Origin: a virus
Lineage: Duplodnaviria > Caudoviricetes
IMG/VR virus record: IMGVR_UViG_3300042397_000935
Span: 1 to 55,230 of that record
Strand: one strand, 5' to 3'
Length of the DNA stretch: 55,230 nt
In this document: one piece after another, positions 1 through 55,230 of the stretch
Position numbering within the stretch: the stretch's first letter is position 1
Layout: the number at the start of each line of letters is the position of its first letter
Program-made: the position numbers and the translations under genes
Notes under the pieces: generated by a model
What the model saw: the letters and a program-made list of their open reading frames with translations, nothing else
Databases searched by the model: none
What the model was told of the DNA's origin: nothing

Positions 1-878
1 CCTTGAACACCCTGTGCACCACGTGATCCAGTAAATCCAATTGCACCTTGTGCTCCAACAGAACCTGTAAACCCGGCATTGTTTGACCAATAAACAGCTG
101 TGCCATTTGACACAAGAGCCTGACCAGAAGTACCTAGCGAACCATTTGCATAGATCGAATTTGCATAAAGTGTATTGGCTTGGAAGTCGGCAATCTTAAA
201 GCTGGCGTTTGCAGTATCAATAAATGTTGAAGTATCCGGCTCTGGTAGATAGCTATCAAAGACTTTGTATCGGCCATCGGTTGCATCACGGAAGAATCCG
301 GTGTGATGATATGTTCCGTCGTTGTATCCGGCAGCAAACCCGATGTCTGGATTGATATCTGTCTTACCACGAGCAGTACCACCTGATACATATGTAGCTG
401 TATTAGTATTAGCAACAGTAAAGTGAGTGGCATTTGCAGTTAGAATATTTGTATAAGTTCCATTATAAGAACTTGGGTCTACCGCAGTAACATATACGTC
501 CCAACCAGAAGAATAGTTATTATTGGCAGTAAATGTAACAACAGAACCATTACCAGAAACGTTTGTAATAGTAGCAAGAACGCCTTGGTTCAGATACAAC
601 ATACTGTCAGTAATTGACAGGTTATTACCAGAGATACTAATAGACGCACCGGTAACTTGAAGGTTACCACCGATTGTAACATCACCTGAAACATTCAACG
701 ATGCAAGATTTGCACCAACTTCAAATGCAACTGATCCGTTCGAGGAGTATACTTTTTTATCAGTAAGATTAACCGCAAACTCGCCGGCATCAATGAATGA
801 TGTATTACCAGAGTTTGTAGTATTTGGAGTACGACCTGAAATAGTCGTACGTTTCATCTGAAACTTATTATTTGCCAT
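1..878 (-). CDS. Tail fibre protein with collagen-like GxTGS repeats (runs off left edge; not in ORF track)
   Basis: Manual translation from ATG 878: MANNKFQMKRTTISGRTP...GEFAVNLTDKK...GFFRDATDGRYKVF...GFTGSVGAQGAIGFTGSRGAQGVQG. Open to position 1 and paralogous to 4476..5894. RBS GGAG and a late promoter lie upstream. Confidence 0.8.
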   Translation of the reverse strand, partial: MANNKFQMKRTTISGRTPNTTNSGNTSFIDAGEFAVNLTDKKVYSSNGSVAFEVGANLASLNVSGDVTIGGNLQVTGASISISGNNLSITDSMLYLNQGVLATITNVSGNGSVVTFTANNNYSSGWDVYVTAVDPSSYNGTYTNILTANATHFTVANTNTATYVSGGTARGKTDINPDIGFAAGYNDGTYHHTGFFRDATDGRYKVFDSYLPEPDTSTFIDTANASFKIADFQANTLYANSIYANGSLGTSGQALVSNGTAVYWSNNAGFTGSVGAQGAIGFTGSRGAQGVQ

Positions 879-923
879 ATGGCTCCCCGACGCAGATATA
901 TATCTTTACAGTACACTATTTAG

Positions 924-952
924 TGTACATTATTCTTAGTTTTATTTATAAT
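924..952 (+). promoter_or_regulatory. Early-type promoter TGTACA-N17-TATAAT for the glycosyltransferase operon
   Basis: TGTACA 924-929, 17-nt spacer, TATAAT 947-952; same architecture as eight other sites in the window. Confidence 0.7.
943..950 (-). promoter_or_regulatory. T4-type late promoter TATAAATA
   Basis: Exact consensus 65 nt upstream of the fibre gene start at 878. Confidence 0.75.
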
Positions 953-958
953 GGAAAC

Positions 959-3055
959 ATGATGAAGATTGCATTTATAGACACATTAGGCCTTACTTAT
1001 GATGGGTCAACTCTTGAGAAGAGAGGACTTGGCGGATCAGAATCTGCTGTCATTCGCATGGCACAAGAACTCACTAAAATTGGATTTGATGTTACGGTCT
1101 ACAATGACTGTGAGTCTGACGATTCGGTTCCTGGGATCCACGGCGATGTGCTTTACTCCCCTCTTAGTGCAGCGAATCGAGCGACACGGCAACACGATGT
1201 CTGTATCGTATCTCGATCGGTTAAGCCAATTGCAGAAGATTGGTCAGTAGTGGCTAATGCTAAGCATGTCTGCCTCTGGATGCATGATACATTCTGTGAA
1301 GGTGATAATCAGATTGAGACACTGATTAATCAAGGCAAACTCCAAGAAATATTTACACTTTCAGATTGGCACACAGGATATGTTACTCACTGTGACCATG
1401 GTGTACGTCGCAACTTTGATATCCTAAAGAATCATATCTTTCAGACACGTAATGGCATTGGCAATATGAATCCTGGTTGGATTGATGTCCGAGACAAAGA
1501 TCCCAATCTGTTCGTGTTTAATGCATCTGTTACCAAGGGAATGGTACCACTTGTCAAACAGATCTGGCCAAAGGTCAAGGCGCGTATACCAACTGCTAAA
1601 CTTAAGATTGTCGGCGGATACTATAAGTTCCGTGAGGCAGCAGAACCGGATCAGCAACAAAAAGACTGGACCGAGATGATGCTGCAATATGGTGGAGACA
1701 TTGAATTCACCGGTGTTATCACACAGCAGGAGATCTCTGACATCCTGCGCAAAGCCAGTTACATGATTTATCCGGTCGGTTTCCCAGAGACATTTGGCAT
1801 CTCTACACTAGAGGCATTGGCACATAATGTTCCGCTTATCACATGCCGGTTTGGTGCTCTTGAAGAGACTGCAATAGATCTGGCATCATGGAAGATTAAC
1901 TATCCTGTTGAACCGAACTGGGCACTCCCATGGCTTAATCAAGATTCGCAGGTTGACATCTTTGTCGACATGGTTGTACAAGCTTATAATACTCCATATC
2001 TTCACCAACAAAAGATGTATGCTTGCAACCAAGTCAAAGATATTTGTACATGGGACACGGTTGCTTTGCAATGGAAGCAACATCTTTATAAGAAACTTGG
2101 CGAGTATATGCCGATCGATCAGTATCGTAAGACACAGAAGATTAATTCCAAGGTCCGTAAAGTATTCAATCGTCGGTTCATGAATGCAGAGGAGTTTTAT
2201 GTTCCTCATCAATCAAATCATAACTGGATCTATGTTATAACCCCGGTCTATAATGCAGAGAAGTATATCAAACGATGCATGGAGTCTGTTGTTTCTCAAG
2301 ACTACAACAACTACCATATGTTCATTGTAGATGACGCGTCTACTGATAATACTCGACAGGTTATAGATGAATATCTAAAAAGTCTTTCTGAGGATCTTAG
2401 ATCTAAGATCAGTGTCGAGACTAACAAAGAGAACATGGGAGCAGTTTATAACCAGATAAACACTATTAGCCACGAGTGCGGCAATGGTATTGTCATGCTT
2501 CTAGACGGTGACGATTGGTTAGTAAACGATCCGAACATCTTCCATACCTATAACCAGGTATACAATGATGGCGCTGAGTTTACATATGGTTCGTGTTGGT
2601 CAGTAGTAGATAACATTCCGCTTATATCACAAGAATATCCGCCTGAAGTAAAGGCGAATAAAACATATCGTAATTATAAGTTCAATTGGAATATGCCGTA
2701 CACGCACCTAAGAACATTTAGATCTTATCTGATGCATAACTTTCTACATGACTATTGCTATAGTCCGTTCAAGGATGACAATGATAACTGGTTAAGGGCC
2801 GGCGGAGATACCGCGGTGTTCTATGCTATGATCGAGTATGCCGACCCAGATAAGGTTATATGTATTTCTGATATTATGTACAACTATAATGACGCAAACC
2901 CACTTAATGATTATAAGGTTAATGCAGAAGAACAAAATAAGACGGCTGAACAAGTTATCAGTGCTCACATCAGACAAGAAAGTGAAAGAATTATTATAGA
3001 AACATTATTCCCTGCACCTTTTACTCCTGGACAGATTGATTTGAGACCGTTATGA
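959..3055 (+). CDS. Bifunctional glycosyltransferase (GT4-like GT-B fused to GT2 GT-A)
   Basis: N-half has GLGGSE and ETFGISTLEA (E-x7-E). C-half has VITPVYNAEKYI, VDDASTD and LLDGDDWL. Start moved from 872 to ATG 959/962, just after the promoter. Confidence 0.88.
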   Translation: MMKIAFIDTLGLTYDGSTLEKRGLGGSESAVIRMAQELTKIGFDVTVYNDCESDDSVPGIHGDVLYSPLSAANRATRQHDVCIVSRSVKPIAEDWSVVANAKHVCLWMHDTFCEGDNQIETLINQGKLQEIFTLSDWHTGYVTHCDHGVRRNFDILKNHIFQTRNGIGNMNPGWIDVRDKDPNLFVFNASVTKGMVPLVKQIWPKVKARIPTAKLKIVGGYYKFREAAEPDQQQKDWTEMMLQYGGDIEFTGVITQQEISDILRKASYMIYPVGFPETFGISTLEALAHNVPLITCRFGALEETAIDLASWKINYPVEPNWALPWLNQDSQVDIFVDMVVQAYNTPYLHQQKMYACNQVKDICTWDTVALQWKQHLYKKLGEYMPIDQYRKTQKINSKVRKVFNRRFMNAEEFYVPHQSNHNWIYVITPVYNAEKYIKRCMESVVSQDYNNYHMFIVDDASTDNTRQVIDEYLKSLSEDLRSKISVETNKENMGAVYNQINTISHECGNGIVMLLDGDDWLVNDPNIFHTYNQVYNDGAEFTYGSCWSVVDNIPLISQEYPPEVKANKTYRNYKFNWNMPYTHLRTFRSYLMHNFLHDYCYSPFKDDNDNWLRAGGDTAVFYAMIEYADPDKVICISDIMYNYNDANPLNDYKVNAEEQNKTAEQVISAHIRQESERIIIETLFPAPFTPGQIDLRPL

Positions 3056-4296
3056 AAACTATTTTAATTGCAATTCCTACTGCTCGATACATTGAGGCTG
3101 ACACATTCAAATCGATCTATGACTTGGAAGTGCCTACAGGATACACGGTTACATATCAACACTTCTACGGTTACCGCGTCGACCAGGTCCGCAATCTAAT
3201 TGCAGACTGGGTTGTTCGTGGATTCGACTATCTGTTTTCTGTGGATCATGACATTACATTTCCACCAGATACACTAAAGAAACTTCTTGCTCACGATAAA
3301 GATCTGGTTTCTGGTGTGTATCGCCAGAGACTTGAACCGCAGATGCTTGAGATCTATGAGCCGTTTGGTACACGTATGTCAACCGAAGATCTCTATGCAA
3401 AGAACTGGAAGCTGATTGGTATCGGTGGCTGTGGCTTCGGCTGTGTACTTGTCAAGAAAGAAGTATTAGCAAGTGTAGGTTATCCACAGTTCGAATATCA
3501 TCCTGCATTAGATCATAACAATACGATCAGCGAAGATACCGATTTTTGTAAGAAGGCAATAAACAAAGGATTCAAACTATGGTGCGATCCATCAATACGT
3601 TGTGGCCATATTGGTTCTACAACAATGCATGTTCAATTGCCAGAAGTCAATCCTATAGAGGCAAGACTTCGAGAGTTATCACTGAGAGATGATCAGCCAA
3701 AAGACCACGTAGAGTATCTAAACAACATGGGTATCAAACCCAAGGTTATTTACGATATTGGTGCATGTGTTATGCATTGGACAAAAGAAGCCAAGAAAGT
3801 CTGGCCAGAAGCTAAGATTGTTATGTTCGATGCAATGAATCATGCAGAGTTCCTCTATAAGGAATCTGGTCTTGACTATTATTGCGACGGTCCAGTCGGT
3901 GACTTTACTCGATGGGTAAAGTACTACGAAAATCCAATGGATCCAGCTGGCAACTCAGTCTTCAAGGAAGATACACCTTACTTCACAGAAGAACATGCGG
4001 TCGACAAGAAGATGAGGTCGCTCGATGATATTGCATCTGAAAAGGGGTGGGAAAAGCCTGACCTTGTCAAGATCGATGCGCAAGGTGCAGAGTTGTTGAT
4101 TCTAGTTGGGGCAGAGAAAACTCTGTCAGAATGTCAAGACATTATTATTGAAATGCAACACCAAGAATATAATCTTGGCGCACCACAAAAAGATGATGTA
4201 ACGCAGTATCTGAATGAGATGGGGTTTGAATTGGTTGACCAGATTCACATTGGTAATGTGGATGGTGACTATCACTTTAGACGTCGGAAGGTTTAG
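3052..4296 (+). CDS. GT-A/GT2-like glycosyltransferase fused to FkbM-family methyltransferase
   Basis: ILIAIPT, FSVDHD, GCGFGCVLVK, SEDTDFC, CGHIG, then YDIGA and KIDAQGAEL (FkbM motifs); ATGA overlap with upstream gene. Confidence 0.85.
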   Translation: MKTILIAIPTARYIEADTFKSIYDLEVPTGYTVTYQHFYGYRVDQVRNLIADWVVRGFDYLFSVDHDITFPPDTLKKLLAHDKDLVSGVYRQRLEPQMLEIYEPFGTRMSTEDLYAKNWKLIGIGGCGFGCVLVKKEVLASVGYPQFEYHPALDHNNTISEDTDFCKKAINKGFKLWCDPSIRCGHIGSTTMHVQLPEVNPIEARLRELSLRDDQPKDHVEYLNNMGIKPKVIYDIGACVMHWTKEAKKVWPEAKIVMFDAMNHAEFLYKESGLDYYCDGPVGDFTRWVKYYENPMDPAGNSVFKEDTPYFTEEHAVDKKMRSLDDIASEKGWEKPDLVKIDAQGAELLILVGAEKTLSECQDIIIEMQHQEYNLGAPQKDDVTQYLNEMGFELVDQIHIGNVDGDYHFRRRKV

Positions 4297-4471
4297 TCTT
4301 TTTCTTTAACTTCTCGAGTTCGAGAAGAACTTGTTGATGCTCGTTTTGAAGGATGGCGTGACTCTTTTCGAGTAGCGCCATCCTTGTTTCATGTAGAACG
4401 TTCTTACTAACAGCATCGTGTAGATTCGTTGTCAGGCGATTGATATATTCATTAACAAATTCAGCTTCCAT
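4277..4471 (-). CDS. Small coiled-coil protein, possible fibre assembly chaperone
   Basis: MEAEFVNEYINRL..., heptad-like; directly follows the fibre gene; start taken at ATG 4471. Confidence 0.6.
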   Translation of the reverse strand: MEAEFVNEYINRLTTNLHDAVSKNVLHETRMALLEKSHAILQNEHQQVLLELEKLKKKTKPSDV

Positions 4472-4475
4472 AATA

Positions 4476-5894
4476 TTAGAACGTGCCTCCGTCAAGTGTG
4501 CCGTAAACTACAGTAGAACCGTTTGATTGTAGAACATAGCCATCGGTTCCGAGAGAAAGATTGGTGAATCCGTTGGTAGAGTTGCCTACGATGATTCCAC
4601 CGCTTGAAAGTGATGACCACTTATATGTGTTTGCTGCAACCGAAACAGCAATCTCACTGTTTGCAGTGATGTTCAGAACGCTATTATTCGAAACAAGTGC
4701 GCCTGAGTTTAGGTATGCCTCAAGAACGGCTGTACCATAACCAACAGCAGCCGTATTGACAGTAGTTGTTGGTTCGACTTCTACACCAGTAAAGAGTTTG
4801 TAGATGCCGTCTGATGCGTCACGAACGAGACCCGTGTAACGTGTACCACCATTTGTGAACATACCATAGAAACCAACGTCAACGGTATCTGCTCCGTTGC
4901 CATTAGCAACCTTAATCAGCGGATCTTCAATGGTTAGGTTAGTTGTATCAATAGTTGTCAGTGTACCAGAAACTGTTAGGTTACCAGAAAGAATAAGATC
5001 TGAAATCGACAGCGCATTATTAACATGAATACCAGACGTATTAACAGTTAGCGTAGAACCAGTTATTACACCAACTGCATCTGAAGCAACATTAATACCA
5101 TTAGCAGCACCAATGTTTAACGTTAAATCGCCAGTTGTACCGCCACCAGTAAGACCATCACCAGCAACAACCGATGTAATATCGGCTAGTGTATTTGCCC
5201 AGTATACTGATGTTCCATTTGAGTGAAGTACTTGACCTGCAGCACCAATACCGCCATTTGCAGAAAGTGCTATACCACCCGCAAGTGTTACTTGGCTTGC
5301 ATTCGCAATGAACGATGAACCAACAGAAAGAGTAGCAGCATTTACGGTACTTGTTGCAAAAACGTTTGCGGTTGTTAGTAATGAACCGTTAAGAGTTGAG
5401 TATACTGATGGTGTACCAATTTGAAGATCAAGTGCATTGATTTTGTCACCAACACCAAGACCGCCAGTGATAACTACGGCACCTGTAGAAGTATTTGCAC
5501 TTCCAGTAATATTCGAAAACGTTATAGTATTCGAGAAAGTATATTGTGCCGAAGTATTAATCGACACCGCGCCTTGTTCAAGCCAGTAAGTATTGCCACC
5601 GGCGTCAACCGATAGAAGATACCCAGCACCAGGTGTTGATGTGCCGTTTGCAGTAATAGAGCGAGCTGTAAGGTTCGCTGTCTTAACAGTATCAATAAAC
5701 CCAGTGCCGTTGGCAACAAGAGCTTGATTGGCGGTCAGGACACCAGGATTAAATTTGCCTGCAATTGTAATCGAAGCACCGTTAGAACCGATGAATAGAT
5801 GATCACCATTTGCAGTAAAAGCCAGTTCACCATTAGCTAATGACGGAGGAGTGGCCGTAGTTAAAGATCTTTTGATCTGAATTAGGTTAGCCAT
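4476..5894 (-). CDS. Tail fibre protein
   Basis: N-terminal IQIKRS...LANGELA motif typical of phage fibre attachment domains; G/S/T/N/A-rich; ends LDGGTF. Confidence 0.78.
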   Translation of the reverse strand: MANLIQIKRSLTTATPPSLANGELAFTANGDHLFIGSNGASITIAGKFNPGVLTANQALVANGTGFIDTVKTANLTARSITANGTSTPGAGYLLSVDAGGNTYWLEQGAVSINTSAQYTFSNTITFSNITGSANTSTGAVVITGGLGVGDKINALDLQIGTPSVYSTLNGSLLTTANVFATSTVNAATLSVGSSFIANASQVTLAGGIALSANGGIGAAGQVLHSNGTSVYWANTLADITSVVAGDGLTGGGTTGDLTLNIGAANGINVASDAVGVITGSTLTVNTSGIHVNNALSISDLILSGNLTVSGTLTTIDTTNLTIEDPLIKVANGNGADTVDVGFYGMFTNGGTRYTGLVRDASDGIYKLFTGVEVEPTTTVNTAAVGYGTAVLEAYLNSGALVSNNSVLNITANSEIAVSVAANTYKWSSLSSGGIIVGNSTNGFTNLSLGTDGYVLQSNGSTVVYGTLDGGTF

Positions 5895-5912
5895 TATTGT
5901 TCCTCAATTAAA

Positions 5913-6173
5913 TTAAAACGTGCCTCCGTCGAGATTGCCGAGGTCTGAGATTTCGAAAGGTCGTACTTCATATTTATCAGTTGTAGAATTATACACTAAA
6001 GTAGCGCCTGATACAACATTAACTTCCTCAACATCACCAAAATCTTCAATACTACGAATTTCTTTTACTTGATTTTTGAGAGTAACCGGCTTTGAAGCTG
6101 ACAATGAATCGCCAGTAGTAGCTACTCTGGCAACCATCTGAGTATTCTGTACGATTCTAGCTTTAAGAGCCAT
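5913..6173 (-). CDS. Small virion/fibre-associated protein
   Basis: GATLVYNSTTDKY motif; C-terminal LDGGTF shared with the downstream fibre. Confidence 0.65.
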   Translation of the reverse strand: MALKARIVQNTQMVARVATTGDSLSASKPVTLKNQVKEIRSIEDFGDVEEVNVVSGATLVYNSTTDKYEVRPFEISDLGNLDGGTF

Positions 6174-6175
6174 TA

Positions 6176-6505
6176 TTACCTCGTAACTTGTGGTGTGACT
6201 GTTACAATGCCTTCAACCAAACGTGATACTGTATTACTTGAACTAGTTAGTTCACAGTCATAGACATATCTTCCTGGAGTCACATTTGCAGATGCAGCGG
6301 CAGTCATAGATATGGTAACAGTACCGCCTGATGCATTTACAGCAACGTTAAAATTTATAGCCGTAGCAGACGTATAATGCTTACGCATCTGAGCAGCACC
6401 AGTATAACCAGTCAGATTTACAACCTCGCCATCATCATCGAGCACGTCGATCTCTGTACTAAAATCCGCACCTTGATCGATCTGTAAGTTTGCTTTAATT
6501 GCCAT
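6176..6505 (-). CDS. Conserved T4-like virion structural protein (Ig-like adaptor)
   Basis: ANLQIDQGADF...NLTGYTGAAQMRK...GRYVYD...RLVEGIVTVTPQVTR pattern, common in large T4-like phages. Confidence 0.7.
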   Translation of the reverse strand: MAIKANLQIDQGADFSTEIDVLDDDGEVVNLTGYTGAAQMRKHYTSATAINFNVAVNASGGTVTISMTAAASANVTPGRYVYDCELTSSSNTVSRLVEGIVTVTPQVTR

Positions 6506-6515
6506 TTGTTATCTC

Positions 6516-7049
6516 TTAAAACCCTTCTACGGTTGCACTCAGTGATACCGGCGCCGATGCTAAAACTTCTTCGGTAATAGTATTACGCACTTCAGCTTGA
6601 AATTCAACATCATTCGTGCCATTAGTTCCACGACTTACAGACCAAAATGGGCTCGTTGCGCATGATATCCATGTGTCTTCGGCAGAACTCGCACCTTCAA
6701 AATTACCAAAGGTCCGAACAACTTTAATCTGATATTGACCAAGATTTGCTGGATTAAGACAGAGTGAATATGTGTCGCCACTAACGTCACCGCCAACAAA
6801 TATTTTTCCAGTAGAGCTATTGATACCCCATTGCGCCTCGGCATATTCTGAAGCAGTGGCACTAACACTATCAGGATACAAAGTAATATCATCTAAAAAT
6901 CCTACCCAACCACCACTAGTACGTATTTTAGCATTACTAGCATTTTGCCAAAAACCAGCATCGTAATATGCTAATCCACGGTCATCAAGTATAGCATCGT
7001 TTCGATTTACAGCTTTCCAACCTAATGAAGTATAGATGTGTATTGCCAT
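6516..7049 (-). CDS. Hypothetical protein, candidate fibre tip/adhesin
   Basis: TAATG coupling to the collagen-like fibre gene gives start 7049; Trp/Gly-rich N-terminus. Confidence 0.55.
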   Translation of the reverse strand: MAIHIYTSLGWKAVNRNDAILDDRGLAYYDAGFWQNASNAKIRTSGGWVGFLDDITLYPDSVSATASEYAEAQWGINSSTGKIFVGGDVSGDTYSLCLNPANLGQYQIKVVRTFGNFEGASSAEDTWISCATSPFWSVSRGTNGTNDVEFQAEVRNTITEEVLASAPVSLSATVEGF

Positions 7050-8359
7050 TAGATCTGAATCCAAATATCGCCGACAGTTGTTGAACTAGGTTGTGTACCC
7101 TGCACAAACACCTGTCCACCGCTAGTATAACCTGTTGTTACGTGACGTAGAATTGGAGCTGCTGCTGATGCTGCACTTCCTTGTGATCCGGTATACCCCT
7201 GCGGGCCCTGTACGGTACTACCATTTATACCCTGCGAACCAGTGTATCCTTGTGGTCCTTGTACAGTATTACCATTTATACCTTGTGATCCAGTATACCC
7301 CTGCGGGCCCTGTACAGTATTACCATTTATACCCTGCGACCCCGTATACCCCTGTGGTCCCTGTGCACCAGTTGCACCTTGACTTCCAGTGTATCCTTGT
7401 GGTCCCTGTGCACCGGTTGCACCTTGACTTCCAGTGTATCCTTGTGGTCCTTGTGCACCTTGGCTTCCAGTAAACCCTTGAGGTCCTTGTGCACCTTGAC
7501 TTCCAGTGTATCCTTGTGGTCCTTGTGCACCTTGACTTCCAGTAAACCCTTGAGGTCCTTGTGCGCCCTGTGAACCAGTAAACCCTTGTGGTCCTTGCGC
7601 GCCTTGGCTTCCGGTAAATCCTTGAGGTCCTTGGCTTCCAGTAAACCCTTGGGGTCCTTGTGCGCCCTGTGAACCAGTAAACCCTAAAGGCCCTTGTACT
7701 GTTACGCCATTTATACCAGCCGAACCAGTGTATCCTTGCGGTCCTTGTGCACCAATAATGCCTTGAGAACCAGTGAAACCAATAACCCCTTGTGAACCGG
7801 TGAAACCAATAATCCCCTGCGAACCAGTAAATCCTTGGGGTCCTTGTGCACCGATACCGTCAATCCAAGATGCATTAGTTCCATTTGTTTTTAAAAAATA
7901 ACCATTGACAGCTGTGTTTTGTGTTGGTAGTAAGTTGTTTAAACCTTCTGCGCGTGATGAACCATTTGTACCACCTTGGCCGATGTTCAGAACACCATTC
8001 GAGATAGAAGAAGCGTTTACAATCAACCCTGTTGCATTTGCTATGATACCCGATCCAGCACGAATATTAATATTCGTTCCATTAGCAGCAATGATAGAAT
8101 TTGAAAGACTTAAATTGTCTGCAAATACTGTAAATGTTCTTGAGGTATTACCTAAAGCTTTACCATTTGCAGTTGGAATCAAATTACCATCTATAGATGT
8201 ATTACTATATGTAAGGTTTCCAGTAACAGTAAGATCTTTATCAACTGTAAGAGATTCTTTGACAATAACATGAGCATTTACAGTTGCGTTCGCCTGGAAT
8301 AGCGATTCGCCACCTGTTACTAAAAGACCGTTGTCTATTTTAAAATTAGTATTTGCCAT
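7049..8359 (-). CDS. Collagen-like tail fibre/whisker protein
   Basis: About 225 aa of uninterrupted G-X-Y repeats; C-terminal [14 protein letters not shown] motif. Confidence 0.85.
7179..7853 (-). repeat. Coding tandem repeat, 36-45 bp units, GAQGPQG(F/Y)TGSQ
   Basis: Directly visible degenerate repeats such as ccttgtgcaccttgacttccagtgtatccttgtggt. Confidence 0.95.
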
Positions 8360-8366
8360 GTTGACC

Positions 8367-10673
8367 TTACTTGATTAAATGAGCTACAACTTTTACTGCC
8401 GAGTTAGCCACTGTTTGCACAAGATATAAATTAACGTTAGCAGTATCAGTATTTGCTATAAATGTTCCTAGTGGAGATGCACCACCATTTGAGGCGACTG
8501 TGCCATACGTAGTTACAAAAGCGTTTCCTGCACCATCGTGAGCAAGAACAAGTTCAGAAAGCTGCGTATTGCTACCTTTCTTTACTTGAACTTCAAACTT
8601 ACCGGATGAGTACGTAGCTTTAGTGAAGCGGTAAACTAGAACTGCACCGACTGTTGAACCAAGATCAGCATTTGAAGACACATCAACTACATAATCTGTT
8701 TTGAATGTAGCAGTTCCACCGATTGCAACTGCGCCTGTTAGGGTTGATTGACCGGCAACTGTTAATGTACCATCAGTTTCAATTGCAGTAGATGTAATAA
8801 ATGTATTAACGCTATTGTTACCAACATTAATTCTATCTAATGTAAGATTGACGTTGGCGCCAACATTGATTGCAACACTTGCATTTGCTGTTGTGGTATT
8901 TAATCCACCAGCGGCATTTGCAAGACCGGCAACTGTTAAAGTATTAGCTAGTGATGTTGCGCCAACAACACCAAGCGTACTGGCAAGATTTGCTGCGCCA
9001 GCTATACTTAAAGTATTTGATAGCGTAGCATTGCCAGTTACACTAAGCGTATTAGCTAGCGTTACTGCCCCAACAACACCAAGGGTGCTAGCAAGATTTG
9101 CTGCGCCAGTTACACTGAGTGTATTTGAAAGAGTTGTGGTATTAGCAACTGTGAGTGTGCCGTCTGTTTCAATTGCAGTAGATGTAATAAATGTATTAAC
9201 ACTATTGTTACCAACGTTAATTCTTGTCGTTGTTAGATTAACATTAGCACCAACATTCATCTCTGTAGTAGCATTTGCTGTTGTGGTATTTAATCCACCA
9301 GCGGCATTTGCTAAACCAGCCACGGTTAGTGTATTTGAAAGTGTTGCAGCACCGGTTACACCGAGTGTACTTGATAGTGCTGTTGCACCTAAAACACCAA
9401 GCGTTCCAGCCACATTGGCGGAATTCTGCAGATTTGCAGCACCAATAACATTGAATGTATTTGATAAGATTGTTGCGCCAGTTACGTTTAGTGTATTCAA
9501 AAGTGTTGTTGCACCCGTAACAGTAATGGTATTTGATAGCGTAACGTTACCTGTAACAGCAACAGTATTTGAGAACGTAGCATTACCTGTAATAGTAACC
9601 GCATTTGAGAACGTAGCATTGCCTGTAACACCAAGCGTACCTAATGCATTAGCTGCTCCTGTTATGCCTAATGTACTTAATACGTTAGCCGCGCCGGCAA
9701 CGCTTAAGGTGTTTGATAATATGACATTACCGGTAACAGCAACGGCGTTTGAGAACGTAGCATTGCCTGTAACAGTAATGACATTTGAGAACGTAGCATT
9801 ACCTGTAACACCGAGTGTACTTAGAGCATTTGCTGCGCCAGAGATGCCAAGTGTGCTTAATGCATTTGCTGCACCAGAGATGCCAAGTGTGCTCAACAGG
9901 TTTGCTGCGCCAGTCACACTGAGTGTATTTGATAAGGTAGCATTGCCTGTTACTGTAATAGTATTTGCAAAGTTGGCATTTGATACAACATTTGCTGCAC
10001 CCGAAATTGTCAGATAGTCTGTTGGCGTAATTGTAAGATTGGCACCGCCTGCCCAAGATCCATTACCAAACGTACTATTAACTGATGCGTTACCAATATG
10101 CAATGTCGTAGCGTTAGCAAAGATATTGGCACCAACTGCTATAGCAGTTGTATTACCGGTAAAGATCCCAGTGCGGAAACTAATTGGTGTTATGTTTGCA
10201 GTAGAGGTACTATTTGCAATTTGAATTAGCGATGGACTAATATTTGTGTTTACAATTGAATTAGATTGTGTTATAATAGCTGTGCTATTCACAAACGAAT
10301 TAGCCGTTCCTAAGCCAAGGTAAACACCGACTGGATTGATAAAGCTATTCGATGTACTGTTACCAGCAAGAACACGAATGCCTGCATCAGCCGCAACATA
10401 AGCTGTTGCATTACTGGTGATCAGAAGGTTGGCAACCAGACCGCCTACCTGAACGTTACCACCACGAAGTGCAGTTGTAACCACAATGTTATTTGCACCG
10501 AACGTTCCCCATAACTGAGATGTACGGCTAATTGTGCCGTTACCGGTATTTGCAACCGTTGTGTTTGCGGTAATAATTTCAGTCGATAATGCGTTTAGCA
10601 GATCATTGGTCTTGAGCAACCAAAGTTCAAAACTATCAGTAATGATATCAACGTTAGCTACTTGTCTTGCCAT
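8367..10673 (-). CDS. Long beta-repeat tail fibre protein
   Basis: 12-aa periodic repeats (VTGNATFSNxx, GAANxLSTLG); N-terminal TDSFELWLLKTN; C-terminal YSSGKF...QLSELVLAHDG domain. Confidence 0.8.
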   Translation of the reverse strand: MARQVANVDIITDSFELWLLKTNDLLNALSTEIITANTTVANTGNGTISRTSQLWGTFGANNIVVTTALRGGNVQVGGLVANLLITSNATAYVAADAGIRVLAGNSTSNSFINPVGVYLGLGTANSFVNSTAIITQSNSIVNTNISPSLIQIANSTSTANITPISFRTGIFTGNTTAIAVGANIFANATTLHIGNASVNSTFGNGSWAGGANLTITPTDYLTISGAANVVSNANFANTITVTGNATLSNTLSVTGAANLLSTLGISGAANALSTLGISGAANALSTLGVTGNATFSNVITVTGNATFSNAVAVTGNVILSNTLSVAGAANVLSTLGITGAANALGTLGVTGNATFSNAVTITGNATFSNTVAVTGNVTLSNTITVTGATTLLNTLNVTGATILSNTFNVIGAANLQNSANVAGTLGVLGATALSSTLGVTGAATLSNTLTVAGLANAAGGLNTTTANATTEMNVGANVNLTTTRINVGNNSVNTFITSTAIETDGTLTVANTTTLSNTLSVTGAANLASTLGVVGAVTLANTLSVTGNATLSNTLSIAGAANLASTLGVVGATSLANTLTVAGLANAAGGLNTTTANASVAINVGANVNLTLDRINVGNNSVNTFITSTAIETDGTLTVAGQSTLTGAVAIGGTATFKTDYVVDVSSNADLGSTVGAVLVYRFTKATYSSGKFEVQVKKGSNTQLSELVLAHDGAGNAFVTTYGTVASNGGASPLGTFIANTDTANVNLYLVQTVANSAVKVVAHLIK
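8777..9990 (-). repeat. 36-bp periodic coding repeats plus a 390-bp-offset internal duplication
   Basis: gcatttgctgttgtggtatttaatccaccagcggcatttgc identical at 8881 and 9271; tttgagaacgtagcatt recurs at 9568, 9604, 9748 and 9784. Confidence 0.9.
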
Positions 10674-10882
10674 TAATTATTCCTGTGTACTAACTGTAGT
10701 AAAAGCGATTTGATATCCTGAAGATCTTTTTCAACTTCATCAATTCTATTGCAAAGATTATTGGTTTTTCTGCTTGATTCACGAGCAGCCAAGAACTTTT
10801 TATATTCTTCTTCATTATTGTTTATGATAACACCGGTGTCAGTATCTTTGACATAACCGATGTGATTCGTTTCAACTAACAT
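10673..10882 (-). CDS. Conserved small T4-like protein
   Basis: KDTDTGVIIN followed by a short coiled coil; translationally coupled on both sides. Confidence 0.7.
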   Translation of the reverse strand: MLVETNHIGYVKDTDTGVIINNNEEEYKKFLAARESSRKTNNLCNRIDEVEKDLQDIKSLLLQLVHRNN

Positions 10883-12963
10883 TATGCAGAAACTCCAATA
10901 ACCTGCACTTGTTCTACCCTCGGTACAGTATGTGTTGTTTCTGAAAGAAGAACAATTTTAAGTTGCATTGTGTTATATGTATCAAACTCAGTATACGATG
11001 ATGTAACATATCTAGCAACATTGTCATTAGCAATATTATTCCATGCTGCATTCTTGTATTTAAGTTTATCAATACCAACATCACCAATAATATTTGCATT
11101 TGTGATTGTTTTGAATAGAGTGATTGTGCTACTAGTTACAGTTGCAACCGGGAACACTTCATGATTTTCCGGTGTTAAAGCACTATATACACGAATCAAA
11201 TTACCAGTTGATATTGCAGATGTCTGATCTACAGTAGTATTAATAGTGTTGCTGCCTGACGCCGTCAAGAATGCTCCAGATAGGCCTGTGTGGAATTCAG
11301 GATACGATGGAAGACCGTATGTATATTCCCAGATATCTTTAGGATCTTCTGTACTGAAACGATCTGTGTTATTTTTTAGTTCTAATGGCGACCATGCTTT
11401 ATCATCAAAAGATTCTTTGTCAGCAGAGTTATGCAACTTGGCATAAACTTTAATTTGTGTTCCAGCTGGACGGTAACCTGCCAGATATACAACAATATCT
11501 TCTGCGTACTTGCCTTCACCAAATGAAATCTTTTTAGAGATATATTTTGATTTGGCCAAACCATTGCGATCTACTTCTGTATCATAACCTGTAATACCGC
11601 CACGTGTTTCTGTGATAGTACTATTGATATCATTTTGATAGAAGAAGAAGTCTAATTCGCCAGTATTAATGTAAGGAACCGAGAAGCGATTTACTTCTGA
11701 TACTAATACGTTAAATGTAAGATTAGCAACAGATGACTTTCTATACGTTCCATACAAATTCGTTGCATCTACTTCTAAAGATCTTGAAAGAAGATATGAT
11801 TCGCGAGGTGCGTTATTAAACTTTAGAAGTTCCAAATTGGTTGCTGATGGAGGCATCGCATTAGACGCGTTTGCAACATTATAAGTCATAGTATAGTTAG
11901 ACGTTGTAGGATTACCAATCAAGAATGTTGGTTTGAAATTATCAACCTGGAATCTGTCAACGGATACAACATTTGCAGAACTATTGGATCTAATTCCGAT
12001 AATTCTTTCTCCTGCCAAAAACTTAACTGAACTATTAGCAGACGAATCTGATAGATACACTTTGTTTTTGCTATAGTCGGTAAAATAAACCGTGCCCACG
12101 GGTGGTACTTTAAACCCAATGCCTGTTGCACTAAAGCTAGGATACTTATCGACATTGATCGATGTGTTGCTATTAATATTCGTGACGGTTAAAATATCTC
12201 TATTGCTACGGTCAGCGCTGACTAACACAATCTTATCATCAATTGCATAACTATCGAAGAGTGTGCTTGTTCCAATAATTACATTACTGCCGGTTGTAAA
12301 TGTTACAGTACCAGTAGTGTTTGCAACATTCTGATACACCCATTCGCCACCAGTAAAAGTACCAGATATAGAATTGTCTACAGTGAAAAACTCGTAGTCT
12401 TTATTGACAAGTGGAATGCTAACATTATTAGAAACAAATTGTGCAACTTTGACTTTGAATTTTAGATCTTTATTGCTAAACTTATCAAACGTATTTGAGT
12501 TTGTAGCCTTATAAAGGAACCCATCAAATCTTGACTGTGAACCAGGCGAAGCAGTATTTGTAACACCTCCAGCACCGATCAAATTATCACCTTGAACATT
12601 GGTCCAGATATCATATGCAGGATCATTATACTTGATAACAATACCGTAATAACGTCCGGTCTTAAGAAGAACAGGATTGGTAAATCCTACAACCGTAGGT
12701 GTCTGTGCATCATTACTGATATTAACAGAATCGTATCCAATTGCTTGAACAGAATTTAAAAGAGTGATATTTGGATTAGGATCACCGTTTTCAACATCAC
12801 AAATCCAGACGTTAATACCTGGTTTTAAAGTACCACTGATATTGGCGCCTTCTACTGGCTTTGCCTTAAAGAATAGATCTACAGATGTTAACATGATTTC
12901 AGCTGCATTTGCAACTGTATCAGGATTTACATAAAATGTTTGGATGTAGTCAAAATTAGACAT
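10882..12963 (-). CDS. Virion structural protein resembling the C-terminal part of DUF4815/VrlC-like proteins
   Basis: QTFYV...LTSVDLFFKAKP, DLKFKVKVAQF, KYISKKI and final LKIVL...VPRV motifs. Confidence 0.7.
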   Translation of the reverse strand: MSNFDYIQTFYVNPDTVANAAEIMLTSVDLFFKAKPVEGANISGTLKPGINVWICDVENGDPNPNITLLNSVQAIGYDSVNISNDAQTPTVVGFTNPVLLKTGRYYGIVIKYNDPAYDIWTNVQGDNLIGAGGVTNTASPGSQSRFDGFLYKATNSNTFDKFSNKDLKFKVKVAQFVSNNVSIPLVNKDYEFFTVDNSISGTFTGGEWVYQNVANTTGTVTFTTGSNVIIGTSTLFDSYAIDDKIVLVSADRSNRDILTVTNINSNTSINVDKYPSFSATGIGFKVPPVGTVYFTDYSKNKVYLSDSSANSSVKFLAGERIIGIRSNSSANVVSVDRFQVDNFKPTFLIGNPTTSNYTMTYNVANASNAMPPSATNLELLKFNNAPRESYLLSRSLEVDATNLYGTYRKSSVANLTFNVLVSEVNRFSVPYINTGELDFFFYQNDINSTITETRGGITGYDTEVDRNGLAKSKYISKKISFGEGKYAEDIVVYLAGYRPAGTQIKVYAKLHNSADKESFDDKAWSPLELKNNTDRFSTEDPKDIWEYTYGLPSYPEFHTGLSGAFLTASGSNTINTTVDQTSAISTGNLIRVYSALTPENHEVFPVATVTSSTITLFKTITNANIIGDVGIDKLKYKNAAWNNIANDNVARYVTSSYTEFDTYNTMQLKIVLLSETTHTVPRVEQVQVIGVSA

Positions 12964-12985
12964 TAATTCCTCGTGTTCTTTTCTT

Positions 12986-12993
12986 TATTTATA
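12986..12993 (-). promoter_or_regulatory. T4-type late promoter TATAAATA
   Basis: Exact consensus in the 39-nt intergenic gap; GAGG RBS follows. Confidence 0.75.
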
Positions 12994-13002
12994 TTCATTA
13001 AA

Positions 13003-16000
13003 TCAACGCAGTTGCTCGCGACCACCGTTAATGTCTCTATAATTAATAATATTTGTATTCTTTCTATCAATCGCATCATTTACTGCTTGAGAAGTAAATA
13101 TTTCAGCCGCCTGAGCAGTTGAAGGTTTTTCAGTAGTTGTTGATACCATTGTAGCAGTCTGTGTTGTATTAAGACCAGATGCATTGTTATAATCAAACGG
13201 AATGTTTGTGTAGTACTTAAGGCCAATTGAACTTGATGCCTTCGAGTTTCCGTCATATGACTCTACACTAAAGATCTTTGTTCCTGCTGTTGCAGATCCA
13301 AGTTTATTTCTTTGTTGCAGATCACTTGTAGCTTCATCAATTCCAGCATCATAGTAGAAATCAAAGTTCAGAATACCATTAGCATCCGAAAGAAGACCGC
13401 TCGTATTGGTTGTTGATGTTCTTGTTTGTGAACATTTTGCTGTTTTGTCTTCGTTGTCAAACACAAACTTGTGATATGTATTTGGCTTCAGGCCAGTAAT
13501 CGAGATAGCAAACTTTTGTGCATCAGAGATATATTCACTAATTTCGACCGGCGAATAATAATCAAGATACGCATATTGGTTTGAAAGCATGATAGTAAAT
13601 TCAGATGGAGAAATCTGATGAACAATACCACTGTACTCAAAGTTTGCAGGATTTGAAACAATCTTAGTTTGTGTTGTTACAACATCCGATGGATAGTATA
13701 GTTTAAATCCGAACGTACCTGAGCGGCCTTGGCCACCACGGTTTTTGCCTTTATATACACGGATCTTATAATAAATGCCGGCATTAGGATCATGTGACCA
13801 TGACATTTTGAATTGATCTTCAATAAATCCGCCAACTGGACCGTATGACTTACGTCTCATCTCATTTGGATGCTCGATTTTTCTACCATCATTTAGAACG
13901 GATAGACCTTTTGTAGTAATATCTGTTGGTGTAATTGGAAGAGCACTTGCTGATGTATGTGTTGTAACAAATTCACCACCAGATATTGTTGCCTGGTATA
14001 TTTCAACTGCTATATTGTTATCGCGGCTGTTGATATAAAATTCTACTGGACCAGCAAGAGTACTCAATGTATAGAAGAATTCTTCGAATACATTACCGCT
14101 ATCGCTGTTTGAAGTACTACGTTGTGACTGCAGAGCAACAGAAGTTTGTTGTTGAACTGATGTTACCGTGATAGGACCTTCTACTGTTCCATTAGTTGCA
14201 TCATTCTGAGAAATAAGTGTAAACTCATTATACGGAAGAGTTACAACACCTGTAAAACCATCCTCAGGACGGAATTCAAGATTTAGTTCAGTTAGACGCG
14301 GATTAAGTTGATCGTCTTTAATTGTAGCATAAAACTCTGGATTGCCAAGGTCTGCATAGTTATAATCTGTGAATGGATCAACAAAGAAACCAAAGCGGAA
14401 ACGATCGACTAACGCATCAAGCGAAGATGGAATATAACGTGATTTTGCAAGGGCTTCTGCCAGAGTAAATGATACGTAGTATTCAAGATCCTTGATTCTC
14501 TTTTCAAGAGAAGCAATATCTGTCATCTTGTATCCTTTGACTTGGATACGTGCACGATCCTGGACATTGATCTGTGGTGTTACTGTATACGTCTTGAGCC
14601 TACGGCCGTATGACTCATTAGTAACCTTAGTATCAATAATCTTTGCTATATCATTTGACAGAGCTTGTGGCAATGAAGGATATGCAGGAATTGTAAGAAT
14701 CTGAAGTGTCAGACTGTTCTTTGGTTCAGGAGGAATATCATTTAAGAATCCATTTTTCCCGGTACGAACCACAAAGTCACCTGTACTGTCAACAACAACA
14801 CGATCAGAACGACCAAGATAATATTCAATGTTTGCAGTCAAATCTGTATCTGGTGCAGGGAAAAACTTATTATCTGCAGAAAACCTATTAGCGGGCGATG
14901 GTTCATCAGGATTTATAATTGATGCTGCATTAGCACCCGCTGCAACTGTAGAAATATCCGTGATTAGAGCAATGGTATTAGCTGAACGTGGACGGAAATC
15001 ATACTGATCGCGAAGATCATAATAGGTACCGCTCGTTCCAAGAATTTCTGGAATTTCCATAGTATGAACATTTGCTTGTGCCATAAGCGCATCAAAGCCC
15101 AGATCATCGCTGATTCTGTATGAGCTAATTGTTTTTACGCTGACATCGCCACCTTCAAATGCATCGTATTGTACAAGAAGAACTGTATCAGAACCTAGTA
15201 CGGTTGCACGAGGCTTTCTGTACAGATAAGATGTATCTAGATAATCTTCTTTTTGATTTGTATCAATATAGAAGTCATTTGTCACATCCGCAACACCATA
15301 TGTGTTACCAGTAAAGAAGATTGGTTGACCAGTAAGTGTGTGATTTTCTGAAGTTGCCGTTGCAGTCAGAGTCAGGTTTGCACCACCACGAGTAGAGGCA
15401 AGAGCCATACCGGTGCTGTTTGCGTAGACAGCATAATAAGTGTTAGTGTCTGTCAGACCAGTAACGGTTGTAGTATTATCAGCATAAACTACTGAATCGC
15501 CGTTTGCAAATGGGTTATTTGAGATAACGATAAACGCGCTGCCCGTCCCAGAACCCGTAATACCTGTATTAGCATTAAATGATAGAGCTTGTGAAGCACC
15601 ATTTGCCAAATATACTTTTCTCAGTCGGAATGCATCAGATACACCAAGCGCCCATGGCCCACGAACACCACCACTATTGTTAGAACAAACAGCACGCGAA
15701 TATATTCCTCGCTTTGCGGTTTTATTTGATGAACTTATGCCTGATCGTGTTGCGTTATACGTAAACATAACGTTGGCAGTTGACGATCCATTGGCAGTAT
15801 TAGCAATGCTTGTGCCCAAATAAATGGAGATCTGTCTGCTATTTGCTGCATTGACATTTGCCCAACGAGTTGATTTACTTGTCAAAGAAATAGGTACGTT
15901 ATTAGGGAAGTACAAAGTAGCACTGCCGCCACTGTATGTCTGTCCTGGTCCTGATGTAAGAACCATTGTAGTTGCACTTGTAACCTGAGCAATTTGTCTG

Positions 16001-18327
16001 ATTACTGGGTTTAAATTGCTTGAATTGGCAAATCGTACAAAGTCACCAGCACTGAATGTGGCATACAGATTTGCTCCGCCAGATGCTAACACATTAGTAT
16101 TTGTTATGCCCCCGGCACCAATCGATACAGTACCTGTTGCAGGAGTTGATGATTGGTAATCGGCTTTAGGAACAATGAGGAGATCTCTTTCGGCCGATGG
16201 ACTCAATACACCGGTGTATGGGAAATTAATACCAGCATCTAGTGTAAGATCAATATAACCATCTGTATTAGCAATCATTGACGGAGAGTTATCAGTTGTT
16301 CTGTATGTGTATGAAATATCTGATACGGATTTCATAGCAGGAACAGAACTATAAAGCAGTGAACTGCCACCAGAATCTTCTAGAACAGCAGCACCAGAAT
16401 CACCTAGAACTACATCTGCAATACCATCGTTAGTGCCATCGAAGAATACAGAACGAACTTTACCAAAGTTCTGCCCGTTGTTCATTACGATGTCAAACAA
16501 ATATAATCTGTACACAGCATTTGGAGTACCAGGTTCACCAGTCTCAAGAGACATTGAACGGATACGTGCTTCACCAATTTTTGCGCCTGGTGATGTAATA
16601 GTAGAACCAGCAGATGATGTAATATAAGTTGCAGGCGTTGAATGAAGTTCAACTAAGCCAGCTGTATTAAATCCAAAGTTACCAGCAAGTTCTTTTACAC
16701 GAACATAATTGCCGTAGCCAAGACGAATCTTGGCATTAGGATTGGTAGCTGTAGCAGTGCCCTTGGCAACGTTGGCCCTGTATTGATCGGTTTCAATACG
16801 GAAACCGTTAATGTAGGCTTTGCCCGGATCGATATTGATTTTAAAGATCGAAGGAGTTTCTGAGAATGTTGTAGAATCGCGAGTCGAAACAATGAACTGA
16901 TCTAGAACATAGTTGCCAGATTCTTCATATGTTCTCTTGGCCATTTCATCGCCAATTATATTATATACAGTGCTTTGATTCTGCTTATAAGGACGTCCAT
17001 CAGCAAACTCGATAATTGGAAGGAAGTCAGTATTTGCATCAGCAACATCTTTATCAAGTACTGTAAGTTCTGGAGTTAACTTAAGACGATCAGCACCAGG
17101 AGCTGCGTAGTTATAAGTGCCAGTAGCGTTATCAAGAAGTGATGTATCTTCATTGCTATCAATAATATCCTCTGATGTATAGAACCCAACCGACTTATCA
17201 AAGCCAGTGTTTGAATACTTGTTGACAACCACAAGCTGTGGTGATACACGTGAGAAGAATCCCTTTTGATAGATAGTACCTTCATCAACAGTTACACCAT
17301 ATCCAGTTCCGATAGGCGTTGTTAACGTATTAGCAACCGAGATTGTTGCTAGGTAGTTAAGAGCTGTGACATCTAATACTCCAATTTGAACATCGGAAAG
17401 GGAAGATGTAGTTTGCTTCATAACAGTAACATGTGGAGGAACATAATATCCAGTTCCTTGAGCAACAATAGAAATAGATGTTACTTTACCAAGACCGTCT
17501 GTTACAAGTGAACCAGATGCGCCAGTACCAATAATAGCCACAACGTTTGCAGTATTTGATGTTGTTGCGTTTCTAATAGTATCACCGGCAGAAACACGCC
17601 ACTTTGTAGTATTTGCAGTTACAAGGTCGGCTGCTAGTGGTTTAACTCTCAGGATAAGAACATTGGCATTTGTGGTTGCATCTGTCGAAATGATCTGAAG
17701 ATTAGCCACACCATTTTGAATTGTATGACCTGCTGTAAACGCACCAGATGGGAAAGTATTACCGCCAGTCGAGTTCTGTACAGCAATGGCTGATACAATA
17801 ACTACACCATCATTATTACCAATTAGCGACGACCCATTGATAACACGCGTCTTAAATATTGGATACTGCGGGCTGTATACTGTAAGCGTTTCACCAGCAG
17901 AGAATGTTAGTGTATTCGAATCTGAACCAGATGAATTGTACTTAACATACAGCGTATTAAGATCTGGAGAACGCGATTCGAATCCTGCTACAGTCTTAAC
18001 AATATATCCAGTAACGTTAGAACTATTACGAACTGATAGACCATCATATGCAGTTACAGAAAGCTGTGTTCCATCTGTTTCAACGTCTTTAATTTTTACA
18101 TAAGGAAGAACCGGGTGACGGACAATATTACAGCCTTCAATGATCGTGCCGCGCTTAAAGATATTGTCGCCAAACTTTTCAATTTGGTTTTGTAAAATTG
18201 TCTGGAGTTGATTAAGCTCACGTGCCTGTACGGCTACACCCGGCTTGAAAAGAACACGATAAAAGTTCTTTGTAGGATCGTAGTCATCGTAGTATGGAAA
18301 TACGTTTAGGTCTGATTGCAGAGCCAT
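13003..18327 (-). CDS. Large baseplate/virion structural protein (DUF4815, VrlC-like)
   Basis: PYYDDY...FYRVLFKPG.AVQARELNQLQ, APGADRLK, RTYEESGNY, LEKRIKDLEYY, GFFVDPF. Confidence 0.85.
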   Translation of the reverse strand: MALQSDLNVFPYYDDYDPTKNFYRVLFKPGVAVQARELNQLQTILQNQIEKFGDNIFKRGTIIEGCNIVRHPVLPYVKIKDVETDGTQLSVTAYDGLSVRNSSNVTGYIVKTVAGFESRSPDLNTLYVKYNSSGSDSNTLTFSAGETLTVYSPQYPIFKTRVINGSSLIGNNDGVVIVSAIAVQNSTGGNTFPSGAFTAGHTIQNGVANLQIISTDATTNANVLILRVKPLAADLVTANTTKWRVSAGDTIRNATTSNTANVVAIIGTGASGSLVTDGLGKVTSISIVAQGTGYYVPPHVTVMKQTTSSLSDVQIGVLDVTALNYLATISVANTLTTPIGTGYGVTVDEGTIYQKGFFSRVSPQLVVVNKYSNTGFDKSVGFYTSEDIIDSNEDTSLLDNATGTYNYAAPGADRLKLTPELTVLDKDVADANTDFLPIIEFADGRPYKQNQSTVYNIIGDEMAKRTYEESGNYVLDQFIVSTRDSTTFSETPSIFKINIDPGKAYINGFRIETDQYRANVAKGTATATNPNAKIRLGYGNYVRVKELAGNFGFNTAGLVELHSTPATYITSSAGSTITSPGAKIGEARIRSMSLETGEPGTPNAVYRLYLFDIVMNNGQNFGKVRSVFFDGTNDGIADVVLGDSGAAVLEDSGGSSLLYSSVPAMKSVSDISYTYRTTDNSPSMIANTDGYIDLTLDAGINFPYTGVLSPSAERDLLIVPKADYQSSTPATGTVSIGAGGITNTNVLASGGANLYATFSAGDFVRFANSSNLNPVIRQIAQVTSATTMVLTSGPGQTYSGGSATLYFPNNVPISLTSKSTRWANVNAANSRQISIYLGTSIANTANGSSTANVMFTYNATRSGISSSNKTAKRGIYSRAVCSNNSGGVRGPWALGVSDAFRLRKVYLANGASQALSFNANTGITGSGTGSAFIVISNNPFANGDSVVYADNTTTVTGLTDTNTYYAVYANSTGMALASTRGGANLTLTATATSENHTLTGQPIFFTGNTYGVADVTNDFYIDTNQKEDYLDTSYLYRKPRATVLGSDTVLLVQYDAFEGGDVSVKTISSYRISDDLGFDALMAQANVHTMEIPEILGTSGTYYDLRDQYDFRPRSANTIALITDISTVAAGANAASIINPDEPSPANRFSADNKFFPAPDTDLTANIEYYLGRSDRVVVDSTGDFVVRTGKNGFLNDIPPEPKNSLTLQILTIPAYPSLPQALSNDIAKIIDTKVTNESYGRRLKTYTVTPQINVQDRARIQVKGYKMTDIASLEKRIKDLEYYVSFTLAEALAKSRYIPSSLDALVDRFRFGFFVDPFTDYNYADLGNPEFYATIKDDQLNPRLTELNLEFRPEDGFTGVVTLPYNEFTLISQNDATNGTVEGPITVTSVQQQTSVALQSQRSTSNSDSGNVFEEFFYTLSTLAGPVEFYINSRDNNIAVEIYQATISGGEFVTTHTSASALPITPTDITTKGLSVLNDGRKIEHPNEMRRKSYGPVGGFIEDQFKMSWSHDPNAGIYYKIRVYKGKNRGGQGRSGTFGFKLYYPSDVVTTQTKIVSNPANFEYSGIVHQISPSEFTIMLSNQYAYLDYYSPVEISEYISDAQKFAISITGLKPNTYHKFVFDNEDKTAKCSQTRTSTTNTSGLLSDANGILNFDFYYDAGIDEATSDLQQRNKLGSATAGTKIFSVESYDGNSKASSSIGLKYYTNIPFDYNNASGLNTTQTATMVSTTTEKPSTAQAAEIFTSQAVNDAIDRKNTNIINYRDINGGREQLR

Positions 18328-18331
18328 TTAA

Positions 18332-20743
18332 TTAAAACTCCAAGATTATTTTTATAATTTCTGATTTGTTACCAGCTCTAGTAATCGGATCTAGATTTTC
18401 TAAGTATAGAACCTGACCGCTGCCAACAACAAAGTCTCCAGGGTATTTATTATTCAAGTTTTCGAGCACTTGACCAGAAGACACACCAGTAATTGGCCTT
18501 ACACCAAGTGGATCTAGATTAAATGTACTGAATTTGTTGCTGATGTACATTATATCATCATCGGTACTTCCGCCAAGTTCGATATGGTGGAATGCACCAC
18601 GCGCTTGAGCATACGAAACCAATCCGGCTTGTTCAACGACTTCATCATCAATAAAGCTTGTTCCACCTGAAGGGAAGTTTCCTTTTAATCTAGTAAGTTG
18701 AACTGCTGTGTTGAAAGCACTAGCGGCCTTATCGTTTACTTGAATTGCATTTTCTGCTAAATTAGATGTAGATTCGATAATACTTGTTACGTTTGAAGTA
18801 AGTCCAACAATACGTGATTCTTCAGTAAACACACCTGCAACGTTTGATAACGTAATTTGATCTGTGCTAACAGATGTTACTTTACCAGATGCTTGTAAAA
18901 CCAATGCTGAAATATCACAATCAGATGCAGTAAATAATGCATTACTCGTAGCAGTAATTTGATAGTCTTGTGGAACACTACTTACAGTAGAAAGAAAGTT
19001 ATTACTTCCTTTTGTTACAAGAACATAATCACCAACAGAGAAACTGTCTTTAAATGTTGGTGTTTGCGGATTGGCAAATGACGCTAATATCTGTGCACCA
19101 CTGCCTGATGTAACAGCATTGATCTGCAATATTGGAAGACTAGTATAATTGTTACCCTGATTTGATACTGTAATTGCAGTAATTACGTTTGCAGTTACTG
19201 TAGCACTGGCGGCAAATCCTGAACCGCCAGTTCCTAAATTATTTGCAAATACACTTACATCAGAAGAGTTTGCATAAGCTGTTCCACCATTGGCAATTGC
19301 TACGGTTGTTGAAATCCGTCCAAGATCTGTTTTTATAATTGCATTGCTTGATGCAGTAATACTTACATTGCCGTGTAGTTTAAACTGTTTGTATTGACGT
19401 ACAGTTTCACCAATCTGGAAGTTTCCGCCAATAGTATTGGCAGATTTAAGAATGAGATCAACATTTGTATAAAGAGGATTTTTAATAAGACCTACTTGTC
19501 TAAAATCATTCTGAGTAGGAATTTTGTTGCCTTCACTATTAGTAAACTTAGTACTAATACAAACTCTTTTAGCACCAAATTCTGATACAGGATCAGATCC
19601 ATGCCCGGCAATTGGAGATATAATTGGTTGTAATGTTGCTGCCTGGAATATTGATGCTCCAGATACAGACAGTGGCAATTGAATAAATGCGCTGTTAATA
19701 GTAATTGGCACTGTATTTGGTGTAAGTCCAGCATATGCTTCACCATAGCGATATCCTACGCCTACTGAAAGCATTTCAATTTCTACAATGCTATTTGAAG
19801 ACGTGCTATCAATAACAGCCATACCCTCGGCAGCTGTGGTTTCAGAACCATCACCCCAAACATAAACATATGGATACACTTCGTATGTGTCACTTGCAGC
19901 AGGTGCTGTTGTGAATGCAGAACTTAAAGTAAAGATCTTCTGCCCGCCAACACCTCGGTAATCTACAATACGACGATATTGATTTGCAGCGCCTACCGAT
20001 GAATTTGTAATTTTCAGCACACACCCGGTATAATAATCATCTTCAGCAATAGCAGTATCCGGTGCACCGTAAACCGTACTATCACCAAAAACTTTTAGAT
20101 CAGTAGTTCTAAATACGCCATCTGAAATATAATTGTTATATCCTTTACCAGGATTAACAATATCAATTAGTTCGATTGAACCAGGAACAGCTGCGGCTTG
20201 AACAACAGTGTTTGCAGTAACAGGAATATAGCTCTTACTAGCAAACTTTTCATATTGTGTTTTAGAAATACTATACATGTATTTCCAAATATAATTATCA
20301 CCTGTTTTAATATGAGTTAAGCTTTTTGTGGTTGGAGCAACAGTAGAGTTAACAAATACACTAGTATTACTATTGTTGTATAGACATTTGTACACATTAT
20401 ATTCTGTGCTATCATCTACAACCGCATAAAAGCTTTTATCATGCAAATCACCATCTGTATGGTCATATTTGTGATAAAAAGTGTTTGCCGTCCAAAGATA
20501 CTTAGGAATGACATGCATGACGTCACTAGCAGTAATTCTCTTAGCAAAGATCATATTATCATAAACATCAAAGTTTGTAGACTTAAGACTATCTACAGGT
20601 GTTGTCAGAATGGCATCACTATTAGGATACGGCGTGTGTTTGCCGGCAAAGACAAAGTAGTCATTGTTTGCAAAAGTATCGACAAAAGACGTCGCGCTCT
20701 CAACATTAAAATTGGTTGTTACAAGTTTCTGAGTAACTGACAT
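18332..20743 (-). CDS. gp8: Baseplate wedge subunit gp8-like, with insertions
   Basis: YNVYKCLYN, YIWKYMY, GHGSDPVSE, NDFRQVGLIKNP, C-terminal IKIILEF. Confidence 0.85.
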   Translation of the reverse strand: MSVTQKLVTTNFNVESATSFVDTFANNDYFVFAGKHTPYPNSDAILTTPVDSLKSTNFDVYDNMIFAKRITASDVMHVIPKYLWTANTFYHKYDHTDGDLHDKSFYAVVDDSTEYNVYKCLYNNSNTSVFVNSTVAPTTKSLTHIKTGDNYIWKYMYSISKTQYEKFASKSYIPVTANTVVQAAAVPGSIELIDIVNPGKGYNNYISDGVFRTTDLKVFGDSTVYGAPDTAIAEDDYYTGCVLKITNSSVGAANQYRRIVDYRGVGGQKIFTLSSAFTTAPAASDTYEVYPYVYVWGDGSETTAAEGMAVIDSTSSNSIVEIEMLSVGVGYRYGEAYAGLTPNTVPITINSAFIQLPLSVSGASIFQAATLQPIISPIAGHGSDPVSEFGAKRVCISTKFTNSEGNKIPTQNDFRQVGLIKNPLYTNVDLILKSANTIGGNFQIGETVRQYKQFKLHGNVSITASSNAIIKTDLGRISTTVAIANGGTAYANSSDVSVFANNLGTGGSGFAASATVTANVITAITVSNQGNNYTSLPILQINAVTSGSGAQILASFANPQTPTFKDSFSVGDYVLVTKGSNNFLSTVSSVPQDYQITATSNALFTASDCDISALVLQASGKVTSVSTDQITLSNVAGVFTEESRIVGLTSNVTSIIESTSNLAENAIQVNDKAASAFNTAVQLTRLKGNFPSGGTSFIDDEVVEQAGLVSYAQARGAFHHIELGGSTDDDIMYISNKFSTFNLDPLGVRPITGVSSGQVLENLNNKYPGDFVVGSGQVLYLENLDPITRAGNKSEIIKIILEF

Positions 20744-23700
20744 TTATTCCTCAACTGTCTTTGTCAAATAGTGACCGGTTGTTTCCGGCGCACTATGTGT
20801 GGTATTAGCTGTTATATTTATCACCGATACACCATTGCTATATGTAGATAATTTAACAGATGTTGATGTAGTTCCAACAACAAAATACAATGCGTTATTT
20901 GATAAGGCTCTTCTATTAAAAGTATGAGCTCCGGCAGGAGTTACGCCAGTAACAGTAATAGGCGTTCCTCTCTTAGTAGCAGAAACTTTGATACCACTGG
21001 AGTTTGCAAAGACTACATAATAGAAATTACCATCTGTAAGTCCGCCGACAGGATCGCCTCCACCGGCATTTAAGTATTCAACGTAATCATCTATTACAAC
21101 TGTAGAATATTCATAGGTTGAATTGCTTATACCAAATGACGGACGGCCTAAGAAATCACTACCTGATACATTTGCACTAAATCCAAATCCACCATAGTTT
21201 GCAGTAAGTGCAGAGTTACCAGTATCTGTTGTATATCTTACAAGATCACCATTTGCAAACGGATTGTTTGTGCCAACTGTAATTGTTTTATTAACAGAAC
21301 TAACACTATCATCAGAGTCAAACTGAATTTGTTCGCCGGTAGAGATCTCTGTTAATGACAATGCAACGTTAGCTTCTTCTACAACTAAAGCAGAACCAAA
21401 GAATTTAGTTCCTGCAGTGTGCATAACCTTCTTAAACATATCAGCATAACGGTCTACAGAAATCTTAGATAGAATCTCATACGAATACTCTTGATAATAA
21501 TCTCCATCGTGGACATACATATCTTCCGATAAGAATCCTCTTGAACTCTTATAGTATCCCTTACCAACACCACTGCCATCATTAACTATTTTGATACTAC
21601 CAGATCTTGCACCATCTTCTGATGTATATTGTACAACATCACCATTAGAGTATCCAATACCAGAATCCACGACTTGCAATGATGTAATTTGGCCAAGCGC
21701 CGTAATAACGTTTGCTTCAATCGAAGCATTTAAACCTATCGGATAAAGCAAATCAGTATCTTCTGCAACACCGATTACATCTGCTGTTGCGCCTGAAACA
21801 TCGCCTCTCAGAATAGTACCAGGCGCAAAGGTGTTTTCAAACGTAAGGCGCTTCACACGAACAACCGATGTATTTGCAGATTTTACAATTCCCTTTGCGG
21901 TTGATGTAATCTGATATAGAGCAAAGCTTTCAATATTTGCAGTAACATAAGGATTTGTATACGAGTTAAGAACGTTTGCCGTAATTACCCCAGTGTTACC
22001 AGCAACTCTTACATAACCATTTGACCCGATATTATAAACCGACTGTACGGTAACATTTACAACCGGAGAACTATTGACATATAATGAATCACCTGGCAAG
22101 AATCCAGGAATAGTAGAAAAGTTGTGTGATTCTGCTGACCCAGAGGTTGCGTTAATTGCTTTGACTGATCCATTAGCTGTATCCGAAAGCTTGAACCCGA
22201 CTGTGTTAGCGCTTACAATATAATATGCAGTATTGTTTGCTAATCCGTCAATAACGGTGTTTGATGTTGGTGTTCTGTATATAATACGTTGATTGTTTGC
22301 AAACTCGTTTGCATATTTAACAATATTATGTCCGCTATAACTAGCGTTATAATATCTTAAGGTATGATTCGAATCGCCAGGGTTAAGACCGGTGATATCT
22401 ACATTTGCACCGCCAGCAGTTAACGAAAGCTTTAGGCCACTTGAGTTTGCATAACGAACATAATAAAGTTCATTGTTTGATAGTCCAGTAACTGCAGTAC
22501 TGGTTGTAATGTATCTTACTTGATCGCCATTTGCCAAATATGTATCGGCACTTGCAATACTAATAAAATCAGTTGCAGAGTTTACGGATGTGTTTGAGTT
22601 AAATGTTACACTGTTAGCTAATGCATTAATACTAACATTCGAACCGCCTGGAGTCAATGAAAGAGATATCCCGGTAGCATTTGCAAAGGCAACATAATAG
22701 AATGCACTATTAGATAATCCAGTCAATGCAGTGTTACTAGTATTTGTATAATAACGAATATACGTATTTGATGGATAGTAGAATTCTGCATTTGCAAGTG
22801 CTATGAAATCAGAATTAGAGTTTACGTCATCTGATGAATTGAATGTAACGGTGTTTGATGTATATAAAATGAAATCATTGCTACTTTGAATTTCATCTTT
22901 AGTATTTACATTAAAATTCTTTTCAGTATACTCATTGCCATATGCACCATTATCAACCTTGAGATCATAATATTCCAGATTAGCAAGTGTCTGATTAACT
23001 TTTTCACCAATTGCAAACACGGCTGATGAATCTGATATATTAATGATAAAGTCTTTACGGCCAAATGCAGAGATATATGGTTGATACGCTAGAACATATG
23101 GATCTACGTTATAATCAGATCCAGGGTCAACACCCGATAATGAACCAATAGTACCGATAGTGAACTGGCCAAATTTTAAGCAAGAATAAATGGTATTTTT
23201 GGCGTCGCCTTGCGGATTTTGTGGAAACCCGTATGCAGCTGCTGTAATAGGCAATGACATATATGCCTGATTTGCTTGAGTTATTGTAGTATGAGGAGCG
23301 GCAGCGTTGATTGCTGTGTTTGTTGTATCATCACCATACTTAATAACATTACTATTAGCATATGCCGTTGTATTTGCTGTACCTCCGCTATTCGCAAAAA
23401 GATTGTGGTTATCCTTAGTACGAATTACGCCTGTTGCAGTTTCAAATACTGTACCATGAACCAGCTTGTATATGTAATGTCCTTCTTCATCTACTTTATT
23501 ATTAGCAAATGTCAAGTAAATTGAATTGTTAATTTGAGTAGTTTTTGTAGACGGATATGATAAGATTACACCGCTTGTATTAGATGCAGCAACATAATAA
23601 TAGTTATTGCTGTCTAGTCCATTGAGTGCAGTATTACCAGCATCAACATTATACTTAACAATATCGCCAAGAGCAAATTTTGAGTTGGCCGTAGGAAGTG

Positions 23701-25813
23701 CAATAAATCCGGTCGCAGCATTTACAGAACTGTTTGCGTTGAATGCAATTTTATTAACCGTTTGATATACTCTATTGCCGATAGTAAATCCGGAGCTGCT
23801 ATCAACTGTTAGTTCGACCCGGTCATAATCAAGCAGTGCAGTACCGTTAGAAGCAAGAAGATCAGTTCCGATGAATATTGTTTCAGTGTCACCTAACGTT
23901 CCTACGTTAAATTGTGCACCAGAACCGAAACTGGTTGTAATTGGAATTGCAGATGTATTAGTTGTTTGTGTAAAAATTCTGGCATATTGAGATGCAGTAT
24001 AATCACCGCCAGTAACATTAGCTGTATCTGTAACCGTGATAGCAAATGAGGTATTTGTATCCGTATAAAATGTTTCAGTGTCGGTAAAATATCCGCTAAG
24101 TGGAACAAATGTAAGGTTACCGGTTGCTGTACCAGAATCGTGTGATACTGTTAACAAGAGACCCTCAGCAACTTTTTGGCCGGTAGAGTTGTAACGATAT
24201 ATACGCTTGCTTTCAGGAAGCAAATTATTATTAGCTCCAGAATATTTTATTGTATTAACAGTCTTCCGAATCTCATACACACCAACATTTAAGTCAACCG
24301 ATGCAATCTCTGCAGAGATTGCAGCATTGTCGGCAACTTCAAGTCTTTGACCAGCTAAAAACGATCCAGATGCAGTATTAATAGTAAGAGTATTTGCGCC
24401 ATCAACCAATGTAATATTCTGAATAACACCGCTACCAATAATAGCAGATGTATTCTTATAAAGAATAGATTGACCTACTTGTAACGTTCCTGTCTGGCTA
24501 GTTACAGAGACCGTATAAGTTTGTGGGATGCCCATCACTTTACCGGTAATTGTAGCATCTTGTACGGTATTGGCGTAAAATGATATAGCATTTGCAGTAG
24601 TATAATAGGTTGCTGTATTTGTGAATACGCCATTAACATGGGAAACCACAGCAGTACCATTTGCACCTATCTGTGTTAGACTGATAATTTTACCGGCTCC
24701 AGCAATAGCGCCTGCTCCGGTATATCGAAAAACAGTATTACCGACTCCAATCTCGTCAGTCGCGCCGGTAAATTCTAAGTTTATAATAGGCTCAATAGCA
24801 TTATCAAACAGTCTAAAATATGGACCGCCACTTGTTGTAGTAACGTTTTCTAATGTTATTACTTTTTCAGAAATGATAGATTCTGCATCTAATGTGTAAC
24901 CATATCCACCGTCAATAAAGATGAAGTCAACAATACCGGTTGCTTCACTGACAGATTCTACACGAGCAATACCGCCTTCGCCGTTTGTAGATCCTTCAAA
25001 TGTGACAAGATCGCCTACTCTAAAATTGCGGCCACGATCTTGAAGGATAACACGTTTGATAGATCCAAGAAGTTGTGCTCTTTTGGATCTATCAAATGTT
25101 GGTATATTATTAACATTTAGACCAATAAGTTCACCGTTTGTAAACGAACCTTGAAGGTTGCTGATGTACAAAAGATCTACATACCCGGCAGATGTACGAC
25201 GGCGAATAAACTTTTCAACGAATGCCTTAGCACCTGACAGACCACCGATGATCTGTTTACCAACATACTCGATATTATAACGGTTGTGCGTTACTTCCAG
25301 ATATTCTGGTCTTTCCCATATGCCATCTGAAACTCGAAGAATTTTATCTGCAGGGTAACTAACTTCGGCAAATGTACCATATACCAACTTAAAGAACAAG
25401 TCGATTGAGCGCTCAGTACCTTTAGAACGATAAAGATCAAGAGAGTTCTTAACCAATAGTTGCTTGTTGGTAGCTGTGTCGAACTGGATATTCTTAAGAT
25501 ACTTTTCTTTAAACTCAATGATAAACTCATCTAGTGTAGTATCAATATCTCTGTATTGCGGTAGTTTACGCGTAGTGTTTATAATACCAGGGCCAACAGC
25601 TTTATTAGTACTGTTTGATGTATATGAAATAACTGCATTCGAGCCAATATAAGGTGTTACTATATCACCATTGGCAGCGGTATAAGAACCTGTATTTTCT
25701 AGCCACTCGTAATACGCCTTAACAAAGGCAATAAACTGTGGCCCCTCTTCCTTATAAAAAGAAGGAAATTGATTCTCTATAAGAGGAGAAATGAGTGATT
25801 CTATATTCTTCAT
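20744..25813 (-). CDS. gp7: Baseplate wedge initiator gp7-like, with repeated beta modules
   Basis: QFPSF...FVKAYYEWLE, YRSKGTERS, DGDYYQEYSYEI, HTAGTKFFG; lies between gp6 and gp8. Confidence 0.82.
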   Translation of the reverse strand: MKNIESLISPLIENQFPSFYKEEGPQFIAFVKAYYEWLENTGSYTAANGDIVTPYIGSNAVISYTSNSTNKAVGPGIINTTRKLPQYRDIDTTLDEFIIEFKEKYLKNIQFDTATNKQLLVKNSLDLYRSKGTERSIDLFFKLVYGTFAEVSYPADKILRVSDGIWERPEYLEVTHNRYNIEYVGKQIIGGLSGAKAFVEKFIRRRTSAGYVDLLYISNLQGSFTNGELIGLNVNNIPTFDRSKRAQLLGSIKRVILQDRGRNFRVGDLVTFEGSTNGEGGIARVESVSEATGIVDFIFIDGGYGYTLDAESIISEKVITLENVTTTSGGPYFRLFDNAIEPIINLEFTGATDEIGVGNTVFRYTGAGAIAGAGKIISLTQIGANGTAVVSHVNGVFTNTATYYTTANAISFYANTVQDATITGKVMGIPQTYTVSVTSQTGTLQVGQSILYKNTSAIIGSGVIQNITLVDGANTLTINTASGSFLAGQRLEVADNAAISAEIASVDLNVGVYEIRKTVNTIKYSGANNNLLPESKRIYRYNSTGQKVAEGLLLTVSHDSGTATGNLTFVPLSGYFTDTETFYTDTNTSFAITVTDTANVTGGDYTASQYARIFTQTTNTSAIPITTSFGSGAQFNVGTLGDTETIFIGTDLLASNGTALLDYDRVELTVDSSSGFTIGNRVYQTVNKIAFNANSSVNAATGFIALPTANSKFALGDIVKYNVDAGNTALNGLDSNNYYYVAASNTSGVILSYPSTKTTQINNSIYLTFANNKVDEEGHYIYKLVHGTVFETATGVIRTKDNHNLFANSGGTANTTAYANSNVIKYGDDTTNTAINAAAPHTTITQANQAYMSLPITAAAYGFPQNPQGDAKNTIYSCLKFGQFTIGTIGSLSGVDPGSDYNVDPYVLAYQPYISAFGRKDFIINISDSSAVFAIGEKVNQTLANLEYYDLKVDNGAYGNEYTEKNFNVNTKDEIQSSNDFILYTSNTVTFNSSDDVNSNSDFIALANAEFYYPSNTYIRYYTNTSNTALTGLSNSAFYYVAFANATGISLSLTPGGSNVSINALANSVTFNSNTSVNSATDFISIASADTYLANGDQVRYITTSTAVTGLSNNELYYVRYANSSGLKLSLTAGGANVDITGLNPGDSNHTLRYYNASYSGHNIVKYANEFANNQRIIYRTPTSNTVIDGLANNTAYYIVSANTVGFKLSDTANGSVKAINATSGSAESHNFSTIPGFLPGDSLYVNSSPVVNVTVQSVYNIGSNGYVRVAGNTGVITANVLNSYTNPYVTANIESFALYQITSTAKGIVKSANTSVVRVKRLTFENTFAPGTILRGDVSGATADVIGVAEDTDLLYPIGLNASIEANVITALGQITSLQVVDSGIGYSNGDVVQYTSEDGARSGSIKIVNDGSGVGKGYYKSSRGFLSEDMYVHDGDYYQEYSYEILSKISVDRYADMFKKVMHTAGTKFFGSALVVEEANVALSLTEISTGEQIQFDSDDSVSSVNKTITVGTNNPFANGDLVRYTTDTGNSALTANYGGFGFSANVSGSDFLGRPSFGISNSTYEYSTVVIDDYVEYLNAGGGDPVGGLTDGNFYYVVFANSSGIKVSATKRGTPITVTGVTPAGAHTFNRRALSNNALYFVVGTTSTSVKLSTYSNGVSVINITANTTHSAPETTGHYLTKTVEE

Positions 25814-27609
25814 TATTCTCTAATCTGCTCGATTGTGATATTGATGTCAGGTTCGATGATATTTAATATCACGTTCTGAATAGCTGTAACATCACGTGTT
25901 CTTGGAACCGCATAAATTTTCAATGATGTACCAGTATAATTTTGAATAATTAGATTGTTAAGTCTAACTACTCCATTGTCATAATCAACTGTTCCGATAT
26001 CTACGATCTTTTTATGATTGGCACCAGATGGTGTTACAATTCTCATAACACCATCACCATTATCTTCTAGAACACAATTTTGTATTCCAGTATATGTGAA
26101 TGGTGTTGATGTGATTGCATGAACATCAACAATAGGATGTTCATCACCAAGCAACGGAATCTTATCTGTTAGCGGGGATTTAAAATCAACAGTAAGATTG
26201 AATGGTACATTAAGATTGGGCGTAATATACTTTACAAGATTGATATCAATTTCGTTACTAACAATGCTAGCATCTGTTGAGTCAATTGCCTGAACAAGTT
26301 TAGAATATCTAAATGTTTTTGTAAAGCTATTTAGGCTCGTAGATGCATAGTTTAAAATGGTATCAATTACATATGTACGAATATCTTCTGGATTCAAACC
26401 TGTACGGTTGATATTATACTTAACAGCACCGGAGATATTGAGATATGTGTAATCTGGGCTGATAAAAATTGGTTCCATTGCAACAGATGCACGTGAGCGC
26501 AAGAATCTTCTGTATTCATCTTCTTTAATCTTTGGAAGGCCGTCGACTTCTGTCAGATCAACAGAAACAAAGATACGACCATATTGTGGAGGAGTTGCAT
26601 CCTCACCACCGTATGCAGTTACTGCGTTGATTTCTGGATAGTTAGCTTTTAATAGATTCTCATAATCTTCAGCTGTAACAGCACGTTCCTGTGTGGTGAA
26701 GGCACGTGGAGCATTAAACTTAATTGAGTTAAGATCTTCTGCAACTGCACCATCAGCCGCTGCACTGAGTGTAGTAATAGCAACATTAGATTCGTTATCA
26801 ATACGACCGGCGTTGATAAACTGGAAAGCCCCGTTAGGAAGTTCGCCGTTTGATGTACGATATTCAATAATAACAATTGAATTGTTTTTTGGCTTTCTTC
26901 CTACAACACCATCACCAAAAACTATTTCGTATAAATCACCAATGCCCGGTTGTAAGAAAAACACGTTAGATGTTTCATCATGCCCGAACATTGAAGTTGC
27001 TCTAGAATATTCTAAGACAACTGAACCGTTATCTTCAAGCACACTAACAGCAATACTGGATGCATCCACATTTTTGTTATTAATCTTAAAGACTAGTGGA
27101 TTGCTATAGTTAACTGCGTACGTATCGCTTAGATAGTTGCCTTCGTAAATTGTAATAGAATCGCTGACAAACGATCCTCCAACTTTATTAGTAATTACAA
27201 CGTTTTCACGTGTTGTAAATGTATATGAGTAATCATCAACTCGTGAGATAAAGCCAGTGCCTTTTGGCACAACGATTGAATTCTTATTAGCATCTGTAGG
27301 AGTGATTGTTAGTCTAATATTAGCTCTAGCCGATGTGAACGACCTAGGAAGATAATTCAGTTCTTTGGCATGAGAGATAACACTATCACGAAGCTTTGCA
27401 GAATCTAGGAACATTTCGTTGCTGACCATGTTCATATAAAAAGCATTTTGATATGTGTTGTATGCCAAAATGTCTAACAAAACTGATAGGTTACTGCCTT
27501 CAAAATCGTAGTCCTGGAACTCTTCCTGCTCGGTAAGATAAGACTTTAATGATGCCTTGAACGAGTCAAAGTCGAGTTGTGTTAGAGCTATACTTGAATT
27601 TGTAGCCAT
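25813..27609 (-). CDS. gp6: Baseplate wedge subunit gp6
   Basis: LDFD...FQDYDFEGSNLSVLLDILAYNT, FGDGVVGRKP, QERAVTAEDY. Confidence 0.93.
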   Translation of the reverse strand: MATNSSIALTQLDFDSFKASLKSYLTEQEEFQDYDFEGSNLSVLLDILAYNTYQNAFYMNMVSNEMFLDSAKLRDSVISHAKELNYLPRSFTSARANIRLTITPTDANKNSIVVPKGTGFISRVDDYSYTFTTRENVVITNKVGGSFVSDSITIYEGNYLSDTYAVNYSNPLVFKINNKNVDASSIAVSVLEDNGSVVLEYSRATSMFGHDETSNVFFLQPGIGDLYEIVFGDGVVGRKPKNNSIVIIEYRTSNGELPNGAFQFINAGRIDNESNVAITTLSAAADGAVAEDLNSIKFNAPRAFTTQERAVTAEDYENLLKANYPEINAVTAYGGEDATPPQYGRIFVSVDLTEVDGLPKIKEDEYRRFLRSRASVAMEPIFISPDYTYLNISGAVKYNINRTGLNPEDIRTYVIDTILNYASTSLNSFTKTFRYSKLVQAIDSTDASIVSNEIDINLVKYITPNLNVPFNLTVDFKSPLTDKIPLLGDEHPIVDVHAITSTPFTYTGIQNCVLEDNGDGVMRIVTPSGANHKKIVDIGTVDYDNGVVRLNNLIIQNYTGTSLKIYAVPRTRDVTAIQNVILNIIEPDINITIEQIRE

Positions 27610-28046
27610 TATCGTACTCTATAAAGGGTTAAATTGAGTGTAACAGGATTAACACTATTTATTACTTCAAAATAGATGTATACATCATACGCGTGTCTTG
27701 GCTCGTTTGCTTGTACTACAATATCTATGATCCGTGCACGTGGTTCATAAGCCTCGACAGTTTCAGCTATAGTCTTCTTCAGTTGATCTGAAATCATATC
27801 AGACATGTTTTCAAATAACAGACTGTTAATCCTGCTGCCAATCTCCGGCTGAAATGGCCTGTCATACTTCTCGGTAAGAATTAGATTACGAACAGAACGC
27901 TTGACCGATTCCTCGTTGGTATACTTGGCCAGCCGTTTGTTCTGTGGATGGGAATTGAAATTCGTATAAAAGTCACTATAATAGGGCTTCTTCTCAGAAG
28001 CTACATTAGTTCTAGTAATCTTATCAATTCTGGTGACGTCTACCAT
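27609..28046 (-). CDS. gp25: Baseplate wedge subunit gp25
   Basis: SVKRSVRNLILT...RPFQPEIGS...YEPRA; adjacent to gp6. Confidence 0.9.
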   Translation of the reverse strand: MVDVTRIDKITRTNVASEKKPYYSDFYTNFNSHPQNKRLAKYTNEESVKRSVRNLILTEKYDRPFQPEIGSRINSLLFENMSDMISDQLKKTIAETVEAYEPRARIIDIVVQANEPRHAYDVYIYFEVINSVNPVTLNLTLYRVR

Positions 28047-28067
28047 CTAAAACTCTTTTTCTTTTAT

Positions 28068-29339
28068 TTATTCGACGTATACGACTTCTATACAGTCTGG
28101 TAACAGATTCTCAATTAAAGAACCAAAACTAAATACTACCGGGAAAATGATTCGAAGTACTTCACATTCGGTTAAAGGATTCTTACCTGAAAGAATATCT
28201 GCAACCTTCTTAATGATCTTGAAGATCTTACCGACGATAGGGAACTGATTTAAAATTGCGGCAGGAGCTTTTTCAAGGATCTCGTTGATCTTTACAATCA
28301 AACCGCCCTTAAAGAAACGACGAGCCTTTTCAATAAACTCCTTAACAGCATCTTCCAGTTCATGAAAAATGTCTTCCTTCATGACGATATCTCTCTTGTT
28401 TCTATCAACATCAATAAGATCGCCAACGGTTCCAATAAGTGGAATACGAATTGCTAGGATCTTTTCAATCACCTCATCAAGTAGTTTCTCACCAAGATCC
28501 TCAGCTGCTTTGCCAGATAAGACATCTTCTTTTGCCTTCTTAATCTTGGCTTTATATTCAGCAACCATCTTATCGAACGCCTGTTCGACGGTGATTGTAG
28601 GATCTACGGCAGCGGTGATCAGATCATAGATCGGCTTACCGATAATCGGAATGTTTTTTACTACTTTGGCTATAGCCTCGGCAACCGCACCAATAAAATC
28701 ATTGATAAGCTTATTGAACCAGTTCTTTACTTTATGCCAAACCTCTTCGGCCTCAAGATCAGGAGACTTAATTCCAAGACTGCCATCAAACGTAGATTCA
28801 ATACCAAGGAACTTCTTTACTTCTTCAAGATCTTCTTTAAGAGCAGCCTTTATCTTTCTTTGGCCATCTTTCGTGAACATATCAATAATTAACGGATCAT
28901 ACTTGTATGGATTGCCGTTAGCATCTATTAGTGTTGCAGTTCCAAGAAAGGGGATTGGAACAATAAACGGATTCGGAACACCAAGAAGTTTGGCAACATC
29001 CAAAAGGATCTCTACAATACTCTTTTTAAAATATTCCTCGATGTCCTTGAATAGTTCACGTGCTCTATATCGGTATTCAAGTTCTTTTGACTTTAGTGTT
29101 TGAAACGGATCAGTCGTAACACCTTCAATCGGCTTCATTACTTGTTCAATTGCAACGGCTGCTGCAATCAAAGCAAGTGAGCATTCATCATCTAGATCTA
29201 AATTTGGTGCAGACAAGTTAAGTCTGCCCATTGTTCTACCAATGTTTTTAAAATAAGCGTCTAATTCTTTTTTTCCAATCTTACCATCTGCCGGACATTC
29301 TAGCTTTGGAATCTTTGGAAGTTGGATAGTAATTGTCAT
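28068..29339 (-). CDS. Hypothetical helical protein in the baseplate hub region
   Basis: 423-aa ORF coupled to gp5; repeated IPxxG motifs; no family recognised. Confidence 0.7.
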   Translation of the reverse strand: MTITIQLPKIPKLECPADGKIGKKELDAYFKNIGRTMGRLNLSAPNLDLDDECSLALIAAAVAIEQVMKPIEGVTTDPFQTLKSKELEYRYRARELFKDIEEYFKKSIVEILLDVAKLLGVPNPFIVPIPFLGTATLIDANGNPYKYDPLIIDMFTKDGQRKIKAALKEDLEEVKKFLGIESTFDGSLGIKSPDLEAEEVWHKVKNWFNKLINDFIGAVAEAIAKVVKNIPIIGKPIYDLITAAVDPTITVEQAFDKMVAEYKAKIKKAKEDVLSGKAAEDLGEKLLDEVIEKILAIRIPLIGTVGDLIDVDRNKRDIVMKEDIFHELEDAVKEFIEKARRFFKGGLIVKINEILEKAPAAILNQFPIVGKIFKIIKKVADILSGKNPLTECEVLRIIFPVVFSFGSLIENLLPDCIEVVYVE

Positions 29340-30028
29340 CCATTAAGCCCGATTACGGTGCCTTGAATATTAACAACACCATTTGCCGATTTTATGTTAA
29401 TATCTTTATTACAAGCAATTTCAATTTTACCCTCAACTGAAACGATTTGCAAGTCCCCCTTAATAACACTAATCGAATGGTCATTCATAGTCACACTCGC
29501 CGAGTCTTTCATTGATTTTGTGATGATAGTTCCGTCCGGAAAGATCTCTACATATGAACCAGATTTGTGGTAAATATGAATGCGCTCTGCTCTTGGCGTA
29601 TCATCAAGTTCTAAAACGTGACCCGACTCTGTAGTAATCGTCTTATTGTAAGGATACTTGGCAGCGTATTCACTTTTCTTTTCATATAATTCATCAACAT
29701 ATTCTTTTTGCACGGGTCCATTGCCACGAGCGTAACTCGAGACTGAGTGGTTGCTATCATCTACTGCATACGGGAAACTACCAATGATGTATGATAGTTT
29801 TGAGTCGACACGGAATCCAAATACCTTTGAGTCTATACTTAAACCGACTGCCGATGTTCCTATTCCCTTAGCATTTGCGCCAGTTGTAGGCATAGAAACA
29901 TGACACCAGAATAAGTTGGCATTAGATTCTAGAGAGTGCCCGATAAGTTCCTTTACCTTGACACGACCCATCTTTAGCGGATCGTCAATGTCAACAACTT
30001 CACCTTGAAACCAGCGTTCAATATCCAT
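29336..30028 (-). CDS. gp5: Short gp5-like baseplate spike (OB-fold plus beta-helix, no lysozyme domain)
   Basis: WFQGEVVDIDDPLKMGRVKV; YPYNK...TESGHVLELDDTPRAERIHIYHKSG. Confidence 0.88.
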   Translation of the reverse strand: MDIERWFQGEVVDIDDPLKMGRVKVKELIGHSLESNANLFWCHVSMPTTGANAKGIGTSAVGLSIDSKVFGFRVDSKLSYIIGSFPYAVDDSNHSVSSYARGNGPVQKEYVDELYEKKSEYAAKYPYNKTITTESGHVLELDDTPRAERIHIYHKSGSYVEIFPDGTIITKSMKDSASVTMNDHSISVIKGDLQIVSVEGKIEIACNKDINIKSANGVVNIQGTVIGLNG

Positions 30029-30039
30029 TCATAATTCCT

Positions 30040-31320
30040 TTATACAAGAGTCTCGGCTTTTGGTGCAGCTCCACCATAACCATCCTTAACGATCTCCAAT
30101 CCCTGCATATACTCAGCGCCTTCACCAAACGTTAACGTATGGCGGCATTTAGTTACCAGATAGTTACCGGCCAACATGGCATTCGTATCAACATTCGGCC
30201 TATCTTCACCAAGCGTCAAGGCATTAAACTCCGGAATCTTTGCAGTAATTACATCACCGATAGTTATAGTCGTATCGCCATAGATAGTAATGTGCGCAAT
30301 GGTATTAAACAGGAATGATAGATAGTATGGTCTGATAGCAGCGGCATATGCTGACTCTGATGTTTCAGTCATCGGATCATAACGAACTATGAATATTTTA
30401 CCTTCATTTTTTGCCAACTCATTTTGTGCGGCAGCCGAAGATGATTCGGAACCCTTGTTTAATTGGACAAAATTTAATCGTTTTGGATCTACATCGATAG
30501 GTGTAAGCTCTTGCGTAATTATATCAAGCTTTTTTACAGAGATCTTACCAGCACCGAGTGCACGTGTGACGTTTGCATTGCCGGTCTGAATAGATTTAAA
30601 TGCTAAGATGTTTCTCCATTTCGTGCCGGCATTACTGACATCTGCAACAGCAGCCTGAGTAAAATACTTATCACCGATCTTTGTAAGACCGTCCTTGATA
30701 AGTCCTTCGAAAGACTTGAAGTGATAGCCTTTACTGTTTTCATAGAATAGGAAACAATGGCCATTATATTCGGCTGATATAGCCTTCAGTCTGACCTCAT
30801 CTATGGCTGTAAATGGATTGACTACGGTAAAGTTGAATCCATGAAGACCTTGTGTCTTTTCTGGGAAGAAGTTCTTCTTTGATTCTACAAGTCTTAATAG
30901 TGCACCGATCATCGTCTCGCAGTCGATCTTCTCCTTCACAAGAGAAAGATTCTTGATCTCTGATGACTTAAGTGCCTCCTTAGAAACACATGTGATTTTA
31001 TAGACGAGCCCTTTATCATCTGGTGTAGCATTTGCTGGGTCGACGATAATAGGGTAAAAGGTGTACTTTACAGATGCCTCTGCATTGTCTTCGTATGTAT
31101 TGAATTCAATATCGATGCTTTGTTCAAGGAAGTTAAAGTGGTCGAATATACCGACTTTATCAGAGATGACAAACTCTGCAATTGTGGTTGGCTCAAGTAC
31201 GCTCTCGTAGATATCGGCTCTTGCACAGTACGGTGTTAGCCCGAGACGTCTTCCACCAGGAACACTCATCTCAAACGTAATAAGCTTAAATTTGCCTTCA
31301 CGAAATTGTGTTGCTATCAT
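30040..31320 (-). CDS. Baseplate hub protein (gp27/gpD-like)
   Basis: IYESV, FLFYENSKGYHFKS, GDTTITIGDVI, GNYLVTKCRH; lies between gp53 and gp5. Confidence 0.75.
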   Translation of the reverse strand: MIATQFREGKFKLITFEMSVPGGRRLGLTPYCARADIYESVLEPTTIAEFVISDKVGIFDHFNFLEQSIDIEFNTYEDNAEASVKYTFYPIIVDPANATPDDKGLVYKITCVSKEALKSSEIKNLSLVKEKIDCETMIGALLRLVESKKNFFPEKTQGLHGFNFTVVNPFTAIDEVRLKAISAEYNGHCFLFYENSKGYHFKSFEGLIKDGLTKIGDKYFTQAAVADVSNAGTKWRNILAFKSIQTGNANVTRALGAGKISVKKLDIITQELTPIDVDPKRLNFVQLNKGSESSSAAAQNELAKNEGKIFIVRYDPMTETSESAYAAAIRPYYLSFLFNTIAHITIYGDTTITIGDVITAKIPEFNALTLGEDRPNVDTNAMLAGNYLVTKCRHTLTFGEGAEYMQGLEIVKDGYGGAAPKAETLV

Positions 31321-32147
31321 TGTTTAAGTTGCTCAATAAATGATTTTTCGATATCTGGTACATAACCAGACTTGACCATAGTGATGTACTTCTTTAATTC
31401 GTTCTGTTCTTCTTCGTAGTCGTATGCAGATACGGGTGCCCAGAAATCATTTTCGCCTGCTGTAATGTTTTCATTTAACACCGTAACTACAGAGATCTTA
31501 TCTGCTACAGAGACTTCAAATGCACCTTCTACATGCTGTACAATCAATATGCCGGCATCTGTATCTTTTGATACGAGAACACCTGTTGCATTGGTAGATG
31601 GTTGGCTAACAATATCACCAATGTTAAATGACGAGATATCAGCTGTTACTGTTAGTTGAACAATACGATTCGTAGAGACTATCCAATCTTCCTTGACACG
31701 CTCGTAACCAACGATCTGGAAGGTATTGTTTAGTTTTGGTTTCCAATACTTCTTAATATTAGAAGCAAGATTCTCGTATACTGTTTCAGAGATTAGACTC
31801 TCATCAGGAGCCCAATCGTTTCTGTAAAACATAATCTTACTTCTGGCTATTTCTGCTGATCCATACTTTCCGACAATATACTTCTTGAAGTCATCCTGTG
31901 ACTTATAGTAATCGTGGTATGGATCAACGATCTCGTTGGCCATATAGACTAACCAGTCATATTGCGATGAGTTATAATAGTTAAATGATAGTATATCCGG
32001 TCTTGTCGTGCCTTCCTGAAGAACATAATCAAAGTTGACATAGATGTCTTTCTTTGTCTGATCCGTAAAGTCAACGCGCGCCATAATATTCTTGGCAGGT
32101 ACGCCATTATAGTCTACAAGTGGGAATCTATTAAAGTATTTACCCAT
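31317..32147 (-). CDS. gp53: Baseplate wedge subunit gp53
   Basis: KYFNRFP, RPDILSFNYY...DWLVYMAN, VSAYDYEEEQNE; start at ATG 32147. Confidence 0.85.
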   Translation of the reverse strand: MGKYFNRFPLVDYNGVPAKNIMARVDFTDQTKKDIYVNFDYVLQEGTTRPDILSFNYYNSSQYDWLVYMANEIVDPYHDYYKSQDDFKKYIVGKYGSAEIARSKIMFYRNDWAPDESLISETVYENLASNIKKYWKPKLNNTFQIVGYERVKEDWIVSTNRIVQLTVTADISSFNIGDIVSQPSTNATGVLVSKDTDAGILIVQHVEGAFEVSVADKISVVTVLNENITAGENDFWAPVSAYDYEEEQNELKKYITMVKSGYVPDIEKSFIEQLKQ

Positions 32148-33396
32148 TTTTTCTAACCCCAGGCTGTACGCCAATGCCAGATGTTCCTGTACCTTGACTT
32201 ACACCTTCATATACTGATCGTGTTGCCTCTTTGCCTGCTTCTATAACTGGCGTCAGACCAAGTCTATCTGCACCCTTCTCGAGAGCATCTTTGAATTGCT
32301 CAAGTTTATCTTCGCGCTCACCACTTGTTAGGCCGTAGTCTTTTGCTGTCTGGATCTCAGTTTCAAGCATTTGTAGTTCAAGCTGAATCATGGTAGGTTC
32401 TCTTGTTCCAGCAAAGAACGACGGAAGACCAGCCGGTGCATAGTTAATCGATACACTTTTAATCAGACACTTCTTAAATTTGATAAGATCATCACCCCAT
32501 GGCATTAGTCTAATCTCAACCATTGGAGGATATTGAAGTGCTGCTGTACCGGTGGTGCTATAGTCTGGTAAAGAGTTCTTTTTGATCTCTTTGATAATAG
32601 CCTTAAGGTTTCTGCTCTCTTGAGGATTGCGTGGTGCAAATGTCCACTGAAACGTATGTGTTCTCAGATCGACACCAGAAAAGAGTGCTTGTAAGTGCGG
32701 GTTAGGAACTGCGCCAAGTGCTTGTCCTAATGCATCTGCTGCACTGCCTTCAAAAGCTTGCGCAAGAGCACCGTATAAAATGGCAAACTCTGTGCCTTGT
32801 ACGCTTGTTCCAGCACCTCTTAGAAGATCTACACCAAGATCAGCAAGTCCGCCTGCTTTAGCACCAAGTGCCTTTGGATTGACGTCAAGATCAAAGTTTT
32901 CTTTAAGATCTCTTGGAATAGGAAGTTGAATAGTCTTGAATCTTTTAAAGACAGCTGCCATCTGAGGACTTGGGCGTTCATAGCTTTGGAAGTCCAATGA
33001 CATATAGTATTTGCCCATTTGATCTGGGAACTGCATTACTTCAGCGTTTTTAATGCTCGACTCGTTAATCTTTTGTACAGCATCTAACGTTGTCTCTGCT
33101 TCACCCGCCAAAAGACGGTTTTCAATCTCTTTAGGTGTAACGCGGTTTTGTTCGGCTGTAGAGCTCTTAAAGAAGTCATCTGCTCTGCCGTTAGAGAAGG
33201 CATCACCGAATCGTGCAGATAGTTCCCCTGCAACAGAATCAGATAAGCCGATTTTCTTTAGACCCTTTGCAAAAGCATCTTCTACGGCGTTCTCTAATTT
33301 CTGTTCAACCTTGTTGATAGCCTTGTTAATCAGTCTATTAGCAATACCGCCCTGATCTTTTTTGAAACTTTTTATATTAAGATTAATAAGTGCCAT
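32140..33396 (-). CDS. gp48: Baseplate tail-tube cap gp48-like
   Basis: NPHLQALFSGVDLRTHTFQWTFAPRNPQES, YPP; start at ATG 33396, after the late promoter. Confidence 0.82.
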   Translation of the reverse strand: MALINLNIKSFKKDQGGIANRLINKAINKVEQKLENAVEDAFAKGLKKIGLSDSVAGELSARFGDAFSNGRADDFFKSSTAEQNRVTPKEIENRLLAGEAETTLDAVQKINESSIKNAEVMQFPDQMGKYYMSLDFQSYERPSPQMAAVFKRFKTIQLPIPRDLKENFDLDVNPKALGAKAGGLADLGVDLLRGAGTSVQGTEFAILYGALAQAFEGSAADALGQALGAVPNPHLQALFSGVDLRTHTFQWTFAPRNPQESRNLKAIIKEIKKNSLPDYSTTGTAALQYPPMVEIRLMPWGDDLIKFKKCLIKSVSINYAPAGLPSFFAGTREPTMIQLELQMLETEIQTAKDYGLTSGEREDKLEQFKDALEKGADRLGLTPVIEAGKEATRSVYEGVSQGTGTSGIGVQPGVRKNG

Positions 33397-33422
33397 TGGC
33401 TTCTCTTTTATTTTCTGTTCGA

Positions 33423-33440
33423 TTCTATTTATAAATAGAA
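33423..33440. promoter_or_regulatory. Overlapping divergent late promoters (TATAAATA on both strands)
   Basis: Perfect palindrome ttctatttataaatagaa; minus box 33426-33433, plus box 33430-33437. Confidence 0.85.
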
Positions 33441-33441
33441 A

Positions 33442-33885
33442 ATGGCATATAAAGGAAAGTTTCAACCAAGGAACCCTCAAAAGTATCTTGGTGATCCGAC
33501 AAATATTATCTACAGAAGTAGGTGGGAACTAAAATTCATGGGATGGTTAGATAGTCATCCTGGTGTAGTGCAATGGGGAAGTGAAGAACTAATCATTCCT
33601 TATAGATCTCCTATTGACGGCAGAATCCATAGATACTTCCCTGACTTTACTGTCAAGAAGAAGACACCTGACGGTAAAATAGATACCGTTATTATAGAGA
33701 TTAAACCAAAAGCACAGTGTTCACCTCCTAAAGTACAGTCTGGCAAACCTAATAAGCGGTATATTACTGAGGTCCAGACGTGGGGGATAAATAGTAGCAA
33801 ATGGGAAGCTGCAACTAACTATTGCAAAGATCGAGGATGGAAGTTCGAGATCTTAACGGAAATTGAACTAGGAATCACGTTTTAA
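33442..33885 (+). CDS. gp4: Head completion nuclease gp4
   Basis: YKGKF.P.NPQKYLGDPTNIIYRSRWE, HRYFPDF, IEIKP. Confidence 0.92.
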   Translation: MAYKGKFQPRNPQKYLGDPTNIIYRSRWELKFMGWLDSHPGVVQWGSEELIIPYRSPIDGRIHRYFPDFTVKKKTPDGKIDTVIIEIKPKAQCSPPKVQSGKPNKRYITEVQTWGINSSKWEAATNYCKDRGWKFEILTEIELGITF

Positions 33886-34484
33886 TGGCAACAGTGTTCG
33901 ACACAATCATTACACAGGGTGTTCGTGCTGGACAGATACCTGCACGTACGCAGCAAGCCCGTGACTGGTTTCGTGACACTGCACAAAAGATCTCACGTAT
34001 AAACGAACGTGAGCTCATGAGGGGTGACCAGTCAAGGTTGCAATCAAGACTAATCATCGGCCAGATGTATATGTTCTATTACGATCCTAAGTGGAAAGAT
34101 GAACTAGCATATTATGACAGGTTTCCATTGGTATTTCCGTTTCGTAAGGTGCCAGGTGGATTCTATGGTTTGAACCTACACTACCTTCCACCACAACTTC
34201 GTGCAAGACTGATGGATGGACTATATGACTATGCCAACAACACACGATATGACGAGTCTACTAAGATTAAGATGAACTACTCGCTTCTACAGTCGGTATC
34301 GAAGCTTAAGTTCTTTGAACCATGCGTAAAGCATTATCTTGACGACCACGTACGTTCTAGGTTCATGTACATTTACCCGTCTGAATGGGACGTTGCTTTG
34401 TTCTTGCCAACAGAACGCTTTGTCAAACAGACTAAGACTCAGGTATGGAGTCAATCAAAGAAGATGCTAGGGGTTAGGAAGTAA
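33885..34484 (+). CDS. gp2: DNA end protector protein gp2
   Basis: MFYYDPK...YYDRFPL...GLNLHYLPP...CVKHYL. Confidence 0.92.
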   Translation: MATVFDTIITQGVRAGQIPARTQQARDWFRDTAQKISRINERELMRGDQSRLQSRLIIGQMYMFYYDPKWKDELAYYDRFPLVFPFRKVPGGFYGLNLHYLPPQLRARLMDGLYDYANNTRYDESTKIKMNYSLLQSVSKLKFFEPCVKHYLDDHVRSRFMYIYPSEWDVALFLPTERFVKQTKTQVWSQSKKMLGVRK

Positions 34485-35887
34485 TGTCAAATCGATTTCA
34501 ACCTATTGTCGAAGGCCAAAGAACTGCCAGTCCTAGTAATTATGATGGGCGTGGAAGAAAGGGTGGCACTTCAAACTTAAAAGCTGATGCGCAAAACAGA
34601 AGAACAGCTGATGCCACAATAAGAGCCAATCAAAATTATAACTTATGGTTATTAGAACCAGAAGGAACAAAAGCTCTTAACCAAAGAATAAATGAAATCA
34701 AAAATGCAGCTGGCGCGCGTGGCGCTGGAGCGGGTGACGCGATTAGACGCCAAGCCGAAACAGATTTGAGAAATGCTTATGTTCCTGTAAGGGTGAAAAA
34801 AATCTTAGCAGATGAAGAAAAGCCAGTACGCAGTGATAGATCTTCACAACAAGTTGTAAGTAACGCAAAGCCGGCAGCGCAGCAAACGCCAAAGCCGTTT
34901 GATTTTTCAACGGCACCGAAGCCAAGCGATCAAGAACTCGAACCTAGTAATGCCGCTGTTGTAAACCAAGCAGATAGAACGCAAACTGCCGGTGCAGCAT
35001 CAAAGCAAGTTTTCAACCTCAACAGCTTTTTAACAGAAGTTCTTAATCAAGACGTACTGCCGTCTCACTCGTATCTTGTAACTTTTGCACCGTTCAGAAA
35101 TGGGTTTCCTGAAAACCAACCACTAACAAACTTCGTAACAAACAAAAGAAGTACGTTGGTCATGAGATGTGAAAACGTTATCCTTCCAACGCCGTCATTG
35201 CTTGAGGAAGAGAACATTCGTAGATACGGATATGGTCCTGTAGAGAAGGTTCCATATGGTGTCCAGTTCAGTGATGTGTCTATGACATGGTTAGTTGACA
35301 GTAAGTCTGAGATAATCGACTTTATGCATCAATGGATGAACACGATTGTTTCCCACGATTCACCAGGTATAAGCGGAGATGGAACCACAATCAGCAATTC
35401 ATCGTACCGAGATAAGCTTGGCGGTTACTCACCGTTTGAAGTCGGATACAAAGACGCATATACTAATCCTATCGTCAGGATTTACGTATATAATAGACAA
35501 CAACAAGTCGTAACTGAATATGAAATGTTTGATGTCTTCCCAATGAATATTCAATCGATAAATCTTTCATGGTCAGATGAGAATCAGATCCAGAAGCTTA
35601 CCGTTAATTTTGCATATGTAAATATGAGAATGAAAGCTCCTCAAAAAGTATCTGACCAAGTATCTTATGATAACCTTGAAGCCTTAGTTAGCCCATACGA
35701 GGAGAGAAGACAGCCAACCGATAAGGGTGGGGCGGCTGCATCCGATGCTGCCGGATCTCCTACTGGTGAAAACATTACGACGACTGCAAACGCATCTCGT
35801 CCAAATGCAACCGAATCTAAACAAACCGCTCCTACCGGAGTAATCGTACCACCTAATTCACCACAGAATAGAGTTCTTGGTCCTTAA
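34484..35887 (+). CDS. gp54: Tail-tube initiator gp54-like with long N-terminal extension
   Basis: RCENVILP, YGPVEKVPY, FMHQWMN, DVFPMNI...LSW...KLTVNFAY; lies between gp2 and gp26. Confidence 0.72.
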   Translation: MSNRFQPIVEGQRTASPSNYDGRGRKGGTSNLKADAQNRRTADATIRANQNYNLWLLEPEGTKALNQRINEIKNAAGARGAGAGDAIRRQAETDLRNAYVPVRVKKILADEEKPVRSDRSSQQVVSNAKPAAQQTPKPFDFSTAPKPSDQELEPSNAAVVNQADRTQTAGAASKQVFNLNSFLTEVLNQDVLPSHSYLVTFAPFRNGFPENQPLTNFVTNKRSTLVMRCENVILPTPSLLEEENIRRYGYGPVEKVPYGVQFSDVSMTWLVDSKSEIIDFMHQWMNTIVSHDSPGISGDGTTISNSSYRDKLGGYSPFEVGYKDAYTNPIVRIYVYNRQQQVVTEYEMFDVFPMNIQSINLSWSDENQIQKLTVNFAYVNMRMKAPQKVSDQVSYDNLEALVSPYEERRQPTDKGGAAASDAAGSPTGENITTTANASRPNATESKQTAPTGVIVPPNSPQNRVLGP

Positions 35888-35904
35888 CATAATGGAGTAT
35901 TATA

Positions 35905-36612
35905 ATGCCTTTACCAAAAATTGATCAGCCGCTATTTGATATGGTCATCCCTTCAACAGGGAAGAAGGTCACATTCAGACCTTTCCTTGTCAAAGAAGAA
36001 AAGATCCTTTTAATTGCACAACAAAGTGGCAATGACAGTGAAATCATCAGAGCTATCAAGCAGATCCTGAACAACTGTATCCAAGACGATCTAGATCTAG
36101 ATACATTGGCTATCTTTGATATCGAGTACGCCTTCCTTAAGTTACGTGCTAAGTCCGTTAATAACGTTGTAAAGCTTTCTTATCGTGATACAGAAGATGA
36201 TGAAGTGTACAACTTTGATCTGGATCTTGATACTATCGAGATTGATATGCCAGAAAGAATCAACTCAAAGATCAAAATCACTGATAACGTTGGCATGACA
36301 ATGAAATATCCATCGGCATCTATCACTGATAAGATGGGTGGATTCGATAATGAGGTCGATCTAATGACCTTCTTTATTGTCAACTGTATCGATACGATCT
36401 ATGACGAAGATAGCGTATACGTTGCTGACGACTTCAGTGAACAAGAGATCTCTGAATTCTTAGATGGTCTTGATGTCAAGACATTTGAAAAGATTCGTGA
36501 GTTCTTTGAAAGTGTTCCACGCTTATACCATAAGATTGAATATACCAACAAAGCCGAGAGTCCACGTTCGATTGAATTGACGAGTCTCAAAGATTTTTTT
36601 ATGTGGGGCTGA
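35905..36612 (+). CDS. gp26: Baseplate hub assembly protein gp26
   Basis: MPLPKI...FRPFLVKEEKILL...FDIEYAFLKLRAKSV...LKDFF. Confidence 0.92.
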   Translation: MPLPKIDQPLFDMVIPSTGKKVTFRPFLVKEEKILLIAQQSGNDSEIIRAIKQILNNCIQDDLDLDTLAIFDIEYAFLKLRAKSVNNVVKLSYRDTEDDEVYNFDLDLDTIEIDMPERINSKIKITDNVGMTMKYPSASITDKMGGFDNEVDLMTFFIVNCIDTIYDEDSVYVADDFSEQEISEFLDGLDVKTFEKIREFFESVPRLYHKIEYTNKAESPRSIELTSLKDFFMWG

Positions 36613-36785
36613 GTCACACAACCCTAGCAAGATACTATTCAATGGTATTTTCTTTGGCTCAGCATCATAAATATTCAATCAGTGAAATTGAAGGTTTGAT
36701 ACCATACGAGAGAGATCTCTATGTTGATATGTTATTGGAGTTCTTAGAACAGCAGAAGCAAGAGATAGAGAGTAGAAAAACGTAA
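36603..36785 (+). CDS. gp51: Baseplate hub assembly catalyst gp51
   Basis: FSLAQHHKYSISEIEGLIPYERDLYV; follows gp26. Confidence 0.85.
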   Translation: MGLSHTTLARYYSMVFSLAQHHKYSISEIEGLIPYERDLYVDMLLEFLEQQKQEIESRKT

Positions 36786-38899
36786 TGCTCGATAAAATAG
36801 CAGTCGGATTAGGAGCCAAAGCATTAGTAGGTGCTGTTGGCAGTGCCGTATCTGGTGCTTATGGCGTTGTGTCTAAGACTGGTCAGGCTCTTGGTACTGC
36901 TGGGAAAGCACTTACTAGTGCCGGCACTGCCAGTCAAAACACTTCTAATCCAAGCAGCAATGTTATAACTGGCAAATTTGGAATGGCAGGTACTGCTGGC
37001 CGTCAAAAAGTTACGGGTGGTGGTACACTGCCAGCTCCAAAAGCTATTGTAAAGCCACAAGTATCTAGTAAGATGCCAACAGAGGCATTGTTAGATACGG
37101 CTGTAAAGTATCTAGTATCAATCGACAAATCTCTCAAGTCACAAGTCGAGTTTGAAAGACGCTCTTACCAAGAACAAGCACAAGTCGAGCGAGAAGCGAT
37201 TATTGAAACCAAATCAGCTACTACGTTCAGTGACATTAAAGATCGACTATCTGGTTTTAAATCTAATGTCAAGGATAGTGCAGGCACTGCAGCAACAATT
37301 GCTAAGTTTGCTTTAATTCTAGGTGGCGCTGCTTCTCTAGTTGCGGCAGCATTAGATCAAAAAGAATTTGATGCACTCAAGCAGAACGTCGAAGAATTTA
37401 AAAACAAATTTAGTTGGCTTGGCGATATGGCATCGTTTATTGGTCTCGGTGGCCTTGCCGGGTTCATTTTTGGTGGTAAAGGTGGTCGACTAAAGGGTGG
37501 ACTTATTGGTATAGTTGCATCGCATGTCATCAGCCGTTTATATTCATCGTTTTCTGGTGGTGAATATAAAACTGATGCGGATGGCAACGTTCTAATCGAT
37601 CAAAATGGAGAACCAATTAAAGAAAGCCGTTCAATGTCTGCCGCCGGACTTGGTTTATCTGCAGCTGCCGGCGTAATTGCTGCCAGAAGTATTGCTAAAA
37701 GATTACCGGCTACTAAACTTGCTGCCCAGTCAGCAGGACAACTAAGTCGAGCGGCAGGTTCGTCTTCTATTGCAGGCGTACAAGCCGCTACTAGAAAAGG
37801 TACTAGTTGGTTAGCATCACGACGTGGACGCAAGTTCCTAGTTATTCTTGGCCGTAAACTCGGCAAAGGTCTAATGGCTAAAGTTGGAAAGTATCTTGCA
37901 CGAATCGTTGCTGGGTTATTACTTACAGCTACTGGTGTTGGAGCTATCCCTGGAATATTAGTAATTCTTGCAAGTATAGCATTTATTGGGTTTGATATAT
38001 TTGATATAGCAACTTCAATATATGATGCATTTAACGAGTCGGCTGCTGAAGACACCGCGGCCATGGCAGTTCCAGCAAAACAAGAACAAACTGCTACTAA
38101 GGTAGCTGGAACTGATATCGGTTCTAATGCACAGTCACAAGTGCCTGTATCTAATCAAGCTATTCTTGAAGCCATCAGGATGAAAGAATCTGGCAATGAC
38201 TACGGTGCACAGAATCCGGTTTCTAGTGCGTCAGGAGCCTATCAGTTTATTGATGGAACATGGCAGTCACTTACTAAAAAATATGGCATTGGTACAGAGT
38301 ACTCCAAAGCTAAACAAGCGCCGCCTAATATTCAAGATGCAGTAGCCGACAAATATGTCAGCGACATCCTTAGTAGAGCCGGTGGAGATGTATCAAAGGT
38401 CCCTCTCGAGTGGTTCACCGGAAACATACAAGGCTCATCAAACCATGCATCGCCAGCTGAGGTTGCAGCATATCAATCTGATTGGCTAAGAATTTACAAT
38501 GGTGGAAAGCCAGATGTAAAAGCAGCAACTAATAGTTCTTTCAACGATACTTCTATGGCAGATAGCGTATCTGGAATGGTAAATGCTGGCGCTGAGAAGA
38601 TGGGCCAAATATTTGGAATGCTTGGTTCGTCTATCATTAAACCCGGTGTTGAAAAGAAATTTGCTCCTAGTGGCGGAAATGTATCAGAACAGATTAATAA
38701 TCAATCGATGAAGCTTCAAAACGATATTACATTTGGCATCAAGAAAGAAAAGGCGAAGGACACAATCACATCGCCGACTATCTCTGCTGGCAAGGCACGC
38801 GGTGTAAGTCCTGTAAAATCTGTTTCTAGTATAGATCCAAACTATCAAAACATGGATGTACTAACTAAATACCTATCACATTTTAGGTTGGCCGCATGA
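36785..38899 (+). CDS. Tail (tape-measure/hub-like) protein with lytic transglycosylase-like domain
   Basis: ESGNDYGAQN...ASGAYQFIDGTW lysozyme-fold motif; several hydrophobic helices. Confidence 0.78.
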   Translation: MLDKIAVGLGAKALVGAVGSAVSGAYGVVSKTGQALGTAGKALTSAGTASQNTSNPSSNVITGKFGMAGTAGRQKVTGGGTLPAPKAIVKPQVSSKMPTEALLDTAVKYLVSIDKSLKSQVEFERRSYQEQAQVEREAIIETKSATTFSDIKDRLSGFKSNVKDSAGTAATIAKFALILGGAASLVAAALDQKEFDALKQNVEEFKNKFSWLGDMASFIGLGGLAGFIFGGKGGRLKGGLIGIVASHVISRLYSSFSGGEYKTDADGNVLIDQNGEPIKESRSMSAAGLGLSAAAGVIAARSIAKRLPATKLAAQSAGQLSRAAGSSSIAGVQAATRKGTSWLASRRGRKFLVILGRKLGKGLMAKVGKYLARIVAGLLLTATGVGAIPGILVILASIAFIGFDIFDIATSIYDAFNESAAEDTAAMAVPAKQEQTATKVAGTDIGSNAQSQVPVSNQAILEAIRMKESGNDYGAQNPVSSASGAYQFIDGTWQSLTKKYGIGTEYSKAKQAPPNIQDAVADKYVSDILSRAGGDVSKVPLEWFTGNIQGSSNHASPAEVAAYQSDWLRIYNGGKPDVKAATNSSFNDTSMADSVSGMVNAGAEKMGQIFGMLGSSIIKPGVEKKFAPSGGNVSEQINNQSMKLQNDITFGIKKEKAKDTITSPTISAGKARGVSPVKSVSSIDPNYQNMDVLTKYLSHFRLAA

Positions 38900-40755
38900 C
38901 ACCTGTAACTATCGGCGAACAGAAATTCATCAAAGACTTTAATAAAGGTTGGATAGATTCTAAAACTAAACAACCTGCGGACAAAGGTCTTATTCGTCTG
39001 CTGGATAGTTTGGTTTTAGACGAACCTGTATTAAAGAAGCTGCGAACAAAGATTGATAGAACAGTAGAACCGGTTATGTTGAGCGGACAAAAGTTTGTAT
39101 TTGATGTCAACCAGGGATGGATTGATGAGAAGACAAAGGTTGCTGTCCCACCAAGCCTGCAAATTACATTAAACAATGCAGTTGGAAGACCGACCGTACC
39201 TAATGTTGGCGCGGCGATGGGTATGGCTGCTAATGCCGGGATGCAACAAACCAAAGCTAAAGCATCGCCAGCACAGACAACTGGCGGCGGTACAATACCA
39301 TTAAAAAATGTCAATATCAATAAGCCTATCGTAAAAATGATAGGTGCATTGGCGTCTATTGATGGATTCTTAAAGCAACGTCTAGACAATCAAAAGATGA
39401 TTGCTAAGAACAATCTGATGGCTGCTCGTGAGTCTCAAATTAAAAATATAGACCAACAACCGGATATGCAGGTTATTCAACCAGATGCTGAAAGAGTTGG
39501 CGGTTCGTCGGCTGGATTACTTGCACTTGGCGGTCTGGCGTTATTGACGTTGGATCCTGTACAAGAAGCAATAAAAAGTGTTATTGGTGGGGTCGTAGAG
39601 ACTGGTAAGTTTATCACAGGTGTTGTATCAACAATCAATGATGCGTTTAAGTTTCTTTTCAGCAGTACTGCCACGATTCCTGAAGCGCCTACACCGCAAG
39701 GACAAACTACACCTTCAACACAACCTTCAACTGAACCTACCACTACAAATGCACAGCCGGTTGTTCCAGAAGAAAAGTCGTCGTTCTTTACAAATGTTGC
39801 AGCCGGTGCTGCTACCGGTGCGGTTGCCGGAGCTATTGTTCCAAGAATAGGCGCAGTTGCCGGAGCTGTAGTCGGTGGCGGAATTGCTGCTGTTAGACAT
39901 GTTACTTCTGGTGGATCATCATTAGGCGGAAGTACACAATCACAACCTATGGCAACAGGAGGATCTACTACACCAGTTTCTCCGTCAACAACTCCAAATG
40001 CAACATCAGAAACAACAAACACTGGAAATGTTGTTCAGGTAAATCACCCAGAAACAGGCAGTGGTTGGGGTATTCCTGGAGCTAATGATGCTTACGGAAG
40101 ACCCATAGCATTTAGTAAAGAAGGTGCTGAAGGTTTTGCAAAAATGATGCAAGATTCCGGTGGAATAGTAAAGCCATCTGATGTTGCAAGTAGTAAGAGA
40201 TCCGTTGCTAAAAACAATCAAGTTGATGGTGCTACAAATTCTCCTCACCTACGTGGGGTTGCTATGGATATTCATGGAAGCAGCGAATCGTGGATTCGCC
40301 AAAACGGTTACAAATATGGTTGGAAACCACACGACTATGCCGGTACTCACGGTGGTCACTTTGTGTTTGGTGGTGCTGGAATGTCACCAGATGAAGGATC
40401 ATCAATCGGTCAAGTAATATCAGATACCGTTAACTTTGGCGCCGGGAAGATAGGTGAGTTATTTGGTATGCTAGGTTCGGCTATTATCAAGCCAGGTGTT
40501 CCTAGAGACAAAGAAGATTACTCTAAGGCTATTGCTGCTGCAGCTACACAAACAAATGCTGAATCTGCTGTGGCAAAAACACCTAAACCAGTTCCTACTC
40601 CACCTATACCACAACCACCTAATATCAACAGATCTGATTTTGGTGCAACACAAAATCCTGCAACCGCTGCAGACAAAAATAGCGTCTATTATTATCTTAG
40701 ACGCTTTGGTTTCCAGGAATTGAGTACGCCGGTTCCGGCATTAACAACATCATAA
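38896..40755 (+). CDS. Paralogous tail protein with M15-type zinc peptidase domain
   Basis: SPHLRGVAMDI (SxHxxGxAxD) and distal GGHF; hydrophobic segments. Confidence 0.72.
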   Translation: MTPVTIGEQKFIKDFNKGWIDSKTKQPADKGLIRLLDSLVLDEPVLKKLRTKIDRTVEPVMLSGQKFVFDVNQGWIDEKTKVAVPPSLQITLNNAVGRPTVPNVGAAMGMAANAGMQQTKAKASPAQTTGGGTIPLKNVNINKPIVKMIGALASIDGFLKQRLDNQKMIAKNNLMAARESQIKNIDQQPDMQVIQPDAERVGGSSAGLLALGGLALLTLDPVQEAIKSVIGGVVETGKFITGVVSTINDAFKFLFSSTATIPEAPTPQGQTTPSTQPSTEPTTTNAQPVVPEEKSSFFTNVAAGAATGAVAGAIVPRIGAVAGAVVGGGIAAVRHVTSGGSSLGGSTQSQPMATGGSTTPVSPSTTPNATSETTNTGNVVQVNHPETGSGWGIPGANDAYGRPIAFSKEGAEGFAKMMQDSGGIVKPSDVASSKRSVAKNNQVDGATNSPHLRGVAMDIHGSSESWIRQNGYKYGWKPHDYAGTHGGHFVFGGAGMSPDEGSSIGQVISDTVNFGAGKIGELFGMLGSAIIKPGVPRDKEDYSKAIAAAATQTNAESAVAKTPKPVPTPPIPQPPNINRSDFGATQNPATAADKNSVYYYLRRFGFQELSTPVPALTTS

Positions 40756-40790
40756 AAAGAAAGAGGGGAACCTTGCGATCCCCCTCTTTC
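40754..40790 (-). terminator. Intrinsic terminator between convergent genes
   Basis: Stem gaaagagggg/cccctctttc with a T-run on the minus strand. Confidence 0.8.
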
Positions 40791-40796
40791 CTCCAA

Positions 40797-41699
40797 TCAA
40801 TCTTCGGTAGCAAGCTTACTGAAGAACGCTAGATCATCGTCATCATCATCGACGGCTGCAGTCGCAGCAGGAGCAGGTGCCGAAGCAGCTGCCTGGAAGG
40901 TTGGGGCCGGAGCCTTGTACTCTTCCTCGTCAAGTTCAACACCACGGACCTTTGCCGGAGCATTAAGGACCAGAACATTATTCAGACGTGTCTTAAGTTC
41001 GTCATACGACTTAAAGTGCTTTGGATCCACGAGTTCCTTTAGGGAATGCTCTTGTTTCCAAACGGCTTCAAGCTTATCATCATCATCGAACAGTGGTGCG
41101 GGAGAGTCGAATTCTGATTTATCGTAGTTGGGGTAGCCCTCAACCTTACGAATCTTAAGCTTAAAGTTTGCACCCGACCAAAGATCGAAGGGATTCGTTG
41201 GCTGTTCGTCTGCGAATGATGGATTCATCAGATCGTTCAGCTTGTCAAAGATCTTCTTGCCATACTTGTACAGGAAGACTTTGCCTTCGTTCTCAGGATT
41301 TGCCGGATCTTTAACGACCAGGATGTTGCTGTAATAAGCAAGACGGCGCTTTTGTTTACGAGCTGTTTCCTTGTCGGCATCTAAACCGGAATTCCAGAGG
41401 GTGCTATTCATTTCACCTACAGGATCGTCCTTACCGAGAGTCGTCAATGACTTCTCGATGTACCATAGGCCAGTTGGTCCCTGGAAACCATGGTCCCAGA
41501 TCTTGACGAATGGAAGGTCTTCACCTTCAGGTGCGGGGAGAAAGCGAATAACTGCATAACCATTGCCTGCCTTATCGGTAGCGCATTTCCAGAGCTTGTC
41601 ATCTCCGGTACGGTCATAGGTGGTATTCTGCTTGGCTAGTTCCTTTGTGAGCTTGTCAAAAGACGAAGTCGAGGAACGCTTGAGGTCTGCGAATGACAT
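40797..41699 (-). CDS. gp32: Single-stranded DNA-binding protein gp32
   Basis: DKAGNGYAVIRFLPAP, YKYGKKIFDK, GANFKLKIRKVEGYPNYDKSEF, acidic tail. Confidence 0.96.
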   Translation of the reverse strand: MSFADLKRSSTSSFDKLTKELAKQNTTYDRTGDDKLWKCATDKAGNGYAVIRFLPAPEGEDLPFVKIWDHGFQGPTGLWYIEKSLTTLGKDDPVGEMNSTLWNSGLDADKETARKQKRRLAYYSNILVVKDPANPENEGKVFLYKYGKKIFDKLNDLMNPSFADEQPTNPFDLWSGANFKLKIRKVEGYPNYDKSEFDSPAPLFDDDDKLEAVWKQEHSLKELVDPKHFKSYDELKTRLNNVLVLNAPAKVRGVELDEEEYKAPAPTFQAAASAPAPAATAAVDDDDDDLAFFSKLATED

Positions 41700-41774
41700 A
41701 TATTTTCTCCTAGTATGTCGTTGTATTACGTTGTTTACGGTTTGTCGTTATATTACCGATTTTCATCGGCATGC

Positions 41775-41782
41775 TATTTATA
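41775..41782 (-). promoter_or_regulatory. Late promoter TATAAATA upstream of gp32
   Basis: Exact consensus in the gp59-gp32 intergenic region. Confidence 0.7.
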
Positions 41783-41806
41783 CGACGGATCATAGCATTT
41801 TAAACC

Positions 41807-42388
41807 TTATGTAAATTTATCTTTCAGGATCTTCCTGCACTTGAACATATCATAGTGGAAGAACGGCTTGTACTTCATGCACTTCTTATATATCGTAGGC
41901 CAAAGAACAGTATCATCAATCTTCTTGTTCCAATGATTAAAGAAACCGAGCAGATCATTGAGTATTATTATTGACTCGATACTTATCTCTCGTCTTAGAT
42001 ATTGTTTAAGAAGATAAGGATGTTGTCCATTATTTACTATAACATTATCATCGAATTTTGTACATAGTTTATTTAAGTCTTGCTCAAAAATATATGACAA
42101 GGATTGCTGGCGCTTTAACCAGTTACCGTAGACCTTTTCTGAGTCATCATTGAATAGATCACCGACCCACTTAAGATCACCGTCAACAAAGTTAGCCACC
42201 AGATACTGTAAAGGATCTTTATGTTTGGATAACTTATAGTACTGGTATTTGTCCTTGCGTGTCTCAAACGAATGTTGAGATGCGCTGACCTTGCCGTTGT
42301 ACTTGATATAATCGTATGATGTGGTAAAGTGACTCTTGACGGCAAGGAAAGTTTTATAGCTTTCAAAAGGCGTCATATTGGCAAACAT
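41807..42388 (-). CDS. gp59: Helicase loader gp59 (start may be 42376)
   Basis: FLAVKSHF...YDYIKYNGK, KYKPF; gp33-gp59-gp32 synteny. Confidence 0.9.
   Translation of the reverse strand: MFANMTPFESYKTFLAVKSHFTTSYDYIKYNGKVSASQHSFETRKDKYQYYKLSKHKDPLQYLVANFVDGDLKWVGDLFNDDSEKVYGNWLKRQQSLSYIFEQDLNKLCTKFDDNVIVNNGQHPYLLKQYLRREISIESIIILNDLLGFFNHWNKKIDDTVLWPTIYKKCMKYKPFFHYDMFKCRKILKDKFT
42036..42064 (-). promoter_or_regulatory. Early-type promoter inside gp59 pointing to gp32
   Basis: TGTACA-N17-TATAGT. Confidence 0.55.
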
Positions 42389-42618
42389 GCCCGCTTAGGA
42401 AGGAAGTTAAGTCCCTCACATTCAGATTGAAGCTTCGACTTGATCCGTATGTTATTACGTATAATCATAGCCGCTGCTTCAATCTCAACGTTGTTCGTCT
42501 CACAATAATGGACGACGGCATCTAAATAATCTATATTTCCTCTAGTAACAAGAGATTCAATGTCCTTAATAAACTTCTCAGTTGTCAAGGCTTTCTCAAA
42601 GATAACGTCGTCCACCAT
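42373..42618 (-). CDS. gp33: Late transcription coactivator gp33
   Basis: YLDAVVHYCETNNVEIE...KSKLQSE...LNFLPK...LPI. Confidence 0.88.
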   Translation of the reverse strand: MVDDVIFEKALTTEKFIKDIESLVTRGNIDYLDAVVHYCETNNVEIEAAAMIIRNNIRIKSKLQSECEGLNFLPKRACLPI

Positions 42619-42621
42619 AAT

Positions 42622-43200
42622 TCATCCTCTATAAAAAATATGTGCACCGATCTTGGTGGTGCGATCAAATACTCTACCCCATGAAGGGCTTACGTAATCT
42701 GCGTGGTAGAATTTTGCGCCCTTGGTAACATCGCCATAGTTACCCAGATATACGTGTTCAGCGATTTCTTTGGCTTTTCGATATGCGCCTGCATCAGCTA
42801 TTCGCTTTCCTCCCTCACACTTCCATGAAAATTGGCATACGCGCGCAGTTCTCTGATTGATAACTCCACATGGTGTGCTAGGGAATCTTTTATCTTTCGC
42901 ACGGTTCAATACTACATTGTTAACCGCAATCCTACCTTTGTAGGGTTCATGACCTGCTTCGAAATATGTATTCTCGGCCATGCATTGTATTTGTTTTTTG
43001 TCGTATTGGCTCAGGTAAACTGGCTTCTTAACAACTACTTCTTTTTCGATTACTTTAGTTACTGGGACCTTTACAATCTTGACTTCTGGTTCTTTCGTTG
43101 GCATTGCAACTGCTGCACCTGCAGCAAGCATTAATCCAAGACAGAATCCTTCAGCCCAGCGAAGGTACGGGAAATCTTTTCTGTTTTCGAAAAGTTTCAT
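42622..43200 (-). CDS. Cell wall hydrolase, SleB/Hydrolase_2 family, with N-terminal hydrophobic anchor
   Basis: CMAENTYFEAGHE, AVNNVVLNR, FPSTPCGV, QFSW, FYHADYVSPSW, IGAHIFY. Confidence 0.9.
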   Translation of the reverse strand: MKLFENRKDFPYLRWAEGFCLGLMLAAGAAVAMPTKEPEVKIVKVPVTKVIEKEVVVKKPVYLSQYDKKQIQCMAENTYFEAGHEPYKGRIAVNNVVLNRAKDKRFPSTPCGVINQRTARVCQFSWKCEGGKRIADAGAYRKAKEIAEHVYLGNYGDVTKGAKFYHADYVSPSWGRVFDRTTKIGAHIFYRG

Positions 43201-43440
43201 GTCTATCCTCTTAGTCTCAATGACTTTGGCAAACAGAGACTACTGTGCAGGCATCTCAGCCATATAGTTTTCTGTCGCTATAAGAAGATAACAAAGGTAT
43301 CTTCCATCCATTTCCCTCTTACTGGAAATGCAAAATCATTAGTGTTTTCGTCGGTGGCATCCGAACAATGCCGCTTTCTAGCCATCTAAGACTTGAAGTT
43401 TTTGTAAGAGTCAATGGAGGATTTCAACCTCCTTGGTAAC
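43201..43440 (-). ncRNA. Candidate structured 5' leader / ncRNA
   Basis: About 240 nt non-coding with at least seven short stem-loops between a late promoter and the hydrolase RBS. Confidence 0.5.
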
Positions 43441-43444
43441 CTAT

Positions 43445-43452
43445 TATTTATA
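43445..43452 (-). promoter_or_regulatory. Late promoter TATAAATA
   Basis: Exact consensus between the tmRNA and the structured leader. Confidence 0.72.
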
Positions 43453-43459
43453 ACACCTT

Positions 43460-43808
43460 GCCAATCAACCCGTAGCATCTATGGTGCAACTGGTAGCAAA
43501 GTGGCCCGTTCTGTTCCAAGGTGGAGCCATACCCGTGTAGATCATGCCGCTAGGCGGATATCTGCAAAGCTATCGTTATCGTTAGCATTTATGTTTAATG
43601 GCACTTTGCCAGGCAATCAGTCTCGAACCGCCCTATTACACGAAAATCGAATTCCAAGGTCACCCCCATCATCTACCAAGCAAACGCGCTCTTGCAACGT
43701 TCAGGGTAGAAGCCTAACCGCATCCCAATGAATGCTTGGTAGATGGTGGAGGTGCGGGGAGTCGAACCCCGGTCTTTCCGCCTTTATTGTTGATTGTCAA
43801 CAACTGAT
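43460..43808 (-). ncRNA. ssrA: Circularly permuted (two-piece) tmRNA gene; outer ends approximate
   Basis: Acceptor piece ~43808-43744 has T-arm CGGGG-TTCGACT-CCCCG and CACCTCC-A-CCA. Intervening segment 43743-43668. Coding piece starts GGGGGTG at 43667, pairing with CACCTCC including a G3:U70 pair. Tag frame 43586-43542 reads ANDNDSFADIRLAA*. Confidence 0.95.
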
Positions 43809-43814
43809 ATACTA

Positions 43815-43853
43815 TATATACAATGTTTTTCTTTAATTGTACACAACTATTTT
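43815..43853 (-). promoter_or_regulatory. Early-type promoter for the tmRNA
   Basis: AAAATAGTTG-TGTACA-N17-TATATA. Confidence 0.7.
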
Positions 43854-44164
43854 ACTTTAATTAGCCATTTAGCCCGGTCTACGATCCATTGATCGTGGGG
43901 AAGGTGCATACCTGTAGACCCATCCCATTCTGCAAAGACCTCGTCATAGAATCCTATGACCTTCTCTTGTTTCTGTAGCTCTACAAGCTCGTCAGCCCAC
44001 TGTTGCCATTTGCCATCACTCACAACACTCTCGTCCATACTATAGTAAAGATAAGAATGAACTAACATCTGATGCCGTCTCTGGCGGATCTTCTCTACCA
44101 AAGACGGCACATAGATGGTACTATCATCAAAGAAAGATTCTAGTGATGCAGACATTAGCACCAA
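43847..44164 (-). CDS. Stand-alone homolog of the NAD-dependent DNA ligase N-terminal (Ia) domain
   Basis: HSYLYY.MDESVVSD..WQQWADELVELQ resembles the LigA H...YY..D.P.ISD.EYD.L..EL motif. Confidence 0.6.
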   Translation of the reverse strand: MVLMSASLESFFDDSTIYVPSLVEKIRQRRHQMLVHSYLYYSMDESVVSDGKWQQWADELVELQKQEKVIGFYDEVFAEWDGSTGMHLPHDQWIVDRAKWLIKVK

Positions 44165-44589
44165 GACTGTTTAGCATCGCCGTAGTATGCACGAGCAAAG
44201 CCGTTCTTGATTAGCAGTTCACGAAGGCTCATGCCATCAAAAAGAATATCTCCAAGAACACGGCCACCAAACTTGTCCCAATCATACAGAACAACCTGAT
44301 GTTTCTTCGTACCAGCAATCAAATCTTTTACAAAGACAGAAGCTTGTTCGCCTCGAGCTTTTTCACTTGCGCACTTAGCACGGAAGCTCTTTTCAGGCGT
44401 ATCGACACCAAAGATTCTAACACCGAGTTCAGGCTTTAGAGGAGCTGGCAGATATGGAGCAGTGATTATGATTGTATCACCATCAACTGCACGTACAATG
44501 GTTGTATCATACGTAACACCTACAGGTGTCTTTTGTGCGATTGCAGGAGTGGATAGCGCCAAGAGCGCTAGAGCAATAAACTTCTTCAT
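44155..44589 (-). CDS. Thermonuclease (SNase family) with signal peptide
   Basis: MKKFIALALLALSTPAIA; VDGDTI, VRIFGVDTPE, DKFGGRVLG, LIKNGFARAY. Confidence 0.9.
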   Translation of the reverse strand: MKKFIALALLALSTPAIAQKTPVGVTYDTTIVRAVDGDTIIITAPYLPAPLKPELGVRIFGVDTPEKSFRAKCASEKARGEQASVFVKDLIAGTKKHQVVLYDWDKFGGRVLGDILFDGMSLRELLIKNGFARAYYGDAKQSWC

Positions 44590-44598
44590 GTATTTTCC

Positions 44599-44922
44599 TT
44601 AGTTACAACGGGTTTCCCAATAAACGTAGCGTTCGCCTCGACGCCATTCAGTAATCTGTTCGCGAACACAATAACGCTTATCATATCTATACTCGGGTGG
44701 ATAGTAGCGATTGTCATCCTCAGGTTCTTGTTCACGATTTTTTGAACTAAGAACCCCGACTACGACACCGCCGATGATAGCACCACAAAGCCATCCACAA
44801 CCACCTCTGTGTTCTTTGCGCTCTCGCCACTCTTTGCGTTCATGGCGATCACGGTCACGTGCAAGAGATGGTGTAGAGATTAACATACTACCAATAATTA
44901 AAGATGCAAGAAACTTCTTCAT
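44599..44922 (-). CDS. Exported protein with glycine-zipper-like helix
   Basis: Signal peptide (PSLA), R/D/E/H-rich linker, GAIIGGVVVGVL, C-terminal Cys pair. Confidence 0.7.
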   Translation of the reverse strand: MKKFLASLIIGSMLISTPSLARDRDRHERKEWRERKEHRGGCGWLCGAIIGGVVVGVLSSKNREQEPEDDNRYYPPEYRYDKRYCVREQITEWRRGERYVYWETRCN

Positions 44923-44923
44923 G

Positions 44924-45109
44924 TTAGAACCTTTCGTCTATATCCGCAAACATGACGCGTTTTCTTGGATCGCCTGAGGTGATACAACGAGTCAGTCTGA
45001 GAGCTTCATTATAATTCTTTGTATGGAATCTTAACGGGAAGATGATCTCTTCATCTTCCCCGGTTTCCAATGCCATTCCTACAAAGTAAGTACCGTTTTC
45101 TTCTACCAT
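44924..45109 (-). CDS. Hypothetical protein
   Basis: 61-aa ORF tightly packed in the operon. Confidence 0.6.
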   Translation of the reverse strand: MVEENGTYFVGMALETGEDEEIIFPLRFHTKNYNEALRLTRCITSGDPRKRVMFADIDERF

Positions 45110-45113
45110 TCAC

Positions 45114-45356
45114 TTATTTATTATCGGTAGATTCTTCCTTCTTTGCATTCCATTTAAAGTGATTCCGAGCATATACAATCGCAAGAGCGATACTCATCGG
45201 AATCAGGCCCCATGTTTGACTGGCAATAATCCATGTCACCCATAGGACCTGATTAGCAAGACCAACCGCCCACGCACGTGGATGATTGTTACCTGCCAGC
45301 AACGTCATCCAAATAGTAAGGCACGACATTAGCCATGGCAGGTAAGTTACAATCAT
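45114..45356 (-). CDS. Small three-helix membrane protein (PnuC-like half module)
   Basis: Three hydrophobic helices; AWAVGLANQVLW resembles the PnuC W..G..N pattern. Confidence 0.6.
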   Translation of the reverse strand: MIVTYLPWLMSCLTIWMTLLAGNNHPRAWAVGLANQVLWVTWIIASQTWGLIPMSIALAIVYARNHFKWNAKKEESTDNK

Positions 45357-46300
45357 GCTGCGTCTGCAAACTCGACTGCAGACTCAAGGGCACGAGTCTT
45401 GAGGCCCTTGTTATAACCGTACCAGGCAGACTGCAAGCGGTTGTCATTTGAACGACCGATAACATGGTCAGTCATGAAGGTCACGGCGTTGAACGCCTGC
45501 CACCATGTACCTTCGGCATACTCTGCACCAGGCTGTTGGTCGATGATGTTGAGAGCGATCTCAGCGTTCTTGCTGATTTCTTTCTTGGCACCGGTGACAG
45601 GGAAGACACGCTTAAAGTAGTCAACAACAGTCTCGTCGTTGTAACGCTTCGAACCGAGGTAAGCAGCCATTTCCTTGTAGGACTGAAGCTTTTCTTTGGC
45701 GATGCCAAGAGTTTCCTTGACAGCATCGCCGTTGAACTCGTTACGGTGTGAAACCTTGACAACCTGACTGGAGTTCTGCGAAAGCGACAGAGTCAGAGTG
45801 TTGTTGCAGACCACACGAATCGGTGTAAAGCGAACGTCGATTGACGAACCGTACTTGTGTGGGTTTGTGAAGAGCAGGTAAGAATCAACTTGGTCACCCT
45901 TGAACAACTCGAACGAGTCCTTGATCTTGGCCAATGCCCAGACAATCTGACCGTCACGGAGCGAACCAGCGGTATGCATCTCCATTTCACCGGCAGCAAC
46001 GAAGTCGTTAAAGAACTCGAAAGCATCTGAGTTCTGATTAGGAACCCAGTCGTTCGTGATCACGTCAAGGACGCGGTTGTCACGGTCACGGACCAGAGCC
46101 GAACGACCAATGTCAGTTTGCTTGCCACCAATATTGGCAAAAGCAGCAATCGGATTTACCTTCCAGTCAAGGTTTGCAGCCTTAAGCATCTGGTCAGGAG
46201 TCAGGTCATTCGAGACCTTCGTGCCAAGACCGTGCCAAGGAAGGTCGCCTGCCCAAGCCATCGAAGCTTGACCGTCAATCATTTCAATCATATGTGCCAT
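45353..46300 (-). CDS. DUF932 family phage/plasmid protein
   Basis: PWHGLG, TAGSLRDGQIVW, TPIRVVCNNTL, GTWWQAFNAVT. Confidence 0.85.
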   Translation of the reverse strand: MAHMIEMIDGQASMAWAGDLPWHGLGTKVSNDLTPDQMLKAANLDWKVNPIAAFANIGGKQTDIGRSALVRDRDNRVLDVITNDWVPNQNSDAFEFFNDFVAAGEMEMHTAGSLRDGQIVWALAKIKDSFELFKGDQVDSYLLFTNPHKYGSSIDVRFTPIRVVCNNTLTLSLSQNSSQVVKVSHRNEFNGDAVKETLGIAKEKLQSYKEMAAYLGSKRYNDETVVDYFKRVFPVTGAKKEISKNAEIALNIIDQQPGAEYAEGTWWQAFNAVTFMTDHVIGRSNDNRLQSAWYGYNKGLKTRALESAVEFADAA

Positions 46301-46327
46301 AATATATTTCCTTCAGTTCAAATTAGA

Positions 46328-46492
46328 TTAGATAGACAAAGCTGTACGTTGATACTTGATTTCACGCATAAACTGATTAGTAGTTGCTTCGCTAAAATCA
46401 AAACCGTTGCATTCCATTTCGTCTTGGATACGAAGTGCATCGTCAAGGCTGATTTCAAGAATCTTAGCAATCTCACGTGTGTAAATGTTCAT
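46328..46492 (-). CDS. Small early protein, 54 aa (not in ORF track)
   Basis: MNIYTREIAKILEISLDDALRIQDEME...; AAGGAG RBS and early promoter upstream. Confidence 0.75.
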   Translation of the reverse strand: MNIYTREIAKILEISLDDALRIQDEMECNGFDFSEATTNQFMREIKYQRTALSI

Positions 46493-46516
46493 AACAATCT
46501 CCTTAGCTTATTATTC

Positions 46517-46555
46517 ATACTACCAAAGTTTTGATAATTTGTACACAACTATTTT
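46517..46555 (-). promoter_or_regulatory. Early-type promoter
   Basis: AAAATAGTTG-TGTACA-N17-TAGTAT. Confidence 0.75.
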
Positions 46556-46560
46556 CGAAA

Positions 46561-46713
46561 TTATGCATTATTTTCAGCGGATATCAAATTAATTGAACCA
46601 GCAACAAACACAGCCAGGCCGAAAAGGCCTTGAAGTACAAACTGTAACCAGCCAGCAGACTCAGGAATAATAGCCACTGTAATCAGGCCAACAAACATCA
46701 TAACATAGTTCAT
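46561..46713 (-). CDS. Two-helix membrane microprotein, 50 aa
   Basis: MNYVMMFVGLITVAII...; GGAG RBS before ATG 46713. Confidence 0.65.
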   Translation of the reverse strand: MNYVMMFVGLITVAIIPESAGWLQFVLQGLFGLAVFVAGSINLISAENNA

Positions 46714-46714
46714 A

Positions 46715-46816
46715 TTATATCTCCAACATACGTTCATAAGCATTACGGGCGGCTTGCTCATCAAGCCATTCTTCATAACCTTCCCAAAAGGTCTCATCAA
46801 GTTCAAAAATTTCCAT
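46715..46816 (-). CDS. Acidic microprotein, 33 aa (not in ORF track)
   Basis: MEIFELDETFWEGYEEWLDEQAARNAYERMLEI*; GGAG RBS and promoter directly upstream. Confidence 0.7.
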   Translation of the reverse strand: MEIFELDETFWEGYEEWLDEQAARNAYERMLEI

Positions 46817-46840
46817 GACAATCTCCATTCGTTATTATTC

Positions 46841-46879
46841 ACAGTACGATGTTTTCGAAATAATGTACACAGTTATTTT
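46841..46879 (-). promoter_or_regulatory. Early-type promoter
   Basis: AAAATAACTG-TGTACA-N17-TACTGT. Confidence 0.68.
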
Positions 46880-46892
46880 CAAAATTATGCAA

Positions 46893-47069
46893 TTATTTTT
46901 TCATTCGTGGAGGAGGTAGTTTCTCTACGTAGGCAAAGGAAACATCAAAGAAGAACTCGATATGGGCAAGACAATATTCTCGCAGTTCCTCTGGACTCAC
47001 ACCAGTCTTCTTGATGTAATTCATGTGAGCAGCTTCGTGCACATCATGAGGGAAGTACCAATCGTTCAT
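46893..47069 (-). CDS. Small protein, 58 aa (not in ORF track)
   Basis: MNDWYFPHDVHEAAHMNYIKK...PPPRMKK*; AAGGA RBS. Confidence 0.65.
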   Translation of the reverse strand: MNDWYFPHDVHEAAHMNYIKKTGVSPEELREYCLAHIEFFFDVSFAYVEKLPPPRMKK

Positions 47070-47134
47070 TGATTCCAGTCCTTATCATCTTTAAACAAAC
47101 GGTTAATAATTCGGTTAATAATACAACGAATCAT
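47066..47134 (-). CDS. Possible 22-aa micropeptide
   Basis: MIRCIINRIINRLFKDDKDWNQ*; AAAGGA RBS; ATGA overlap with the next ORF. Confidence 0.45.
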   Translation of the reverse strand: MIRCIINRIINRLFKDDKDWNQ

Positions 47135-47149
47135 TTGCTTTCCTTTGAA

Positions 47150-47332
47150 TTAAAACGTTATATCAGTTTTAAAGTCCATATCGATACGACGGGTTGCTTT
47201 GACACGGTGCCAGTTAGCATCAAACTTGGCAGATTTAAGGCTGCGATACGTACCCCATACAGATCCGTCATCCTTTGCAATGACCCAGGTTGTCATGCGG
47301 GAGTAACGTAGTTTGTATCTAAAGATATTCAT
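47150..47332 (-). CDS. Hypothetical small early protein
   Basis: 60-aa ORF downstream of an early promoter. Confidence 0.55.
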   Translation of the reverse strand: MNIFRYKLRYSRMTTWVIAKDDGSVWGTYRSLKSAKFDANWHRVKATRRIDMDFKTDITF

Positions 47333-47368
47333 TGTTGTATTATAATCCTATTCACTATTGGTATTACC

Positions 47369-47407
47369 ATTATACACTATTTTGAATTAATGTACACAGT
47401 TTTTTTC
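47369..47407 (-). promoter_or_regulatory. Early-type promoter
   Basis: A-tract-CTG-TGTACA-N16-TATAAT. Confidence 0.72.
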
Positions 47408-47581
47408 AATCCATTCATCACGGAAGTCTTCGTAAAGAAATCCAGCTTCAGCAGCTTCGATAACGTCATCGCCGTTACAGATAGGCCAATCCATATTTGT
47501 ATTTTCCATGATATACTCCATATACTTTTCGTACATGTCATCGTGGGTTTCAAAGAGTTCGTCAAATTGGTCATTAGTCAT
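47387..47581 (-). CDS. Small acidic protein
   Basis: 64 aa, D/E-rich; AGGA RBS. Confidence 0.72.
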   Translation of the reverse strand: MTNDQFDELFETHDDMYEKYMEYIMENTNMDWPICNGDDVIEAAEAGFLYEDFRDEWIEKNCVH

Positions 47582-47601
47582 AATATATTTCCTATTTTTT
47601 A

Positions 47602-47787
47602 TTAAAGGTAGTTTTCGGTTTTAAATTGGTCGAGGGTTTCGGGAGTGGTGAAGGTGATGGTAATTTCGGGATTTCCGGATGGGGTATCGGAGTTATAGTT
47701 AATGTTGGTAATGTGTGGATAGTAAGGTACGAGTGTTTCGAAAATGTTGTGGTTATAATCGAAATCGAAGGTGATGGTGTTAGTCAA
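47602..47787 (-). CDS. 61-aa early protein with G-depleted coding strand (TTG start)
   Basis: AAGGAG 7 nt before TTG 47787; MTNTITFDFDYNHNIFE...GNPEITITF...ENYL*. Confidence 0.72.
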   Translation of the reverse strand: MTNTITFDFDYNHNIFETLVPYYPHITNINYNSDTPSGNPEITITFTTPETLDQFKTENYL

Positions 47788-47813
47788 TGTTTTTCTCCTT
47801 AGCTTATTATCCC

Positions 47814-47842
47814 AGTATACTTTGTTTTTAAAATAATGTACA
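47814..47842 (-). promoter_or_regulatory. Early-type promoter
   Basis: TGTACA-N17-TATACT; leader ATAATAAGCTAAGGAGA identical to the one at ~46500. Confidence 0.72.
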
Positions 47843-47852
47843 TCAAAAAGTG

Positions 47853-47880
47853 AAAAAAAATGCGACCGAAGCCGCATTTT
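47853..47880 (-). terminator. Intrinsic terminator with C(UUCG)G tetraloop
   Basis: Minus strand ATGCGGC-TTCG-GTCGCAT with a T8 run, right after the exonuclease stop. Confidence 0.88.
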
Positions 47881-47881
47881 C

Positions 47882-48565
47882 TTATTGGTCATGATAGGCT
47901 CGACAAAGAGCCGCTGCTTTCCCAAGGTACTCTCGAGGCTTGACGATAAAGACCTGAGGATGTGTTTCCTCCTCAACGGCTATAATGACGACACACTGTT
48001 TGGCCATCATGCCAGTCATCTCCCATAACATGTACGAGTAGAGAACCGTCTGTAGGAAGTAGGATTCAATCCATTCCCTCATCTTGTTCTTAGACGATGT
48101 CTTGTAGTCAATGATCGATAGTACACCATCATACAATGCAATCAAGTCACAAGATCCAGCAATCTTAAGTTCATCGGATACCAGTGTCAACTCACATCCT
48201 ACGATGTCATCAACATGTTCATCTAAGACCTTCTTGATCTGATTGAACATGTAAGCATTGAAAGGCATACTAAGGTCCACATCCTCACCACGAACATAGC
48301 TTTCGCACATGTTGTGGACGTTAGTACCTCGTGTAGCAGCCAACCGACTAACTCGATCAGCTTCTTCATCACCTACCCGTGCACGCCACTCATCAAGACC
48401 GGACTTATCCAGCATCTTGCCGAGGACAGTCGTGACTGACGGATAGCTTCCATTAGGAGTTACATAGTGACGGATACCGTTGATCTCCTCCCGTGGGAAG
48501 TGATCGAATTCATCCTGATACCAAGTGAATTCTTTAGGGTTGGAGACCGAGTTTTTGACGAGCAA
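47882..48565 (-). CDS. PD-(D/E)xK (Cas4-like) exonuclease
   Basis: YPSVTTVL, RGTNVH, AGSCDLI, IIDYKTS, YFLQ; adjacent to phoH as in T4-like phages. Confidence 0.87.
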   Translation of the reverse strand: MLVKNSVSNPKEFTWYQDEFDHFPREEINGIRHYVTPNGSYPSVTTVLGKMLDKSGLDEWRARVGDEEADRVSRLAATRGTNVHNMCESYVRGEDVDLSMPFNAYMFNQIKKVLDEHVDDIVGCELTLVSDELKIAGSCDLIALYDGVLSIIDYKTSSKNKMREWIESYFLQTVLYSYMLWEMTGMMAKQCVVIIAVEEETHPQVFIVKPREYLGKAAALCRAYHDQ

Positions 48566-49286
48566 TTATATATTCCTTCACTAGCTTCGAACGAACAATA
48601 TCCTGTTCGAGGAAGTCAACATGTACAAAATCATTCAACCGGCCTAAGACTCTCATGAAGTCTTTCAGCCCGTTGCGTTCTTGGTCCTTCGTAAGATCTG
48701 ACTGGCGGAAGTCACCACAGAATAATACTCTACAACCTTTACCAATACGTGTAATAACCGAATCGAGTTCGTGGAAGGTCATGTTGTTGACCTCATCCAC
48801 AATCACATAACAGTTATTCATGGTGATGCCACGAATAAACGACGTCGAGATAAACTCAATCGCATTCTTCTGTTTGAGGATCTCATACGCATCAGACCGA
48901 TCAAACAGTTCGGTACAGATAGCATAATAAGGTGCCTCGTAGACCTTCATCTTTTCTTTCTGGTTGCCCGGAAGGAAGCCCATATCACGTGTTGGTACTA
49001 CCGATCTTACTACATAAATCTTATTTTGTACACCTCTATTTGACATCAAAGCCTCAATAGATTTATACAATGCAAGGAATGTTTTGCCGGTACCAGCCAT
49101 ACCATGCAACATCAAATGTTTCCCATCATCAAACGCATCAAAGGCAATTTGTTGATTTTCAGTAAGTGGATTAACATTCTTTAGATTAAAGTTTTGAGTC
49201 TTGAATGTTAGTCCATCTTGGATATCACCATTCTGTCTGGCGATTCTTTTTTCTCTTTTTGTTAAACGAGGCTGGCTGTGTTCCAC
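48534..49286 (-). CDS. phoH: PhoH-family ATPase
   Basis: GMAGTGKT, RDMGFLPG, SFIRG, IVDE, ITRIG, CGDFRQSDL, DIVRS. Confidence 0.95.
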   Translation of the reverse strand: MEHSQPRLTKREKRIARQNGDIQDGLTFKTQNFNLKNVNPLTENQQIAFDAFDDGKHLMLHGMAGTGKTFLALYKSIEALMSNRGVQNKIYVVRSVVPTRDMGFLPGNQKEKMKVYEAPYYAICTELFDRSDAYEILKQKNAIEFISTSFIRGITMNNCYVIVDEVNNMTFHELDSVITRIGKGCRVLFCGDFRQSDLTKDQERNGLKDFMRVLGRLNDFVHVDFLEQDIVRSKLVKEYIIARQKLGLQP

Positions 49287-49289
49287 AAG

Positions 49290-49583
49290 TTATCCCTTGC
49301 TTTTATGTTTATTGACGATCTCACGAGTTTTAGATGCCTTGACACCTTTATCGCCGTGAGTCTGCGCGAGTGGAGAGTGAGGGTTTGCCTGAGCGATCCT
49401 GCTTAGTACATCACCAAACCCACTATCCGTCTTTACTCGATCACCAGAATTGCCGATGATCGAAATAGAATAGACCGGATTGATAGTAGGATTCTCAGCC
49501 AAGTATGTCTTATACTCATCATAAGACATCACGTCTTCCCACTTCTCACCGGTCTCTGTATCTACAAACTCGTATAATGGCAT
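49290..49583 (-). CDS. Conserved T4-like protein (FmdB-like N-terminus lacking Cys)
   Basis: MPLYEFVDTETGE...NP...GFGDVLSRI. Confidence 0.72.
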   Translation of the reverse strand: MPLYEFVDTETGEKWEDVMSYDEYKTYLAENPTINPVYSISIIGNSGDRVKTDSGFGDVLSRIAQANPHSPLAQTHGDKGVKASKTREIVNKHKSKG

Positions 49584-49744
49584 TAATACTCTTCTTCTAG
49601 TTGAAGCAATGCCTCAGCATTCTTAGATCTAAGAGCTGAAACCAGTTTCTTTTGTTGAAGACGTGTGCGATGTTCTTCATACATTGGTCGGCTCTCGACC
49701 TCATCACTAATATACTTATTATTACGTTTAGTCGACTTGCTCAT
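49583..49744 (-). CDS. Small protein, 53 aa (not in ORF track)
   Basis: MSKSTKRNNK...LVSALRSKN...EEEY*; overlap-coupled at both ends. Confidence 0.68.
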   Translation of the reverse strand: MSKSTKRNNKYISDEVESRPMYEEHRTRLQQKKLVSALRSKNAEALLQLEEEY

Positions 49745-50154
49745 ACTGGGATCAGTCCTGGGAATGCAAGGTTGATAGTATCAACATCCAGATCGGTAAC
49801 CTTTCTGTCTTTGACAGCAATAAGGAGTTGTGCGTCCTTAGGATACAAGGATTCAAGCAGACCGATAAACAACATCTCACGCTTGACCTTACCAAGCTCG
49901 GGGTTATTGCCGAGAAGATACATAGGCAACGTTCGGGCTTCCTGGTACAATCGACCTTCTTGGTCTAGATATGAAGTAGGCTTGTACGGAGGTGCACCTT
50001 CTGGGAGTTCCCATTTGACACCAGGATAAAATGCCAGTTCCAAGATATAACGAAGCGTCTCGCTGTCGTGATCACGCAGGTACTGTGCCTTTTTCTCTTG
50101 TGTCTTGAGTTTGCCGGCTTTCTCGATGATTTGTGAAATAGCTAATGTTACCAT
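49741..50154 (-). CDS. Conserved T4-like hypothetical protein
   Basis: LPEGAPPYKP, KREMLFIGLLESL...AFPGL; follows rnh. Confidence 0.78.
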   Translation of the reverse strand: MVTLAISQIIEKAGKLKTQEKKAQYLRDHDSETLRYILELAFYPGVKWELPEGAPPYKPTSYLDQEGRLYQEARTLPMYLLGNNPELGKVKREMLFIGLLESLYPKDAQLLIAVKDRKVTDLDVDTINLAFPGLIPV

Positions 50155-50155
50155 A

Positions 50156-51007
50156 TTAAAACTCGTTAATGCTTTCGATTAAGTTCTTCAACTTCTTCTC
50201 AATGAAATAGTTGAACAGGTTTTTGCGATCCTTGCCGGCCTGCGCTTCATACTCTACTATGATATCGTCTTGGATATTCTGAGGAATGAATGTGAGGTCT
50301 ACAAGTTGTTGATTGCGACGATAGCCACGTAGCATACGTTCGTCACAAAATTCTTCTGGTTTTTGATTTACCCATACGTCCAGTTTCTTGGTGGCTACAG
50401 GTTTCTGACGTTCACCTACAACCAGACAGTTGTCTGATGACAGGAAGTTAGGGATACCGTCACCGATATCACCACGCATAATGTGTTCCTTGATGAACCG
50501 ATCAGGATCGTTGGTGGTACGGAACTTCTTCTGTACAGGGTCGAACTGCTTGACGTTGTTGTAACGTTGAAGCTGGACAAAGTCCTTGTCGCCCGAGAGT
50601 ACCAGGATCTTCTCGCTTGTGTCACCATACTTCATGACGAGTGCACCGATGATGTCATCTGCCTCTGCGCCATCAACCTGTACAACACGGTAAGGGAAGA
50701 ATGCCTTGAGTTCGTCACGGATCTTGTGCAGTGCATCAAAGATCTGAGTCCAGTTAAGCTCAGACTTCTCACGAGACTTCTTGCGGTTTGCTTTGTAGTA
50801 TGGGAAGATGTCACGGCGCCAGAACTTACGGTCATCACATGCGATGATCATCTCACCATACTCGTCCTTGAACTTCATGTTATAGGAACGGATAGAGTTA
50901 AGGATCATGTGCCGAAGAAGATCTTCTTCGACTTCGGTGTTGGTATGATTACCAAGCTGCATCATTAAATTAGAAATCATTACTTGTGAAAGGTCAACAA
51001 TTATCAT
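50156..51007 (-). CDS. rnh: T4-type RNase H (5'-3' exonuclease)
   Basis: WRRDIFPYYKANR, EADDIIG, SGDKDFVQLQ, GDIGDGIPN, RNQQLVDL. Confidence 0.95.
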   Translation of the reverse strand: MIIVDLSQVMISNLMMQLGNHTNTEVEEDLLRHMILNSIRSYNMKFKDEYGEMIIACDDRKFWRRDIFPYYKANRKKSREKSELNWTQIFDALHKIRDELKAFFPYRVVQVDGAEADDIIGALVMKYGDTSEKILVLSGDKDFVQLQRYNNVKQFDPVQKKFRTTNDPDRFIKEHIMRGDIGDGIPNFLSSDNCLVVGERQKPVATKKLDVWVNQKPEEFCDERMLRGYRRNQQLVDLTFIPQNIQDDIIVEYEAQAGKDRKNLFNYFIEKKLKNLIESINEF

Positions 51008-51024
51008 ATCAAATTAAAGAGTAT

Positions 51025-51381
51025 TCACTCTTCCTCCATGTCAGACGGTATTGTATACTTATAAGATACCGTTTCATCGTCATTATAATTAAACTCAAAA
51101 ACACTCTCAACCATCTCGTGGAAAGGATGTTCTATATTCATGTATTTATATAGCAGTGACTTAGTTGATTCTACTATCATCGAAACATCTTTGATGTATT
51201 CATGCTGATCTACATCAATTCCATTGGCCATGAACAAACCAATTAGCTGTGGAATCATACTAGATGCAACTTCATCAGCATGTTCGTGCCGCATGCGCTC
51301 CATGTCAGCTATCATATCGTCGAGCGACTGCGGCGGCGTATTCATCTTTTCTTTAGGAAACCGGATTACGTTGTCTGTCAC
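51025..51381 (-). CDS. Hypothetical protein
   Basis: MTDNVIRFPK..., HPFH motif; in operon. Confidence 0.72.
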   Translation of the reverse strand: MTDNVIRFPKEKMNTPPQSLDDMIADMERMRHEHADEVASSMIPQLIGLFMANGIDVDQHEYIKDVSMIVESTKSLLYKYMNIEHPFHEMVESVFEFNYNDDETVSYKYTIPSDMEEE

Positions 51382-52454
51382 TTAATAACCCTTAGTAGAA
51401 TTGTTTGTTCGTTGAGGCGGCCGTTCGGCTTCGACGAAGTAGTCTTAAGACCTTCCATGAAGGACCTAATTGCCACTTTGCCGGCTGACAGTAGTGATTG
51501 GATTGATTCGTCCGGTTTGCGAAGACTCTTGGAGATGCTTGTTTCCACATCCCATCCGAGCAATGTAGTTCCCTTGATCTGGATACCAGCCGGACCGACT
51601 GCCAGATACTTGGTTAACTTCTTGTACTTGGTGTTGTACACCCATAATTGACTACATCCTACAATCTCAGCAGGGTGAACAGACACAACTTTAAGTGCCT
51701 TGTCTTCCTTCTGAAACTTCAAGTTCTTGACGATATCAACGGCCGACTTGACCTTCTTCTCACGTGGCTTGCGGACCTTGACTGCCTTCTTATTATTTAT
51801 AAAGCGATCAACAAGAAGGATAAAGTTTTCCCAATACTTTTTAAGATCTTCACGAGCTTTCTTCATCTCACGAGTATCGAACTCGTCTGGTTCGTGGTCG
51901 CCAAGACCTTTAGCATAGAAGTCACGGATAGCCGATGCTGCCTGAGCAGTTGCTTCCTTGCCAACCAGCCATTCATAGATGTCAAGCTTAGGGTCTGCAT
52001 CAATAGCTTCTTCACACTCTGTAATGAGCTGATAAATCTTGGCTTGTACACGATCTTGAATGCTGACCACTGTCTTAGGTTCGTCATTGGTTTCATCGCG
52101 AAGCGCACTGGCCTCCCTCAAGAGCGCCTGGACACTGTTATTAAAGTAGTCTAGGTTCGCCTGAGGGAGTATATTGCCATTGAGCATGATACGTGCTACG
52201 TTTCCAATGGTCTTTGAGATCTTCCACTTTGGAAGTTTACGCAAGAGAGCAACATCATTCTTGCTGAAGTTCTTCTTGACATATTGGAAGAACCACTCAC
52301 GCGACTGATCGTCGCTTGCCATGTAGTTGTACCAGTTCAATGCATCACCGAGTTTGATGATTGCAATAGGTTCTGAACCATAAGCCTTATCATCGATCGA
52401 CTTGATAGCCGTCCGAGATATTTGTTTTGGTTTAGTTTTAACCTTGATAGCCAT
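51378..52454 (-). CDS. Conserved T4-like hypothetical protein
   Basis: ALNWYNY, LWVYNTKYKKL, IKGTTL, LRKP, NGRLN. Confidence 0.8.
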   Translation of the reverse strand: MAIKVKTKPKQISRTAIKSIDDKAYGSEPIAIIKLGDALNWYNYMASDDQSREWFFQYVKKNFSKNDVALLRKLPKWKISKTIGNVARIMLNGNILPQANLDYFNNSVQALLREASALRDETNDEPKTVVSIQDRVQAKIYQLITECEEAIDADPKLDIYEWLVGKEATAQAASAIRDFYAKGLGDHEPDEFDTREMKKAREDLKKYWENFILLVDRFINNKKAVKVRKPREKKVKSAVDIVKNLKFQKEDKALKVVSVHPAEIVGCSQLWVYNTKYKKLTKYLAVGPAGIQIKGTTLLGWDVETSISKSLRKPDESIQSLLSAGKVAIRSFMEGLKTTSSKPNGRLNEQTILLRVIK

Positions 52455-52486
52455 GTGTGTTATTCCTTAGCAGTGTTGATATTATC

Positions 52487-52525
52487 ATCTTACTATAGTT
52501 TTTATAATTTGTACACAACTATTTT
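52487..52525 (-). promoter_or_regulatory. Early-type promoter
   Basis: AAAATAGTTG-TGTACA-N17-TAAGAT. Confidence 0.72.
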
Positions 52526-53478
52526 TTCGGTGCCTTCAATGAAGCAATCAGGCCTTTCCATTTTGGCATGATTGTCTGCCATGAAAAGCGTGTATCTGCA
52601 TACGTCTTGATGAATCCAAGAAGACTAGTCAGATCATTGTTCTGTACATTCTCAATAGCATACATCAGCGTATGAGCAAAGATGTTTGCATGGAGATTCA
52701 TATCTTCATGATCACCATCATACTGCACAGTTAATCCACCGGATGTTTCTGTCAATGCAGCAAAGTTAGGATGGACTGCAAGACAACCAGCCGACATGGC
52801 TTCAATCAAACAACGGCATGATGTTTCAGGCCAGATAGATGGATACGCAAAGATGTGAGCACGTTGATATGCTGCACGGACCGTTTCCTGATCTGCCCAA
52901 CCATGATAGTTGATCTGAGGATGGTTACGGCACATTTCAAACAACGGCTCGTATTGCTTATCACGATCTTCCCAGTTGCTACCATAGATACCAAACGACG
53001 AGAACACGTCTAGTTCAATATTAGGATATTTCTCAGCAAGTGCAATAAAGACAGGTACCAAGATCTCAAGGCCACGGTGTGGCGTTGACGTATAAATCAG
53101 ACGGATCTTATCCTTTGGTTTATCAACTAAAGGAATCGGATCGATACCATTTTCAATTACACAAGATTGATGGCTATATGGAATGCCTAGATAGTCACGG
53201 TATTGCTGATATTGCCAGTTAGAAACAAAAACAAGCTTATCAAAACGTTCACGGCTTTCTAACTCCATAAGATGTGAAGCTTCCGGATCGCCAGCAAGAT
53301 CGTGCAAGTGATAGATCTTAATGCGGTTATCATCTAGTTCACGAACGCGTGACGTAACAATCTGTACGCCTTCAAGTTCTTCTCTTGTAAGATGCTTATA
53401 GATTCCACGAGTGGTGAGTTCTGTACCGCCGTTAGACTCTTTATTTAGTTCGTTCAATTCAATTAAATCTTCATTCAT
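52519..53478 (-). CDS. GT4-like glycosyltransferase
   Basis: GGTE, FVSNWQ, YTSTPHRGL, ETSCRCLIEAMSAG (E-x7-E). Confidence 0.87.
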   Translation of the reverse strand: MNEDLIELNELNKESNGGTELTTRGIYKHLTREELEGVQIVTSRVRELDDNRIKIYHLHDLAGDPEASHLMELESRERFDKLVFVSNWQYQQYRDYLGIPYSHQSCVIENGIDPIPLVDKPKDKIRLIYTSTPHRGLEILVPVFIALAEKYPNIELDVFSSFGIYGSNWEDRDKQYEPLFEMCRNHPQINYHGWADQETVRAAYQRAHIFAYPSIWPETSCRCLIEAMSAGCLAVHPNFAALTETSGGLTVQYDGDHEDMNLHANIFAHTLMYAIENVQNNDLTSLLGFIKTYADTRFSWQTIMPKWKGLIASLKAPKK

Positions 53479-53499
53479 AGTGTTAACACCCCTTTGTTA

Positions 53500-53850
53500 T
53501 CACGCTACCCATTCCCTCTCGGAGAACCCGATGATCGAGTCATACCGGAACGAACGCCATCCTTGTGCTTCAAGATCCCACACTGCCAGAACATCTGGGT
53601 TTGGAGTCTTTTTCTGTACTGCTTCTTCAAGATCAGTTTGAGCCGGAAGTAAATTTGCATTTAATGTGCAAACCATTGTACGCTCTGTACCATCTTTCTT
53701 TATAAAAACAACACTCAAAACTGAAGCCTTTAATGTTGTTTTAAGGTACTCATTCCGCCAGGAAGTTTCGTCCTGCGTCTGTGTTGAGCCATTCTGTAAG
53801 TTTATCGAATCCACCAATTTCATCTCCATTAATAATAATATGTGGTACAC
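53500..53850 (-). CDS. SH3/WYL-like beta-barrel protein (DUF2693-like); true start probably ~53815-53829
   Basis: FIKKDGTERTMVCTL...VWDLEAQGWRSFR. Confidence 0.78.
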   Translation of the reverse strand: MYHILLLMEMKLVDSINLQNGSTQTQDETSWRNEYLKTTLKASVLSVVFIKKDGTERTMVCTLNANLLPAQTDLEEAVQKKTPNPDVLAVWDLEAQGWRSFRYDSIIGFSEREWVA

Positions 53851-54007
53851 TTTTCACGTTAGGGAAAATAGATACAAAGTCATCGCGAGTAAGATCCTCG
53901 CCAATTTTCATTTCTTGATACTGTTTGTTTTTTAGGCTTAGAAGAGCCTTTGCTCGATCGCAGTAAGGACAGTTGGCCTTACTGTATATAATAACATTAT
54001 TGGGCAT
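53750..54007 (-). CDS. Glutaredoxin
   Basis: CPYC active site, SVPHI, IGGFD; start MPNNVIIYSK at 54007. Confidence 0.92.
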   Translation of the reverse strand: MPNNVIIYSKANCPYCDRAKALLSLKNKQYQEMKIGEDLTRDDFVSIFPNVKSVPHIIINGDEIGGFDKLTEWLNTDAGRNFLAE

Positions 54008-54266
54008 CAGACTTGCCGCCAAACAAATTAGCGTTGGTCCGTTTGTAGTCACCGTATACGTTATTAGCACGCACTTTGACAAACGGTTTGTTTGACGATG
54101 GTCCTGGAACCGTGATCCACGGGTTCTTGCCTTTGCGCCATGCCTCGATCTTATTTAGTGCCTTGTCAAACTCTGTTACTGACTGACGTACTTCTTTCAC
54201 ACCGGCAACGATATTACGGCGTTGACCCTTTGAAACAACAGTCTTACGTGTTCTTTTCTTACCCAT
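53997..54266 (-). CDS. Basic hypothetical protein
   Basis: MGKKRTR...SKGQR...AWRKGKNPWITVP; GAGG RBS. Confidence 0.75.
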   Translation of the reverse strand: MGKKRTRKTVVSKGQRRNIVAGVKEVRQSVTEFDKALNKIEAWRKGKNPWITVPGPSSNKPFVKVRANNVYGDYKRTNANLFGGKSDAQ

Positions 54267-54291
54267 TATTTGTATTCCTCACTTTTGCTTA

Positions 54292-54639
54292 TTAACTAAC
54301 TATAACACCAATTAGATATAATGTACACAAAATTATTAAGACTGTGCTAAACTTTATCGGTTTGGTTTTTTTGATTTTAATTGTTTTAGGTTTTTTTGGT
54401 TTTAAAGTTTTTTGTTTAGGAGCACTAAGACTTTTTCTAGAAACCCAACCATCTGCAGTGCGTTGTGTAAGATAACTCTTACGTTCACCAGTATTCAGAT
54501 TTGTTGTGGTTGTAACTCTTGAATACTTATTACCGCTACTAGTTGAAACTTTAGAAGATCTTTTAGGCCCTTTAAACGACTGTGTATTCGTGGTACGTGT
54601 ACCATTCTTTCCACTTTTAGTAGTTCTTTTAAACGGCAT
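54292..54639 (-). CDS. Lys/Thr/Ser-rich basic protein with C-terminal membrane anchor
   Basis: 115 aa; TAATG-coupled to the speD-like gene; hydrophobic tail. Confidence 0.65.
   Translation of the reverse strand: MPFKRTTKSGKNGTRTTNTQSFKGPKRSSKVSTSSGNKYSRVTTTTNLNTGERKSYLTQRTADGWVSRKSLSAPKQKTLKPKKPKTIKIKKTKPIKFSTVLIILCTLYLIGVIVS
54299..54327 (-). promoter_or_regulatory. Early-type promoter within the 3' end of an ORF
   Basis: GTG-context TGTACA-N17-TATAGT. Confidence 0.6.
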
Positions 54640-55025
54640 TACAATACTTTAGTATCGATGAGAGTCAGACCATGCTCTCTGTCAATATACTTATATTCAA
54701 CCTTTATAGGTTCCCATTCCTGAATAGATTCAAACACCTGATTAATATCCAGATGACTACATGTATATACATCTAGTTGCATAAGTGCCGGTTCGGCCTC
54801 ATCCCATACGTGAAGAGCAATATGACTTGTCTCGATGATGGTTACAGCAGTCAGACCCTGATTGCCTTCCATATCAGAATAGACGGCATAAGGTCCCATA
54901 AGAACGTTCATCCCGATCTTGTCAACAAGATGTTTCATCCACAACTTAATTTCGTGTGGTGAATAAGGTGGTTCTTTTAGTTCAGCTCTGACGATCAGAT
55001 GCTTATGTTCTAGTATGCTGCCCAC
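54639..55025 (-). CDS. speD: S-adenosylmethionine decarboxylase-like pyruvoyl proenzyme
   Basis: HKHLIV, GLTAVTIIETSHIALHVW (self-cleavage Ser), QLDVYTCS. Confidence 0.85.
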   Translation of the reverse strand: MGSILEHKHLIVRAELKEPPYSPHEIKLWMKHLVDKIGMNVLMGPYAVYSDMEGNQGLTAVTIIETSHIALHVWDEAEPALMQLDVYTCSHLDINQVFESIQEWEPIKVEYKYIDREHGLTLIDTKVL

Positions 55026-55026
55026 T

Positions 55027-55230
55027 TCATGTAGTCTCCGAAATATTAAAATGTAATGCTTTTACGTGACTGGCTTGGATCTTGCACTGCACCCATGTGT
55101 TATAGTAGTTGCCATCTAGGATTGCATCAGCATCAAAGATCATCTTTGTTTCCCAATAGTTACACTCACCACGGGTTTTGCACAGTTTTAGAATAGTACG
55201 TTTGAATTTGTCCTGGCCATAAAGTTCAAT
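55027..55230 (-). CDS. C-terminal part of a GIY-YIG/Seg-like protein (truncated by window edge)
   Basis: Manual translation: ...GQDKFKRTILKLCKTRGECNYWETKMIF...YYNTW...*. Confidence 0.6.
   Translation of the reverse strand: MELYGQDKFKRTILKLCKTRGECNYWETKMIFDADAILDGNYYNTWVQCKIQASHVKALHFNISETT

Follow-up and report, generated by a model that had tools for sequence, protein, structure and literature searches.

The gene and its cassette

The window, by which we mean the whole stretch of DNA that was analysed, is the entire IMG/VR record IMGVR_UViG_3300042397_000935 (55,230 bp). It represents, by estimate, about 30% of the genome of a T4-like myovirus: It carries the baseplate genes gp6, gp8, gp53, gp5 and a gp48-like gene as well as genes for gp32, gp59, RNase H and PhoH. 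The gp32 protein is 65% identical to the gp32s of cyanomyoviruses, and gp6 is about 36% identical to the gp6 proteins of T4-like phages of Caulobacter, Sinorhizobium and Methylophilales. The gene studied here is a small ORF on the minus strand that lies in the following setting:

47883..47854, minus strand: terminator-like hairpin with a T-run, which closes the upstream nuclease gene
47842..47814, minus strand: promoter-like TGTACA-17 nt-TATACT with 9 of the 12 sigma-70 consensus positions, assigned by consensus match only
47800..47795, minus strand: Shine-Dalgarno-like AAGGAG, 7 nt before the TTG start, likewise assigned by consensus match only
47602..47787, minus strand: ORF of 61 codons with a TTG start and a TAA stop; G 6.5% and C 34% on the coding strand
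47593..47785, minus strand: run of 193 nt free of AG and TG on the mRNA strand, from just after the start codon to 9 nt beyond the stop
47387..47581, minus strand: next cistron, 20 nt after the stop, for a very acidic protein of 64 residues; G 21.5%, ordinary composition
46517..46545, 46841..46869, 47369..47396 and 47814..47842, minus strand: repeated promoter-like units with the palindromic TGTACA as a -35-like hexamer, preceding successive small ORFs

The first-pass annotation had described the gene as the first one behind a promoter and a ribosome-binding site, and candidates for both signals could be located in the form of the two consensus matches. The pattern TGTACA-N15-18-TANNNT is found 16 times in the window as compared to 3.9 +/- 2.1 times in shuffled sequences. 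Moreover, the promoter-like site, the Shine-Dalgarno motif and the start are all conserved ahead of the gene in the homologous loci, and the hairpin precedes the gene in the 13 homologous loci examined. Judged by sequence features, the hairpin and the promoter-like site together appear to form a cassette of the PeSL (promoter-early stem-loop) type, an arrangement that PMC4122927 outlines for the plastic regions of T4-type genomes. As in PeSL cassettes, a stem-loop terminator, a sigma-70-like promoter and a Shine-Dalgarno sequence are followed by the start of a small ORF, and the gene sits where the adjoining small genes vary between relatives. In contrast to PeSL cassettes as described, the -35-like hexamer is TGTACA, and the part of the description in PMC4122927 on which we draw contains no exclusion of dinucleotides from an ORF. 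A search of Rfam gave nothing at gathering score within the gene. A sub-threshold hit to STnc130, an enterobacterial sRNA, covers the terminator and the promoter (47754..47887, plus strand; 35.8 bits as compared to a gathering score of 55, E = 0.0012) and is probably just the hairpin.

The neighbours on both sides of the gene differ among the homologous IMG/VR loci, and the cistron at 47387..47581 accompanies the gene in only some relatives. In many loci, the next cassette's own promoter directly follows the stop codon of the gene. Five sequencing runs gave small shares (0.05-0.06), and the contigs from four of them represent relatives that are about 88% alike and are most probably DNA despite their RNA labels. 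In these contigs, position 46888 is joined to position 47606 with 717 nt being skipped, and the three small genes downstream of the gene under study (46889..47605) are missing. This junction and the variable downstream neighbours fit cassette shuffling.

Further features of the contig are the following:

872..3055: fused GT1+GT2 glycosyltransferase
7049..8359: collagen-repeat protein
43542..43805, minus strand: permuted two-piece tmRNA (ARAGORN 43451..43839); Rfam tmRNA_permuted 89.6 bits (gathering 47), alpha_tmRNA 56.2 bits
45353..46300: DUF932 protein
53500..53850: WYL_2 protein
54639..55025: S-adenosylmethionine decarboxylase domain

The permuted tmRNA, for which ARAGORN gives the tag peptide ANDNDSFADIRLAA, hints at a host that has a permuted tmRNA itself, and ribosomes may have to be rescued in the infected cell.

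Composition of the gene and selection on its coding strand

The 186 nt of the coding strand of 47602..47787 consist of 65 A, 63 C, 46 T and only 12 G. The dinucleotides AG and GC do not occur at all and TG is present once, in the TTG start codon; CG occurs ten times and GG once, and there are ten GA, seven ACA and 36 YC. The start codon is the sole G-ending codon of the gene, and each of the ten G-starting codons is preceded by a C-ending codon. The protein contains no Ala, Arg, Cys or Trp and no internal Met, and ATG, GTG and TTG are absent from every frame downstream of the start codon. All counts of the first-pass annotation (12 G in 186 nt, no AG or GC, TG only in the start codon, G-starting codons after C-ending ones) were thus reproduced, and its view that the composition of the gene differs from that of its neighbours can be extended to the whole contig, of which the gene is the extreme both in sliding windows of 186 nt and in dinucleotide statistics. 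The C count of the plus strand in such windows has a mean of 38.5 (sd 6.6) and reaches its minimum of 11 at the gene, with the next distinct region at 18, and the G count of the plus strand is also maximal at the gene (64). The 47 other ORFs of the contig have 15.8-28.1% G on their coding strands. The gap between two AG or TG dinucleotides is 7.7 nt on average, and the next longest stretch free of both on either strand of the contig has 71 nt as compared to the 193 nt at the gene. Finally, the fraction of C at third codon positions is 0.55 in the gene and 0.18 in the contig. The compositional observation is therefore real, and it is stronger than first noted.

The ORF is a genuine translated gene, and its sense frame is under purifying selection. 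Homologs are present at 38 IMG/VR loci (62-98% identity), and the 37 full-length copies of what we call family 1 represent 20 distinct nucleotide sequences. Pairwise pN/pS values are 0.14-0.43 in the sense frame, as compared to 0.79-12.6 in the codon-complement frame of the antisense strand. These antisense values also speak against a real gene on the opposite strand, a possibility that we have dismissed: The frame on the antisense strand stays open in 18 of the 20 family-1 sequences but in only one out of seven sequences of the second family described below. The protein family is tiny, with two clusters among 1.84 billion protein representatives. The product is a small acidic protein for which AlphaFold2 predicts a beta-alpha-beta-beta-alpha fold (pLDDT 86.4). 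Neither Pfam nor PHROG gave a hit, the ESM Atlas gave no usable one, and Foldseek searches of PDB and BFVD with the model returned no match at E<=0.001. The best structural match (VIA Z 6.4, rmsd 3.1 over 61 residues) is to generic ACT/RRM-like domains. Similarly, megablast and tblastn searches of the INPHARED phage records with the gene found no match.

The coding strand is under selection at two levels, the choice of amino acids and the choice among synonymous codons. At the level of the protein, only 10 of 60 residues force a G into the coding strand, as compared to 24.3 +/- 4.3 in 60-residue windows of the proteins encoded on the contig; 10 or fewer such residues are found in 0.012% of the 16,662 windows. 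The residues that replace each other among the homologs are likewise G-free. At the level of codons, we kept the protein fixed and recoded the gene with the codon usage of the contig. Under these conditions, 18.3 G are expected, and the observed 12 are the minimum possible (P(G<=12) = 0.00075); the expected number of C is 41.9, and the observed 63 were reached in none of 100,000 recodings; AG and TG together are expected 10.5 +/- 1.9 times and observed 0 times, with a minimum of 3 in 50,000 recodings. The placement of G after C at codon junctions is significant in a synonymous shuffle within the gene (p = 0.0099). In the 19 other unique homologs the corresponding p values range from 0.017 to 0.92, the high values being due to the very high C content at third positions. 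In all 38 homologs AG is absent, and there are 4 to 17 G per ORF. At the 51 synonymously variable sites of family 1, where pS reaches 0.5-0.7, the variants are C at 51 sites, T at 49, A at 11 and G at none. Thus, AG and UG are kept out of the early-cassette gene that this T4-like phage carries; the gene resorts to G only if the amino acid sequence requires it and then places it behind C, and C is the preferred base at synonymous sites. The proposal of the first-pass annotation that selection acts at the nucleotide level is supported by the depletion in 38 out of 38 IMG/VR homologs, by the synonymous sites with the protein held fixed, and by the recurrence of the pattern in an unrelated family.

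A second family with the same dinucleotide rule

This second family is absent from the window and was found by scanning larger relatives of the contig:

L099:5091-5315 (corresponding to G002:65088..65330), minus strand in L099: family-2 cassette ORF of 75-88 aa, starting with MYTIQYFD; also in L105-L116, 12 loci

The two families share the type of cassette. They are not distant paralogs, a relationship that was rejected since hhalign gives a probability of 0.9% and their fold searches have no hits in common; their predicted topologies are loosely alike, and both are small alpha/beta folds. Family 2 has an ordinary amino acid composition and 6-14% G (16-32 G per ORF). AG occurs 0 to 2 times, TG is found only within ATG, TGG and TGT, and CG holds 12 to 22 of the 16 to 32 G. 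All Arg codons are CGN, and the codons for Lys, Glu and Gln end with A except for one CAG. Avoidable G-ending codons are few in both families and nearly all of them are NCG or CGG; in family 2, they are limited to TCG, ACG, CGG and the single CAG. Between 11 of 11 and 18 of 19 G-starting codons follow a C-ending codon (p = 0.0004-0.02 in synonymous shuffles of seven sequences), and AG and TG add up to 2-4 observed as compared to 19-27 expected occurrences, with none of 50,000 recodings reaching the observed value in six out of seven tests. Relative to base composition, the odds in families 1 and 2 are 0.00 and 0.05 for AG, 0.12 and 0.54 for TG, and 2.36 and 2.32 for CG, and only these three dinucleotides are far from 1. 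These data show that the rule concerns dinucleotides rather than G content. The remark of the first-pass annotation that the few guanines follow C has turned out to be the actual rule, valid inside codons and across codon junctions. Since family 2 obeys it across junctions as well, the constraint does not depend on the reading frame, and the nucleic acid is the level at which it acts.

As a side aspect, the +1 frame of the gene is open over 58-61 codons in all 20 family-1 sequences, and a +1 frame of 68-86 codons is open in family 2. This is probably a by-product of the lack of TAG and TGA and of the small number of NTA codons.

The pattern is rare. We scanned the window and the records G001-G003 for stretches of 150 nt with at most 4 AG plus TG (mean about 19), and G004-G008 with a threshold of 5. 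In the window and G001-G003, only the two families were found; in G004-G008, one additional stretch appeared, in G007, and it is antisense to a K/R/G-rich ORF. Beyond the two families there is thus no further case on a sense strand in about 500 kb of this phage clade. Neither T4 nor the Caulobacter phage Cr30 has a sense-strand equivalent: Cr30 contains no such window and T4 a single one, antisense to gene 38, and the longest stretch free of AG and TG in the 325 kb of both genomes measures 79 nt. The other skewed or AG/TG-poor windows that we considered are ordinary, i.e. a gene for a membrane protein, the antisense strands of purine-rich genes, T4 gene 38, Cr30 gp079 and the K/R/G-rich ORF of G007, and a weak profile hit in Cr30 was discarded as it is antisense to an annotated gene. 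A loose search of IMG/VR for the promoter plus Shine-Dalgarno pattern returned 119 loci (1.09 Mb) that are mostly unrelated contigs; they contain many AG/TG-poor windows, counted regardless of the coding strand, in very AT-rich or pyrimidine-rich DNA. Full-text searches of the literature revealed no description of genes that exclude AG and UG in this way.

Nature of the selective agent

The rule operates inside codons and across their junctions, it ends at the ends of the ORF, and it is common to an unrelated gene in the same type of cassette. The selective agent therefore most likely acts on the mRNA. The explanation that we favour, tentatively and as possible rather than probable, is that both messages escape an activity which targets RNA and depends on a G with A or U in front of it. 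Such an activity would be present early in infection, and it might be a defence or toxin ribonuclease of the host, an RNA-modifying enzyme, or the phage's own shut-off nuclease. The family-1 and family-2 messages would escape it, their proteins would still be made, and these proteins could have a role in counter-defence. An anti-phage effector able to read a mere dinucleotide on mRNA has a counterpart in the CmdTAC defence system: According to the account in 10.1101/2024.02.24.581662, CmdT ADP-ribosylates the adenine in GA of single-stranded mRNA and blocks T-even phages. CmdT itself is not the agent, since GA is kept ten times in the gene (odds 2.2) and is neither absent nor depleted in family 1 or family 2 (odds of 2.21 and 1.36, respectively). 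The permuted two-piece tmRNA on the contig would be compatible with heavy mRNA truncation in infected cells.

Several points weigh against escape from an A/U-G-reading activity. None of the enzymes that were checked (RelE, CmdT) fits, and we know of no enzyme with A/U-G specificity. The escape from a nuclease alone leaves the preference for C at those third positions that do not precede a G unexplained. Moreover, as only two genes per phage follow the rule, every other phage message would remain exposed. Finally, the Shine-Dalgarno sequences and the start codons of both genes contain AG and UG.

The agents that the first-pass annotation had considered are not supported by the data. A RelE-type escape would seem to be suggested by the lack of NNG codons after the start, yet E. 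coli RelE, the yardstick used here, cleaves preferentially between a C and a following G, with NNC codons being cut behind their third base; the ten junctions at which C is followed by G are therefore preferred RelE sites rather than safe ones. Known mRNA interferases recognize short motifs, ACA in the case of MazF and GCU in the case of MqsR, and messages that lack the motif escape. An escape of the MqsR type is not a trait of the family, since GC is present in 15 of the 38 homologs and GCT (GCU in the mRNA) in the L019 group (8 loci), and MazF was rejected because of the seven ACA in the gene. Sequences that escape from MazF, MqsR or restriction resemble the gene in that a short motif has been purged so that a sequence-specific enzyme cannot act; they differ from it as here two dinucleotides, AG and UG, have been purged, with a general minimum of G and a surplus of C in addition. 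An anti-defence role of the kind that the first-pass annotation had in mind is that of T4 Dmd, an immediate-early antitoxin of about 60 residues against the ribonucleases RnlA and LsoA. The gene product studied here would resemble Dmd in its small size and in being among the first to be made when a T4-type phage infects. We found no link in sequence or fold between the family-1 protein and Dmd, and since T4 has no sense-strand window free of AG and UG, the dmd gene does not use this device.

Among the other explanations, we first consider that the gene might be a "clean" message for maximal expression, one that is devoid of folding, binding of 30S subunits and internal starts and that relies on rapidly translated NNC and NNA codons for a quick supply of the first protein of the infection. 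Among all stretches of 189 nt on the contig, that of the gene is indeed the one with the least structure (MFE -10.0 as compared to -41.2 +/- 8.3), with only one of 734 windows, which overlaps the gene, being as weakly folded; there are no NUG triplets after the start and no AG-containing Shine-Dalgarno-like runs, and in other early and replication genes, too, Phe, Tyr, Asn, His and Asp tend to be encoded by C-ending codons (0.47-0.76). However, synonymous shuffling does not increase the structure relative to the native sequences (fractions of 0.07-0.96 in eight family-1 and of 0.58-0.90 in five family-2 sequences), G-minimal recodings fold similarly weakly (-11.4 +/- 2.7, with 29% as weak as the native gene), and family 2 is not free of structure (MFE -15 to -38). 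Thus, the avoidance of structure explains neither the junction rule nor the surplus of C. In addition, GGA, the core of the Shine-Dalgarno sequence, is retained in family 1, whereas the harmless CUG, CAG and AAG are avoided as well. The neighbouring early and replication genes favour G-ending codons for Lys, Glu and Gln (0.6-0.73) while the gene uses them in 0 of 6 cases, and codon optimisation was for this reason rejected as the main cause. Taking both sides into account, we consider a message shaped by expression alone unlikely.

An element for the loading of Rho that extends over the ORF is still less probable. In this scenario, Rho would stop transcription when the gene is untranslated, or it would be titrated by the RNA. 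In the outline given in PMC2988021, rut sites are unstructured, sometimes C-rich and masked by ribosomes inside ORFs, and the read-through from early to delayed-early genes of T4 is sensitive to Rho. The gene resembles a rut site, i.e. a C-rich, G-poor and unstructured RNA of 80 nt or more, as it has 34% C, 6.5% G and 36 YC over 186 nt of weakly folded RNA (MFE -10). The differences are that the stretch is located wholly inside a well-translated ORF and that the AG/UG and junction rules are not features of rut sites: Loading of Rho predicts neither the exclusion of AG and UG nor the C before G at junctions, and family 2 has 6-14% G. With the next cassette's own promoter right behind the stop codon in many loci, the control of polarity would have little to act on. 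Moreover, some of the candidate hosts, namely cyanobacteria, are not known to possess Rho, and this would count against the rut reading.

We assign a similarly low probability to a cause in the DNA of the template strand, be it a base modification that depends on the context, an enzyme specific for single strands or a mutation pressure that is local and context-specific, with the pattern in the RNA being its mirror image. The rule can be restated accordingly as the absence of CA and CT from the template strand, where C is present only as CG, and G-specific toxins that act on single-stranded DNA exist among phage defences, as with DarT1, for which no consensus motif was found according to PMC11543638. 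Against a cause in the DNA, it can be said that the limits of the stretch free of AG and TG follow those of the ORF, that a mutation pressure would need to strike two short ORFs but leave their neighbours alone, and that such a cause alone cannot provide each remaining G with a preceding C under conservation of the protein. Homologs of thymidylate synthase/dCMP hydroxymethylase, of C5-methylases and of TGT/DpdA were not found in four fragments from the clade, which is weak evidence as the fragments are 30-63% complete. Similarly, RegB was not found in four fragmentary records of the clade.

The two weakest explanations can be treated briefly. It is very improbable that the pattern is a by-product of an odd amino acid composition and of codon bias without a function at the nucleotide level: The amino acid sequence alone does lower the expected G from about 37 to 18.3 per 186 nt, but the values for G, C and AG plus TG all fall beyond or at the limit of what 50,000-100,000 recodings yielded with the protein fixed, the replacement residues of the homologs are G-free, and family 2 follows the same rule with its ordinary composition; the recodings and family 2 thus bring this explanation close to refutation. 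Just as improbable is a natural "G-less cassette" whose transcription would continue under a shortage of GTP, the other idea of the first-pass annotation, which agrees with the 12 G of the ORF being the minimum allowed by the protein but predicts no dependence on the 5' neighbour, whereas family 2 keeps the AG/UG rule with its 16-32 G per ORF, and the leader, the Shine-Dalgarno sequence and the promoter-proximal RNA contain G.

Coming back to the escape from an RNA activity that reads A/U-G, it is conceivable, although doubtful, that early messages without AG and UG are privileged and stay translatable while an immune effector or a shut-off nuclease of the phage destroys or disables all others. 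Motifs are known to be purged as a means of evading sequence-specific enzymes in the case of restriction sites and of a few messages that resist toxins. The present case differs in that the rule concerns dinucleotides and disregards the reading frame, that it is confined to single early genes, and that it has been held by two unrelated protein families through saturating synonymous change. If such privileged messages exist, the rule would point to an RNA enzyme of freshwater or marine bacteria that is specific for a dinucleotide and as yet undescribed, as well as to small proteins that counter this enzyme, and a scan for ORFs free of AG and UG on the sense strand would be a route to counter-defence genes that relies on composition alone. 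Such a scan could reveal further genes of this class irrespective of homology information. If the agent is a defence, both orphan proteins are prime candidates for counter-defence; if it is not, the two genes still represent an unusually clean case of selection that goes beyond codon usage and concerns the sequence of an mRNA.
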